Source of the DNA: Phyllosticta citribraziliensis
Lineage: Eukaryota
NCBI RefSeq assembly: GCF_038025025.1
Contig: NW_027117349.1
Span: 372,001 to 436,000, forward strand
Direction: 5' to 3'
Length of the DNA stretch: 64,000 bases
Shown here: positions 1 to 64,000 of the stretch, piece after piece
How positions within the stretch are numbered: position 1 is the first letter of the stretch
How the letters are laid out: every line of letters begins with the position of its first letter
Made by a program: the position numbers and the translations under genes
Notes under the pieces: model-generated
Databases searched by the model: none
What the model was told of the DNA's origin: nothing
Seen by the model: the letters and a program-made list of their open reading frames with translations, nothing else

Positions 1-2861
1 TTTTGGCAATCTTTTACGCACGCCCTGTCGGATTACGGCCGGAAGAGTTGAGCCACAAGATTTGGATCAGTCACTGGAATAACTCGGCAGTCAAAGAGCC
101 ACATCGAGAGCGGAGAGCGAGCCAACATCCTAATTGCAGTTTTGCGCAGGAAGATATGTCGGGCGTTCCCGGCATGTCCCTCCTCTGCAGTGCAGTGCAC
201 CGAAACGGCTCTCAACGAAACCACAAGGTTACTGTATCAATCCGCAGCGAACAAATCCTGAACGCTGAAACGTGTCATTGCCGGCGGCTTGAGAGCAGGC
301 CGGCCTTGCTCTCTAGCCCCGGCACGCCGCGCATTCTTCGGATTCACTCTTGGTACTTCTTTCTCTCGCCTCGCTGGTCGCAAGAGCGCTTGGGATGATG
401 TTTTCCGGGATCGTCGCGGCCAGTTGGAGTCGAACTCTCCGCATGCACCATCGGTGGTGCCAAAGTACCAGGTGTTGTTCGTTCCACTCCCTCTTCTCGA
501 AAATGTCAAAGGTTTGAGATCTCATCTCATCATACGTCCTGTCTTCTCTACTTTGGTTCCTCTCTTGGTTTTGCTTCGGCGGTATCTGGCCTCCCCGTCG
601 TATTTCGCGTTTCCTCCATCAGTCATGAGTCTCGTGCACATAACGTTTCTATCTTTTCTTCAAAGCCTCTCACAGAGCTCGGTATTTGCATATCTTGACT
701 CCGTGCATGATTGCGAAGATGCTGGGTCTCTCTCCTCGCTACATTCACTTCAACACTTGTGCCTGCACACTGGAAACTGCTGTAGCTCGCCCTCTCCATC
801 ATCCACTTCAGATATTGTCTCCTACTCCTGGCCCGTGCCTCCTGGTCCGTGCCCCTGACCGCACCACCAGATCATCTTGACAACACGGCCTTTGCTACCC
901 TACCGTTTTGCCTCCTCTCCTTTCAAACACTTGAATCATCCAAAATCCTCTTCCCTCTGCTTTGTCTTCGCCAAACGCTCTTTCGTTTCTTTGAAGGTTG
1001 GCCTCAGCATGTGGCTCGTGCACACAGGCGCTTGCAAACCCACAACACCATCTGGTCTGCAAGCTAGGTACGGTCGCAATGCTTCAACACCACACCTCCC
1101 TCCCTCTTTTGCGAACTCCCCTGCTACAGCCTCTGCTTGTCCGCTTCATTTGTCCCCTGAATCCATGCCCCTTTCGGTGGCAGTCTCTCACAGACAAAGG
1201 GCGCTGCCGGCGAGACTTTACACATGGCCCTACTCGTCTACCTCTCCCCACGTCCTATTTTTCAAATTCCCTTCCGCCAGGCACCCACTATCGCTAAACG
1301 TCGCTTCCTCCGCCACGCCTGCTATCAGTTTCGCCGGAGTATTGCCGCCATGAAAACGCGTAGTCCTACGCGTCTTCTGGACGCGTCCTCCTCTTACAAC
1401 ACCTCCATCTCATCCTCCTGGCCAACGGCTTCATCATGCTGGTGCCTCTCTACCTCATCATCGACCTGGTAAAGAACCCCTGTTCCTTGTTCCAAAGATC
1501 CACTGCTCCATTTGCAAGACCTGAGAGCTAACGTCTCCTCACGGAAGTCCAGTGCCTGAGCCATGCGCTCACCTACGGTCGCGGAAACACAACCACAGAC
1601 AAGCCAGAGTTGCAGGAATGCTCCGGTCGCAGAAACATGATGGTCGCCAACCTCTACAGGCCCAGAAACACCACAACAGCAGAAGCATCACGGCCACAGG
1701 AACGCGTGGTGTTTCCTTTTTTGCGACCGTACCACTGCGTATCCACCTCCACAAGGCCTCCTTTCCAACCAGATGGCCAACCAGGCATCAGATCACAAGG
1801 CTGGCAGTGTGATCCTCTCCATCGCCCCTGCCCGCTGCCACGTTACAGCCAGAACGTAGGTGAACGTCCGTGGTGGTTGGCGCTCGGACCCCCTGAACCG
1901 CCGGATTAAGGCCGACACGGGTAAACACCGGACCATAATCCCCCTGAAGATGGTGTTTTGCCTGAGCAAGCCATTTCATTTTGCGGCTATGCCACTGTTT
2001 TCTCTTTCTCGTCGTCTCCGAAAGTTGTCTCTCGAACTTTCCTACGAGTCTCATTTCAATTCCTTGTCTGTTCGTTTTCCGTTCATGTCCGCATGTCAAG
2101 CCCAGCTCGTCGGTCCCCCTTCTCCCCTTTTGTTCTCCGAGTTTCGTCTTTCAAGTCTTTGTCTGTTCGTTTTCTATTCATTCCGCACGTCAAGTACAGC
2201 TCGTCATTGTATCCCCTTTCTCGTTAGCTCTTCCCTTTCTGGCTTGTCATTGTTGTTTTCTCTAACCACAATCGCGTCTAAGGGCTGGCTGTCCTTACAC
2301 ACTCACTGGTCGGCTGGCCACTCCATCTTCAACAAATTCTCTTGCGTCCGCAAGCTACACCTCCATTCTACGGCACGATGTGTGTCACCACTCTGGACCC
2401 CCAATTCTGGCTCACACATCGACATCGAGGACCCTTCACAAGCCAAATTGTCTCCCGTCTGGCGTCCCTGTCCATCACCACGCCACATGCGGCTCCTTGA
2501 CTGTGTTATCCCGCCATTCAACATTCAAGCTGTCACGCTGGTTGCAAGTCAAAGCTCGAGCCTTCTCATGAAATCTCCGATTGAATTCGCTTTGGCTATC
2601 TGAAGCACCAGTGTGGCTTGCTCTCTTCAACCCATCTTGCCACATGTCTCGAGGATGGAAAACAAACAAACCCATGACCTTCCGTGGTATCCATCTTGCC
2701 TGTCTGATCGCAGGCAAATCAGTTCGAAAAAAAAGTACAAACAATGGCACAATGATCCAGATCCCATTTCGTCAATCCAGAACGTCGAGTCGTCCAAGGG
2801 CGGCAAGAACAGGACTCGGCCAACCTCCCTACTCAATACTCGACGAAAACCCTTAGTCAGG

Positions 2862-4877
2862 TTAGAAGTAGCTTGACTTGGGGGCCGGACCGCCGTCGCC
2901 GGTGGGTGGGGCACGGCCGAAGGGGAGCTGTCCGCCGGTGTAGCGAGCCAGCGGGCCATTTCCACCAGACGGGAGGCTCGAAAGGCTGGAAGGATAACCA
3001 GCAGGGCCGAAGGGAAGGCCGGGAAGCACCGCAGAACCAGGTCGCTCGTGGGCGCCGAAGGAGAGAGCCGTACCGCTGCGGGAAGGGACCGAACGCACCG
3101 TGGCATTGGGATTGCCACGGTCGTACGTCGTGTGGCGAGCACGACGCTGATCCTCCCTCGCGTGAGCAGGCCACAAACCTGAATCAGGTCAGCAAAGTTG
3201 AGGAGGTAGTAGAGGCAAAATGCTTACCCTGCGTCTCGGCATTCTGGCGGGAACGCTGCAGCTTGGCGTCGTTGTTCGCCGCCGGGAAAGGCAGCTCCTT
3301 GCCAATCTCTCCAAAGAATGGCAGACCCGTCTGCTCGCTGAACTTGAACGCCGTCTCGCGGGTATGGAACAGCTTCAAGTGGTCAGCTCGACGAAATCTG
3401 ATCGAAAAAGCGGTGAACTTACGCGAGGACGGCAGTGGTGAAGCTCCAGCATGACCGAGGAGTTGCGGAATTTCTCGACGAGAGCCTCGACACCCTGGAC
3501 GGTCGCGTAGGACAGCGCCGGGTTCTTGCCAGAGCCGAGGTCTCCAGGCCAGCCGTGACCGACAAGTCTCTCGCAGAATGTGTGCACGTCCATTGCCGTC
3601 GCAAAGTTGACGAACGCGTAGCCGACGTTGTATCCGTTACGGAAATCAATGCGCAGGTACAAGAAGTCGTACCTGCCGAAAGAAAGCTTGCGGAGAAGGT
3701 CCTCGAGTTGGTACTACATGGCGTTAGAGAAACCAGGAAACCATCAAGAGAGGAAGACTTACCGTATCCATCTTGTTTGGAATGTTGCGTACCATGACGG
3801 TAGTCCTGACGTCGGCTCCGTCGCGAATGTTGTCAAGGGCAATAGCGTTGGCCCCGTTTTCGTCGTGGTGACGGCCGCGGCGGGGGACGAGCGCGTTGGA
3901 CTGGCGCGTGAAGCGCATGGACACCAGACCGGTGTTCTGGACCATCTTGGTACCTGCAGGGCTGTAGTCCACGACTGTGACACACCACTTGGTCGCCTGC
4001 AACAAGTGGTCAGCACGAAGGACAGCCATGGATAGATGAAGACTTACACCAATACGACTTCCAGCATGCTCAGACTTGAGCTCGCCCGCCATGCGAACGC
4101 TGTCGACCTCCAAGCGGTAACGGAATCCACGTCCGTAGTCGTTCACGAAAGTTGTACCGGGGACATCCGGAACACGGACGAAGGCACGCACCTGGTTGCG
4201 TCCCAGGTGTTCATCAAGAAATTCGAGCGCCGCATAGTAAGACATGGCGACGCTCTCCTCGTTGAGCTGGTCCTGCGCGGTTGTGATCTCCAAGACTACC
4301 TGGCCCTCGAAGGGGTGGACGACGGGGCGGGGGTCCGAAGGGCCGCAGAGGCGGAGCCATTCGGGAACGGTCAGGAACTCGCCGGGACCCAGCAGGTCGT
4401 TGAGCTCGCGGGCCTCTTCAAGGCTGGTCGGCTTGACCGCCATCTCGGCCTGGCTGAGCGAATCAAAGCTGAAGGCGATTAGACGGTTCGCGATTTTGAT
4501 CTTCTGAGCCCTCTTGAAGACGGTCCGCTGGAACAAATGTGAGCGACAGGGACAAGAGACGATTGCAGTGGACAAACCTCGATCACTGACTGCAGCACAT
4601 GCTCGCCAATACGGTCATAAGAGTCGTGCAGGCGGACGAGGACGTAACGCGTCGTCGCGTTCTCCGTGGAGAAGCGCTGGCTGAGGCGCGAGTTTCCGAC
4701 CAAGTCCTGGCCACCGACGCGAACGACATCATCAGTACCCTGGGCGATGGGCTGGACTGCAGGAGCCGTGCCGTTGGCACCATAGCCTTCATGCTCGAAC
4801 GGGATGATGGGGCTCGTGACGGGGGTGGTGTCGCGACCCTTGGAAGAGGGCGACGACGCATAGAGGTCGCGGGCCAT
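2862..4877 (-). CDS. mei2: Mei2-like RNA-binding protein with C-terminal RRM_2 (Mei2 RRM3) domain; about 5 introns
   Basis: Spliced exons give DVRTTVMVRNIPNKMD...GRYDFLYLRIDFRNGYNVGYAFVNF...LSYATVQGVEALVEKFRNSSVM, the Mei2-family RRM3 signature. ATG at 4877 (MARDLY). Last exon LWPAHAREDQRRARHTTYDRG ends at the stop at 2862. Confidence 0.9.
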
Positions 4878-5339
4878 GGTGTATTGGTGAGAGGTGTGTG
4901 AGGGACGGAAGATGCGAAACGAAGAGGAGGGAGGGTGGATGAAGAGGCACACAGGCAGAAAGAGAGAAGGACGGTGGTGTTGGCTTCTTGCTTCCGTTCG
5001 TGGTGGAGAGGAAGGAAAAGAGAAAGAAGAGGTCGAGGGTGGGTGCGAGGGAGGGTTTTAAAGGCGGGCTGCCGGGTGGTGCGCCTGCCTAATCCTATTT
5101 GAGGACGTGTTGGTGGAGCGATGGGGGGTCATGGGGAAGCCGTGGCCGCCGACGGGGGCTGCTGTATCGGGGCGCTGGCTGCGCACACCTGCAACACCAT
5201 GTCTACAGCCCTTGGGAATCAGATCAGGGGCTGGATATTGGCCAATTGGGCATGCCGAATCCAGCCGCGTCATCGGATTGAAGATGCAGTGTGGTGCAGG
5301 GGCGTGGTGGTGGGGGTGCAGAGTGCTTGAAGCAGCTCA

Positions 5340-5880
5340 AACACCATCACGACTTTCCCGGGGCTCGGACTGCCGCTACCACGGCGCTTGAAGGCCCTGA
5401 ACAAGACCCGCAGCCCGAAGAGGCAGCTGACAGCAGCCCGGGACGCCAAATGCTCAATCAGGCACAACGGCGCACAAATATCATAGGTACAACACCATCG
5501 CCACCGTTCTAGGGTACGGGCTGCCATCCCTATTGAAGACCTTGTAGCCCGAAGAGGCAGTTGACCTCGGGCCAGGCCGTAGAGAATGCTCACTTAGGCA
5601 CAGAAATGTACAGACATCTCAAGGGACAACACCATCACGGCATTTCCGGGGCACGGGCTGCCATCCCTACCGAAGACCCTAGGTCCCGAAGAGGCAGTTG
5701 GCAGCGGGTCGGGCCGCAGAATGCTCAATCAGGCACAAAAAGATTCAGATGTCTCAAGGTTCAACACCATGATAGCTTTCCCAAGGCGCGGGCTGCTTTC
5801 TCGGAGACCCCGTGGCCCGAAGAAGCAAGTAACAGCGGGCCGGGCCGCAGAATGGTTAGTCGGGCACAGCAGGGCACAGC
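5340..5880. repeat. Degenerate tandem array of 4 units of about 131-151 bp
   Basis: Anchors AACACCAT at 5340, 5491, 5628, 5763 and CCCGAAGA(G/A)GCA at 5414, 5548, 5685, 5816, each followed by an AATGCTCAATCAGGCACA-like block. Confidence 0.85.
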
Positions 5881-7938
5881 AGGGTACAGAAATCTGGAGT
5901 TCTTCAGATTGCTGAGGGCACAGTTTGAAGAGTCTGCATCTTTGCGTGCATAGCGAACAGGCAGAGCGACTCTACCCATGAGGGTTGGAGACTTGGGGGA
6001 GAGCTGAGAGCTCCCACGGTACTGCTTGCTTCCAAATGGCACAGAGTGGAAATTGTAGATCCCGATTGCATTGTATCTACCTGCATCTTGAGTCTGCAGA
6101 ACAGTGCCAAGTTCCACAGGCGAGGCTGTTACATGACCAGAGCTCGTAGAACAGCGTTTGCCCTCTGTGGACTTCCGGGTTGAGACGGTGCCAGTCCGGG
6201 ATACGTATACAGACTGTAACTTCGCCGGTCGACCGAAAGGGTAAAGCGCGGGTTTATGAAAATGTACGCATGTAGCTGTGAATTGCATTTCGATTTTGGG
6301 TGCAGCTGCACAATGTTTGTGGACATTGCCTTGGGCCATTGCTTTTCCCGCCACCAAGGAGAGCCTTTAAGTCTTGTCGAATCACCAGATCTCACCCGCC
6401 CAGACTCACCAAACGATGGTAACACACGACATGGCGACAATTGACCTGGTGTGCTACCTAGAGAACGACTCTCTTACCTTCTGGATAGGTTCGACCTCAA
6501 GCGCACAACATGAGACTAAAAGCACCTTTCTGTGGACGCATAAGGCAAGTCAAGAATGGACATACATCAAGATCTTGCTCGCTGACAGGGCACATCAAAA
6601 GTAGATCTGGTGGACTGGGGAGGCTGGATTGGCACTGGTACTCGACCCCTTGTGGCCACAAGGCTGCCGTGGACGCGCCTATGTTTGATAGGGCGGCCGG
6701 CGTCCGGAGAACCCTCAAGATGGCATCATCAGCGACTGCTCATAACATTCCGGAATGGAGGTCGAGGCATGACTGCGCGATTCCCACAGAAGACGCTGGC
6801 AGGACGATTCGCGGGACTGTCAAGGCAGACATACCGAGACGCATTGTCCTCGGTGCACAGGCTACACAGTTCAAGCAGGTATGGCGATGCCGTACAGAGA
6901 CGTGGCGCTGACATTTGAAAGCTTGGTCGAATGAAAATGACCTCCGTGGACCCATGGCACAGCAACAAGCTGGCTCGAAGCCACTCCAATCGTCTGCCAA
7001 ATATTTCGCAACAAAAGGGACACCGAGCTTGGGCGCAGGCTCTACCGAGGGTCTAGAGGCTCCAGGCATTGTCTGAATGGAAACCGGGCACAAACACCAT
7101 ACGTCATGATTCAGGGTTCTCAGAGGCACGAACGCGCGGGCTGGATCACGAGTTGGAAGGATCTGCGACGCTCTACATTGGCCCAAGGAAGATGAATTGG
7201 CCGCGATTGGTACACTGCGAAAGGCTACGAGTTATCAGGCAAGAATCGTCAACAGGAGTAGGAATGAGAGAATGGACAACGCGAAGCCGCAGGATCAAGG
7301 GCTAGTGGGAGATAGCAACAGTTGTGTGGCTCTACGGAGCGTTGATACTGGAATGGGACATGGCACTTGGGCAGTAGACATCAGGCTTGGAAATGTTGGA
7401 TCGCGCGGCTGGGGAACTAAACGCAGGGCTGCGGGATGGAGACCTTGCTGGGCCAATTTGCGGGCATGGCGGAGCAGACTCGAGGGTCTTGGGGCAGCCG
7501 AAGCTTGCTTGAAACCAGAAGATTCGAAATATTCTCTCCACTAGTATCCAGGTGAGGTCAAGTCAAGGTTCAGACGAGTGCCACGGTTACGAGCGCTAGT
7601 GCAGGGCTCCGCTGATATGGTGGCTCGAGCGTGCTGTAGGGCTGAGACGGCTCGGCCGTCCTCGTCGACCCGACCTCCATCGCGCCTCACCTCCATGCCT
7701 CTCAAAGAAAACCACTTGCTCCGACCCTGTGTCCGCCATCAAAAGCTTGAGACTGGCCGCTGAGCACCAGGCCACATAACGCACTCGGGATTCCATCACC
7801 AGATTCGTCAACAAGGCCACCTTTCATTGCTTCGGCACCCGCCCTGCCGCCTACGCCCGGGGTGGTTGACTAACGCGACCCTGTCCGAGAATCCGCGTCG
7901 ACATCCTCGCACCCAATCCCTTCCTCTAGCTCACCAGC

Positions 7939-10665
7939 ATGCCAGTCGCCATTGATCCGGCTGAGGACCTCGCCGCGGCCATTCACCAGGTAGACCAGCC
8001 CCTAACCAGCTGCCGGTCACGTGCTGACGGTCGTAGATCACCCTCTCTTCGTCCGACGCAGACTACATAGATCAGCTTGCCCCATTGCTCAAAGATGCAC
8101 GCAACGATGGCCATCGTGCTGGCCACATCATCCAAGCCCTCAACTCTGTTTCCGCCGAGCGCGAGGCTGCGATCGAGCGCATGTGCAACACGAACCATCA
8201 GGAATTCGTCAATTCAGTCAACCAGCTCCTGCGCGTCCGTGAGGGCACCGTAAACTTGACTGCTGAAATCCTCAGCCTCAGCCAGTCCATCCAAGCGAGT
8301 ACGGAAAAGCTCGCTGAGCAGAAGAAGGCTCTCGTAGACTCGCGAGGCGTACGTCAGAATGTCGACGAGGCAACAAAGGCGCTCAATATATGTCTCGAAG
8401 TCCTTCGACTCGCCAACCAAGTCCATGATCTCTTGGCAAGGAAAAGCCACTACGCTGCGTTACGCGCTCTGGATGAACTCCAAAACGTCCACCTTCGCGA
8501 GGTTTCGCGGTACAAAATCGCCGAGATGATTGAGAAGTCTGTTCCTGCAACACAGCGCCTGATTGCAGAGGCGGTCATGGCAGACCTCAACACCTGGTTG
8601 TACCGCATCCGAGAGGCCTCGCAATACATGGGCGAGGTGGCTTTCTACCACACCAACATGCGCCGCACAAGACATGAAGAGCGTTTGAAGGAAGATGAGT
8701 ACCTTGGCAAATTCAGGATCAACTCCGCCATTGAGCTTGTAGCAGACGAGGGAGACGAATTCGATATTTTGAACGACGATGAGACGGAGATCAAGGTCGA
8801 TTTCTCCCCGCTTTTCGAGGCCATGCACATTTACGAGACACTCGGCCGGATGGATGAATTCAGATCAGAATACGGCGCGACAAGGAGACGGCAAAAAGAA
8901 CTGCTGATTCCGAGTTCGCTCAATCTACTGGAGGAAGAGGACGGTGACCTGAGTAGCTTTCTCGAGAGTATTGCGGGCTTTGCCATTGTGGAGAGAGCGA
9001 CCATGAGGCGGACAGAAAATCTGAGGACATCGGTTGATGTAATATCTCCTTTTCTTCTACACCCATGGATGCGTTTGCTGAATCTTTACAGGTCGATGAG
9101 CTTTGGGATTCCATGTGTCAAAGCGCCATTGCACTAACCACCAATGCTCTGCACACAATCGACAGCGACGAGAAGCTTTTGAAAATCAAGGGCCGGATCG
9201 CGCTATTCCTGCAAACCATGGAGGTAGGCTTCGCTGTCTCCGCCCCCTGAGCTTGTTTGGTAGGCTAATTATCGCAGAGCTGGGAATATTCTGTTACTAG
9301 CATCAATACCCTTTTGCTCACGCTTTTCGATAAGTACTCCCAGCTCTTGAAGCGGAGATTCAGCGAAGACTTTCAAGAGATTGTCACGACGGACGACTAC
9401 ATGCCAATGCCAATCAACACACTCGACGAGTACGATAAGGTCGTCAATGTCAGCTGGTATACATCAGACACGCCGCGCGAAGAACTCACGTCAGTATTTG
9501 TACTCCCCACAGTCTTCGTTCGCTGACGAGATTGAAGCTTCCCATGTGTCCTTCCATTCTCTCAGATGTACCCTCTCTGCTGCATTGATATTCGCAATTT
9601 CCTCAATCAGATGTACCTGTTCTCGGATGACAACTTTCAGCGCTCTTCTGTAATCGATGAGACGCTCAAGAACGTAAGTGTGGTTCCCTTCGGTCGATGC
9701 TGTTCCATTAGTAACGCTACGTCAGTCACTCGACGACCTCCTGTGCGAGAAGGTCTGCAAGATGCTCGTGGACCGCCTCAGCTCTCAGTATCCCGGCCAA
9801 ATCGTCCAGATTCTTACCAATCTGGAACATTTTGAGACTGCTTGCAAGGAGCTCGAAGTACTTCTCTTCGAAGCACGGTCGTCAAGTTCGGCGACTGGGC
9901 CCATAACGCTCAACGCGACGGAGCACTTCCGCGCTGGCAAGAAGACAGCGGAGAAGAGAATCTTCGAGCTGGTCAACAGTAAGATTGACGACCTGATTGA
10001 GACTGCTGAATATGACTGGTAAACCTCCCCCTGTGACGCCTGTCGATACCCTGGCATGATGCTGACTTTGAACGTAGGGAGTCGACCAAGCCCGCTTCCG
10101 ATGTCAGTAATTACATGCAGGAGCTGACTCGCTACCTTTCCAACATCATGAGCTCGGTGCTTCTTGGCCTGCCAACCGAGATCAAAGAGCTCATTTACTT
10201 TGATGCCCTCAGCCACGCAGCGACCATGATCCTGGTGAGTAGAGCCCAGGTTGCTCCCAAGCCACACCTACTAACAACACTCTGCAGTCGCTCCCTCTCG
10301 ACGACGCCGTCAAGCGCATCTCACCCTGCGCCATTAAAACGTTTGCCGCCGACGTACAATTCCTCTCCAACTTCGTCGACACGCTCTCGAACCCGATCCT
10401 GCGCGAGAACCTGGACGAGCTGCTGCAGACGGTGTACCTGATGGAGACGGACAACCCGCTCGAGTTCTACGACGTGTCGCAGCGCAACAAGAAGTTCGGC
10501 CGCGTCAACCGCGAGCACGGCCCCATCTTGCTCGAAAAGGTCACCCAGGGCGCTGGCGTCACGCAGGAGCGCAGCGGCGTTGACAAGTTGATGAATCGGA
10601 TTGGCTTTGGGAGGGGCAAGGGTAGGGGCGCTGGCGATGGCGCCGGCAGCGGGGCTGACGACTGA
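7939..10665 (+). CDS. SEC15: Exocyst complex subunit Sec15 (multi-exon)
   Basis: Exons include IERMCNTNHQEFVNSVNQLL, VDFSPLFEAMHIYETLG, DDYMPMPI, FPCVLPFSQMYPLCCIDIRNF and KRIFELVNSKIDDLIETAEYDW. ATG at 7939 is followed by a GT intron after 7989. TGA at 10663-10665. Confidence 0.95.
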
Positions 10666-11492
10666 GCGCCTCTGAGGGCAGAGAAGCTGTAGTCACCATG
10701 AGGATGCAAGTCTGCGGAGTGTGTAATTATGCTTGCATACGCAGTGTATAATTTGAGCGTTGGTTCTCAAGAAGCTTTCCTTGCTGTAGAAGCGTCTCTA
10801 TCACATCCCCTGTCTTGTAGGATTACTGGCGAGATTCGAAGAGCAACAATAATACTGTATGCATTCTAAAATCCCCGCTGCCAAGTACAACATTATTTGT
10901 CGTAGCACCAACAGTATCCGGACCCCATAGGAAGAAAAAGTGCTCCCCATGAGACTCATGTTCTTGCGAAGAGAATAGTTTTTCAAATGTACTTCAGTGG
11001 CTTCCTGTTTCTAGGACGAGAACGCGGCAATGGCAAAAGCATTTGGTGACGAATCATCATGAACAAATATCGTGCCTTTGCGCAGGGAGAGATTGCTGAG
11101 TCTCGAGACCGAGGTTTTAGGGATGGGAGGCAGACACGGATACACATTCGCCGTTGACATTCCAAATCGCACAAGAGACGACGGACGAGTGTACTGACAG
11201 AGATAAGGTATGGATGGGAGCCCCATGGCAGACACCAGCTGCAGAGACCCATCTCGATATCTATGGCTGGGGGCAGGTTGACAGGCTACATGCGCCAGTC
11301 TACGCAACACTAAACTGAAATGCAACACAACGCAATGACATGCTATGCCACATCATGCCAAAGCCAGGACGGGGTATCTGGTCCAACAAAACTGCCTGCT
11401 CAACAGCGGAGACCAACTCCATTTAACTGCACCTCGGACTCCCATTTGCGTTTCCCACAGGCGGAGATTGCCGCGGACACGGGGCAGCACAG

Positions 11493-13827
11493 CTAGTACG
11501 GCTCCGTCTCCCTCTCCAGCCACTTCAGCGTCACGGGATCGTTCTTGAAGAAGCCTTGCGTCTTCTCCCTGACCTCCTTGTGGTAGGAGTTCAAAAACTC
11601 GCGCTCGTCAGTCGTCAAAAGATCCACATCGACCAGGCTCCTGCACATGGGGACAAGGGTGACATGCTCGAAGCCCAGGTATGGCTTGTCGCCGAAGCGG
11701 TGCGGCGTTTGCGCCTCGCGCACTACCACTACGTTTTCGATGCGAATTCCAAAGTTTCCGTCCTCGTAGTAGCCTGGCTCGTCGCTGATGACGTTGCCGA
11801 CCGCGAGCGACACCTCCGAATATTGTACACGGGTGCCAATGCCAATGGGACCCTCATGCACGTTGAGGAAGGAGCCAACGCCGTGTCCCGTACCGTGTCG
11901 ATAGTCGAGGCCTTCGGACCAAAGGAATTGCCGTGCGAGCGTGTCAAGCGCAAAGCCGCTGGTCCCCTTGGGGAAAACGGCTCTCTCGAGCGCCATGTTA
12001 CCCTTGAGGACAAGAGTGTAGGCCTTCTTTTCCATGGCAGTTGGGTTACCGAAGTGCAGGGTTCGCGTCGTGTCAGTTGTGCCATCCAGGTATTGAGCGC
12101 CAGAGTCGCAGAGGTATACGGCTTTGGGATCAATGATGGAGCAATTGCCCGGCTCCGGCTTGTAGTGGATTACGGCCGCGTTGGGACCTGTGGATGAGAT
12201 GGTGTCGAATGAAAGGCCAACAAAGCGGTCGTGTTTTCTGCTGAGAATAAGCATTTATGGCGAAGACAGGCGGAGTATGACTTACGATCGAATTGCTTCG
12301 AGCTTGTCCGCTGCCTGGACTTCGTCAAGGGTTGCACTCTTATTGATGAGCTGATCTTCAAGCCAAGCAAAGTACTCGATTAAGGCAGCGCCGTCTCGGA
12401 CATGGCAAGCCCTCATACCCCCAAGCTCGACTTCGTTCTTGACTGCTTTGGCATCTGCGATGGGACTGCGCACTTCTTCCACGTTCTTGTCGCCGCCCAG
12501 ACTCTGTACCAGAGCCCATGATACTCTAGTAGAAACGAGGAATTTCTTTGCTGGGGTCTCCGAGCCCTCGGCCTGCAGCGTCTCTTTGCTCAATGCCTCC
12601 ACGTCTCCAAAGATAGCACCATAAGGTCTGATGGTGACATCGTTACCCAGGTGCGACTTGACCTCTGGGGTCAGCTTGTCATCGTTGATGTACAAGGTAG
12701 CGGTATCCGGTGTGACCACTGCATACGAGAAGAAGACGGGGTTGTATGGAATGCTGTTCAAAAACGATAAGTACGAAGCCCAGAAGGGGCGTGAAGGGGT
12801 AGGCATACTCATTTCCGCGCAGATTGTAGAGCCAAGCAATCTCATCAAGCATGGCTGAAGAGCGTTAGTACCAAGTGCAGCAGAGCGCCAGGGAGCACAT
12901 ACAGACGACGAAGCCGGCGCTTTTGCGCTTAGCTAGTTCCTCGCGCAGCTCTGTCAACTTCTCGGAGAAGTTCTTTCCAGCAAACTCGTGAGGGTGGACC
13001 TTGACTTTCTCGTTTGGACGGGCGGGCTTGTCCTTGGCCCAGACCAGGTCGATGAGATTTTCCCGCACAGCTACCAGCTCACCACCGCCCTTTTTGCTGA
13101 TCCTGTCCTTGAGTTTGCGAGCGTCGGCTTTCGAGGTGTCAGCTGGATCAAATGCTGCGACTAATGGCGACACTTACGAGAAGTGACGACTGTTGGATCG
13201 ACACCGACAGCCTTTCCGCCCTCGGACTGCTCGGCCGTCCTGCGCATGTCAGACAAGGTATTCCTGCAATGCACGAAAGTCCATACCATTCCTGCCAAGT
13301 GGGCACGTCTTGCAGGCCCTGCTTCAAAAGTTCCCAATTGACATCTAGTTGCTTTTCTGCCTGATTGAAGTAGCGGCCGTCGGTTGCAAGCGCGGCTTTG
13401 TCGATGGTGATGACGGCGGTGCCCGCGGAGCCGGAGAAGCCTGATATGTATTCTGCGGCCCATGAGCGTTTCCGGGTCCATCATGGTGTTCAATTTGGTG
13501 TCAAACCTCGGCGAGCGTCGCAGGGGGCTATGTATTCGGACTGGTGGCTATCTTCGGATGGGACGACTGGGGAAAGGAAGCGCGTCAGTATGGAGTGCAA
13601 TTGGCGGTATTGTGAGGATGGTTACTGTAAATGTCGACGTGGTGGTCACGCATCAACTGGCGCAGATGGGCGAGGCGCTCGGTGGTATTGATGGTATCCA
13701 TTTCAGAGATAAGCTTCTTGATGGGAGTAGAGTGGAATGGACGAGTGGGAAAATAGGCCTGAAGAGCCAGGAAGGAAGATTTGGACTGGCGGCAGAAGGA
13801 GCGCGCGAGGGGGCGCAGAAATGGCAT
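11493..13827 (-). CDS. Xaa-Pro aminopeptidase P (peptidase M24B, Fra1/XPNPEP1-like); multi-exon
   Basis: Metal-binding motifs [33 protein letters not shown] and [17 protein letters not shown]-terminus [17 protein letters not shown] (ATG 13701), with an upstream in-frame ATG at 13827. Confidence 0.95.
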
Positions 13828-13937
13828 GCGGTGTAGTGGAGGGATAGTGGGCTGGCCGCAGCGGGGAGCTGTTTGATGTGCGGTGGGTGCTGTGGCGGGC
13901 AGCGGAGCTTGAGCAGCAGCTACATGCCCTGCAGCTG

Positions 13938-13968
13938 TCCTCTGCCCTCTGCCCTCTGCCCTCTGCCC
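13938..13968. repeat. (CCTCTGC)n heptamer microsatellite, about 4 copies
   Basis: cctctgccctctgccctctgccctctgccc read directly between the divergent aminopeptidase and importin genes. Confidence 0.7.
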
Positions 13969-14573
13969 GCCACCGGTGTTCGCTGGTTCTGCCACTGCAC
14001 ACCGCCTCGGCTAACCCGAACAACCCCAGCACAGCACGCGCCCATCATCTTCCCGACCATGGCCATTGCACAAAACACCACCTTCAGTCCAAACTGTCGC
14101 GAGCTTGCTTTTACTCCCTGCTCGCTCCTCCAGCCGCGCCGCAGCCGCTGGCGCTGCTCTCCTCCCCCAAAGACCTTGCATCTCTCCAACTTTTGCTGCC
14201 CCGCGGCGCAACACATCAGACTTCCGCCGCCTTCACCTCATCTTGGCACTCTGTCAAATCACCCGGTTTTTCTTTACAGCCCGCCCAAACGTCTCCTCGC
14301 CCCTTTTCCCTGTAAGTCGTGTCTGCTCCCCGGTCAAATACACCCTGTATTCTTATTCTCGACCAAAGCATTCAAGTGGACCACCAGAGATCATGCCGGA
14401 CCTAATGTTTCCAGACGACCTAGCTAAAACCTTGACGCACTTTTTGGCGTTGCTGTCAACTTGGATGGTCTTCACAGCAACCTCGCTATAAGCTGGTTGC
14501 CCCAGTCCATCTGAGAGTCTTGTTGCCAAACTTCCCCTGCACACAAAAAGCACTCAGAGATTGGATTACTGCC

Positions 14574-17500
14574 ATGGACGCCCCAATCCAAACACCAACA
14601 TCTGTGGCCGAGGTTGCCGCCCTCGTCAAGAGTCTATATCAACAGAAAGATCCTGAAACCATCAAGCGCATCGAAAAGACCCTCCAATCTCTGCAAAAAT
14701 CACCGCAAGGTTGGCAGTTGGCAGATGCCTTGCTCGGCCATGGTGACCCCGAGGTCAGGTTCTTTGGAGCACTTACCTTCACAGTCAAGCTTCATTCTGA
14801 TGCAAAAGCTCTTGAGAATGAAACTTCAAATGAGCTCTTGACTCGTCTCCTGGCCTGGTTGATCCGGCTAGTTGCCGAGGGCGAACAAGAATTCGTGACA
14901 AGGAAGATTTGCACCACGCTTATGCAGTACTTCTTGAGCGACAAGACGCAATGGAATCCATGCATCCGGCACCTCATCTGCTCTTTCATCAAGGGCGAGC
15001 CAGTTGACATTGATCAAGTCGGAACATTCCCCCCTACGGCTCAACTTGTGGGTAGTCTTGCTCCGCCCCAACTCAGATCGATTCTCTACGTCAGCGAAGG
15101 TCTCGTCCAAGAGGTCAAGAGGACTTCGTACGTCTCTACAGTCGTGGCGAAGCTCGAGAACCGACTTGACGAGAATTGCGACGATGTTGTCGCCCTGAAC
15201 CAGTACGCGCTGGGCTACTCTGGCCCTCTTGAGACGGAAATACGCGCCGAGGCCGTCAGCTGCATGGCTACCTGGGCCATCTACGTCACACGCTTGACCC
15301 GCTACTCGCCGGAGGCCTCACTCCGCATAGATCAGGTCCAGACTCTCATCATTCCAGCTTTGCATTGTGTGCATGCCGACCCTGAAAAGACCGTGGAACC
15401 TTTTGCAGACCTTCTCCGCCGACGCGGCATTGAGATATTCTCAGATGATCATTTGAAACTTCTGGGCGGACTCATCACCAGTCCTTGGGGCCAACAGCAG
15501 ATGACCGACATTGTCGATGACGGAGTACCATCGGAACACTTCATCGATTTGTTGCTCGCTTTTGGCTCGGCCATGCTGCCGAAACTGGTCTCTACTCCAG
15601 AGGCCTGGGATAATGTCATGGGTGGGTAATAACAACCCACAGTCTCGTTCATCTGGCTAACGGAATGGCAGTCATGATGCATCAGATCCTAAAGTGTCCT
15701 GGATATCCCATTGAAGACGAATCAACCTCGATGCAGGCCCTCGAATTCTGGGGCAACTATGCTGGCGAGGTTGCCGATCCTATCGAAACCGACTCTGAAC
15801 CGCCGTCTGTCGCTAAATTCCACGTAATGAAAGCCGCGGAAGCATACTGGGCGAAAGTGTGCATGCCTACTAGCACCGACCTCGCCGGTTGGGACAAGGA
15901 TACAATCAAAAACTTCAAGGCCTTCCGCACCGACGTTGGCGATTTTCTCCTTGATGCTTTGCGAGGATGCGGTGCCGATCTCTTCCGCGCTTTCATCACG
16001 CTGGCGTTGAACCAAGTCGAGCAAGACGATTGGATAAAGATGGAGGCATCCTTGTTCTGCATCAACTCTATGGTGGACGAGGTCATTGGCATTGAGGAGT
16101 GCGAAGAGGTCTTGGGAGAACTGTTTGGATCCTCAATCCTCATTTCAGCCATCTCTCGCCCTGACGCCCTGCCAAGAGCACGGCGCGCTGCGGTAGAAAT
16201 GATTGGAAAATACGCCGAATTCTTTATTAAGCATCGGGAATTTCTGGTGGCCCCTCTCAATGCTCTGTTTGTCGCACTCTCCAGGGAAGATACTTCGGAG
16301 GCCGCAGCAAGGGCTATCTCGCTCTTTTGCTTTAGCTGCAGGGAAACGCTTGTCCCTGAGCTGGACAATTTCCTCGCCGCCTACCAGACCTTTATCATCA
16401 GTCCGACCGCTTCAGCTTACTGTAAAGAAAAGGTTCTTGGAGGCATCGCCGGCATAGTCCGTGCTTTGCCTTCGGATGCCCAGAAATGCCATTACCTTGT
16501 CATTCTCTTGCAACAGGTTGAAAGAGAAGTCCGCCTTTCACTCGAGTTGATGAGTCAAAACGATGTGGCAGGGGGTCCTACGACTGCTTGTACCGCTATG
16601 ACCTGCCTTGCCGCGATGGGCAGGGGTCTCCAAAGTGGAGACGAGAGAAGCACCCACATCGATCTCGAGGCAGATATTGCAGGAGAAAGTTACTGGAACA
16701 CCGACCCAGCTGGCATTCAGTTCCAAGCCGGAGTTGCGAAGTACTTGGGCATGATGGCACAGTAAGTTGCCTTGACAATGATGATTTTCCACTCGGAGCT
16801 AATTGATTTCAGTGTCTTTGGCGGCTCCGGCGAGGTCATCGAGGCAATCTGCGACGTATTCAAAAGCGGGTTTGCTGAAGGTGCTCCTGGACCGTTCGTC
16901 CTTCCCCCGAACGTGTTTGTGGAGTTTATCCTTTGCACGTCGACGCAAACGCCTCGCGTAAACCTCGTTCTCTCAACCACTTGTTCTTTCCTCAACGCGT
17001 ACAAAGGTAAGCTCGAGGACAGCACCAAAAGCAACCCATACATCCTAGCCGCAGTCACTGTGGTCGACCACATAATTCAGCTTCTTGCTACACTCTCGTC
17101 GCCAGACACAGATCCAGAAGTTGCCTCGAGCTGCGTCGAAGTTCTGGAGACACTGAACCGGCACAACGTACAGATCCTCTTTGGGCGTTCTTCAGATGCC
17201 GTCGAAAACACTCTCATGTTTACCATTCGCTGCATCCAAGGCCCCGATGTGCTGCCAAAAAGAGCTGCTCTGCACTTCTGGTCCCGGTTTCTGCAAATTT
17301 CTAGCCCTGCTGCAAAGCAGCAAGTCGACCAAGTCATCAACGTTCTTGGCCCGCTCCTCGTTCGGGTCCTCGTCTTCAATGTATCCGGCGAGTCTCAGCG
17401 CACGACTCTCGATGACGTGTCCGACACTTTGCGTCGCTTCGTGCCTAAGAATCCACGAACCGGCGATTGGATCGAAGCTGCGCTCTTGGACAAGGAATTT

Positions 17501-17682
17501 CCAGCCCCAAAGGTCGAGGAGAAGGATCGTTTGTGGTTCAAGAAGATGTTCATAGCGTAAGTACTCTCGACTCGTGCATACTCTGCGATGACTGACCACG
17601 TCTCTGTAGGGCTCGCGGCGGCATGAATAGCAAGCAGGTCGCCATGAATTTCTGGCAGAGCTGCCGAGATTCACAACGCTGA
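14574..17682 (+). CDS. Importin-beta/karyopherin family HEAT-repeat protein (importin-13/Kap122/Kap111-like); 3 introns
   Basis: N-terminal LQSLQKSPQGWQLADALL...VRFFGALTFTVKL (IBN_N-like), then FVTRKICTTL, GYPIEDE...LEFW and W..MEASLFCIN. Last exon ends NFWQSCRDSQR*. Confidence 0.88.
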
Positions 17683-18206
17683 AGTATTCAAATCTCGGCG
17701 TTTTGAACGCAGCTCCGTGGCATCATACGGCGTACATGGTTTTGGGTTAGGAGCAGGCGGGATCATTGGCATAAAGCAGGCAAAAGCTTGCACACGGAAG
17801 CGCATTTGGGCTGATTCTCAAGGCATCAGCGGTTGAGGCTGGCTAGATGTTGCCGGCCAGGACCTCTCGGGCTGCTCGTTTCACTGGCATCGATGGGGGA
17901 TTGCTTAGTTTGATACCAAATCCTGACCAAGTGAAGTTGTTCTTTTCAGATTCAGTGACGACATTTTGACGTGAGCTTGCCTACACTTGGCTGTTGACTG
18001 GACGTACACGGATCGAAAAGCATGCCCAAGAAATCGGTGTCCTGGTTATCGATAAATGGTGTCGCTTGGGATCGGCTTCCCAAAGCGGCCTAGCGCGGCG
18101 GTTCCGCCCACAGAATTTCGATGTGCCGCCGAGCGACCTTTCGCCGACAGCGACGACAAACCACCACCACCACTTCGACATCTACGACGCCGCACGCTCA
18201 GTCAAG

Positions 18207-18551
18207 ATGCCGGTACGCCAAAACCCTCCAGCATCATCAGCATTGCTGCCCAAGCTCTCCGCTTCGATGATGCTATCCAAAAAGTGACAAACGGACGCTG
18301 ACGACGATGTCCTCCAGAGCCACAAGTCTTTCCGTACCAAGCAGAAGCTTGCGAAGGCGCAGAAGCAGAACCGCCCGATCCCCAACTTCATCCGCCTGAA
18401 GACCGGCAACACCATCAGGTTCGCATGATCCGCCCGCAGAGGGACAACGACGAGCGAGGACGCCTCGACAGGACGACGAGACTAACAGGACACGCTCACC
18501 AGGTACAACGCCAAGAGGAGGCATTGGCGCAAGACCCGCCTCGGCATCTAA
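18207..18551 (+). CDS. RPL39: 60S ribosomal protein L39 (eL39); 2 introns
   Basis: Spliced product [51 protein letters not shown]. Confidence 0.97.
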
Positions 18552-19041
18552 GCGGCTCGCCCCTTCGAATCGCTGCTCCCTCATTGTCCAGCTCGACTCG
18601 GAATCCGGAATGCCGCCTCAAAATGTCTATGCGCGATACCCTCTGCACAACATGATTTGCCACGCGGCTCGGGCGGGACAAATCGTCATGGATGGATGAG
18701 GAAGTGGTTTTCAATCAAAAAAGGAATGGCTGCTGGCCTTTCTATTACGTCGGTCGTCGATGGGTGCATTTTCGGTCTGCAATCAGTCGTGATTTGAGGC
18801 GCTCTGGGGGAAATGGATTGTACGCAGGTTAAATGAAATGGCTTGCCAATCCACTCATGCATATCTATGGAAGCGTGATGGTTGACCGAATCGGTCCAGC
18901 ATAAAGGATGGGAACGATGGCTGGAAAGCAGACTGGTATCATGGCTGTGGGACAATTCCAGAAACGGTTGACCATGTTGCCAAAAACAGCACTCAATCTC
19001 GCGCAAACCCAAAGCCAAGATCTAAACTCACGGCAGATCAA

Positions 19042-20080
19042 CTACTGACTTCCACGCGCCGGGGGTGGTCCTGTGGTAACTGCGAACTTTGGAGGCTTTC
19101 AAGATGTTAGCCTGCGTCTCAAGAAAAAGACCATGTCCACGCTTACATCGTTCAGGTCCACCACAAGTATTCTCTCCTCCGCTTGGCCAAGGATATCGAA
19201 GATCTTGGTGCTGCCCTTCTCAATCTTCATGACCGTACTCGTGCCAGCATACACCACACCCCCTTCGGTCCCGCAACGGTTGGCCATGACGACGATTGCC
19301 GGCGCCCCGTTTGCCTCAATCAGCGGGTAGAACCGCTCCAGCCAGTAAGCCAACGTCTCAGCGTCCTCCCTCTTCGGGTTCGCTGCAACGTCCTCGGCAG
19401 CAAAGCGTGTGAGCCAGGCCATGTTGAGTGCGATCAGCGGCGCAGGCGTCGGCTGCAGACAGTGGTTCGCAAACTCGTACGCCTTCCAAGGCGCGACGAA
19501 CCTGTGCGGGTTGATATCCATGCAAATGCCCATGGCGACGTGGCCCAGGTCGCCCAAGTTGCCGCGGAAGAAGCCTTCCGGGCCCTCAGCAGCCCACGTC
19601 TCGTCCGTGTAGTAGAGGAAGTGCTTGCGGTAGTTGGCGAGAACTTCGCCCTTGGGAGACACGGTCACAGTCGAATTGTATCGACGCGAAGTTGCTGGAT
19701 CAATCTCTGGGTATCCTATGGTCACATGAGTCTGTAGGCGGACGGCAACCTCGCGAGCCCAGGTCGTCGAAGGTCCTGAGGCCGTAGGCTCGAGGAATGG
19801 AGTTATGGCTGCGAGACCGGGGAAGTTGTAGCCTGGTGAAATGTGTGAGGAGGGGAATTTCTCTGGTGACCATGGTCTTTTTCTAAATCGGCACAGAATT
19901 TCTCTGGCTGTAGGGATTGATTGGTGAGATACCTGTCAATGCCATCTCGGGGAGAAGCAGCCAACTGAGGCTCCTTATCTCCCCTCTCACTTCGGCATCG
20001 TGTATTAATGCGTTGGCCTTGGCGACATTGCCCCGGAAGTCGCCCACTTGTGGGTTGAATTGCAGACAGGCAATCCTCAT
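19042..20080 (-). CDS. NTA1: N-terminal Asn/Gln amidase (carbon-nitrogen hydrolase/nitrilase superfamily); 2 introns
   Basis: MRIACLQFNPQVG...LLLPEMALTGYNF, NYRKHFLYYTDETWA, GICMDINP and ANRCGTEG, with the Glu-Lys-Cys triad present. Last exon PPKFAVTTG...GSQ*. Confidence 0.92.
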
Positions 20081-20665
20081 CTTGAGAGTGCGAGCTCAGA
20101 GACCAGTGTAAAAATGTTGTCTATGGCGATTGAAAGGAAAGGCCTTGTCTCTTGGGTTTGGACTGTTGCACAAGATGTAGGAGGAAGTTTGACCGTTCTA
20201 CTCGACGTCAGCGCTTTGGAAAGAACCCAATGAGATCGCAAGTGCCTGTAGCAAACGCAAGGAGTAAAATGAACCTATGCAAAGATGCCTGTCTGTTTGA
20301 TTTTGCAAGCCAAACACGGTGGGAAACGACGAAGGAAATGACTGCTTCAAATGGCAAAAGGAATTCGCAACAACAAGGCGTCTGGCTACTAACAAAGACG
20401 ATGAAGACTACTGTGGAGATGACGAAAGAACTAAATAGAGATCCAACTTACAGCATGAGCGTCGTTTCAAGTCGACGACTGAATGTTCTGTTGTTGATTG
20501 GTTGCTGTCACGTGTAGGGCTGGCTGGCAGCGAAAAGCGATGACGATGATCAGCCGAGCTAGCACGGCTCGCAGCTACCAGGAACGCTGCTCCAAAGCTT
20601 CTCGCCTCTTCTGTTCTTTTGTACCGCGTTATGGCTCTTTGGAAGTAGCATCTTCTCCCCAATCA

Positions 20666-23329
20666 ATGGCAGGCAGACGGCTTCTCGATGCTGCAAAATT
20701 ACTCAACGCCACGCGATCCGTCGCGAAGCAGCATGTAGCTCTACGCTCACAGCAACTCGACGCCTACTCGAAAACTTCCACCCTTGCCAAAGCGCTCAAG
20801 GATCAAACCGACCGCGTCACCGTCACCGCACGCGCCGCCGTAGCTCTTGCCCAGCGCTTCAATGAGGCAGCCCCGTCATACACCAAAGACGACACTCCCG
20901 CATCAAAGCCGCAAGTTGATACAGTCCCGAGAAAGAGCACAGTGACTGGTGATGATACACCGGTGGGAACAAAGTCTGGGCTGGAGCAGGACCACCACTA
21001 TGGAAGGTCAGAGCGCAATGCAGCCGCAGAGCCACCTCCAAAAGGAAATCTGGACGTGAAGCAGAAAGAGGCAGACAGGCGCCCTCTGCCGGATGGGACA
21101 ATACCACCATCACACGCGGACCTCCGCACAGGCTCAGAGGGCTTCGAGACCTATTCGGAGAGGCCGACTGCTGAGCCCCCCAAAGACCCTCTCGCGAATG
21201 GCGCTCCAGAAAGCTTTCAACCCAAGAGCTCCTCGGAATCCACAATACCTACGCCAGGAACACATAAGCTATCTTCGCAGGCGGCGCGAAAATTGCAACG
21301 TGAATTTGAGTCGCAGATACCTGCGCGTGCCGCAGACTCTGAGGGCAATTTGACTTCTCTGCCTACGCCTGATGTGTTTGATTCGCCTTCTGGGAAGGTC
21401 AGCCCAGAGCTTTCGTCCCTACCTCGCGTCAAGGTGCCCAAAGTGGCCGCTGATGATCAGGACGGCAAACAACACATCGCCGATGGCGGCAAGATCAACC
21501 CCGATGTTTTCTACTCATCAGCTGGTGCTCCGGAGCCAGAGCCCGTTCCATCGAAGCAAGCTGTCCCAAAGCAGGAAGAGGAGCTTCCTGAAGGGGTTAA
21601 TCTTGACGTTTTCCATTCTCCAAGGGTCGCCCGTATGTTTGGCGCCAAAAAGCCAGGCGTAGACCGGTATCGTCAACTTGAGATGAAATTTGCACGCAGT
21701 GCCCCTGTAGATCAGACTTCCTTGGCCCATGGCAGAGATCAGGAGACTTTCAATGTGCGCGATTCGGCTGCACAAGCCCCCGAACAACCTACGTCAGTTG
21801 GGTCGAATCAACCAAAGGATTCGCATCAGGAAAGCCCGGGAATTGAGGAGCTGGCCAAGGATCTTGCCAAAGATGCCGAAAATACTCAATACGCAGAGGT
21901 ATACAACCGCGGAGTCACGTAGTCCTACGCGCTGACGCTGATAGATGTCCAGGTTCCCACAGAGATGACCTCCGAGCCTGAGAAGGTTGCATATCAATTG
22001 AGAGAATCTCGCGTTCCGTCTTCTCGATTCGGCAGAATATGGCAGTACGCCGGTTTGGGTACCAGCATGGCTTTTGGAGCTGTTGGTGAAGGTCTCCGCC
22101 GTGTTGCTGGAGGCGCCGCTACTGGCTCTTCCCTAGTCTTGAGCGCTGGCAACATGGAACGTCTCGTGGCCAAGCTCTCTAGAATGAGAGGCGCAGCTTT
22201 GAAACTCGGGCAGATGATTTCTTTCCAGGACATCAAAATGCTGCCGCCAGCTATCCATGACGTCCTGCAGCGCGTCCAGGACAGTGCGGATTACATGCCT
22301 GCTTCTCAGCGCAACAAGGTACTGGCGAGGAATCTTGGCGATAACTGGAAAGACCTCTTCAGCGAGTTCGAAGATGTCCCGATTGCAGCTGCATCAATTG
22401 GCCAAGTCCACAAGGCAGTTCTCAAGTCAACCGGGCAAGCTGTTGCAGTCAAGGTGCAATACCCCGGCGTCGCCGACTCGATCGATTCTGACCTGAATAA
22501 CCTGTCTCTCCTCTTGACGGCCTCACGTCTCCTTCCAAAGGGTTTGTTCCTTGACAAAACGATTGCCAACGCGCGCACCGAGCTCGGCTGGGAGTGTGAC
22601 TATCTTCGCGAAGCCGAGTGTCAGACGCGGTTCAGAGAACTACTTCAAGACGACAGCGAGACGTTCCGAGTTCCTGCAGTCATCTCTGAAGCCTCTGGAA
22701 AAGAGGTCTTGACTTCGGAACTCATGACTGGAAAGGGTATCACCAAACTCAAGACCCTTGCGCAGGAGGAGCGGGACTGGATAGGGACCAACATTCTCCG
22801 CCTCTGTCTCCGTGAACTCGTCGAGTTCCGCTTCATGCAGACTGATCCCAACTGGACAAACTTCCTTTACAACGGACAAGACAGGAAGATTGAGCTACTC
22901 GACTTTGGTGCCTCCCGCGATTACCCTCGCGAGTTCACCGACCCATATGTCCAGACGCTGATTGCGGCATCAAAGAACGACCGGGAGACGATCCGAGACC
23001 GATCGATTGAATTGGGCTACCTGACGGGCAGCGAATCCAAGGCCATGCTTAATGCGCATGTTGACTCGGTTCTCACTCTGGCTGAGCCGTTCACGGACAA
23101 CAGCCCCGAAGTGTACGACTTTAGCGACCAGACCATCACAGACAGGGTGAGGAGCTTCATTCCGGTCATGTTGAACGAGCGTCTGGCGCCGCCGCCCGAG
23201 GAAACATACTCGCTGCACCGCAAATTGAGCGGTGCATTTTTGCTCTGCGCCAGGCTTGGGGCCAGGGTGCCGTGCAGGCAGATGTTTGCAGATGCGGTGA
23301 AGAAGTACGAAGAGCTAAGTCAGTCGTAG
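20666..23329 (+). CDS. COQ8: Mitochondrial ABC1/UbiB atypical kinase (coenzyme Q biosynthesis); 1 intron near 21899-21952
   Basis: RMRGAALKLGQM (KxGQ), AAASIGQVH, VAVKVQYPG, MQTDPNWTNF, LLDFGA and PPEETYSLHRKLSG. Basic N-terminal presequence MAGRRLLDAAKLL. Confidence 0.96.
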
Positions 23330-23907
23330 GGTGTGGGAATGGCGAAACTTAGCGTCCACTGTATAATAGCATATCGAGGAAGCGTGTGAGAATAGAGAGA
23401 ACTTCGCTCAAGTCGCAATTGGTAGTACTGATGCGTTTCTCCGTGCTGACCATGCCGTCTCAAAGAGGAGCAGACCTATACTCAAAGGGGAAGCTGTCTC
23501 GATAAATTGCGCATTCGATTTGGGGCCGGGGAAATTCCATCTTGTTCTACAGCTGCTGTAGAGTTACTTCCGCTCATGCCGTCTTACCATCATTGGTTTG
23601 CGCGTGACGATTCAAGGAGGCTCTGCCATGCACAAACGCCTGGGAAACCAGCCCTGCGACGTGCATGAAGAAGTCGAGCAGCATCCATCAAGCATGCGCA
23701 CCAATCACATGTGGCGATTTGGAAGCACCGTAGCGGTCTGGGATGACGGCAGGGGCCATGGCTGACGGCCGGACGATCCACGAAGGCGTCATCGCCGCCC
23801 ACGCTGGTCAAACTTCAAAACCACAGCCAGCCCCGCCTTGGACAACGCTACACAACGCACTGTGCTCTTCCGAATAACCTCTTTCGACTTTGACGCTATC
23901 AATCAAC

Positions 23908-24608
23908 ATGCGCGCCTACTACTACGACAACCTCCCCGTACGTCTCCTCTCATGCCATCTTCTCCACCAAAAAAGTTTCCCGCCGCCCCGCCGTCACACC
24001 CGACCAGCGCAAGCAAGCTAACCACGCACCGCACACACGCAGGGCGACCAACGACTCGCGCACGACTCGGGGCGCGAAGTGCCGGCCGAGCACCTCGCAT
24101 CGCTGGGGATCCACCACTACCACCTGCCGTCGCTGGAGTCGGTCAACGAGCTGGCGGCGAAGCGGGCGTACAAGAACCGCGACGAAGTCACCATCTCGCC
24201 GACGACGCTGCCAAACTACGAGGACAAGGTCAAGGCCTTCTTCGCCGAGCACCTGCACGAGGACGAGGAGATCCGTTACATTCTGGACGGCGCCGGCTAC
24301 TTTGACGTGCGCAATGAGGGCGACGAGTGGATCCGCATTCGTTTGGAGAAGTACGACATGATGATTATGCCGCCTGGCATCTATCACCGCTTCACGACGG
24401 ATGAGAAGAATGTAGGTGGTTTTGTGAGAGGATGCGATCGACATTTTGGCTGACTGGGGACCCGACGTAGTACACCAAGGCCATGCGCCTGTTCCAGGAC
24501 GACCCCAAGTGGACGCCGCTGAACCGCGGCGAGGACACGGACAAGAACACTTTTAGGCAGCAGTACCTCGACTCCAGGGCTGCGAGCACACCCGTCGCCT
24601 CGCACTAA
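23908..24608 (+). CDS. ADI1: Acireductone dioxygenase (methionine salvage); 2 introns
   Basis: [20 protein letters not shown]...[25 protein letters not shown]...PPGIYHRFT...[17 protein letters not shown]. Confidence 0.96.
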
Positions 24609-24820
24609 AGCGAGTTGGCCAAGGACATTGCTTTTGTATGTACACGAGACGGCGATTTATGATATCCTGACTTTATCCATTCTTGTTGCCCAATCTGGAG
24701 GGTACACTTCAACTGTGCTCGAATATCGAAACGTGAAATTCGCTCATCTTGATATACATCTAACTTTTGATATGATCCGCAGAATTTGAACGCTCAATGA
24801 AATGTGATTGGTGGAGATAC

Positions 24821-26249
24821 TCAAGTCCTGTAGTCACCGTTGATGGTGACGTACTCGTGGCTAAAGTCACAAGTCCAGTACACGGCCTCCTCGCCGGGGG
24901 TCTCGCTGAGCCTGACCAGAATTTCCAGGTCCTCAGCCTCCAGAATCTGGGCAGCCCTGGACTCGTCAACCTTCTCGGGCTCGCCCTTGACCAGGAGCTT
25001 GAGTTCTTCCGATCCATCCGTGGGGATGAAGGAGACGGAAGTCTGCTCGGGGACGACGCTGTCGACACCGTCGGCGTAGCCCGTGGCGCACAGGATGCGG
25101 CCCCAGTTGGCGTCCTTGCCGTAGAGAGCCGTCTTGACCAGAGGAGAGCGAGCAATGGTGGAGGCAACCTTCTTGGCGTCTTCGTACGATGCGGCATTCA
25201 CAACGCGGATGGTGACAAATTTGGTCGCGCCCTCGCCGTCGCGAACGACGAGCTGGGCGAGATCGGCAGCGAAGTCGGTGAGCACGGTCTGGAGTTCCGA
25301 GTAGCCAGCGCTGGCCTGGTCCGCAATCTCCGATCCGCCAGCCGCGCCGTTGGCGAGGATGGCAACCGTGTCGTTTGTGCTAGTGTCTCCGTCGACAGAG
25401 ATGGAGTTGAAGCTCTTGGTCACGGCCGCAGTCAGCAGGGGCTGCAGGGCTGCGGGAGCGATGGGGGCATCAGTGCAGATTATTCCGAGAAGAGTGGCCA
25501 TGTTGGGGTGGATCATGCCGGCGCCCTTGGTCATGCCGACAACTGAGTAGGTGGTGTTGGGCGAGCTGGGGAGAGAGAATTGCCGGGAGAGGAGCTTGGG
25601 AAAGGTGTCGGTGGTGCAAATTGCGCGGGCAGCCTTCAGCCAGTGGCTGTGTTCATTGCCCAGGGTCTCATGCGCCGCAGGAATCTTGTCGAGAATCTTT
25701 TGAATGGGTAGCCTGTTGTTTCTGTAAGCGTACTGCTCATATCCTGGGAGTTGTTGCAAACCTCTGGCCAATTACACCGGTGCTCATGACAATGCTCCGA
25801 CTGCCCTTTCCATCATCATTGTTCTCGAAGCAGTTGTCCGCCTTTTGTCCCATGGCAATGGCATCCTCAATGCCACCACGGCCAGTAACAGCGTTGGCGC
25901 AACCCGAGTTGACAACGACCGAACGAATGCCCGCGCCAGACCTCCGGTTCAGAGTGTCTCTGCTGACCGTCACCGGCGCAGCCTGAAATTTGTTCTTGGT
26001 AAAAACGGCGGCTCCGGAGCAGGGAGTCTCGGAAGCGATCAGGGTAAGATCATCGAAGCGAGTGTTCGAGGCCTTGACTCCGACGTGTGCGCTCGACGCG
26101 AGGAAGCCCTTTGGGTAGGTGCCTGACGAGGGGACATATTTTGCTTTCGAAGGTGGTACAGTGCCTTCTCCAGGGGCAGAGTAGTTGCGCACGAATTGCT
26201 TCATGGTAGGGATGAGCTTTTGGAAGCTGGACGGCCTGGCGGAAGCCAT
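24821..26249 (-). CDS. ARG7: ArgJ bifunctional ornithine acetyltransferase, mitochondrial; 1 intron
   Basis: [51 protein letters not shown] (autoproteolysis site), [19 protein letters not shown] and [17 protein letters not shown]. Confidence 0.97.
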
Positions 26250-26623
26250 TTTGACGGCCCTGTGGCGTGCGATGTGAATGATGTGGTCACAGGTATGCAA
26301 TTGGGATGAGGACGGATTATACCTTCTCTTGTCGCCGGAGCAGTGACTCCGACAGTGATGTGACTGGGCTGAAGGGAGAGAGCTGTAGGAGAGCTAGTGA
26401 CTCTCCAACTCTCTCTCCAAAATTTCGGGCCGGTGACGGAAGGCGCTTATCGGCTTATCGGACCACATGGTATCGATGTCGGAGCCACGGACAAGCTCCT
26501 CCGAGCTCGACGCGTCTGCCCTGCCGCGTCGCGCTGATGGCTTGGGTCAACGCTTCTCCGGAATTCATCTCGACGGCCACCGACTCCAACCGACCAATTG
26601 AGGACTCACCGACATCACTGAAT

Positions 26624-28438
26624 ATGCCCAGCGCAAAGAGAAAAAGGGGTGCAACAGGAGATGCCAATTCGACACCGCGAAGACAACGCGCCGCAGACCA
26701 CGAAGACCACGAAAACGACGAGCTCGACCCCACTCCATCTCAGCAAGAGACTCCCACAAAGAGACAGAACGTTTCTCGAAACCTGGCCAATGATCTCCGT
26801 CGAGCTCAGGCAAAGGATACGGCCAATGGTGGTGCCAAGGAACAGGAGACGCCGAGATCACAGCGTCGGGTTGCTTTCGACACGCCCACAAAACCACACG
26901 AGGACGAAGAGGCTCCAAATGCGACTCCAACTATTCTGAAGAGTGCAGATAGATCTGCGCGGCGAAAGAGTGCTCGAAGACTTCTCTCACGTCAACTGAA
27001 TGACGACCAAAGCGATGAGGACTCGGACGAGGAGGATGAGCTCGCTCGTGAGATATACGATGAGGAAGAAGGGGAGGACGAGGGTGAAGAGGAGGAAGAC
27101 CAAGTGAAAATTCCCGAGCCATCCGCTGTGCCAGATACTCCTTCGAAAAGAGGTCGCGGACGACCAAAGGGCAGCAAGAACAAGACAAGAAAAAACAGTC
27201 CTCCCCCGGAAGGCGTTCCGCCGCACGAGTTGTATTTTTACCAGAATCGACCTGGGGGTGGCAAGACGTCAAACAACACCTTGGCTTCGCACCAGGTTCT
27301 CAACCATGACGAGTACTTTGCGCAAATGTCAAAATACGAGGACCCGCACCAAGACGACATTGAATTCTTGCACGAGCTGCACGGAAGGTCCTTTGACCAG
27401 TGGGTTTACGAACTCGAGAACGACTTCAACATTTGTCTCTATGGCTATGGCTCCAAGCGGCGCCTAGCCATGGATTTTGCGACACATCTGTACCACTACC
27501 GCATGGCAACAGCTGCCAGCTCCAAAAACAGCCCAAAGATTATCATCATCAACGGCTACAACCCAACCCTGACCCCGAAAGACATTCTTCTCACTATCCT
27601 GAGCTCGTTACTTCCGTCGTCCGTCAAACTGCCCTCAACTCCTCCACTCCTGCATTCTCTCCTCGAAACAACGCTGGCCACCAACCCGCCCAGCAAGCCC
27701 CTCACCCTAATCGTCAACTCCATCGACTCACCCTCCCTCCGCCGTCCCGCATCCCAAACACTCCTGACGACGCTCGCCGCCAACAAGCACTTCCACATGC
27801 TTGCAACAGCCGATACGCCGACGTTCCCCTTGTTGTGGGACCTGTCGGCGCGCTCGCAGCTGCGCTTCCTCTTCCACGACTCCACGACATTTGCCAGCTT
27901 CGCGGGCGTCGAGCTAGACGCGGTCGACACCTTCGCTGACGTCCTGGGCCGCTCGTCCCGCCGCCTCGCCGGCCGCGACGGCGTCGGCTACGTCCTGCGC
28001 TCGCTGCCCGAAAACGCCCGCGGCCTGTTTCGCATTCTCGTCGCCGAGCAGATTGCTGCTGCTGTCGAGGTCGAGGATGACGACGTCGGCCTTGGCTCAG
28101 GGGGTGCATTCGGTGCGCTCGATGATGACGACGACCCCTTTAACGACGCAGCTCTTGCCCCCGACACGCCGTCCAAGCGGGGAAGAGGCAGGAAGGGCGC
28201 CGAGAAGAACGCGATGGACGCGGTGGTGCCGGCGGTGGGAGTCGAGTACCGAGTCTTGTACCACAAGGCAGTGGAGGAGTTTGTGTGCAGCAACGAGATG
28301 GGCTTCCGGACGCTGCTCAAGGAGTTTCACGACCACCAAATGATAGAGAGTAGGAAGGACGCTGGCGGCACGGAGAGACTGTGGGTGCCGTTTAGAAGAG
28401 AGGACTTGGAGGCGTTGTTAGAGGAGTTGGTTGATTAA
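26624..28438 (+). CDS. ORC2: Origin recognition complex subunit 2, apparently intronless
   Basis: FDQWVYELENDFNICLYGYGSKR, IINGY, LIVNSIDSPSLR, LLWD...FLFHDSTTF, VLRSLPENARGLF and FRTLLKEFHDHQM. Start assumed at MPSAKRKR; upstream in-frame ATGs exist. Confidence 0.93.
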   Translation: MPSAKRKRGATGDANSTPRRQRAADHEDHENDELDPTPSQQETPTKRQNVSRNLANDLRRAQAKDTANGGAKEQETPRSQRRVAFDTPTKPHEDEEAPNATPTILKSADRSARRKSARRLLSRQLNDDQSDEDSDEEDELAREIYDEEEGEDEGEEEEDQVKIPEPSAVPDTPSKRGRGRPKGSKNKTRKNSPPPEGVPPHELYFYQNRPGGGKTSNNTLASHQVLNHDEYFAQMSKYEDPHQDDIEFLHELHGRSFDQWVYELENDFNICLYGYGSKRRLAMDFATHLYHYRMATAASSKNSPKIIIINGYNPTLTPKDILLTILSSLLPSSVKLPSTPPLLHSLLETTLATNPPSKPLTLIVNSIDSPSLRRPASQTLLTTLAANKHFHMLATADTPTFPLLWDLSARSQLRFLFHDSTTFASFAGVELDAVDTFADVLGRSSRRLAGRDGVGYVLRSLPENARGLFRILVAEQIAAAVEVEDDDVGLGSGGAFGALDDDDDPFNDAALAPDTPSKRGRGRKGAEKNAMDAVVPAVGVEYRVLYHKAVEEFVCSNEMGFRTLLKEFHDHQMIESRKDAGGTERLWVPFRREDLEALLEELVD

Positions 28439-28666
28439 AGGATGAACACTGTCCGGATGGGATGCTTGAAAGAGAGTTGTGAGCGGAGATGACTTTTTGG
28501 TTTAATCGAATACCCTGGCTAGATTTACATATGGAAAAGGAACATCTCAGGCGTCAGACATCCTCCCAGTCTGTGGCGCTGAACTCCGTTGCTGGAACTT
28601 GTTGAAAAGTCTAAATGTAATCCAAGCCTACTTTTTTTTTTTTCTCTCTTCTAAGAGCGACTTCCC

Positions 28667-29766
28667 TCACCAGCCCCTCTTGGCCAGCCTCTCGCCCTCG
28701 GGCATCTTCTCCACGTTCAGTCCGACCATGGCCTCGCCCAAGTCCATGCTGACCTCGGCCAGAACCCTGGGATCCTTGTAGTGCGTCACGGCCTGCACAA
28801 TGGCCTTGGCCCTCTTCTTCGCGTCTCCGCTCTTGAAGATTCCACTGCCGACGAAGACGCCGTCGCAGCCCAGCTGCATCATGAGTGCAGCATCGGCAGG
28901 CGTGGCGACACCGCCGGCAGCAAAGTTGACGACGGGCAGACGCTTCAGCCTGGCCGTCTCCTTGAGAAGTTCAAACGAGGCGCCAATCTCCTTTGCGTAG
29001 ACGCGCAGCTCCTCGTCCGACATGGCCGAGGCGCGCGCAATGTCGGCGTTGACGGTGCGCATGTGGCGGACGGCCTCGACGACGTCGCCGGTGCCCGCCT
29101 CGCCCTTGGTGCGGATCATGGCGGCGCCCTCGCTGATGCGGCGCAGGGCCTCGCCCAGGTTGCGGCAGCCGCACACAAACGGCACCTTGTAGCCGTGCTT
29201 CTCGACGTGGTGCGTGTGGTCGGCGGGCGTCAGGACCTCGGACTCGTCAATGTAGTCGACGCCGATGGCCTCGAGAATCTGTTTCGTTGTTTTGCTGTCA
29301 GCATATTCGGCTAAAATTGGCCACCAGTCGGCCTTGGGGAACGGTTGTTTTTCGTGGTGGTTGTTGTGCCAAGAAAGGACGTACCTGGCACTCGACAAAG
29401 TGCCCGATGCGCGCCTTCGCCATGACCGGAATCGTCACGGCGTCCATGATTTCCTTGATCATCTTGGGGTCCGACATGCGGGCGACGCCGCCCTGGGCCC
29501 TGATGTCGGCGGGTACTCGCTCGAGGGCCATGACGGCCGCTGCGCCGGCTTCCTCTGCGATGCGGGCCTATAAAGTAGATGACGTCTTAGATATTATTTT
29601 TTTTGCCATTGATATTGCTGCGAGTGTGGAATGGAGAAGAAAATACCTGCTCGGCGTTGACGACGTCCATGATGACGCCGCCCTTGAGCATGCGGGCCAG
29701 ACCGGCCTTGACCTGAAAGTTGTTGGGCTCGCCATTGCCGTTGGTGGTGGGAAGTTCGGTGGCCAT
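28667..29766 (-). CDS. SNZ1: Pyridoxal 5'-phosphate synthase subunit (PDX1/SNZ/pyroA); 2 introns
   Basis: [57 protein letters not shown] and [31 protein letters not shown]. Confidence 0.98.
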
Positions 29767-30343
29767 GATTCAAAAAAGAGCTAAAAGCGGCGTAACGGGA
29801 GAGCCGATCAGGACTGAGAAGAGAAGAAGGATCGTGATAGACGAAGGGGGGTGAAGAGAAGATGATCAAGTGATGGATGGAAAATATAGTAAGGAATTGG
29901 CGTATCGGACGTCTGAATGGTGAGTCATGGTTGTATAAAAGTCGTCCGGGGTCGCTGAAAGTGGCAGCCCCAGGGCGCGCGTGTTAGAGCGGGCGCGGCG
30001 CCACCAGCGGCGGAGGGGCATGTCCGCGGGGTCGGCGAATCGGACGGGACACTGCCGATTCTAGCCGATGGGCTCACCGCCCGCCCTTTCTGCCAGCTGC
30101 GGTGGAGGCCATCGCCCATGACGTCGCTGGTCGATTCCACGTGGGCCGGGCACCGCAGCTCTCGAACCGACAGCCAGCAATGCAAGCTCCCGCCGTCTCC
30201 TATACCTTGGCTACTATCTCCAATGTAGACACCTCACCACTTTGCATCCGTCCCATCGATTGACCCTCCGGCCCTCTCATCCATCTCCCGCCGTCTCCGC
30301 AACTCCGCTCCGCGCTCCCACCACCAACGACCACAGCGACACC

Positions 30344-31094
30344 ATGGCCTCCCCGCTCCGCCTCCTCCGGCCCTTTGCCCTCAGCGCCTGCTTCGTCTCC
30401 GCGCCCATACTCCTGCTGCGTCCCTGGCAGCACCAGCAGTCCCTCTTGCGGCCCCTGCGCTGCGACTCGCCGCCGTCCATCCCCGTCTTCAACGAGAACA
30501 CGCGCGAGGCGCGGAACCCCGTGTGGAAGGACGGCCGCGTCAATCCGGCCGTGTGGAAGCAGATTAGCTCGGGTAGCATATTGGGTACGTCCAGCACGCA
30601 TGGCTGTGGAGAAGGCCCTGCAAGAGAGCAACGGTCGTGGTGGTGGTAGTACTTCACGGGTGGGCAATGGGACTTGTGGCGCAGCAGTACAGGAGATGGA
30701 TTTGAGAGAACAATTGGCTACCATTCAGGAACAACGTCGCGTAAAACACCCAGCTAACCAATCTCTCTCTTCTCAGGTCTCCTCGGCGGCGTCGCCGTCG
30801 GCATCTTCTCGAAACCCCTCGCCCTCCTCATCGGCCTCCTAGTCTTTGGTGTCCAGGTACACACACCCCCCTTTCCAGGATACAACCCACCCCATCCCCC
30901 CTCAGCCCCTCGTCCACCGACTAACGCCGCCGCATCGCCAGTTCATCGAGTCCCGCGGCATCCACATAGTGCCCTACGAGCGCGTGCAGCGGTACGCCAA
31001 GAACGTCGACGTGCGCTCGGCCCTGCGCGACAACGTGGCGTTCAAGCTGAGCTTCGGCGCGGCGTTTGCGCTGGCAGGCTTCGCCGAGTTTTAA
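30344..31094 (+). CDS. FUN14: FUN14-family mitochondrial membrane protein; 2 introns
   Basis: WKQISSGSILG|LLGGVAVGIFSKPLALLIGLLVFGVQ|FIESRGIHIVPY...NVAFKLSFGAAFALAGF. N-terminus looks like a mitochondrial presequence. Confidence 0.8.
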
Positions 31095-32366
31095 GAGTCG
31101 TCAATCTGAGAACCGAACGGTTGTATTCAGGGGTTGATGTTGTCCGTCCGTCCGTCCGTTCTGCGTGTGAATGAGGTGCTTGGAGTAGACGGCGCTCGTA
31201 AGATGCTTAAAAGGTGAGATTTTTGGAAAGGCGAGTGCCTGGTGCATCATGAGCCGTGTGCCGCCAAACGATCGAATTGTTTCGTTGATAGAGCCATTTT
31301 TTGCGTATTCCAACAGCGCAAATATTCGGGTTGCGGCCGTCTGTTTTTTTGAAGATACACAGAAGACGATGTACCGTTTGCTAGCGGAAAGCAGTCCGCC
31401 AAAGTCACGGCGATCTGTATATCCTGCAGGTAAAGAGACAAAATCAGATTGGTGATACTTCTCATTCCGTCTCATGCCGTTGTGGTGTCTACTCTAGGCA
31501 GTCTATTCTCAAAAACAAGCATGAAAGGGGTTGTGCGTCTGCTGCCATTGTCTTGTCTAGTCTAGACAGTCTATCCCGAGCATCAAGCAAGCAAGCAAGC
31601 AAGCGAAAGAAAGGCAAAGAAGTACAGACACGCGAAAAAAGAGAGAACGAACAAGTCGAGTTTACGAATCCATTCATTAATCGACTGATTGGGTCGATCG
31701 GTTGATGATATGACAAGACGCCGTTCCATGCATGCGTGCATACATAAAAGGGGAGGCTAGCTAACTAGGTAACTGCCTCACCGGGACACCCCCCAGCCAA
31801 CTCAAACTCTTTCCAGAGCGGTCGACTTTCTTCTCCGTCTTCTGTCTCGTTCTATCATGGGTATCCAAATTCGTTTCAGTTCAAAAAAGTAGAAAGAAAG
31901 AAACAAAAAAAAGACCGGCTTCCCATAACAGATCTCTCAGTTCATCCCAGAGACCTCGGGCCGTGCCGGGCAAAATTAGACGGGGAGGGGAGTTTATGAG
32001 TGGGGGTATATTGGATCCACCATGAAGTTCCTTTTTTTTTTTTTTTTTTTTGTTGAGTTTTTCTTTTGTGGTCATCGAAGCGGAAGGGTCCATGCCCCGG
32101 CCAGCTAGCCAGCGGTCAGATCTGTGCTGCCGGTGTAGCACCAATTGGTATAAAGATGGAAGACAAGGGAACAAGACATTAAAGCAAGAAAACGCCGTGG
32201 CGATGCGACTAGACTTCTTCTTACCCGCGGCGGGATGGAAGAGGGCTGGGACCAGTGGGTTGATTTGTCCTCTGGTGCTCGCGCTCAAGGCGGTCAACCA
32301 CGATGGTTGGTAAAGTTCATGAAGGGACTTGGCGTGCCAAAGCGCCCGGTGGGTGAGCAACTCCCC

Positions 32367-34167
32367 TTACACGACGTGGCTGCTGTCAGGGTGCATGTTG
32401 CCCAGCTCGCCCTCCTTCTCGTTGGAGACATCGCGGCGCTCAACATCGTCCTCGTCGCTGACGAAGCCATACTCCTTGGCCTTGGCGTCAATCTCCTCCT
32501 GGGTAAGGAAGGGCAGCTGCTTGGCGGCGTTGATGTAGCTCATGTTCTCGACGAAGCCCTTGGCGAAGATAATGTCAATCTCCTCGAGAGTGCGGCCGCG
32601 AGTCTCCGGGTAGAAGAAGTAGATGACCGGGAAGAAGCAGGCGTTGACAATGGCGAAGAAGAGGTAAGTGCCCCACTTGATGTTGTCAAGCATGACGGGA
32701 GTGACCATGACGATGAGGAAGTTGAAGGTCCAGTTGGTGATGGTGGAGACAGCGTTGGCCTTGGCGCGAGTCTTGAGAGGGTTGATTTCGGCAGGGTACA
32801 GCCAAGGCAGAGGCAGCCAGGTAGCACCAAAGAAGGCAATGTAGGTGAACAGACCGACGGCGGAACCCTTGGCGTTCTCGGGGCCTCCGGGGATCAAACA
32901 GGCGAAGACGAGAACCATGGACAGGCACTGTCCGACGGTACCAATGAGGAAGAGCTTGCGGCGACCAGCACGCTCGATGAGGAACCAGGACGAAGTGGCG
33001 AAGATGGAGTAGACAATCATGTTGACACCACCAAGGAGCAGGGACATGTTCTTGGTCTCGTCGATGGAGTCTTCGAACAGGATGGGGAAGTAGTAGATGA
33101 CGGCGTTGCAGCCACCAATCTGTTGGAAGAGCTGTGCAGAGGAACCGATCATCATGCGGCGGAAGTGCTGGGTCTTGCCACCGGTCAAGAGGTCAGCGTA
33201 AGTGGTGTTGCCGCCGGCGTGGCCAGAAGCGCGAATGCTCTCCATGATGACGGAAGCCTGCAGCTTGGTCTCGTCGTCGTCGACCGAGGTGCCGTTGAGA
33301 GCAGCGAGGACCCTCATGGCATCCTCGTGCCGGTCCTTGGTCAAGAGGAAGCGAGGCGACTCGGGGAGGCCGACCATGAAGATGGCAACAATCAGACCGA
33401 AGAAGACCTGGAAGGCGATGGGGAAGCGCCAGGACAGGTCCTGGGAGCCATAGGAGCAGCCGTAGTCGATCCAGTAGGCAATCATTGTTCCAAAGGCAAT
33501 GACACCGCCCTCGATGCAGATGAGCAGACCGCGGTTGGTGCCCTTGGAGCACTCTGCCTGGTAGGTCGGGATGGTCGAGGTGTTCATGCCGTTTCCGAAG
33601 CCGGTGATGGTGCGCCCGATGATGAGCTGGGCCGTGGCCTTGTGGCCCTTGACGGCGGAGATTTGGATAATGACACCGAGAATCATGATGATGGCACCGG
33701 CGATGATGCCCCTCTTGCGGCCCAATTTGTCACCAATCATCAACATGAGAACGGCGCCGAACAGACAGCCTGGAAAGGATTAGCTCGGATGACACGAGAG
33801 TGTTTGGCACGATTACATACCAACTTCGTAAATGGCGGTAACGAAACCTTGGTAGGTCTTGTTGTTCTTGGTCTCGGGAAAGTAGTCGTTGAAAGGATCA
33901 GCGGCGATGATTCCCGACATGACACCCTGGTCGTAGCCAAAGACTGTGGAGGAGCGTCAGCAAGGGGGATGAGGAGCGGTTGGAGCTGGAGCGGGACGAC
34001 TTACGCAAGAAGCCGGTGGTAGCGACGGTGGAGACGACCAGGCTGAGAGGACGGCCGCTCAAGCCAAAGAACTTGGGGGCCTTGACGTTGATGGCATTGT
34101 CGCTGGGACGGGGGGAGGAGGTGGCCGCATGGGCGTTGTGCTCGAGTTCGTTCTTGTTGTCGGCCAT
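32367..34167 (-). CDS. STL1: MFS sugar-porter family, Stl1-like glycerol/H+ symporter; 2 introns
   Basis: FGYDQGVMSG, GDKLGRK, GFGNGMNTSTIPTYQAECS, WRFPIAFQ, LPESPR, FQQIGGCNAVIYY, PWLYPAEINPL and YPETRGRTLEEIDIIFAKG. The substrate is inferred from clade resemblance. Confidence 0.9.
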
Positions 34168-34220
34168 TTTGGGGCAGGGAATGGAACGATTGGCAGTGAC
34201 GGCGGGCGAGGGGCAGGGTG

Positions 34221-34227
34221 TTATATA
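34221..34227 (-). promoter_or_regulatory. TATA box of STL1
   Basis: TATATAA on the minus strand, about 54 bp upstream of the ATG at 34167. Confidence 0.6.
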
Positions 34228-35615
34228 GCCACTGGGCGATGGCTAACGTCGGTTGTTGAGCGGGACAGGCAGAGGGAGTGATGGGACCCCGGGTCAGAGT
34301 ACCAAGGAAACGAAGCCGCTCGCGTTCCGGTCAAGGTCGCGTGTGGGACTATTTCGCTGGGGGGACGAGGACCAAAGAAGGGTTGAAGGAGAAGGTCCTG
34401 GTTGATCCGGGGAGAACAGAGGTCTTTATGGATTGTGGTCGAGGACGGAGAGGTGACCGGGGGTGGCTAGATCCCTGCTAGCTAAGGCGCTGGCCCAGTT
34501 CATGTTTCTGGCAACGATTGCGGGTTGGATGCAACATGGTGGTGGAGGAGAAGTAGGGCGGACGTCATTGGCCGGGGCAGAGTGCCAGGACGAGGTTAGG
34601 TGGGCGTGGGGCCCCCACACAGACGGCCAAATGCATCTGCAGGACCCTCGAAGGTCGGCGCTGCGATCTGCGCCGTCGCCGTCGAGGGCCCGAGGGGAAC
34701 GGAAGCTGGAGAGAGCTGGCACGGTGGTGGTGGCTTTTGGTTTGGCTTGGCCCCAAGTCCGCCGTCCGTCCTTGGCCTCGGCTAACCTGTCGATTTCCAG
34801 TTCCTTGCCCTCCAGCCGTTGAGACGTCCATGTCGCGAGAGAGAGTTTGTTTCGCGCTGACATCACCCCCGCCGTCCTGCTACTGTACATACGTCTCTCA
34901 GTCTCAGCACTTCTCCCCGCCGCGGCACAGCGCAGCGCAGGGCCTCTCAGCATCGGTGGGGACCAGCTCCACCGTGTCTCCAGTCTTTTCAAGCCCATTG
35001 TCGACTCCCCCCGCGTGCCCACTGCATGCCTTCGTCTGCCCTTTCGGTCTTACGTCGCCTTTTCCCCGGCCGGTCCTGTCCCAACACGACGCCCACATTG
35101 GCTGCCGCTTTCATGTGCTGTGCTCCACGCCAGCCCCTTCACCGATACATGCACATTACTTACAGCCAGTCCATGTATCCATCCACCCTGCTACGCCGCT
35201 CCGCTCCTGCATCCGCGCGCTAGGGGGGCTCTCTCTCACTCAATCACTTATCATGGCTGACTTGACTTGCCTACCTGGGCATCCCTTCCGCCTGCCGTCC
35301 GCCTCGGCACTGCATGTCGTTGGCCTCTCACCATCTTTCAATCGCTCTCTAGACGCGCACTCGAGCATCCACCCAATTTTCCTTTTTCCTTTTTCCTCCT
35401 TGTGCCACAACCCTGCCTTGACCCTGGATGCATGTGAAATGCCTTGTCCACATCTCATCTCGCAATTGGCCGCACGTGAAGTCTGTCGCATCTTGTGCAT
35501 GCTCATCCAAGGCCTCAGTCGGTCCGATGCCCGCATACTCCATCCACTGCTTGTTGTCCCCGTCGTCTGTCTGTCGCTGTGAATGGTTACCGCCCGTGGG
35601 GTGCGTGTCAGCAAT

Positions 35616-35661
35616 TGGGCTGCACAGAGGCTGCACAGACGTGGAGCCTCTGTGCAGCCCA
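35616..35661. repeat. Perfect 17-bp inverted repeat with 12-nt spacer
   Basis: TGGGCTGCACAGAGGCT-gcacagacgtgg-AGCCTCTGTGCAGCCCA. Confidence 0.95.
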
Positions 35662-38600
35662 GCACCATTCACAAAATGAACTGAACGAGGAAAATGGCAC
35701 AAGTCATGCTCACCCACTGGTCGTTTGGCCGCGAATGCCTTCTCTTTCCGCTACGGAGCAGGAAAAATTTCTCACCCGCTGCACCCTCGTTTCGACCACT
35801 GGCTCGCTGTGATTTGCGGCTCGGTCCAAGCCTTGAGCATCCCTGCCGCCAGGCCGTCAGTGGCTTGATGCTTGGTCGTCGAAGGCCGCCGATCCCTTCT
35901 TGGAATGCTACTCCTCGTTCGACTTTTGTCGGTGACGGCTGACGACCAAGCGACCCTTGAACGGCCAAGCCGGAGCGAAGCGTCCATGCCATGGCCGTGA
36001 AACGACACGAACGAAAACGTCGACAGACGTCGCATCTTTTTTGTGGACTCGCTGACCAACTAAAAGACCGATGACTACGGCTTTATTGGCACTGCTCCGC
36101 CCATGAGGAAGGCAAGCCCGGTGCCCGCGTCTCGAATTTTGGCTGCTCTGGATGCCTTGGTGGACGCGTGAGTATTTGCTGATGCAAGGCCCAACGGTTC
36201 CTTGAAAACTCAAGAGTCAGTCGGATATGGGGTAGGTATGACGAGCGCTTGATCATGGAACCCTTGTCCCGAGGCGCTTTGCCGCGCGAAGCTTGGTCGG
36301 TTTTCCGTCATCGTCAGGCGGCTCTCCGTCAGTTGCTTCGGTACCTGAAAGTCAGTCTGACGAACAACCTCGGTGCTGGACAGCGCGCAAGAAAAAAACT
36401 TCAAACAACAAATCTATCCGAGGCCTCGATGCGGCATGCGCATTCGCTGTCGTCCCAGGATGATCCATTTGGATCGACGACATGCAAGTAATTGCATCTG
36501 TCGGCACTTTTGTTGCGATCATCACTGTCTCGCGCGAGCATGAAGATGCCAATCATGGACCGAACGAGTCGGTCATCCTTGGGTTTTGACCACGAGCGAG
36601 CCAGTAGACTGCTCGCCAGATGTCCATCTCGAGCTTCACTAATGCACGAAGCGATGCGCTCCATGCCAGAACCAGGCGTCGCATGGCTCCGCTCCGCACT
36701 GCAACTCTCCCGTCGCCAGGTCTGTGGTTTGATAGACGCAGGCTAAAGTAGGACACGGCACGCGCGAGTGGGTAGACTCCCTGTACAAAAGCTAGCATCG
36801 GCACTAGGCCGTGGTGTCTGTTGCCGTCGCGGTCTGGAACTGTCTGAATCGAAAACGGTCGTCTTGTTGTTGTCGTTGGACCAAATGCGTCGTGAGCCCT
36901 GGCACTTCATGAGCGAGCGCATCCCCCGCCTTTCCCAGGGCCCCCTCGCTTCCCCCGCTTCTCCAGACTCTTTTCTATCCACGTCCGCCTGCTTGTTGCG
37001 CTTAGCAGTCAATTCTCCGTGACACCACTGCGCCCTCCATTCCACCGGTCACACTTCTGTCAGAAGGATTGTGATTCGGATGAGTGCTGTCCCGGGGGCG
37101 GCACCAGTGGACGGGACTACGGTCCCGCTTTTGCGCGACTCTGCCTCTCCCTCACAGGTACGAATGCAATTTCCTTTTTCCCTCGTCAGCCTCGCGCGTT
37201 TCCGGTTGGGGGCTTGAGCATCTGCGGCGCAAACAACCAGAGGCGTAGCGGTAGTCACGAGTAGCCGCCGGTACTGTGGTCAGGTAGCACATCCATTCGT
37301 CCACATGTCCGTTGGTCCGTTGGGCGAGGTGGTGGTACTGGGCTCCTGTGCGTGCATTCTTTCGGATGGTCGTCGTCAAACCAAACATTCAGGCGCAGAA
37401 ACTCCGAACCGAGTCCCCGCGGGGAAACGACGCGAGTGGCGATGCAAGCACGGCCGACTTCTCCAAACGACGCTACCGCTGCGTCTGGGGAATGGGGAAG
37501 CACATGATGTGCTGGGGTGCGTCTTGCCCATCTGATGTCGACGACAAGAAAATTGAACCAAAACTCCAACTTGGCGCCAACCTGAACGACAGCCAAGCGA
37601 CCACCACGCTCTCGGCATCGCTCTCGTCTTCGACAACACCACAGACTCCGTCACCTCACGTCCGTCCGTCCGTCCGCCCGCCCGCACGCACGCTCCACGC
37701 CCGGCTCGCTTCTGTGCCCACGATCCTGCTCCCGTCGCCCAAGGTCTCAGGTCTCAGGGCTCCCGACCCCAGGGCATCCACAAGGTCGGCACGCGTTGCG
37801 ATCGGCCAGAGTCATCCATCAGCTCGGCACCGCCATCCGGTTGCAACGGTGTGATGCGTCATCGTCTACAAGTGACACGAGAGCAAAAACCGCGCGCGCC
37901 TTCTTACATGCGTCCGCAGGCATGTTTGCTGTCTGCCACTCAGTCAGTCAGTCAGGCACGCTGGACATTGAGATCGGTACAGTATCCATGTACTGGCTGC
38001 TCATCTCAATCCCTTTGCAACCAAGTGTCCACGTAACCACATCACCCTCGACACCGCATCGAAAAATTCCCTCGAACAATTATTCCGCCCAAAGGATGGC
38101 CGTCCGCGACCGCCCGCCAACGGCCCCGGCACCGGCACAACAGCGCTGGGACATTAACCCGTCCTAGGTACGAGTCGGCAGGGCCAGCAAGCGGCGGCGG
38201 TGTCCATCACGTCTGGGCGCAACTACGCAAACACATCACGTTGCTGCTCTCTGGCCCAGGTAGGTAGCCGAACCCGATGCTGGACGCCGACGATGATGAT
38301 GATTGTGGGAGCCGGGCGGACTGCCGGTGAAAGCCGTCCAGGTCCCTGGTATCAGGTGCCAGCAGGGAGTGCCACCGCCGCCGCGCAGGGCAGGCGAGGC
38401 GAGTCAAGGGCACCCTCAGCCAAGGCGTCGCCTTCGCCGTGCGTGATGTCAGCGGGGCCAACTCCATTGCCTTGGGATTTTCTCTCAAGTCATCGTCAGT
38501 CAAGCAGGAATTGATTGATGTCGATGCTGTATCAAGTCGCGCGCTTGCTGGCCGTTAGACAGGAGGTAGGACGAGCACGAGACATCGTCGAGGCACGGCT

Positions 38601-40832
38601 TCGGTACTTGGCTTCAGCGTCTGAAGACAACCGAGTCAAGTCCATGGTGCTGTTGTACAGCAAGACGAGGTGGGTAAAAATCAGCCAGCTGTGAGTCGTG
38701 CAATCTGGCAGTCGATTGACGTGGCTGTCCAGTCGGTTTCGACGACGTAAAAAAGGTGATTTGATCGTCGATGTTGAGCCTTGCCATTTGCTGCTAGCTC
38801 TGCCTCTCAACGCTTTGTGCAGGTGGACCGAAAGGAATGACCAAAAAAAACAGAGGCGAAAGTCATATCTGTACTGCCTCCCATGTTCTCCTGAGGAGGA
38901 CACCTACCGAAGAAGAGACACCAAAACCTCCAGTCACGATCATGCAATGCACATTTCCCTGATTATCCTCCTTCAAAGGCTTGGGACTTCTGTTAGACAC
39001 CACAAGAGGTACTACATGTAACTATCTGACAACACAGCTGTAGGGCAAACCAGCACCATGCGTGCCATCGTCATTTTGGCCCTCTAAGAGCATCTTCTTC
39101 AACTCACTTGCCAGCAAATCCATTCGCCCCTACTCCTGACATTGCAATGACTCCGCCAGACAACGTCACTGGGTGTCAGTCATCCAACACCATCATCCAT
39201 CTCGGAGTGCCACCACACGAGCACACTTCTCGCAATCCCGCCATGCGTCCACCGTCTCGCCGTTCCTCCGTCGCCACGCCTCGTCTTGCCACAGCGCTCG
39301 GCATCCTGCCCTAAGTTATCCTGTCCTGCCCTGCCCAGAGCTTAGCGCGCGGAAAGCGGAAAACGGAAAACGATGGCGGAAACATGAGCGGGAGTGCTGG
39401 CGGAGTGAGTGTGACGTCCATGCGAACCGAGAGCCAGGTACGTACGGTAGGCGGATGAGCGGGCGAGCGGACAGGCGGGCGAGCGGCCAAGCGGGCGGGC
39501 GGGACGAGCACCGCTCCACGCCACGCCACCCACAGCGCTGGCCGGCTCCACAGCACTGCGGCGCTCCTGTGAATTGCTCGACTACCTACAGCAGAACAGC
39601 CGGGCAGCCGAGTAGCAGCGAACAGGCGAGGCTGCAGTAAGAAGGAATGCGTCCGACGACGCCATGGCCACTTGATCCAAGCTGCAGACAAGACGTGAGG
39701 CTGGTGGCGGGCTCTGAGAAGATTGTCTGTCTGGCTGGCTTTTTGACCTACAGGTTCGAATGGACGGGCGGACGGGAATAAGGCGACGTGCGGGCGGGAA
39801 GCGGGATCGCAGGCGGGAAAAGGGACGAACGGATTGACTAACTTACTGTCTGACTGCCAACCAAGCAAATACCTACATGTGATGTTCGCATCAAGCATGG
39901 GTTCACTGCAGGCGTCTTGTCGTTCGGTTGGTTCTTCTCTCGCGGAAAAGGAGACTTTTGTCAGTGTGAAGAGGCACGACGTCGAGACTTTCGGCAGTTC
40001 AGCCAACACAGCTACCTACATGCCACTGTCCGAGAAGTCAGGAAAGGGAAGCAGGAATTCCAGTCCTACTGATCATCCGTCAACAGACTGCCCGCCACGG
40101 AAAGAAGGAAAGAAAAAGTGCCTCGATTCCTATCCCCGCAAGTCTGCCGTCTCCTTCCCCTCCATCAATGTGTCCATCCACACGGCATTTTCGCACGCTG
40201 CTCTCAAGAAAAGGGAAAGAAGGCCGAGAGGCTAAGGCAACGGCTTGCAGCATGCACGGGCGGGCAGGCAGGTGGGTGTGTGGGTGGGAAGGATTCGACT
40301 AGCAGTAGCTCATGCACGTCAAGCAGCACTTCGATCTGTGGCCGGTATGGATGGATGGATGGAAGAATGCCTGTGACAGGCATGTTGGTGTCCATGGAGA
40401 GGTACGTACAGACATAAAGAAGGCAACCTGCTTTCCTACTTTCACTTTCGAAGTTGGCACATTTCACCGACTGCAATCTATCGGGCTGACGTGTCTCAGC
40501 AGGCGCACTGACATGCTCTTTCACAACTCGATTGTATTGCGTCGTCAAAGTGTTTGCGGGTATCAGGAGGTAGGTGTGCAGAGTCTACATCCGTCCGTTG
40601 GGGTCGCCTCCATGGCCATTTCGCTATAAACAAGAGCGGCGGAAAAAGGTCGTGTCGCGTGCGTGCGTGGTTACTCGTACAAGTGCCCGTATTCAAGTGG
40701 AAATAAGACGAAGAAGGGAAGTGAAACAATTCAAGAACGAGCGCTGTGCTGCTGGAGTTGCATCTCCGTCTGTCAACTGCACAACCTCTCTTTTCTCCGT
40801 ATCGATGCTCCCTTATCGATGACGCATGGTCA

Positions 40833-42566
40833 TCAACTGTCCTTGCCGTCCTCCCTTGCCAACGCTTTTCCCCAAGCCGCCTCAAACTCTCCACCTCCGC
40901 CTTCCTCCCTCTCCACAATGCTCACGTCGCCGCCCAGTAGCGAGCTTGCAGCCTCATCCTCTGCCGATGTCCGACCCGTCGTCGGCCGCGTCTCTGCTGC
41001 TCCACTGCCTTTGCTTCCGGCCTCGGGCGGCTCGAAATCAAAGTTGCTGCTGTAAACGACGGCGGCAAAGGCTTCGAGGTCTCGCACGTTCTCCATCGCT
41101 GCCAGGTACTCGTTCTCGGCACCCGATCCAATGGCGTGCGCTTGGCGACAGAAGACGGCGAGCGTGTTGGCCACTTTGGTCTTTGCTGATTGGGGATCTG
41201 TGAGCTCGACTATGCGGGCGGTGGACGCGGAGACGGGGGGCAAGTGATAGGAGAGAGTGGCGATCTTGTTGTCGATGAGGACGGAGAAGGTGGCGTCAAG
41301 GGTAAGAGTGAGGACGTGAGAAAAGGAAGGCGAGTCGATTATATCGGAGGTCTCGTCCAGCAGACGGCGCAAAGGTGTTACACTGTCGGTGCTGGCCGAA
41401 GTGTCTTGGTCAGGCTCCATGCCTGATTCGGTGAGGACAAGGTGTTCTTGCTCTGGGGGAGGTAGCAAAAAGGACAACCACTTGGAAGCTCTAGGGTATA
41501 GTCAGTATAGCAAATGGATGTTATGGAGCTGAGATGTACCTGCGCTCTTCCTCGGTGCCACCCTCAATCTTCTTGCGCACTTCCAGAGTCAACTCGGATA
41601 GCCTCTCCAAGCTGATTTCCTCGCGCGGGTTTAGAGGACCAAAGACTTCCTTTACAGCCTCTAGCACCTTTTCCATGATGTCCTTGCATCCTCGATGCAG
41701 AAGCCACCAGCTGAACGATAGGTACTTGCGGTTCGTCTCAAAGTCGTTGCCATACGATTGTTCCAAGTTGTCATCGTCGTGGTTCTCTAAGCTGATGCGC
41801 GATCCGTGAGTGGGCGGCGAGGCGAGGGAGACGACGCTGGCGAGGTAGTTGCGGCGGCCGAGGAGATTGAGTTGGATCCGTGTCAAGAGGGTGAGGAGGG
41901 ACAGTGTGTACAGCAAAGTAAATGCGCGCGCAATCGCTGCCCAGGGTCAGTCGCCAGCCGAAGCGCCACTGGACAAGCTCTTACAATTAATCTTCATATC
42001 GTTCCATAACTGCGCCTTGCTCTTCTTGGGCCTGAGTGGAGCCAGAGAAGCTCCATCTCCATTGTTGCCATCGACAACCTGGCTGGCGTGTACGATGCTT
42101 TCGCTCTGGAAGCTCTTCAAGCTGCGACTGTCGTCATCGTTGGTGCTGGGGGCTTCGGAGGGCGCATCCGTCGACGCAATCTCCGATGGGGCCACGCTAC
42201 GCTGCAGTCGCTCGGCCTTTTGCCTCTGCAGCTCGCTCAAGGTCTGCTCGACGGGGAGAGCTTCGACAACGTTGTCAAAAGCGGTGGGAAGGATGGCCAG
42301 GACAGTAAAGGTACAGTCTTCTTGATTCTGCTCGAAACGACGACGCAAACTAAAGGGGCAAGTCAGCCATCGTGTCATCTCAGCGCTACGGCAAGGAGCG
42401 CAGGATACTTTTCGCGGGCGATGCGGTCGTCGCTCATGCGCTGACGCGCCTCGGTGAGCTTGCTCAAAAGATACTGGCCAGCGAGATATCCGGCGCCCAG
42501 CAGACCAGCGCCGATGGCAAAATTTGTGCGGTTGCGCCTGAACCATTGGCGCGTAGCAGTTATCAT
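40833..42566 (-). CDS. PEX3: Peroxin 3 (peroxisomal membrane biogenesis); 3 introns
   Basis: MITATRQWFRRNR + TM segment, LRRRFEQNQEDCTFTVLAILP, KAQLWNDMKI, LLTRIQLNLLGRRNY, YLSFSWWLLHRG and NEYL...LEAFAAVVYSSNF. Confidence 0.96.
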
Positions 42567-42893
42567 GGTGGGCGTCTCATGTCAAGTGATGTGTTCAGTT
42601 GCGGGCGAGCAGCGGGACCACGAGGACTACGCAGCAGTGCGGTGGTTGGCAGCCGAGGCCCGCGATGCGTTGATGTCAGTCAGGTCGTCGGGCCGTCGTC
42701 TGACTCGCGGACATCGCATCCCGCACTTCTACCCCACTGTCCATGTCCACCTCCCGCTCTCTAATCAACTTCGTCATCGTCCTCCCCCCGCCGACAACTT
42801 CACCACTCATCTGCCTGCCTACACAGCCGCTGCGCGACCCGACCCTTGGCCTTGTGTCCCGATCCCGCCCATCCAATACCTTACCCTCCAACC

Positions 42894-43561
42894 ATGACCA
42901 TGGAACCGCGACGGCCGCCAGAGTACACGCTCGACGTCTTTGCGGACCCGACCTGCGTCAAGGATATTGTCAAAGGTAGACGCTCCTCTGCCGCCTGAGC
43001 GCCATCGTGGCTACTCGGACTCTGTGTTGACGGGCCATCGCAGCCATCCTGCACACCATCTTCTTCCATCGCTACTTCACGCCCGTCACCCCACTCCACC
43101 GCGACCTGCTCGATCTCACCTTGCCCGCCATCGACGATGTCGACTTGGACACGCTCATCGACCAGCGCGCAACGGCCCTGGTGCGCGCCCTTGAAACAGG
43201 CACCGGCCACCAACAGCGCGGTCGGGGCCAGCTGGCCATACAGTTCTTTGAGAAGCGGCGTCGCAAGTCGTACTTCCCCTTTGGCACATTGGGCAAAGGC
43301 CGGGGAGACGAGGAGGTCTGCTGGGAGATGTGGATGCTCGATGTGACCCTCGCCACTCCAAGGACTGAAACCGACGTGATCAAAGTGCGCCGCGCCATGG
43401 AAAAGAGCCTGCAGAAGACCGCTCTCAAGATTGTTTCCATTGTAAACAGAGACAAAGACCACATTCCGCCCATCACGACGACCGACACGAACCCATTTCC
43501 CTACCAGATTCTCGTGAACCCCAAAACCGAAGGCTGGGGCCAGCGCATAGGCATCTTCTAA
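42894..43561 (+). CDS. ATG101: Autophagy protein Atg101 (DUF1649, HORMA); 1 intron
   Basis: MEPRRPPEYTLDVFADPTCVKDIVK|AILHTIFFHRYF...QFFEKRRRK...VCWEMW...KDHIPPITTTDTNPFPYQI. Confidence 0.9.
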
Positions 43562-44999
43562 CGAATTCTGTGTCCATCTTGTCACGGAAGCATTGGACGG
43601 CGTTTTGCTTAGAGCAGGATATCAAATACGCATGTATACTAGGAGTTGGTTCGGGTCCAAGAGTCATGGGTCGGTTGTACGTTCTGGGACTGTTGACTAC
43701 AAGTTGCAGTCTCCTTGAGATACCCCAAATACACAAGCTTGAAACGTTCGTCGCTGCAACTTTTCGTCGACGCCTTGTCAACACGCGATACTCCGCACTT
43801 CAGAGGGCTGAGGGTGGACTGACAACAGCTGTCCACAAGTCAGGTGGTATGTGGCTTGGCCAAGGGCGGAGTCAAACAACCAATTGGAACGCGCTTTTAC
43901 GCAAGAAAATGGTTCGAAGGCGCTCACCAGATTCTAGTGCTCCTCCTTCGCCTTGCATCCACCCGCGCGAATCGCCGCCGTCAAGAATTCAGACGCCGAC
44001 CGGCTACACACGGCTCACCTGGGCGCAGCCACAAGACCCCAAGAATTGGCCGAACCTTTCCTCATACGGCAATTGGAAAACATGTTGACAGCCGAACTTT
44101 TTTTCCATGTCACAAATCGGCTGGTTTGCAAACAGTTGCGAGTGTCAAAATGTACTAACGATTTAGACAAAGCGATAGTCCCCTTATCCACTGGAGGAAG
44201 AAGGAAGTCTAAATTGTCGACTCGAATTCACGTACAACCTGGAGACGCTCGAACTTTTCAAACACCGCTGCGTTTCCCTATATAGAGTCCAGTCCAGACC
44301 ACAGCAAAGCGCCTCCGAGTCCACCAACGCGCGGGCGGCGCGACTGCCCCCCGCTTAGCCACCACCACCTCAGCAACCCGAAATTAAGGGCGCGAGATCC
44401 GCAACGGGTGACTGCGTCGGGGCTCTGTTTCGACGCGCCAAAACAGCAACACTTGCAAGCTGGTGTTGTTTCGACTGCTGGATGCACAGCCTGGGGGTGT
44501 GATCGATCACGATAACCCTTCGTACATGGCGCCTTTGGCTCTGGGGTAGCAACACCTTGGCCGTCGGAGCTTTACTAGGAGGATTCGGAGCCTGCGGTGT
44601 GTTTATATATACATCGAGTGTACTTGCGCATATGGGGTTTTGGTAGGTTGCCGGAACTAATTGCGAAGATCGTCTATCTTTTCTACTTTCTTACTTTCCT
44701 TTGTACTCGTTTGGAGCACTCTTTTCTTTTCCAAATTATTATCATTTGCTTCGAGAGCGCCTATCCTACTCCTCTGGCAGGAATCACGACTCGCTTTGGC
44801 CTGGAAATCAACAAGACCTCATACACAATCTTTAATATTAATCGCCATTGACGGATACGATATTCTCGCTCGAAGCCGAATACACGAGCAGAAACAAATC
44901 AACTAGTCACTGGTGGAACACGAATGTCGAACACCCCAGAACGAGACACGCTTGCACAATAACCTCCTCTTCAAAATGCGGTCCCATTCCCGAAGCAAC

Positions 45000-45743
45000 A
45001 TGCTCTGGGCAACCCGCAAACTCCTCCCCCTCCTCGTACTGCTCTCAAATGCCACGACAGCAGCAGCACTAGCCCTGGCACAACCCGAGGAAGGCGAGGC
45101 GACGGTAGAGCCAACAAGCATGGTCATCATGACGGTGACGGCGCCACCAGCACCGCCAACAAGCACATTCACTTCAACAACCACGCCGCACCCAGGTAGC
45201 ACAACGACGACGACGCTGCCAGCCGTGACGTCGACGGCCGCGGCCTCGCCCTCGGCCACGTCGGCGCCCCCCAAGCAGGGCATCTCGGGCGGGCTGCTGG
45301 CCGCCATCATCGTCATGTCCGTCTTCGTCATCGGCGGTCTCTTCACCATGGCCCTGATGTCGTGCCTGCAGCTGCGGAGGGCGCGGCGCCGCGAGCGTGA
45401 GGCCGACGTCGCCGCCCAAGACACGCGCGCCGCGGCCAAGCGCCGCCGCGCTGCCGCTCACCTGGTCGGCGTGGGCCCGCGGGTCGCGACGCCCGTCTTC
45501 TTCGCGTCGGCCGCCGCCGTGGCCGCGGGCGCCAAGGTGGGAGATTGGCCCGTCGAGAATGAGAGGAGGTGGCCGGGCTCGCGGTTGAGCATGAGGAGCG
45601 AGGAGAAGAAGAAGGATGGGCCCCAGTGGAGGGAGAGTGTCGTCGAGGTCGACGACTCGGAGATGGACTACTCTGAAATGGACGTCGAGGAAGCCGAGTC
45701 GGCCGAAAGGTGTGCGAGTAGAGGGAGGGTGAGGTGGACTTAG
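45000..45743 (+). CDS. Putative type I membrane glycoprotein (signal peptide, Ser/Thr-rich ectodomain, one TM helix, charged tail)
   Basis: MLWATRKLLPLLVLLS signal-like segment, T/S/P-rich tract, GISGGLLAAIIVMSVFVIGGLFTMALM TM and RRARRR stop-transfer. GC-rich coding-like codon use. Confidence 0.75.
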   Translation: MLWATRKLLPLLVLLSNATTAAALALAQPEEGEATVEPTSMVIMTVTAPPAPPTSTFTSTTTPHPGSTTTTTLPAVTSTAAASPSATSAPPKQGISGGLLAAIIVMSVFVIGGLFTMALMSCLQLRRARRREREADVAAQDTRAAAKRRRAAAHLVGVGPRVATPVFFASAAAVAAGAKVGDWPVENERRWPGSRLSMRSEEKKKDGPQWRESVVEVDDSEMDYSEMDVEEAESAERCASRGRVRWT

Positions 45744-46157
45744 GGGGTCGATGGATGGTAATACCGCACTCACAGTGGAGGCTTTGTGCTTTGTTTTGAT
45801 GGACGTAACTACAAGCCTAGACCCCGTGCGCTGGTCACGATATACGAAATAAACGATAATGTCTTCTCCTACAAAAGCCCAAGACCCGCGTTGTATTACT
45901 TTTCGGCCGTGAAATAAACATACAGTAGGGCAACCAGGACAAGAATATGGCGCAATGGTTGGATACACGTTCCGGTAACCGGAGCTTACGACGTACCACA
46001 TCGCGCCGAGTCTGAATTGGAAATCCTACCCTTCCATTTCCATTTTGTCCTTCTCTTTATGCTTGCTTGATCAAATCAAAAATCACGAGGGTATAATACA
46101 GAGCAAAGATTGAGGAAGCACTTTATCAACCAGCAATGAGTCGTCCAAACGCCTCGT

Positions 46158-48552
46158 CTAAGATGTTGACGAACGCGCCGGCTGCACTTCTTTCACCTTC
46201 TCCAGAAACAGCCTCTTCTCCAGCTCCGTCGCAAACTCTATGCGAGCACCAGTAATCCACTTCTTGGCGTCGATTTTTTCTTTCTTGGCCCCCTGGCTCT
46301 GCCCCGTCGTCTGGGAAAAGGTCCCCTCATCGCCTCTTTCCGGCGGCTCGCCGACGACCGTCGAAATGCTCAGCATCGACATGGACGACGATGTCCTGGC
46401 GCCGACCTTGGGCGCCCCCGCTCCAATAATGCCGCTGTGTTGGTGCGATGGCTCCGGGTCCAGCGGCACACGAAGCCCGCGGATCTTGATCTCTTTGCTA
46501 CCTCCGTCGTCCTTGATGCGTAAGGGGTGGTGTGGGTCGTTGACGCTGAAGACAAAGTAGCCCGGGCGAAAGGCCGCCGTGTAGTGAATCATGGCGAACA
46601 CTCTATCTGGCGGCGGTGGCTGGGCCTTTTCTTTCTCGTCTGTGGATTGGTGACGGTGGTTGTGGGCATGGGGAGACGGAGCAGGACTGCTCGTTGCGGC
46701 TCCACCGAAGCCAATGTCGCGCCAGAGGCGGAGTGACTCCATGCCGCACATTTGTTCTTGGTAGGCGAGGACTCCAGATAGTCCATCGTGAAGGCGAAGC
46801 GTCTTTTCTGTCTTGAAGGCACCAATGAGCTGGCGGCCAAAGAGCTCGCTCTGAAAGAGCGTCGCTGACTTAACGTCCTCGAAGACGTAGTTCACCCAGC
46901 TCGTCTTGTCTTCCTTCACCGGAGTCGCGCCAAACGTGCTCCCGTGGAACCGCAGCAAAGACACTAACGCGATACTAACTTTATTGGGCGAAAAATAAGA
47001 GGCAAAGGGTATAATTTCGTTAGGTGAAATGTTGGGTGCTTGTGGCTTCCTGGGCAGCGACGATGGCGGTTCGTTCTCCGGCAACTTCTGTTGCATGCGA
47101 ATTTTGTTGTCGTCCGAAAGGGCCCAGATGCTGGTGGTGAATTTAAACTGCCCGTCCTGCCGGGTGCCACGCCGACGGACGATTAGGATGCGCGCGGACT
47201 TCATGGCAGTGCCCATCTCCAAGTCAAAGGGGTTGGTCTCATCTTTGAGGGGCTGCAGGTATTCGACTTCAGTTGCGCGACTGAAAGACTTAGCTGACTG
47301 TCCATGATTGGTATGAATGCAACATACAGTTCGCATAATATCGCCGAATCTCTGAATGCCGCACGCTCGAATGCCTCTTGTTGACTTGCAGTCGTGGACG
47401 CTGACCTCGACCTTTCTCTTCCGCTTCTTCCAAACTTGGTTGGGGCCAAAGGCATTGGATGCAGGGATTCTTCAGAGTCCAGTGGCATTGTCGGAGCATA
47501 CGGCGGCGTGGCTGCCCGTGACTGCCGCAAGGTCGCTACTTCGTCAGTTGGAGAAAGCGGTTCTACAGAACTGATGCTCTGCCAGCGCGCGCTTGGTCGG
47601 TGTGCTATCGGTGATCCTGACGTATTATGTTGAACAGCAGAGCTTCTGTCAGAATTATCTGACAATGAGGGCGTGTTGCTAATATCACTCGGTGCGTGTG
47701 ACGGGCGCCTGTGGTCGGAGGATGTCCAGGACTGTGTATTCGACCTGACTGATCTTGAATACTCGACCCGGAACGACTCGGGCATTGGGCTTAATAACGG
47801 ACTCGCCCAGGCCGGTGACTCGGAAAGCGTGCTCTCAGGCTGAGCCGCCAGGCTTGGACTATCGTTTGCGAGGGCGACGATGGTAGAGTTGACCCTTTGT
47901 ATGCGGACAGACAGATCGTCGTCTGACTTGTCGCTGTGGACCGAGTCGACTTTTTGAGCCATTGACATGACTGCCTGCTCCAGCCTTGCTAGGCTCCGAC
48001 TACATAGCCACATCAGCCAGAGTAAGCCTCGTAATTTTGAAGTCGTACAAACCTTTGAAGGGCGTTAATGGTCAAAGAGATGCAACTTTTGTGCATGTTC
48101 AGCAGAGACTGCAAAACTTCGATGCTGCCGCCGCCTGTCGTCCATGACATCTTCTTGTAGTTCTCAAGCACCAACTCGCTCCAGCTGCGCTCCACACTCC
48201 ATCCGCCACTGGTGCGATTGCGCCGGGTGAGTTGATATTCTTCAACCAGGTCGTCCAATTCTCTGAGCGTCTGACTGCAGCTGCTGATGATCAAGTCAAC
48301 GCCACGACGGGTTTCCGTACTCGCGCGTGAGATGAGAAGGCTCCCGCTATCATCGTCATGGCTCCCGTAGTTGTCGTCGGAAAACAAGGTCTCGGCTAGC
48401 AGCTTAAGGGTCTTTGAAAGGCCGCTAGCTTCGGCCTCGATGTTGAGAAACTCGGACGGAACGTTGCGGCGGTTAGATGAGAAAGCTCGACCAGTTTTCC
48501 AAGCAGACTGGGACAGCATAAGAATATCCCCTATACTCGGCAACCCTGCCAT
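46158..48552 (-). CDS. Uncharacterised fungal protein: N-terminal HeLo-like helical domain, Ser/Pro-rich linker, C-terminal beta-rich (PH-like) region; 2 introns
   Basis: MAGLPSIGDILMLSQSAWKTGRAF...PSEF..IEAEASGLSKTLKLL...ISSCSQTLRELDDLVEEY. Three long ORFs (48013-48552, 47201-48013, 46158-47336) are joined by GT-AG introns. Confidence 0.8.
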
Positions 48553-49527
48553 TGTGGCGTTGTGATGTAGTTGTACAAAGCGCTCAGAAGCAGCAAGAAA
48601 GGAAACAAAGAGGAACGCAAGTCTGGCACCCTGGTCAGTGTATGCTGGTACATGACACGAGTGAAGAAGAGCTCAGATCCTGGCCTCGAAACCGATGGAG
48701 AAAGATAAGCCTAAAACTGACCTCGGTTTGGAGCGCCCAAGCTTGACTTGCAAGGCACAGAAGCACGCGACACCCAGCCAAGAGAAGGGTCAGGTCAATG
48801 TTGCGGCGATCAGAGCTAGGCGGGCAGCGCTGGGTTTGGTGGGACAAAGTCGAGGAGTGCGGTAGTGGAACTGAGAAGCGGTGGGAAGGGGGCAATATCT
48901 AGCGGCAGGCTGCACTGTGCCGTCCGGCGCATAGAGTGACAAGAAGGGGTTGAGAGGATTGCGAAGCATGGTCCCGAAGAGAAGGGCTGGCAGCAAAGTC
49001 GGGCTTCAGCGGCAGTGGGGAGCATTGGAATCGACGAGAGGATCCATGTCGATGGGGAAGTGATTGGCCGGCACAATTGGGCGGAAGCGGCCGGGGAGAG
49101 CGAAAAGGATCAAAGCAGTGACGGAGTGGTGGGAGCGGCACCGCAGCTGGTCGTCGAACTCTGAAGCCGTTGTAGCCCACGTGTAGGACGCGGGGAGGAC
49201 CATTGGTTGTTGGTGTTGTGGCGGGTGGGGTCGGGGACCTGTGGCGGTGCTGCGCCAAACGCCGTGATCCTCTGGATTCCCACGTTGCTGCAATGGCCAC
49301 AATGCTTGGCTTGCCCACTGCGACATTTGGATCTGCACTCCCCCACCTCACATCAGCTCCCTTGCTTCTTGCAGAAGAGGTAGCTATATTCGCCTGTCAT
49401 CCACTATAAACGTGAAGCCTGCCGAAGCGAAAAGGAAAAAGAAAAGCAAAGGCCGAGTCAGAAGCAACACTCGACCACCTTCGTGTCCGTTGCTGATAGC
49501 ACGCCCTACCCACCGTTGCAAACGTCA

Positions 49528-49610
49528 CCTCTGATCCTCCATCTCTTCAGCAAGTAGCGCCGTCCTCAGAAAAGTCGCCTCTGATCCTCCGTCTCTTCGC
49601 AAGCAGCGCC
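49528..49610. repeat. Imperfect direct duplication, about 33-bp core with 50-bp period
   Basis: cctctgatcctccatctcttcagcaagtagcgcc at 49528 versus cctctgatcctccgtctcttcgcaagcagcgcc at 49578. Confidence 0.75.
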
Positions 49611-49775
49611 TTCTTTAGCAAACCGATGAACTTTTTTGCCAGCAAACGCATGCGCAAACGAAAACGAAAACGAGCCATGGATCTCGTTTGTAAAAAGCCA
49701 GTGCAAAAAGCAAGTGTACGAAGTGTCGCCGCATCGCCCTCAAGAGCAACCCCCTTGAAGTGTTGCGAACGTACC

Positions 49776-52700
49776 CTAGGTGCCACGGAAGAGGAACTGC
49801 ATGTCCTCGGGCGTGAGCTTCTCCATGGCCACCTTGTCTTGATTAACGGTGCTGCTGATCAGAGCAGCCTTCTTCTCCTGGAGCATCACAATACGCGATT
49901 CGACCGAATCTTCAACCACGAGCCGAGTGATGACGCAGGGACGCTTCTGACCGATGCGGTGGCAGCGGTCGGCACTCTGCCACTCGGCAGCAGGATTCCA
50001 CCACCTATTACTGTCAGCAAAATCCATTCAAAAGAGCCCAAAAGTACTCACGGGTCAACGATGAAGACACGAGACGCCTCGGTCAGGTTGAGGGCCACAC
50101 CGCCCGCTTTGAGGGAGACCAAGAAGACTTCGACGTCGGCATTGTTCATGAAGTACTCGATCGACTTTTGACGCTGCGTAGGGCTCATGCTGCCATCGAG
50201 CATGACCGTGTTGAAGCCCGCGCGACGGAGACGCCATTCAATCAGCGCCAACATGGACGTGAACTGGCTGAACACAATCGACTTGAGCGTCTGTCTCTTG
50301 CTGCGGAGCTTGTACAAGTCGTAGACCAGCATCTCAATCTTTGTCGACGACGTCCAGTTCTCCATCTTGATGCGGTTGATGATCGAGTTTTTCTTGACAA
50401 GGTCCTCCTCTTGCTCAATCTCGGGCTGCTGGAGGTCAATCGAGAGGGGAATGTGGCACCGAGGGCAGTCAGCTCCGGCGCCTTCGTCGGATCCTTTGCA
50501 CGTCTGAACATAGTCCTTGATGCAGGACCTGCAGAATTCATGGTGACAGCGTGATTTGATGGCATCTTCAGCTGGCTCGTCGCAAATGTTGCAGACGAGC
50601 ACGTTTTGGCCCGTCTCTGCCTTCTTCTTCAAGATCAAGTCCGGGTGGTTGGCAGCCTGCCTCAGTTGCATGATCATGCCAAAGATGTTGGCGTAGTTGT
50701 TGAGCATAACACCTCGAGAGACGTACGTGTCAAACTTTCTTTGGGAGTTGGTCATGATGCTCGTGTGAAAGTCGCGCTCAACCTCGCCGAAGAATTCGTT
50801 GTGGATGATGACTTCCTTGGGCGGCAGCTCCATCGAGCTGGTGTAATCGCGCTTCATTCTGCGCAGCATGATTCGAGAAGTGATGAGGTGCAGCTTGTCG
50901 AGAGCCGTGCTCCTCGCATCGGGGTCATCGCTTGTGATGGGATTGAGCAGCTCCTGGTTGAAGACGGAAAGGTGCTGGGCTGCTGCGTGGTGACATTCAG
51001 TACACTTGTACTCTTCATCGACGTTCCAGTGCAGCTGAGCACAGCTACAAGACTTGCAGAAGTAATCTGCAAACGGGCGAATCTCAAGAAATCGGAGAAG
51101 AGAGAAGAACTCGCCAATCCGGTTCTGCACAGGTGTTCCCGACAGGCACCACTTGTACTTGGACTTGAGGGCGAAGCAAGCCTTTGCAGATCCCGTGACT
51201 CTAGTCTTGATGCAGTGCGCCTCGTCGAGAATGATGCGGTGAAATTCAATGGCATGGACTGGCGACGCTTGCTTCACGATGTCTTCTCCGCGGGACCATC
51301 CCTTTGTCTCCTTGCGATAGAGCGACTCCAGAGTGTTGTAGGAGATGATGATGACATCAAACTTTTTGAGTTCCTTGGTCGAGGAAAACTGCTTCTTCGA
51401 CTTGGTGTTTGATCCATGGAAGACGAGGACTTTGAGCTTGCCATTGGTGTACTCTTTGATCTCGCTAGACCATTGCATGAGTGCGACCGGAGGCACCACA
51501 ACGAGAGTGGGAACGCGGACACGATCATAGTCCGACATGATGAGCGAGACAGCTTGGATGGTTTTGCCCATACCTAAAAGCGTTTAGAAACAGGTTGATG
51601 ACATCCAGAAGATCAGAACTTACCCATTTCGTCACCGAGCAAGCCACCTTTCCACTTTGTCTGCTCTTGCTTGATCATCCAGTTGAGACCCTCGAGCTGG
51701 AATGACTTGAGCTTGCGGGTGATCGTCGTTGGCTGAGGAGCTTGCTTTGGGGGAATTTTGGGGATCTTTTCAAGTTCCTTCCACATTGTCTTGATCTCCG
51801 GGTGCGAGCGCTCCCAGTTGTCCCGGTTTCGTTTCTTCCTGCGCACGCGTACGTCCAATGTTGAGTATTCATCCTGAAGTCGCTGTCGAGTTGCCTCAGA
51901 GAGGACAGGCGCCTGATAGCCTTGTTTGGTGGTCTTGTATTGAACCCCGGATCTTTTCATCAGCGGCACGTCATCCTCGTCGTCTTCATCAGAGTCACCG
52001 CTTTCCGCGTCATCCGAGTCATCGATTGCATTGAGGCCGTCGTCAGAGTCAATTAGAATTGGCTTTTGGGTACGGCCGCGTGGGCTAGGGTGGGAGGGCG
52101 CATCAGCTCTTCCCTTGCCTTTGACGTTGGCAACAGCCTTTCCTTTGCCCTTGGAATCAGCAGCAGGTAAAGCCCTTCCCTTGCCTTTGTTGCCTGGAGA
52201 GAGTGGAATGAAATCGTCTTCGGACTCCGCATTCGTGTCAGGAACACTCGACAAGTATTCATCGTCAGTCTCCTCGATTGCGAAACGATTCGGTCTAGAT
52301 GGCAACGGGTCGCTCTCATCATCATCATCATCGCTGTCTTTGATCGCCAACTTGGCACGCTTGCTACTGGTCTGGCCAGTGTACTCCTCCTCTTGCAACA
52401 TCCGGGCGAGTTCCTCATCATGAGACGTTTGCTGTGTTGACCGAGGAGCCCTCTTCCTTTTCGAAGACATTGACGGGGCAGGAGTGTTGGAGTAGCTTGT
52501 ACCCGGAGTATCGGCATCGGCAGCACCGTCCAAGCTGCCGTAGTCTGCAACTGGAGAGACAGACGAACTACTCGTTGCTTTCAAAGACGAGGCGTTCCGG
52601 GAAGGCACCATGATGGCCACCTCTTTGAGAATGCTGGGCCTGCCCTTCGTTTTCGGGACAGCGGCGAGCTCGTCCGAGGATGTGTCGTCCTTGGCTTGGT

Positions 52701-52910
52701 TGGTGAAGGATGACTGCAATCTGGCGGAGGAGCGAGTGGAACCTGCAGCGTTCGGCATACGTTCTAGATGAAGAGTCAGATGATGGAACTCGAAGATGAG
52801 GCGTTTGAATGTGGGGTTGAGCGGAATTCGTAGCGAGGTTCTCGAGCGGAGAATGTCATGAACTCACCTCCAACGGCCGCATCGGCCTTCTTGGGCCGGC
52901 CTCGAGGCAT
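49776..52910 (-). CDS. RAD16: Rad16 SNF2-family helicase/RING protein (global-genome NER); 3 introns
   Basis: [40 protein letters not shown] (CNIC..C.HEFCRSC..CPRC), [35 protein letters not shown] and [19 protein letters not shown]. The first exon [14 protein letters not shown] is followed by GTGAGT. Confidence 0.96.
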
Positions 52911-53461
52911 CGTCAGGGCAGATGACTGTCGAGTCCCGACTGCTTGCGAAAGCTGAGAGCCTTGACGGTCAATGGGTGCAGTGACGGCCTTTGATGTTGT
53001 CAGTCAAAGTGGTGTGAGGAGAATGAGGGACGGAAACCTTGGTTGCCACCAGACAGGCAAATGAAGCGTCGTCGTCAGGCGATCTGCGGCAGGCGGTTTG
53101 AAATGCGGCAGGCACAGCAGGCGTCAGGCGATAGAACGAAGCGGGAGAGTGCAGGCCGACGAGAGATTTGGCGTTGCACGATGCAAGGGCAATGACTGGG
53201 ACAGGCGTGGGGACGGACGATCGGTGTTCACCTTGGGTGCAGTGGGTGGCGACGGAACGCGCTCTGACTTCGCGTAGTCACGTTTCGGCTCCGCGTACTT
53301 TCGTCCTGGTCCTTTGCCGAAAGTGCTGGGCTCTGTGCTTGTGCTTGGTGAGGGAGCGCGCCTATCATCTCCGTCCGCTCTCACTCGCTTTCTCCTTCGT
53401 GCCTCAGTCCAACCTAAGCACTCAGGAAGCTTAAACATTCCGTCTGATCCCGTCGCCAATC

Positions 53462-54688
53462 ATGCCGCCCCAAAGCAGAGGTTTCCAGTCCAAGTCGACC
53501 CCTAATTTACCAACCCTCAATTCCCTTTCTTTACCCCTTCCTACCGACAGCGGCCCTGTCATCCCAAAAACCGCTGCAGCTATAAATCCGCCCACCGAGT
53601 ACTCTGCCACCTCACCCTCGGAGCCTGCTTCTGTCGAGGACAATCTCTCGACCGACGACCCCTTCTCACTCGATCCATCCGGCTCTGAAAGCGAAGACGA
53701 CGACCTCGACCTCGAGCCGCTGAGCAAAGATCTCGACTCGAACAATAACGCCGCCCGGCGGCCGCTCTACTCCCACGGCTCGCGATCGCAATCGCATCTA
53801 CCTCAAACCTCCAGCGCGCTATTCCCACCATTCTACAATCGCCCGCCGACGCCTCTGCCGCCCTCACCGTCGCTGACGTCGCTGCTACGCCCCTCGTTCA
53901 GCACCCACACGTCGCGACCCACGACGCCCGACTCGTCGGACGCAGAAGCCGTGCCCGCGGCCAGGCACGCCAACAAACTTCACCATCATGGCACGGCGGC
54001 CAAGCGCGGGACGAGCGCGACATCTGGCGCGTCCAACGGCACGGCGGGCACGGGCACGGGCACAGGAACGGGCACGCCGACCAACGCCCTGACGTCGTCG
54101 TTTGCATCGGCTACGCCGATCCCCCGCGCCTCGCCAAAGGTGCCGACCTACGAGTACTACGGCTTTTTCATTTACTTGGCCTCGTCCTTTGCCTTTCTCA
54201 TGTACTTGCTGTGGGCATATCTGCCGCGGCCTTTTCTACACCAACTCGGTATCTACTACTATCCCAATCGCTGGTGGGCGCTGGCGGTCCCGGCGTGGCT
54301 CGTCATTCTGGTAGTGTACATCTACGTTGCGCTGGCGAGCTACAACCTGGGGTACTTGACACTGCCCATGCGGAGCATCGAAAACTTGGTGGATGATGCG
54401 GCCCAGATTGCTGTGCTGGATCCGCGAGGGAAGATCATCAAAAAGGGAAAAGACACAGAAGTCACAAAGAAACCGTCCGGACACAGGCGGCGCAACACTT
54501 ATGCGGAGAGTTGGGGGTTTTCGGTCGAGGATGCACGCAAGGTGGATTGGAAAAACCTTTGGAACGAGAGCACAGACGCGGTGCTGGACGTGCCAATTGG
54601 CGGCGTCTGCGAAATCTTGTATGGTGACGGGAGGCTGGATCATGGATATCGCGACCAAATAGGCATGGGCATGAACGGCAAAGCATGA
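53462..54688 (+). CDS. GPI19: GPI-GlcNAc transferase subunit PIG-P/Gpi19 with a long low-complexity N-terminus
   Basis: PTYEYYGF.IYLASS..FLMYLLWAYLP..LHQLGIYYYPNRWWALAVP...DVPIGGVCEILY (PIG-P domain). Confidence 0.92.
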   Translation: MPPQSRGFQSKSTPNLPTLNSLSLPLPTDSGPVIPKTAAAINPPTEYSATSPSEPASVEDNLSTDDPFSLDPSGSESEDDDLDLEPLSKDLDSNNNAARRPLYSHGSRSQSHLPQTSSALFPPFYNRPPTPLPPSPSLTSLLRPSFSTHTSRPTTPDSSDAEAVPAARHANKLHHHGTAAKRGTSATSGASNGTAGTGTGTGTGTPTNALTSSFASATPIPRASPKVPTYEYYGFFIYLASSFAFLMYLLWAYLPRPFLHQLGIYYYPNRWWALAVPAWLVILVVYIYVALASYNLGYLTLPMRSIENLVDDAAQIAVLDPRGKIIKKGKDTEVTKKPSGHRRRNTYAESWGFSVEDARKVDWKNLWNESTDAVLDVPIGGVCEILYGDGRLDHGYRDQIGMGMNGKA

Positions 54689-55210
54689 AAGAAATGACAA
54701 CAATTTTGAGCAACCCTTTAGAAAGCTCCATTGTAATGCTCTGTGGTTCTTCGAGACATTTGCCAGGATTCAAAGAGTGACAGCTTTATTTACAAGGGTA
54801 AACCCCAAAAGTCTTCTGGCAAGATGTCACTAGGATATTGGTATTCAAGCCGTGCCTCTCAACAGAACATACACATTCAACTCACGCAGAGTGTTCAAGA
54901 AATGTTTGTATGGCGCGCTCGCCCACTCATTTGCATGAGCAGACAAGCACACCGGTTTTATAATTTTACTATCTTCCCCAAAGACCAGATGTTTCCAGCC
55001 TCATAAGAATACAAAGTGTTTTTTATGATTTTCGTTTCCAAGCTGCGTCCGCGACCTCCGGAGGCTTCCTCAAACGCCGGCCTCCAGGAACTTGTCGCCT
55101 GCCATCACCACCGTTCGATAGTGTCGAGAAGGTGGCGTCGTCGGTATTGTCGTCGTTGTCGATGGCAAGTCGCGGCCTTCATGTTGTTGATTTCCCTTGG
55201 AAGGGGAAAT

Positions 55211-55270
55211 TTACATGACGGTGCAGTACTTGGTGTTGTCGTTCTTCATCGGGTTCCACTTGCGGCCCAT
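55211..55270 (-). CDS. Putative a-factor-like (farnesylated lipopeptide) mating pheromone precursor, 19 aa MGRKWNPMKNDNTKYCTVM
   Basis: The reverse complement of 55211-55270 is ATG GGC CGC AAG TGG AAC CCG ATG AAG AAC GAC AAC ACC AAG TAC TGC ACC GTC ATG TAA. It has a C-terminal CaaX (CTVM), the start context tcaatcaaaATG, G/C-ending codons throughout and an upstream TATA box. Confidence 0.8.
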   Translation of the reverse strand: MGRKWNPMKNDNTKYCTVM

Positions 55271-55375
55271 TTTGATTGATTTGAGTTGGTTGGTTGGGAA
55301 AAAAGAGTGTAGTCGAGTTGGTAGTACCGAAGTATGCTGGTGAGGAAGAAGAGGAGGACGCGTGGGCTGCTGGGG

Positions 55376-55382
55376 ATTTATA
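55376..55382 (-). promoter_or_regulatory. TATA box of the CaaX peptide gene
   Basis: TATAAAT on the minus strand, about 106 bp upstream of the ATG at 55270, followed by a CT-rich then CA-rich leader. Confidence 0.65.
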
Positions 55383-55458
55383 GCTTCGGACTACTGCTGA
55401 GCTGCTGCCTTTGCTGCCATTTTGGGCGGCGTACAAGCAGAGTTGGGTGGGGTGGGCT

Positions 55459-55497
55459 CTATTGAGACTTGTTTACGGATGTCGTTGGGCTATTGAG
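55459..55497 (+). promoter_or_regulatory. Two direct copies of CTATTGAG (candidate mating-type transcription factor sites)
   Basis: CTATTGAGA at 55459 and 55490, 31 bp apart. A third TATTGAG core lies on the opposite strand at 55611-55617. Confidence 0.55.
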
Positions 55498-56708
55498 ATG
55501 ACATTTGGGAAAGGGGGGAGTGCTTTGTTGGTGCGTATGGATCTTTTGTAGTGAACAGGAAGACAATGGCGAGGTGGCACACAGACGGTGCCTTTGTGAG
55601 GAGCAAATGCCTCAATACGTCAATTCCAGTCTAGGTGTTACATTTTTGCTGTATAGACGTTGTCTCCTAGTGTCCAGAATAAGTGGCGACACTGGCGCTT
55701 GCGGCGGCAAGCAGCTGGCTGCGGAAGGCGTTTGGTGGATGCTCCACCTCGTGGGCATCTCCACGTGGACTACTTTTGACCGGGAACAATGCTGGCGGGC
55801 AGGATGGCGTCAACATTTGAGATCTGGTGCTTCGAAATTGAAAGGCAGCAGCACGCGAATGAGTGCCGAGGGCGCTGGTTGTGAGTACACCGAGGATTAC
55901 CTCTTTCCACACCTTTGAAGATGTCAAGAATCCCGTGAATGACTTCAACGAACTCAAATGATGGCCTCGCCCTGGGTGCTGAATAGACTCCATGATGTGT
56001 GTGTGGGTCAATGAACTCATGACAAGGATACACTGCGAAAGAAGCATTGAATGAATATGTGTTATCAGCTGTAGTGGCGCTCATGGCAAACGAGGGTTGG
56101 GAGCGGCGTCATCGACTGTCTTTGAATGAATGCCTTGGCGAGGTCGAGACAAGTCGATGGTCCCGTTATTCCGCCTAGGCACCGTGTCCAAGAATGTCTG
56201 CTCGGATATCTGAATGCTTGCCCAGCGATTTGAGAAGCTTTGCTAGTACCTCCAGACACTTAACCAAGCAGCCACTTGCGGTATTTCGATCGAATGGGTG
56301 CACGATGTTCTTGTTGCCCCAGAATAGGTCTCTCTCCGTGGTAGCTTTTGACATCATAACGATCCAAAGACGTCAAATTCCGATTCGAACAATGCGATCC
56401 TCAAATGCCAGAGGCACTCCAAGCGCGGTCAACTTGTCAATCATGATCCCTTTTTGACACCTCCTTGGCTGCAGTCACGGCAATTCCAGGCACACCAGCG
56501 GGGGTGTTTGTGGGTTGGAAATCTCTTTGGATTCGGCAGCTTTCGAAAAGAAAAAAGGTCCTTTTGAATCCCGAGCCGATTTCCTAGCTCTGTTTGCAAA
56601 ATCCCCACAGAGTCATTTGCTCTTTTACGCACATGCGCCGTCCATATGAACCCTTGATTCGTCCCACATGCTCCCAATCCTCTTTCACACCCGCTTTAAC
56701 TGGTCAAT

Positions 56709-57345
56709 TTAAGCGGACGCCTCCTGGGCCTTCCTGCCCTTGATACCCCTGGGCTTGACGGGCTTGTCAGCCTTGACGGGCTTCTGGCTGTGCTTGATGG
56801 CCGAGGCGCGGGCAATGGCCTCCTTGTTCAGGTCGGCACGGTAGTGGCGCTTGGTGGTGGCGTTGACAATGCTCTTGTAGGTCCTGCAGGTTTACGCATC
56901 AGTCCATGCTCTCCTGGCTTCGTTTGCCCATCGCGCGCTTATGATCCATCCAAAAATTGATCCGCTTTGAAGGCGTGGGGTATACTGACTTGCGGGAGGA
57001 GACGTTGGGGCCGAAGGTCGAGGACTGGATCTGGGAGGCGGGCTTGTTGGACTTGTTGTTCTTCTTGACGAGCAGCTCAACGCCGCCGTTCTTGCCGGCC
57101 TGGACGCCGAAAGCCTTGTCGTTCACGAAACCCTCATACTGGAGACAGGCAAAAACATCAGCTTCACGTCTTCTTCTTCTTCGTCATGGCGTGCAGCGCA
57201 AACGGACCTTCCTCGAGTGGACGTTGGTGAGGTTGAGCGGGTCCTTGGAGAACTGGACACCGCCGGCCTGGGAGCGCTTGACCAGGAAGGCGCTGTGGTT
57301 GCGGGTAACCTCCCAGACGAGGTCGGCAGAGATGTTGGAAGCCAT
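56709..57345 (-). CDS. RPL28: 60S ribosomal protein L28e (eL28); 2 introns
   Basis: MASNISADLVWEVTRNHSAFLVKRSQAGGVQFSKDPLNLTNVHSRK|YEGFVNDKAFGV...KRHYRADLNKEAIARASAI. The symbol follows eL28 (human) naming. Confidence 0.96.
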
Positions 57346-57833
57346 TGTATCGTATGTAGGGGCGTTGGACGGGCAGTCGTGTCTCGGGCGGCGCTCTCAG
57401 TCGTGCAGTGGTGGGCAGGTCGAAATTCGCCGTGTTCGCCAAACCGCACAAAGGCGGATTAGCGCGTCGGCGTTTTGGCTGTCTCTTTTACCGACGTTAG
57501 GCTGGAGCTCAGGTCCCCGGCCGGGAGGTGCTCGGCGCTGACGACAACCGGATCGCCGGGAACACCAGTGGCAGTACCGCCTCTTCGTCTTCGACTTCCT
57601 TTACCTCCTCCTTCACACCTCTCTCTCATGCCACCGGCTTTCGAGCTGCTCTGTTGCCGTGGCCTCATGAGCTGCTTGACTCTCTAGTGCTCGCAGCCAA
57701 AGCGACACCTCCACACCTCTCCAAGGCACCACAGACATCTCCACCTCCGACGCTCTTTATTACCGCTTCCTCCGCAAAGAACAACCTCGTATTCCGTCCG
57801 ACGACCTTCTTCCCTTCGCACGGCCGCTTCACC

Positions 57834-58394
57834 ATGCATTTCTCCACCTACCTCTTCTACTCCATCATTTTTTCCGTCCTGCTTCTTGCTACTGGTACGT
57901 GGATCTCGCGACATCCTTTGCGCACTGCACAGCCTCCAACATTCCCGCGATCCTGTCCACGAACTTTGGACCAACATCACACCACTTGCAAACCTACACG
58001 CTCACCCTCCAGACCTCCGCCTCATCTTTCCACCAACATCCGTAAACCTGCTAACCTGTCCACAGCGCTCTACCTGACCCGCGACCGCTGGAAGCATCTC
58101 CTCCCCAACGCACCCCTTACCCGCTGGTTCTATACGCGCCTCCCCTCCAGTTTCACCGGCGACATCGAGTCCGGCTTCAGCAGCTCGCACTTTGACCTGC
58201 ACGGCAACGTCGCGTCAGGCGATGCGCGGGGCGGGTTGGACGCTGCCGCCAAGGCCGCCATCCAGCGCATCATGAAGAGCCGCAAGGTCGATTTCGACGA
58301 AGGGCGGCGCATCTATATGCAGCAGCGATTTAGGGACAACAATATTGGGCCTGACGGAAGACCGAGGGACCCGAAATTTGTGTCGTTTTCGTAG
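57834..58394 (+). CDS. DUF2015/UPF0357 small membrane-anchored protein; 1 intron (57895-58065)
   Basis: Hydrophobic N-terminus, then SFTGDIESGFSSSHFDL.GN...DARGGLD...VDFDEGR...NNIGPDGRPRDPKFVSFS. Confidence 0.88.
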   Translation: MHFSTYLFYSIIFSVLLLATGTWISRHPLRTAQPPTFPRSCPRTLDQHHTTCKPTRSPSRPPPHLSTNIRKPANLSTALYLTRDRWKHLLPNAPLTRWFYTRLPSSFTGDIESGFSSSHFDLHGNVASGDARGGLDAAAKAAIQRIMKSRKVDFDEGRRIYMQQRFRDNNIGPDGRPRDPKFVSFS

Positions 58395-58995
58395 GGGATG
58401 CTGGAACCCGTGGTTTGGAAGCAGGAGCACATGGTTAACAGAAGAGAGCGCTGGTGTTGCGGGCTTTGAGCGCGAGAAAGCGTTTGGACACCCGAATACC
58501 CCTGGAAAACATCAATCATCACTTCTGCGCGAGAAAAACCGCTTTTGCGGAGTTTTGGGAACTGGTGTCGGATGCGGATATTGCTTTTGATTCATTCAGC
58601 GCCATGGACTTTGGCACACATTGCATGGGGCGTCTAATCTCCTTGGGTATTTTTTCTTGTTTGCTCATTCCGTCAGAGCGAGTCCAATTTCCTTGGTATC
58701 CTTCGTTTTCGACAACTCTCTTGTCCTTCCATTATCTTCAAGTCCCAGGTGACTTATGCTCGTCGAAAAGTCTCCGCTAATGCTCCATACTTTGGGAATC
58801 GACATGTACATGCTGAAGTGTTCACCAAGTTACTGACTGAATTCTGCAAGCCAGTGGCTCCGGCTACTTACAAACTGCCCAGAGGCGTGCCCGTTTAATT
58901 CCGAAGCGTCTGCTTCTAGGCTAGTAGGTAGAACTGGGAAAGCCCCTGAACGTCAGCTCAAAAAAAGATTTGGCATTTTGTTACTACATTCGCCC

Positions 58996-60163
58996 TCAGC
59001 GCCTGCCGTATTGCTGTTGGAATCCGGGCGGCATGCCTGGCGGAGGTGGACCTTGACCTCCAGGGGGTCCAAAGCCAGGAGGGGGTGCAAAGCCGGGCGG
59101 AGGAGCGAAGCCCGCTGGGGGTCCGCCGGCAGGAGGGAATTGACCACCCGGCGGACCGGAGAAGCCAGGCGCGTAGCCGGTTGGGCCTCCATATCCAGCC
59201 TGTGACGGTGGCGGACGAGCGGGAAGGCCAGCCGGAGGTGGGGGCAAGGGGGTGCTCTGAACTGGTGTGCGGTTTTGCTGGTGTGGTGGGGGGACGCTTT
59301 GGAAAGCCGGAGGCGGTTGGAACGGAGGAGCGCCTGGGGGCGGCGTGGGTACAGCGCCGTTGAGCATGGCAGCGGGAGCGCTGGGCGCTGCGGGCGTCGG
59401 CGGATTGAAGAACTGCGGAGGCAGAGGTTGGGTCGACGGCTCGACACCGTGCATCTTGGCTTGCCTCGCAAGAGCACGTTCGGCCTCGTCACCGTGGCGT
59501 TCTCCCTTGCCATCCTTCTTGTAGGCGTACTGGACGCTGATTTCCTTGTTCAAAAGGTACTGGCCGTTCATGTTCCGGATCGCATCGTCCGAGGCGTCGA
59601 AGTCGGTGAAGGAGACGAAACCATAGCCCTTGGACAGATTTGCTTCGTCGCGAGCAACCTATGAGGAACAGTCAGAAATTGTTTTATGCTAGAACTTGGT
59701 GACCTTACCTTTGGAGCTGTGACGAGAGTGCCGAATCTCGAAAAGACGTCGTATAAGACCTTCTCGTCGACCATGGGATCCAAATTGCCAACAAACAGCT
59801 CGGCGCCAACTTCAATCGTCTTTTGCTTGTCCGCACTGGCCTTGTTGACACGGATGGGCTTGCCGTATAGGCGAATCTGGTTCATAATCTTGGCTGCATA
59901 GTCGGCCTCTTCCTCGCTCATGAATTCAACGAAGCCGTAGCCCTGGTGGGTCTGGGTGACGCGATCCTTTGGAAGATGGACATTCTGGATACGGCCGGCC
60001 TGGAGCATGAGCTCCCATACCAGGCGGTCGCTCACGCGCTCATCGAGATTGCCAACGTAGACGGTGGCTTCCTTGTCCTGCTCCCTAATCGGCTGGTCGT
60101 CAGATCTGGCGGGGAATTCGGGGTGAAACTTAAAACTCACCAGTGCCTGGTGGGCACAGACAT
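58996..60163 (-). CDS. HSH49: Splicing factor SF3B4/SAP49 (U2 snRNP), two RRMs plus Pro-rich tail; 2 introns
   Basis: [61 protein letters not shown] and [13 protein letters not shown]. Confidence 0.96.
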
Positions 60164-60724
60164 GCTATCAGTCGGAACAGATGAAAGCCAAGCTGAGAGA
60201 TCAGAATTGATTCGACGTGAAGTTGCGCTCTGCGATGCGACTATGCAAGCTTGCAATGATGTCGGTTGGAGCTGCGGACTGCGCGCGGTGACGCGAGCGG
60301 CAAGTCGCGCGGAAAGTTGAGGCGCATCAGCCGGACATCAGCCGTAAATGCAGTCGGTCCGTGCCCACCCACCCGGACCCCTGCCTGCCTGGGCTACGCG
60401 AAGATAAATTGGCCTGCTCTCGCGCTTCACTAACATTACACACCTAGGATGTAAAGCTTTGCTGTCTGGCTCTAGTCCTTGATACCCGTCGTGGATATCT
60501 ATCAAATCGAACCATATATTCGCCTTGACGATTTTCATTCGCTAGCAAGGTATTCTACCTAGAAATGAGGGCAGTAATGGTGCGGGTGTGACTTGCTACT
60601 TATTTCAAAGACAGAAGAGAAAGGCTTATCGACCACGCCTTCAAGTGAGTAGGGGCGTTCTTGAGACAGAACCTCTTTGAATATGACAACAAAGATGGCC
60701 CGCTGTGCTTGGTACCAGAAAGTA

Positions 60725-61774
60725 CTACAGGTCCCACAAGATTCCATGTGGGTAGTGTATGTCTATGTCGTCCTCGTCCGAATCATCGTATTCCCTGCGA
60801 AGCATCTTCTGCTGTACCTTGATTTCCCTCCACGTTTCCATTCTTGTATCTCTTCGTATGTCTTGTACGTCTCGTATGTTGATGTCGGCATGGTCGTAAC
60901 TCGGGTAATCACGCTTCAGTTCGTAGTCGACACCTTGGCCTCGCTTGACGATGACCAACATCTCCTTCTCTCGCTCGCCTGCTGCAGAGATTGTCGAATC
61001 CTCCGTTTGTGCATATTGAGCGAGCGTTTGGGAGGATGGCAGCTTCTGCTCGAAGGAGACCCGTTTCTCAGGATCTAGGATAGCGCCATTGAAAGCGGTA
61101 CTCTTCGTCCGGTAAACGGCAACCGATGGGTTTGAGAGACTTCCGTCGCGGGCTTCCAACTGTCTCTGCCAGCTTGATGGTTGAGGCTTGCGCATGTAAT
61201 AGTAGGGGTCTTGAGCGAGAGGGTCCGGTTCGGTTTGGTACCCAAGCAACATCGAAGTATGCGAGATGAAGTAGAGTTCCTTCCAGCCCGAGCTCACTTT
61301 GATCAGCCTGTCAAGACTTTCGTAGGCGACTTTTAGGACTCGACCGGTGAGCACAGTGAGTCTGTCCAATTTGAGGCCGGGGAGGAGCTGGAGAGCGGCA
61401 TAGATTCGGTAAAACACATCTTCGTCTCCAAAGGAAAGCACTAGGGGACCATCGCTGACCCGCATGTGTCGAATTAGAGTCCGCTTTTCCATAGGAATGT
61501 TGGCAAGCCTGTTGAGCATTGCTTCGGGAGTCTCGAAGTTGAACAGGACCTGTTTCAACCAAGTGTTGCCGATTTCAGAATGTATGCGTTGGCAAACTCG
61601 CAGCAAGGCGAGAGCGTTGGGCGCAGTGAAGGAGGAGAGGCGAGTCGAAGAGAAAACCGCAAGGTAAATCTTGTCGCGTAGCTCTTGAGGCAGTCGTTGC
61701 ATGAGCGAGCTTCCTTGTTGCTGATCCGCAAGCTTTGGCTTGCTTGACTTGTATGATGTCTTCTTGTAAGCCAT
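60725..61774 (-). CDS. Hypothetical 349-aa protein with N-terminal F-box-like motif, intronless
   Basis: SSLMQRLPQELRDKIYLAVFSS...ALLRVCQRIHSE is a typical fungal F-box-like/2EXR-like signature. Uninterrupted ORF with gccATGG start. Confidence 0.8.
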   Translation of the reverse strand: MAYKKTSYKSSKPKLADQQQGSSLMQRLPQELRDKIYLAVFSSTRLSSFTAPNALALLRVCQRIHSEIGNTWLKQVLFNFETPEAMLNRLANIPMEKRTLIRHMRVSDGPLVLSFGDEDVFYRIYAALQLLPGLKLDRLTVLTGRVLKVAYESLDRLIKVSSGWKELYFISHTSMLLGYQTEPDPLAQDPYYYMRKPQPSSWQRQLEARDGSLSNPSVAVYRTKSTAFNGAILDPEKRVSFEQKLPSSQTLAQYAQTEDSTISAAGEREKEMLVIVKRGQGVDYELKRDYPSYDHADINIRDVQDIRRDTRMETWREIKVQQKMLRREYDDSDEDDIDIHYPHGILWDL

Positions 61775-62274
61775 GGCTGTTGTTTGGAGATTGAAGGGCG
61801 TTGTGAATGACTTGGGATGAGGGCAGGACCGTGGATGTTTTGTTTACGCTTGGGATGGGCGCTGGCATCTGTTTGTATCACAGCAGAGGCGGGCAAGCAC
61901 CACCAGCCAGGACATGGCCGGACCTGTTGACAGACGGGAAGTATCGACCTACATGTGTCCATAACTACAGGTACTGTCCGGGTGTATCTTGTGGGATAAA
62001 GTCGGATTTGGCGCCAGCTGGCAGAGGACGAAATTTTTGGATATCTACTAGACATCGACCATAGATGTGTAGTGATTTCCAGAAACAATACTACTGAGCA
62101 CTGAGCTTTGTCGTTTTATATCTCTCATCCCTGCATGGGTGCGAGGGACAGACCGCGCGGGCCATCCTCGGACATGTCAGTTGCGACTTTTCGACGCCAA
62201 CGCCCGCCGACATCATCAAGCTTGGAACCTCTTGACCTCCGCCTGTCTACTCGTCTCCCACACCATCAGCCATC

Positions 62275-62679
62275 ATGTTCACCCTGTCGGAAGAGACCAA
62301 GGTAGACACCTCGTCTAAACTATCCAGAAATCGCCTTCGCTGACTCCACAACCAGGAGCGCATCTCCAAGCTCATTGACGTTTCCCGCGTCGCCATTCAC
62401 TAGTACGACCACCGCCTACACGATTTGTCTTGCCGGCGCTCCGCTAACCTACAGCAGTGGCTACATCCCTCTGATTCTCTACTTCGGTACTTGACCACTC
62501 ACCCGGCTCCGCATGTGCAGCTTCACTGACGATACGATTCCCAGGCTGGTCGCACAGCACCCCCAGGCCCGAGCTCATCAGGTTCGACGACCCTCTGCGT
62601 CCATCCTTCGCGCCCTCCGCGGGTGCAATCGAAGACCCAATCTAACATAGCTTCCAGGCTGATCTCTCCCCTCGCTTAA
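62275..62679 (+). CDS. TOM7: Mitochondrial import receptor subunit Tom7; 4 introns
   Basis: Spliced product MFTLSEETK|ERISKLIDVSRVAIHY|GYIPLILYFG|WSHSTPRPELIR|LISPLA*. Confidence 0.93.
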
Positions 62680-63836
62680 ACCGAATCCAACATCCGCGAA
62701 TCGTGTACGCTATTTCAAGAGGAAGCAAAACCGGCGAATTATGAACAATTCTTGGGGTAGGCGGGCGAGACTTGATCAAGGACAGGATCCACCATTCAAA
62801 CCAGGTTGGGTCGGCGAAACGGAAATGGTGATGATTTCATCTACGTCAGCGGTCTCAAGCACGAAAGCCCCCAGCGGCAGCAAGCGGCGGACAAGAGCGC
62901 CTGGTGCCTCGGGCAACCGGTGCGGAATGACGACCCTGTAAGAGATGAGCGATAGACGCACCTGTCACACACGGATTCAAAATCTCCAATTTTATACTGT
63001 CACAACATCAAGATTTGACAAAAGCTGGTCAAGAGCGCACAGTTGTGCCCGATTCACAAGCCAGACGTGCCACAGGAGCGTCGCCGAGCCTGTGTCCAGC
63101 CGCCCCTTCTTTGCTCACACAGGCCCGAAACTCCACCCGACTCCTGAACCTGTTCAGGTTCGCAAACTCTCATGGTTGCCAGGTGCACACGTGCAGTGCC
63201 GGTAGCTGGATGCCCAGGACCCAGTGCATGGCTCAGCGCGAACTCAGCTACCATGGAGTAGCAGCCACCCCTTTCTAAGAGCGCATGAATGCCCTGCCTG
63301 CATGCGCGCTCCAACAACAACAACAACAACACGCCTAGAGATGCACCCGTCTGTGCCGTCTTCGCGGTGTCCCTTCGTGTCCGACTCTTCTCAATTCGTC
63401 ATGTTGTTAAAAACAGGACGGAAATCAAATCCATGGATAGTCACACTTACGCTTGGTAATCACAGCAGCACGCTCAGATAGTCTGAAATTTTCCCTTCCC
63501 CAATTGACCAGCCAGCAAGCAAGCCAGCCAGCCAGCAGCAGAAGAAGCGACAAAATGCCGACCCAGTTGACCATAGGTCATCCGTTCCTATCTAGGACAA
63601 ACCAAGAGAGCAGCTCCCAAATACATCACGCCACGCCAGTCAACCAAGCTACACAGCCAAGACAGGCCATGCAATACAACCTATTACAAAAAAAAAAAAA
63701 AAAGGCTCTGAATTTTTAGAAAAAGTAGAAAGAAGAAGAAGAAGAAGTGAATAAAGCCTCCCCATTCATCCATTCCACGCCCTCTAGATGATGACGTCCC
63801 ACACCATCACGCCTTGGCCAACCCAAAACACCTACG

Positions 63837-64000
63837 CTATCGTGGGCTGCCCATCCCCCCCGTACCACTGCCGCCGCCGCTGCCCCCTCCTCCGCCCCCT
63901 CCATGCGTTCGTCCCGTCGGGTCGAGCAGCAAATGCGGCTTGATGAAGCCCTCGTCGATTTGGCGGAAAGCCAGCGCCGGGTCTTCACTGAGGCCCGTGA
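63837..64000 (-). CDS. NHX1: 3' end of a probable endosomal Na+/H+ exchanger (partial, runs off window)
   Basis: Minus-strand frame ...SEDPALAFRQIDEGFIKPHLLLDPTG..(Gly-rich)..SPR*. It resembles the conserved DE.fiKP.LL C-terminal motif of fungal Nhx1. Only 53 codons are visible. Confidence 0.65.
   Translation of the reverse strand, partial: TGLSEDPALAFRQIDEGFIKPHLLLDPTGRTHGGGGGGGSGGGSGTGGMGSPR

Follow-up and report, generated by a model that had tools for sequence, protein, structure and literature searches.

The window analysed here, that is, the whole stretch of 64,000 nucleotides of Phyllosticta citribraziliensis DNA, contains a gap between the PIG-P/GPI19 gene and the ribosomal protein gene RPL28, and in this gap a micro-ORF of 19 codons lies on the minus strand. 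An earlier note on this DNA had proposed that it encodes an a-class, a-factor-like mating pheromone. The features on which the argument rests are the following.

53462..54688, plus strand: PIG-P/GPI19 gene
55017..55377, minus strand: short unspliced transcript, from RNA contigs, with the strand given by adapter orientation
55270..55211, minus strand: ORF of 19 codons, MGRKWNPMKNDNTKYCTVM, plus TAA, from sequence and translation
55376..55382, minus strand: TATAAAT, 106 nt upstream of the ATG, with a TATAAA match at 55377
55459..55466, plus strand: proximal CTATTGAG (TCTCAATAG on the gene's strand), an exact MAT1-1-1 alpha-box consensus (MAT1.1 motif)
55490..55497, plus strand: distal CTATTGAG, 220-227 bp ahead of the ATG and at a distance of 31 bp from its proximal counterpart
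55523..55529, minus strand: AACAAAG, a core of the HMG-box type (CTTTG when the opposite strand is read), lying 26 bp farther upstream than the distal alpha-box motif
57345..56709, minus strand: RPL28, three exons
57637-58394, plus strand: DUF2015 (PF09435) gene, divergent from RPL28, with RNA contigs starting at 57637

The PIG-P protein shares 98% identity with its counterpart in P. citrichinensis, 91% with that of P. citricarpa and 89% with that of P. capitalensis; Botryosphaeriaceae follow with 60-66%. Both genes flanking the gap are those that the earlier note had named, but RNA also covers about 1 kb more of the gap (55673..56700), on the side of the micro-ORF unit that faces RPL28. Contig depth in this stretch is 2401 in one of the RNA data sets (X1), and in another (X2) the RPL28 contig extends to 56060, where the adapter type is that of a minus-strand 3' end. 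Its ORFs of 87-126 aa have no Pfam match and the stretch has no Rfam match; it is either a very long 3' UTR isoform of RPL28 or a non-coding RNA that has escaped annotation. One cDNA end of RPL28, followed by adapter, is found at 56703, 6 nt past the last base of the stop (56709), which would be an unusually short 3' UTR if this is a real poly(A) site. Beyond RPL28, an intron follows position 57894 in the DUF2015 gene, since loose ends of X1 and X2 contigs there continue with letters of the later ORF.

The micro-ORF opens with an ATG at 55270 and, after 19 sense codons, closes with a TAA at 55213..55211. The leader ahead of the ATG reads ...caactcaaatcaatcaaaATGg, a good start context. The predicted product starts with MGRKWNPMKNDN (MGRKWNPMKND...), has a basic, Asn-rich body and a single Cys, and ends in the CTVM box (residues 16-19) immediately before the stop, with Tyr15 adjoining Cys16; the whole peptide holds two Thr and no Ser. 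All 19 sense codons carry G or C as third base, giving a GC3 of 1.00 as against a GC1 of 0.26 and a GC2 of 0.37, while the flanking UTRs and the promoter have a GC content of 49-54%. Among 200 small ORFs of 15-30 aa that lie outside long ORFs, only 2 have such a GC3. When codons that have a synonymous choice and are also used in RPL28 are compared (Cys is absent from RPL28, whose GC3 is 0.91), 13 of the 14 choosable codons of the micro-ORF are the commonest in RPL28, the exception being Pro CCG. This codon usage is the habit of highly expressed, translated genes. The minus-strand ORF of 19 aa, its start context, the third positions restricted to G and C and the CTVM box before the stop are thus present as claimed, on the evidence of sequence, translation and GC3, and TATAAAT is indeed found 106 nt upstream of the ATG (55382..55376).

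How much weight can be given to the CaaX ending depends on chance expectation. The 64-kb window contains 521 first-ATG micro-ORFs of 10-45 aa, one of which passes a strict farnesyl-CaaX filter; random 64-kb sequences (a set of 200 first-order Markov sequences) contain 1.43 strict CaaX micro-ORFs on average, and 73% of them contain at least one. The CaaX ending alone is at chance level, and independent evidence is required for this reason. The narrower ending aromatic-C-x-[V/I/L]-M-stop occurs in none of the 200 random sequences and in none of 555 kb of metagenomic fungal loci, but a rough extrapolation still leaves room for about two such endings by chance in a genome of about 30 Mb. The argument for a pheromone rests on the codon signature, the transcript, the promoter motifs and a similarity in a relative that is limited to the ORF.

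Database searches had little to add. No annotated protein of 30-104 aa among 5.8 billion shares three 5-residue words with the 59-aa stop-to-stop frame around the micro-ORF, an absence that is uninformative because the collection holds nothing below 30 aa. Rfam gave no match up to E = 1 for 54600..56900, and Pfam, searched with six ORFs overlapping or neighbouring the micro-ORF, matched only DUF2015 at 57834..58394 and none of the ORFs that overlap it. Neither Rfam nor, for the ORFs overlapping the micro-ORF, Pfam suggests a different reading.

The earlier note had named a transcript over the ORF as a check of its proposal, and RNA contigs from three studies provide one: X1 and X2 come from the same organism in two studies, and X11 from a metatranscriptome in a third. 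X1 and X2 are RNA, because both skip both RPL28 introns (56883..56988 and 57139..57207, with CT..AC ends). A contig of 392 nt in X2 spans 55017..55377 and has adapter letters at both ends, so that it represents a complete short cDNA span, and the GPI19 contig in the same data set stops at 54828, apart from it. In X1, a single contig begins in GPI19 (53414) and reaches 55280, where adapter sequence takes over; the true cDNA end lies at about 55277, because three of the last four aligned letters could be adapter. The X11 contig, with 7 differences, spans 55020..55285. The cDNA ends on the upstream side are therefore 55377 (X2), about 55277-55280 (X1) and 55285 (X11), and those on the 3' side are 55017 (X2) and 55020 (X11); the latter positions, 194 nt past the stop, are likely the 3' end of the micro-ORF transcript. 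This makes a transcript of about 0.3-0.36 kb, composed of a leader of up to 107 nt without ATG, the ORF and a 3' UTR of about 194 nt. As there is no ATG between 55377 and 55271 on the minus strand, the ATG of the micro-ORF is the first in the RNA. X1 leaves 55338..55671 entirely uncovered, which sets the unit apart from the upstream transcript; the stretch 55378..55672, which lacks RNA cover in X1 and X2, was used only jointly with the adapter-flanked contig ends, as a hole alone proves nothing. The data sets X4-X10 and X12-X19, which hold 0.04-0.15 of the words of 54700..56000, were not counted as evidence.

The contigs themselves are strandless, and the strand was read from adapter orientation on the assumption of stranded libraries and commonly used adapter sequences. 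The adapter types fit a stranded dUTP-type library at all four ends of known genes that served for calibration (56703 and 57359 of RPL28 in X1, 57637 in X1 as the 5' end of the plus-strand DUF2015 gene, and 56060 in X2), and the two informative ends of the micro-ORF unit (55280 in X1 and 55017 in X2) both indicate minus-strand RNA. Contig depth in X2 is 21.5 for the micro-ORF unit, 58 for GPI19 and 1210 for RPL28, contig depths being poor measures. When folded, the transcript 55017..55377 has a z of -2.56 and none of 100 shuffles is as stable; the stability resides mostly in the 3' part, and the leader and ORF are mostly unpaired in the centroid fold. A perfect hairpin of 7 bp with a 7-nt loop (ATTTCCC/GGGAAAT; 55190..55210, minus strand) lies directly 3' of the stop codon.

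Upstream of the transcript, TATAAAT lies about 100 nt from the X1 cDNA end and overlaps the X2 cDNA end at 55377; as the latter end falls inside it, some transcripts may have another core promoter. Further upstream is the pair of MAT1.1 motifs. The exact 8-mer CTATTGAG occurs twice in 64 kb (1.18 expected), and both copies are 189-227 bp upstream of the micro-ORF ATG. In a promoter of 430 bp, the chance of one copy is below 1% and, for independent copies, that of a pair is about 3 in 100,000; the two sites are not fully independent, because the 9-mer TCTCAATAG is common to both. The HMG-box-type core AACAAAG is weak on its own, as there are 9 in the window. Ste12 PRE (TGAAACA) and Mcm1-type motifs are absent from 55271..55700.

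What such motifs do is known from other fungi. CTATTGAG is the in vitro consensus of Penicillium chrysogenum MAT1-1-1, whose ChIP-seq targets include pre1, ppg1, kex1 and kex2, and consensus sites of MAT1-2-1 have three T flanked by C or G (PMC10512297). MAT1-1-1 binds CTATTGAG in the promoters of ppg1/ppgA, pre1/preA and tom1/tomA in P. chrysogenum and A. fumigatus, and clustering of MAT sites is described as typical in this literature. The known carriers of MAT1.1 motifs are genes that MAT1-1 cells activate, such as those for the alpha-pheromone and the a-pheromone receptor, and some MAT1-1-1-activated genes, tomA and AFUB_070880 among them, are of unknown function. The use of CTATTGAG in a Dothideomycete is an extrapolation, because the motif has been validated only in Eurotiales. 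Control through the putative sites may be repression or activation, since each of the two mating-type proteins of P. anserina acts as an activator as well as a repressor (PMC3125171).

A relative offers a further line of evidence. The run X3 comes from a relative that is about 5-10% diverged; its contigs are mostly 90-99% alike to the window, with two diverged versions of many stretches. Its depth reaches 449 in the bin 55171..55337, as against about 210 in the adjoining bins. The matches of its contigs to the window are interrupted at 55211, which is the last base of the stop, at 55274, which precedes the ATG by 4 nt, and at 55188, shortly beyond the hairpin. The 30 loose letters past 55211 and past 55274 show no alignment with the flanks in the window, as judged by eye, and the loose letters before 55188 resemble a diverged, indel-bearing version of the 3' UTR. 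Breakpoints and depth in this one run suggest that the relative has a syntenic copy and one or more additional copies that retain the ORF alone, or else very diverged alleles. Elsewhere in the gap, X3 is represented by two contigs at 55454..55738 (27 and 23 differences, depths 79 and 128) and by two at 55784..56488 (83 and 53 differences, depths 137 and 72); two sets of contigs that differ in their divergence imply two related genomes or haplotypes in the sample.

Conservation of gene order was sought at greater distance, with an alignment of 33 PIG-P proteins that led to 80 metagenome loci, 42-61% identical over the best segment and many with flanks of 6 kb. RPL28 was found near PIG-P in none of the 80 (tblastn with the spliced RPL28 protein), and of five strict-CaaX ORFs within 3 kb downstream of PIG-P in these loci none is like the candidate. 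The more distant fungi that these 80 loci represent have therefore lost or never had the GPI19-RPL28 arrangement of Phyllosticta, and because gene order is not kept at this distance the test says nothing either way about the micro-ORF.

Known pheromone precursors give the candidate its context. The a-factors of Neurospora crassa and Sordaria macrospora have 24 aa and end in NFNGYCVVM, that of Podospora anserina ends in NSYCVVM, that of Gibberella zeae has 21 aa and ends in LSCTVM (...PLSCTVM), and the putative a-factors of Leotiomycetes (the Botrytis cinerea BCIN_13g03330 family) end mostly in CTVM and have 45-64 aa (PMC10569646). The candidate's DNTKYCTVM joins the Tyr-Cys of the N. crassa/S. 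macrospora type to the CTVM of G. zeae and the Leotiomycetes. Its 19 aa compare with about 20-40 aa in yeasts and Sordariomycetes and 45-64 aa in the putative Leotiomycete family, and are fewer than in any a-factor precursor of the comparison set in PMC10569646. Wilson et al. 2023 give a Ser/Thr-rich MPST... start and a Gly-Tyr motif as supporting marks (PMC10569646). The candidate's N-terminus is not Ser/Thr-rich, and as to the second mark, Tyr15 stands directly before Cys16 as in ...GYCVVM, but with Lys for Gly.

Closest to the candidate are mfa-1 (N. crassa), ppg2 (S. macrospora) and MFP (P. anserina), which are likewise tiny, intron-less genes (24 codons, as against 19) with Tyr directly before Cys, C-x-V-M-stop and an Asn three residues before the Tyr. 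They are controlled by mating-type transcription factors (PMC3125171), and the candidate has MAT-type motifs in its promoter. Unlike them, it belongs to another fungal class, lacks the MPST N-terminus, has Lys for Gly/Ser before Tyr and Thr ("CpaX") for Val at a1, and can be aligned with them over the last five or six residues only. With ppg2 of G. zeae (Fusarium graminearum) it shares an identical CTVM box and a similar length, whereas the G. zeae precursor has no aromatic residue before Cys and an MPST-type N-terminus. The Leotiomycete family resembles the candidate in lying outside the Sordariomycetes and in having been found by CaaX and not by homology, both being putative (PMC10569646); its members are Cys-rich near the end and Ser/Thr-rich at the start, unlike the single Cys and the basic, Asn-rich body seen here. 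The h-type precursors, Trichoderma reesei hpp1 and the Huntiella a-factors, are also CaaX-bearing precursors of filamentous ascomycetes, and the Huntiella repeats include CTVM (PMC10569646), but these precursors have several internal CaaX repeats (PMC3068285; PMC10569646) where the candidate has a single terminal box. With MFA1 and MFA2 of Saccharomyces cerevisiae the candidate would share the proposed maturation pathway, and the extra copies in X3 may be a parallel to their occurrence as several genes; it differs from them in having little room for an N-terminal extension at 19 aa and no sequence similarity. Yeast a-factor precursors are longer, with an N-terminal extension that is removed in two steps, and a precursor of 19 residues would have almost no room for such processing. 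The cleavage sites after Asn that the earlier note proposed are pure speculation; cleavage after Asn12 would leave four residues only.

Might the micro-ORF owe its appearance to coincidence, as a chance ORF in a short non-coding or regulatory RNA whose 19 codons have no functional product? Strict CaaX micro-ORFs do arise by chance at 1.43 per 64 kb, the transcript folds better than 100 of 100 shuffles, if mostly in its 3' part, its contig depth is modest, and the 59-aa frame has no protein match, a weak point in a collection without entries below 30 aa. Yet a GC3 of 1.00 together with codons like those of a ribosomal protein is unexpected in a non-coding RNA with flanks of 49-54% GC, the ATG is the first and in good context, the aromatic-C-x-V-M-stop ending is missing from all 200 random sequences, the similarity in X3 breaks at both edges of the ORF, and Rfam has no match; we regard a chance ORF as unlikely. 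That the region is a piece of a neighbour's transcript, either a long GPI19 3' UTR that is read on the opposite strand or transcription continuing from RPL28, and has no mRNA of its own, is very improbable. Such a reading could appeal to the X1 contig that is continuous from GPI19 to 55280, contigs having no direct strand, but the GPI19 contig of X2 ends well before the separate unit with adapters at both ends, X1 is uncovered between 55338 and 55671 and so is not joined to the RPL28 side, and the adapter type at 55280 is that of minus-strand 5' ends in X1 and not of a plus-strand 3' end.

A translated and prenylated micro-peptide under mating-type control could also serve another role, for example as a developmental or signalling peptide activated by MAT1-1-1, like tom1/tomA. 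The MAT1.1 motifs mark MAT1-1-1-activated genes, some of them of unknown function, and the N-terminal two thirds of the product are unlike known a-factors; but the Y-C-x-V-M ending is that of proven Sordariomycete pheromones, and multi-copy conservation of the ORF only, as X3 suggests, is typical of pheromone genes. To our knowledge, moreover, the only fungal gene products below 40 residues that end in CaaX are pheromone precursors. We hold this other role to be as improbable as a chance ORF.

The reading we prefer is that the micro-ORF is an a-class (a-factor-like, lipopeptide) pheromone precursor gene of Phyllosticta (Dothideomycetes, Botryosphaeriales). The proposal of the earlier note has gained support from the micro-ORF's own transcript, its codon usage, the YCTVM ending, the CTATTGAG pair and the X3 breaks at the ORF edges, and we consider it likely, though well short of certain, that the predicted product is such a precursor. 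Several points count against it. While the micro-ORF agrees with the class as functionally defined, beyond the last five residues there is no demonstrable homology to known a-factors, because the micro-ORF lacks the MPST start and the Gly of the Gly-Tyr motif; the Ser/Thr-rich start of the MPST type is a supporting, lineage-bound mark and not a functional requirement. The contig depth of the micro-ORF unit is modest, while pheromone transcripts rank among the most abundant ones in fertilisation-competent P. anserina and N. crassa (PMC3125171). By analogy, too, a gene marked by MAT1.1 motifs would be active in MAT1-1 cells, the opposite of the type that makes the lipopeptide in Sordariomycetes.

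Were the product matured as yeast MFA1/2 and the Sordariomycete mfa-1/ppg2/MFP suggest, Cys16 of the CTVM box would be farnesylated (Ram1/Ram2), TVM would be trimmed (Ste24/Rce1) and the new C-terminal Cys carboxymethylated (Ste14). The resulting peptide of at most 16 residues, ending in ...NTKYC, with or without N-terminal trimming, would be exported by a Ste6-type ABC transporter, and a Ste3-type receptor on the partner's female structure would sense it and so guide fertilisation by spermatia. Mating-type proteins would set transcription of the micro-ORF, with MAT1-1-1 either repressing it in MAT1-1 cells, as in the Sordariomycete scheme, or activating it. If the CTATTGAG sites activate, it would be MAT1-1 cells that produce the lipopeptide, and the assignment known from Sordariomycetes would be reversed. 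For the more specific reading of a Dothideomycete a-class pheromone gene that is minimal, with 19 residues, and wired to MAT1-1-1 through the CTATTGAG pair, we lean only slightly towards acceptance.

Wilson et al. 2023 state that no a-factor gene is known in filamentous ascomycetes outside the Sordariomycetes (PMC10569646). The literature searched, which comprised the text of openly accessible papers, contains no report of an a-factor gene in Dothideomycetes or Phyllosticta, nor the string "YCTVM"; the Phyllosticta mating papers found there have none of the pheromone terms sought, one preprint lacks the word "pheromone", and a term search in PMC3068285 gave no Dothideomycete report. A small gene model at the micro-ORF may already exist in supplements on bioRxiv or in the JGI gene catalogues for Phyllosticta. 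What we describe is probably of a known kind, an a-class pheromone, in a class where this kind had been missing.

The Dothideomycetes are a large plant-associated class with many major crop pathogens, and with a candidate that is transcribed and has mating-type motifs the question can be tested directly. The candidate also provides a search template for other Dothideomycetes: an ORF of about 20 codons, aromatic-C-x-V-M-stop, the GC3 signature and the CTATTGAG pair. If the reading is true, it shows how far the MAT1-1-1 motif of the Eurotiales reaches across classes. Within the genus, homothallism is reported for P. citrichinaensis and heterothallism for P. citricarpa, whose male gametes are spermatia (Guarnaccia et al. 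2019, PMC6859488). The candidate thus bears on mate finding in the citrus black spot fungus, because sex there is heterothallic and proceeds by spermatization.

What the first reader, a model, noticed from the sequence alone, without database searches (positions are those of the whole stretch)
55376..55617. Tandem CTATTGAG motifs upstream of the candidate pheromone: possible mating-type factor control
Seen: CTATTGAGA occurs twice (55459, 55490), 31 bp or about three helical turns apart, roughly 80-115 bp beyond the TATA box. There is also an inverted TATTGAG core at 55611-55617 and an HMG-type ACAAT at 55563. From memory, CTATTGAG is the motif reported for the alpha-box factor MAT1-1-1 in Penicillium chrysogenum. 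Inference: this independently supports a mating role. It is also unexpected, because a-class pheromones are normally MAT1-2-activated. The sites could mean repression by MAT1-1-1, shared recognition by the HMG factor MAT1-2-1, or rewired/homothallic expression.
Basis: partly seen in the sequence, partly recalled or inferred. Interest (0 to 1): 0.7.

Follow-up and report, generated by a model that had tools for sequence, protein, structure and literature searches.

The report
Alpha-box promoter on lipopeptide micro-gene
In a Phyllosticta fungus, a tiny duplicated gene for a lipid-tailed peptide carries the DNA signature of genes switched on by the MAT1-1 mating-type factor, although such peptides normally belong to the opposite mating type, whose ordinary pheromone gene sits elsewhere with the opposite signature.

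Summary
The motifs are present and far beyond chance. CTATTGAG at 55459 and 55490 is the genome's only such pair within 10-40 nt. The same element clusters before the alpha-pheromone and STE3 genes, and the strain carries MAT1-1-1. The downstream 19-aa CAAX ORF has an identical second copy on another contig. Its promoter is otherwise unalignable but keeps alpha-box cores at similar positions. The genome also holds a separate triple-CaaX a-type precursor whose promoter has no alpha-box but a cluster of ATTGTY, like STE2. Matrices trained on other genes put the 19-aa genes with alpha-pheromone, STE3 and STE13, not with STE2, STE14, RAM1-like and STE6-like. Best reading (0.6): these are MAT1-1-1 activating sites, and the gene is a MAT1-1-specific prenylated micropeptide rather than the canonical a-pheromone under repression. 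Binding, direction of control and function are untested, and cross-species conservation of the sites could not be read. The ACAAT and the three-helical-turn spacing carry no weight.

The parts
55211..55270 (-). 19-aa ORF ending in the CAAX box CTVM; identical peptide encoded at G000:C11:62848-62907
   Evidence: one synonymous difference in 60 nt, ungapped flank identity 20 of 60 and 16 of 60
55377..55382 (-). TATA box (TATAAA), -112 from ATG; copy 2 has it at -120
55459..55466 (+). alpha-box (MAT1-1-1-type) site 1, CTATTGAG, -189, antisense to the ORF
55478..55485 (-). 8-mer shared with the copy-2 promoter next to its CAATAG; possible partner site, unknown
55490..55497 (+). alpha-box site 2, CTATTGAG, -220, antisense to the ORF
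55523..55529 (-). AACAAAG, HMG (Ste11/PaHMG5-type) core, -259; copy 2 has two full (A/G)ACAAAGAA matches at -321 and -246
   Evidence: consensus from PMC3730723
55563..55567 (+).
   Evidence: 1.6 per kb background; a-type matrix score not significant, 94 of 1069 windows score as high
55611..55617 (-). alpha-box core 3, TATTGAG, -347, sense to the ORF; copy 2 has TATTGAG at the same -347
55017..55377 (.). stretch covered by a separate contig of RNA-type run X2, over the ORF and its copy-specific flanks (strand and level unknown)

Best explanation
The motifs are binding sites for the alpha-box factor MAT1-1-1 and act as upstream activating elements, probably with a Ste11/HMG5-type HMG factor at the ACAAAG sites between them. 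They place the 19-aa CAAX gene and its second copy in the MAT1-1-specific regulon together with the alpha-pheromone and STE3. The product would be farnesylated and methylated at CTVM and is most likely a second, MAT1-1-made lipopeptide signal, distinct from the canonical a-pheromone (the triple-CaaX gene on C16). Shown here: motif presence, clustering, regulon sorting by sequence, gene duplication, presence of MAT1-1-1. Inferred: binding, activation, translation, prenylation, export and signalling role.
For: YTATTGAG pairs within 150 nt, in any orientation, fall at 5 loci in the genome. Three are the alpha-pheromone promoter, the STE3 promoter and this promoter; the other two are an SMC-type coding sequence and a spacer between ribosomal protein genes, read by eye. 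TATTGA cores in 700 nt upstream: alpha-pheromone 5, STE3 3, copy 1 3, copy 2 2, STE13 2, and 0 for STE2, triple-CaaX, STE14, RAM1-like, STE6-like, KEX2 and MAT1-1-1. An alpha matrix trained only on alpha-pheromone and STE3 ranks copy 1 above all 1069 background windows, and copy 2 and STE13 with 12 of 1069 as high. An a matrix trained on STE2 and triple-CaaX picks out STE14 (1 of 1069), RAM1-like (21) and STE6-like (25) but not copy 1 (94) or copy 2 (454). The two promoters align no better than shuffles upstream of TATA (94 of 500), yet share TATTGAG at -347, CAATAGCC and AACAAAG, so the sites travel with the peptide gene, not with a neighbour. In A. fumigatus, the five genes with paired motifs at -238 to -519 and ppgA head the list of MAT1-1-1-activated genes, in either orientation (PMC8022922 Table 1). 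In S. macrospora the a-type ppg2 falls in the MAT1-1-1 deletion (as cited in PMC4559316). Two RNA-type runs with 0-1 other letters cover the ORF (weak).
Against: No binding or expression-by-mating-type data. The number of direct pairs in the genome (4) does not exceed the reversed control (5); the argument rests on which genes they mark. The A. fumigatus list was partly selected from up-regulated genes, so it is biased to activation. F. graminearum PPG2 rises 91.5-fold without MAT1-1-1, and P. anserina FMR1 represses lipopeptide-processing genes, so repression has genetic precedent. P. chrysogenum MAT1-2-1 also binds a CTATTGAG probe in vitro. Copy 2 has no perfect CTATTGAG. KEX2, a MAT1-1-1 target in Penicillium, has no site here. 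The likely exporter (STE6-like) carries the a-type signature, which sits badly with secretion from MAT1-1 cells. RNA cover is low, unstranded, ends at different places in the two runs, could be PIG-P read-through, and the runs' mating type is unknown; run X5 has no cover over the ORF. Motif conservation in a relative could not be read (table cut). The matrices rest on 8 and 10 training sites from two promoters each.
Confidence: 0.6

Rival explanations
1. MAT1-1-1 binds the sites and represses a second a-type pheromone gene that is driven by MAT1-2-1 or a Ste11/HMG5-type factor at the ACAAAG sites, so that STE3-bearing MAT1-1 cells do not stimulate themselves.
For: CAAX peptides are MAT1-2-specific in the textbook heterothallic scheme (PMC6562746). 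GzPPG2 is up 91.5-fold in the MAT1-1-1 deletion. FMR1 represses the isoprenylcysteine methyltransferase and probably STE6 in P. anserina. Alpha-box sites flank HMG cores in both copies, and copy 2 has two full PaHMG5 consensus sites.
Against: The a-signature genes that would equally need repression (triple-CaaX, STE2, STE14, STE6-like) have no alpha-box. Neither copy has the ATTGTY cluster of those genes. STE3 shows the same alpha-box plus ACAAAGAA grammar and is a known activated target. P. anserina MFP is FPR1-activated without reported FMR1 repression. No paper I read shows repression through this motif.
Confidence: 0.17
2. Both MAT proteins use the sites, alone or as a heterodimer, so the gene is on in both mating types or only where both factors meet; the wiring may be a carry-over from the homothallic ancestor proposed for Phyllosticta.
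For: MAT1-2-1 binds the tom1 CTATTGAG probe, cooperatively with MAT1-1-1. In V. dahliae both MAT proteins bind and activate both pheromone promoters in heterologous assays. Homothallism is the reconstructed ancestral state (10.1101/2020.04.14.040725). Copy 1 has two ATTGTY (-297, -520).
Against: In this genome the TATTGA and ATTGTY classes separate cleanly across 12 promoters, which argues for distinct specificities; the F. graminearum MAT1-2-1 core is ATTGTT. The two ATTGTY of copy 1 are within chance (P 0.12).
Confidence: 0.15
3. The sites are chance matches, a dead relic, or serve another transcript (a divergent RNA towards RPL28).
For: The 8-mer is not enriched genome-wide, and 2 of the 5 paired loci are not mating genes. 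RNA contigs cover 55673-56700 on the far side of the sites.
Against: Unique close pair, 0 of 1212 windows with three cores, recurrence at an unlinked second copy, and frameshifting indels in a relative across 55849-56159 exclude a conserved protein gene there.
Confidence: 0.08

Closest known systems
MAT1.1 motif of P. chrysogenum and A. fumigatus MAT1-1-1 (CTATTGAG; (T/C)(T/C)ATTGA(G/T/C)) at ppg1/ppgA, pre1/preA, tom1, cp9 (PMC8022922, PMC10512297)
   Same: Identical core, 1-3 copies within 500 nt of the start codon, mixed orientation; marks alpha-pheromone and STE3 here too.
   Different: Here in a Dothideomycete and in front of a CAAX lipopeptide ORF; no CAAX target is named in the passages read; no binding data here.
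a-factor-class pheromone genes (Podospora MFP, Fusarium PPG2, yeast multi-copy a-factors; PMC3125171, PMC4559316, 10.1101/2021.09.28.462209)
   Same: Very short ORF, CAAX-stop, Asn 10 residues before the Cys, Tyr next to the Cys, two copies identical in protein with unrelated flanks, TATA promoter with HMG cores.
   Different: Only 19 aa, basic N-terminus, no Ser/Thr-rich leader or GY; promoter has the alpha-box signature, not the ATTGTY signature; a separate a-signature triple-CaaX gene exists in the same genome, with an unrelated repeat peptide.
Putative Leotiomycete a-factor (B. cinerea BCIN_13g03330 family; PMC10569646)
   Same: CTVM end; reported expressed in MAT1-1 isolates.
   Different: That family is 45-64 aa with a Ser/Thr-rich N-terminus; better look-alikes of it lie elsewhere in this genome (C8:420070, C8:587687) and lack the alpha-box cluster.
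PaHMG5/Ste11 TR-box input to pheromone genes (PMC3730723)
   Same: (A/G)ACAAAGAA twice in copy 2, once in STE3 and once in the MAT1-1-1 promoter, against 0.03-0.04 per kb background.
   Different: Copy 1 has only the 7-nt core; I did not identify an HMG5 orthologue in the genome.

Membership tests
MAT1-1-1 alpha-box cis-element | Match to (T/C)(T/C)ATTGA(G/T/C) | tested here: met
   Sites at 55459 and 55490 match fully; the third (GTATTGAG) matches the core only (consensus)
MAT1-1-1 alpha-box cis-element | Clustered within 1 kb upstream of a start codon, above background | tested here: met
MAT1-1-1 alpha-box cis-element | Same element at alpha-pheromone and STE3 but not STE2 in the same genome | tested here: met
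   5, 3 and 0 TATTGA cores in 700 nt; KEX2 has none
MAT1-1-1 alpha-box cis-element | Cognate alpha-box gene present | tested here: met
   PF04769 at G000:C6:1444344
MAT1-1-1 alpha-box cis-element | Conserved in orthologous promoters of other species | tested here: inconclusive
   A relative covers 55454-55738 with 23-27 other letters, but their places were cut from the table; no syntenic orthologue in 80 metagenome loci; the paralogue keeps cores
MAT1-1-1 alpha-box cis-element | Bound by MAT1-1-1; expression depends on it | not testable with these tools
   needs EMSA/ChIP and mutants
Canonical a-factor pheromone gene | Short ORF ending in CAAX-stop, no signal peptide | tested here: met
   no hydrophobic leader by inspection
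Canonical a-factor pheromone gene | Asn cleavage motif 5-20 residues before the Cys; several copies per genome | tested here: met
   Asn6 gives a 10-residue product (criterion); two copies; both loci seen in organism B
Canonical a-factor pheromone gene | MAT1-2-type regulatory signature (ATTGTY cluster as at STE2) | tested here: not met
   0 TATTGTY in either copy; a-matrix ranks 94 and 454 of 1069; the triple-CaaX gene meets it instead
Canonical a-factor pheromone gene | Ser/Thr-rich N-terminus and GY before CAAX (Sordariomycete/Leotiomycete pattern) | tested here: not met
   basic N-terminus, KY before Cys (pattern)
Canonical a-factor pheromone gene | MAT1-2-specific expression; farnesylated, exported, activates STE3 | not testable with these tools
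   only unstranded RNA contigs of unknown mating type

The most novel reading that the evidence does not exclude
Phyllosticta has a third mating peptide: a MAT1-1-specific lipopeptide beside the alpha-pheromone and the MAT1-2 a-pheromone. Because its precursor is wired to MAT1-1-1 while the exporter and processing genes carry the MAT1-2 signature, the mature signal may be released efficiently only where both factors share a cytoplasm (after fertilisation, or in homothallic relatives): a coincidence detector for successful cell fusion. Alternatively it tunes STE3 in the cell that makes it.
Probability: 0.25. Interest if true: 0.85.

Novelty: new variant of a known kind. Interest (0 to 1): 0.64.

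Why it matters
Ascomycete mating is taught as one unmodified peptide from MAT1-1 cells and one lipopeptide from MAT1-2 cells. A prenylated peptide wired into the MAT1-1 regulon, beside an ordinary a-pheromone, would add a component to that scheme. The comparison also yields two testable cis-signatures for a Dothideomycete (TATTGA for MAT1-1 genes, ATTGTY for MAT1-2 genes). These can sort hidden pheromone candidates, and they warn that a small CAAX ORF is not automatically the a-factor. If repression is true instead, these would be the direct sites behind a repression so far shown only genetically in the papers I read.

Tried and rejected
Phylogenetic footprinting through PIG-P synteny: 80 metagenome loci showed no CAAX orthologue and no RAD16, RPL28, DUF2015 or SAP49 neighbour. 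Footprinting through contigs of a relative: the promoter is covered but the places of differences were not listed. A recalled alpha-pheromone pattern gave 4 hits against 3 control hits and missed the gene; it was found through the motif pair. TATTGAG-N-CAATAG gave 29 hits against 25 control and TATTGA-N-RACAAAG gave 191 hits against 49: neither is specific. ATTGTTC pairs (23 against 1) include STE2 but mostly lie at unrelated genes, so the bare 7-mer is no a-specific marker. KEX1 was not identified among the S10 peptidases. PDB search did not settle the STE6 assignment; the Atlas top name is an a-pheromone efflux pump, tied at score 1.00 with multidrug transporters, so it stays 'STE6-like'. 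No MAT1-2-1 or HMG5 was found, but intron-split HMG boxes can be missed. A protein-level search for relatives of the 19-aa peptide was not possible, so its range outside the genus is open. The Atlas gave no usable hit for the triple-CaaX precursor. Lack of cover over the ORF in run X5 and over the promoter in X1 and X2 proves nothing by itself. The three-helical-turn idea and the lone ACAAT were rejected.

Full report
Observation. The window is G000:C12:372001-436000 of a 31.35-Mb, 22-contig fungal genome. Its PIG-P protein is 98% identical to Phyllosticta citrichinensis, 91% to P. citricarpa and 89% to P. capitalensis, so it is a Phyllosticta (Botryosphaeriales, Dothideomycetes). CTATTGAG lies at 55459 and 55490, TATTGAG inverted at 55611-55617, ACAAT at 55563 and a TATA box at 55377-55382. 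They are upstream of a minus-strand 19-codon ORF, 55270-55211, MGRKWNPMKNDNTKYCTVM, between PIG-P and RPL28 (RPL28 named by eye).

Is it chance? Two copies in 64 kb are not unusual (34 of 100 shuffles), and the 8-mer is not enriched genome-wide (275 against 258 reversed control). The close pair is unique in the genome, with about 0.04 expected. None of 1212 background 400-nt windows has three TATTGA cores, and 6 have two. The background is own-genome sequence fetched for other purposes, about 0.5 Mb, and includes coding DNA; among 361 windows under 53% GC, 3 have two cores and none three. ACAAT occurs 1.6 times per kb, so the single copy means nothing.

The motif is the local MAT1-1 element. 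The strain has MAT1-1-1 at C6:1444344, between an SMP-domain gene and APN2. No MAT1-2-1 was seen there or among the HMG boxes found (intron-split boxes may be missed). This fits the roughly 5-kb heterothallic locus described for Phyllosticta, as in P. citribraziliensis (10.1101/2020.04.14.040725); the species is not established here. YTATTGAG pairs within 150 nt give 4 direct loci (control 5), 2 convergent loci and 1 divergent locus, 5 distinct loci in all. Three are the alpha-pheromone promoter (C2, five cores; precursor recognised by its signal peptide, KR sites and CxxPGQPC repeats, no Pfam hit), the STE3 promoter (three cores) and this promoter. The other two are an SMC-type coding sequence and a ribosomal-protein spacer, read by eye. 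The count of pairs is thus not above control; the evidence lies in which genes they mark.

A second copy. A CAAX-stop pattern gave 61 hits; 53 were examined and the 8 that end in TGG were not fetched. One is an identical peptide at C11:62848-62907, and no third exact copy was found. The coding sequences differ by one synonymous base, while the flanks share 20 of 60 and 16 of 60 letters. Upstream of TATA the promoters align no better than shuffles (94 of 500). Yet both have TATTGAG at -347, a CAATAGCC (-225, -215) and AACAAAG (-259, -246), and copy 2 adds TTATTGAC at -156 and two full (A/G)ACAAAGAA. Copy 2 has no perfect CTATTGAG. A DNA run of a related organism shows loose ends at both ends of the ORF that resemble the copy-2 flanks, so both loci exist there (compared by eye).

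It is not the canonical a-pheromone. I found it at C16:311516-311722, picked by eye from 40 pattern hits, the rest not examined. Its 1-kb promoter has no TATTGA and eight ATTGT on one strand, three of them TATTGTY at -404, -385 and -368, like STE2 (four ATTGTY, no TATTGA). ATTGTT is the MAT1-2-1 core in F. graminearum (PMC4559316). I trained an alpha matrix on 8 sites from alpha-pheromone and STE3, and an a matrix on 10 sites from STE2 and triple-CaaX, then scored 12 promoters against 1069 background windows. Alpha matrix: copy 1 is reached by 0 windows, copy 2 by 12, STE13 by 12. A matrix: STE14 by 1, RAM1-like by 21, STE6-like by 25, copy 1 by 94, copy 2 by 454. The training genes rank first by construction. 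The processing genes were not in training and sort as expected, and their own loci are in the background. KEX2 and the MAT1-1-1 promoter score on neither. RAM1-like and STE6-like are my assignments, and start codons were chosen by eye.

Expression. I laid 4 of 22 listed runs, all as contigs. X2 (RPL28 introns spliced, no other letters) has a separate contig over 55017-55377. In X1 the PIG-P contig runs on to 55280. X5, from another organism, has no cover over the ORF. The contigs give no strand or level, the two ends differ, PIG-P read-through is possible and mating types are unknown, so this is a weak hint only. X4 covers 55454-55738 with 23 and 27 other letters, but their places were cut from the table, so conservation of the sites could not be read. 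Frameshifting indels in X4 across 55849-56159 argue against a protein gene on the other side of the sites.

How it most likely works. MAT1-1-1 binds the clustered sites and, with an HMG factor at the ACAAAG cores, activates the micro-gene in MAT1-1 cells along with alpha-pheromone and STE3 (inferred, 0.6). CTVM would be farnesylated, trimmed and methylated (established CAAX pathway; inferred here). Cleavage after Asn6 would give a 10-residue lipopeptide (criterion from 10.1101/2021.09.28.462209) unlike the triple-CaaX repeat. I read it as a second lipopeptide signal. Because the STE6-like exporter has the a signature, export from pure MAT1-1 cells is doubtful; the peptide may act on the cell's own membrane or STE3, or be released where both MAT factors meet. 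Rivals: repression (0.17; GzPPG2 up 91.5-fold without MAT1-1-1, FMR1 repression in Podospora), shared use by both MAT proteins or a homothallic carry-over (0.15), and chance or another target (0.08).

Known versus new. The motif is known from Eurotiomycetes. The ORF works like an a-factor precursor in anatomy but fails the regulatory test for the canonical a-pheromone, so I do not file it as one. Ten paper searches showed no Dothideomycete a-factor study, no Phyllosticta pheromone study and no CAAX micropeptide under a MAT1-1-1 motif cluster; the library lacks most subscription papers. The nearest report is V. dahliae, where both MAT proteins bind the a-type ppg2 promoter through AACAAT (PMC11077750).

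What I saw of each paper. PMC8022922: passages and section 15. PMC10512297: passages and section 16. 10.1101/2020.04.14.040725: abstract and passages. PMC10569646, PMC3125171, PMC4559316, PMC13097639, PMC3730723, PMC6562746, PMC9073689, PMC11077750, PMC13037118 and 10.1101/2021.09.28.462209: passages. Becker et al. 2015 and the S. macrospora result: only as cited by those papers. A 2025 report of an Aspergillus terreus a-factor-like pheromone is recalled only. No supplements were read; target lists there could hold an unannotated CAAX target.

Verdict. Observation confirmed; interpretation partly supported and redirected. New variant of a known kind; interest 0.64.

Noticed in passing
L296:4516-4722 (G000:C16:311516-311722, +): 68-aa triple-CaaX precursor (CTVQ, CTVQ, CSVM) with a TATA at -183 and an ATTGTY cluster; best candidate for the canonical a-pheromone of this genome.
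   Followed up: partly
L161:3449-3508 (G000:C11:62848-62907, +): Second copy of the 19-aa gene; neighbouring ORFs were listed but not identified.
   Followed up: partly
L262 (G000:C8:420070, -) and L160 (G000:C8:587687, +): Two related Ser-rich, Cys-rich CAAX micro-ORFs (45 and 48 aa), resembling the putative Leotiomycete a-factor family; promoters have 1 and 0 TATTGA and no ATTGTY.
   Followed up: partly
L260:1965-1981 (G000:C2:1385365): Near-palindrome of two inverted alpha-box cores two bases apart, about 480 nt past the end of an ORF; target unknown.
   Followed up: no
window 55673-56700: RNA-type contigs cover the spacer between the promoter and the RPL28 3' end in three runs; long RPL28 read-through or a divergent non-coding RNA. 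Indels in a relative argue against coding.
   Followed up: partly
window 55470-55485: A forkhead-like TGTTTAC (label recalled) between sites 1 and 2, absent from copy 2, and an 8-mer shared by both copies beside CAATAG.
   Followed up: no
genome-wide, L137-L159: ATTGTTC pairs within 60 nt number 23 against 1 for the reversed control; most are not at mating genes, perhaps sites of another HMG factor.
   Followed up: partly
L012:5935-7479 (G000:C6:1445935-1447479, +): ORF without Pfam match between MAT1-1-1 and APN2, probably MAT1-1-8 as described for the genus; the MAT1-1-1 promoter has an (A/G)ACAAAGAA at -90.
   Followed up: no
L022:548-970 and L259 (G000:C2:1078400 region, -): Alpha-pheromone precursor appears split by an intron, with three slightly different CxxPGQPC repeats and no Pfam match.
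   Followed up: partly
L063, about 3 kb downstream of PIG-P, minus strand: 55-aa Gly/Pro-rich ORF ending CIIM in an unrelated metagenomic fungal contig; may be the last exon of a longer gene.
   Followed up: no
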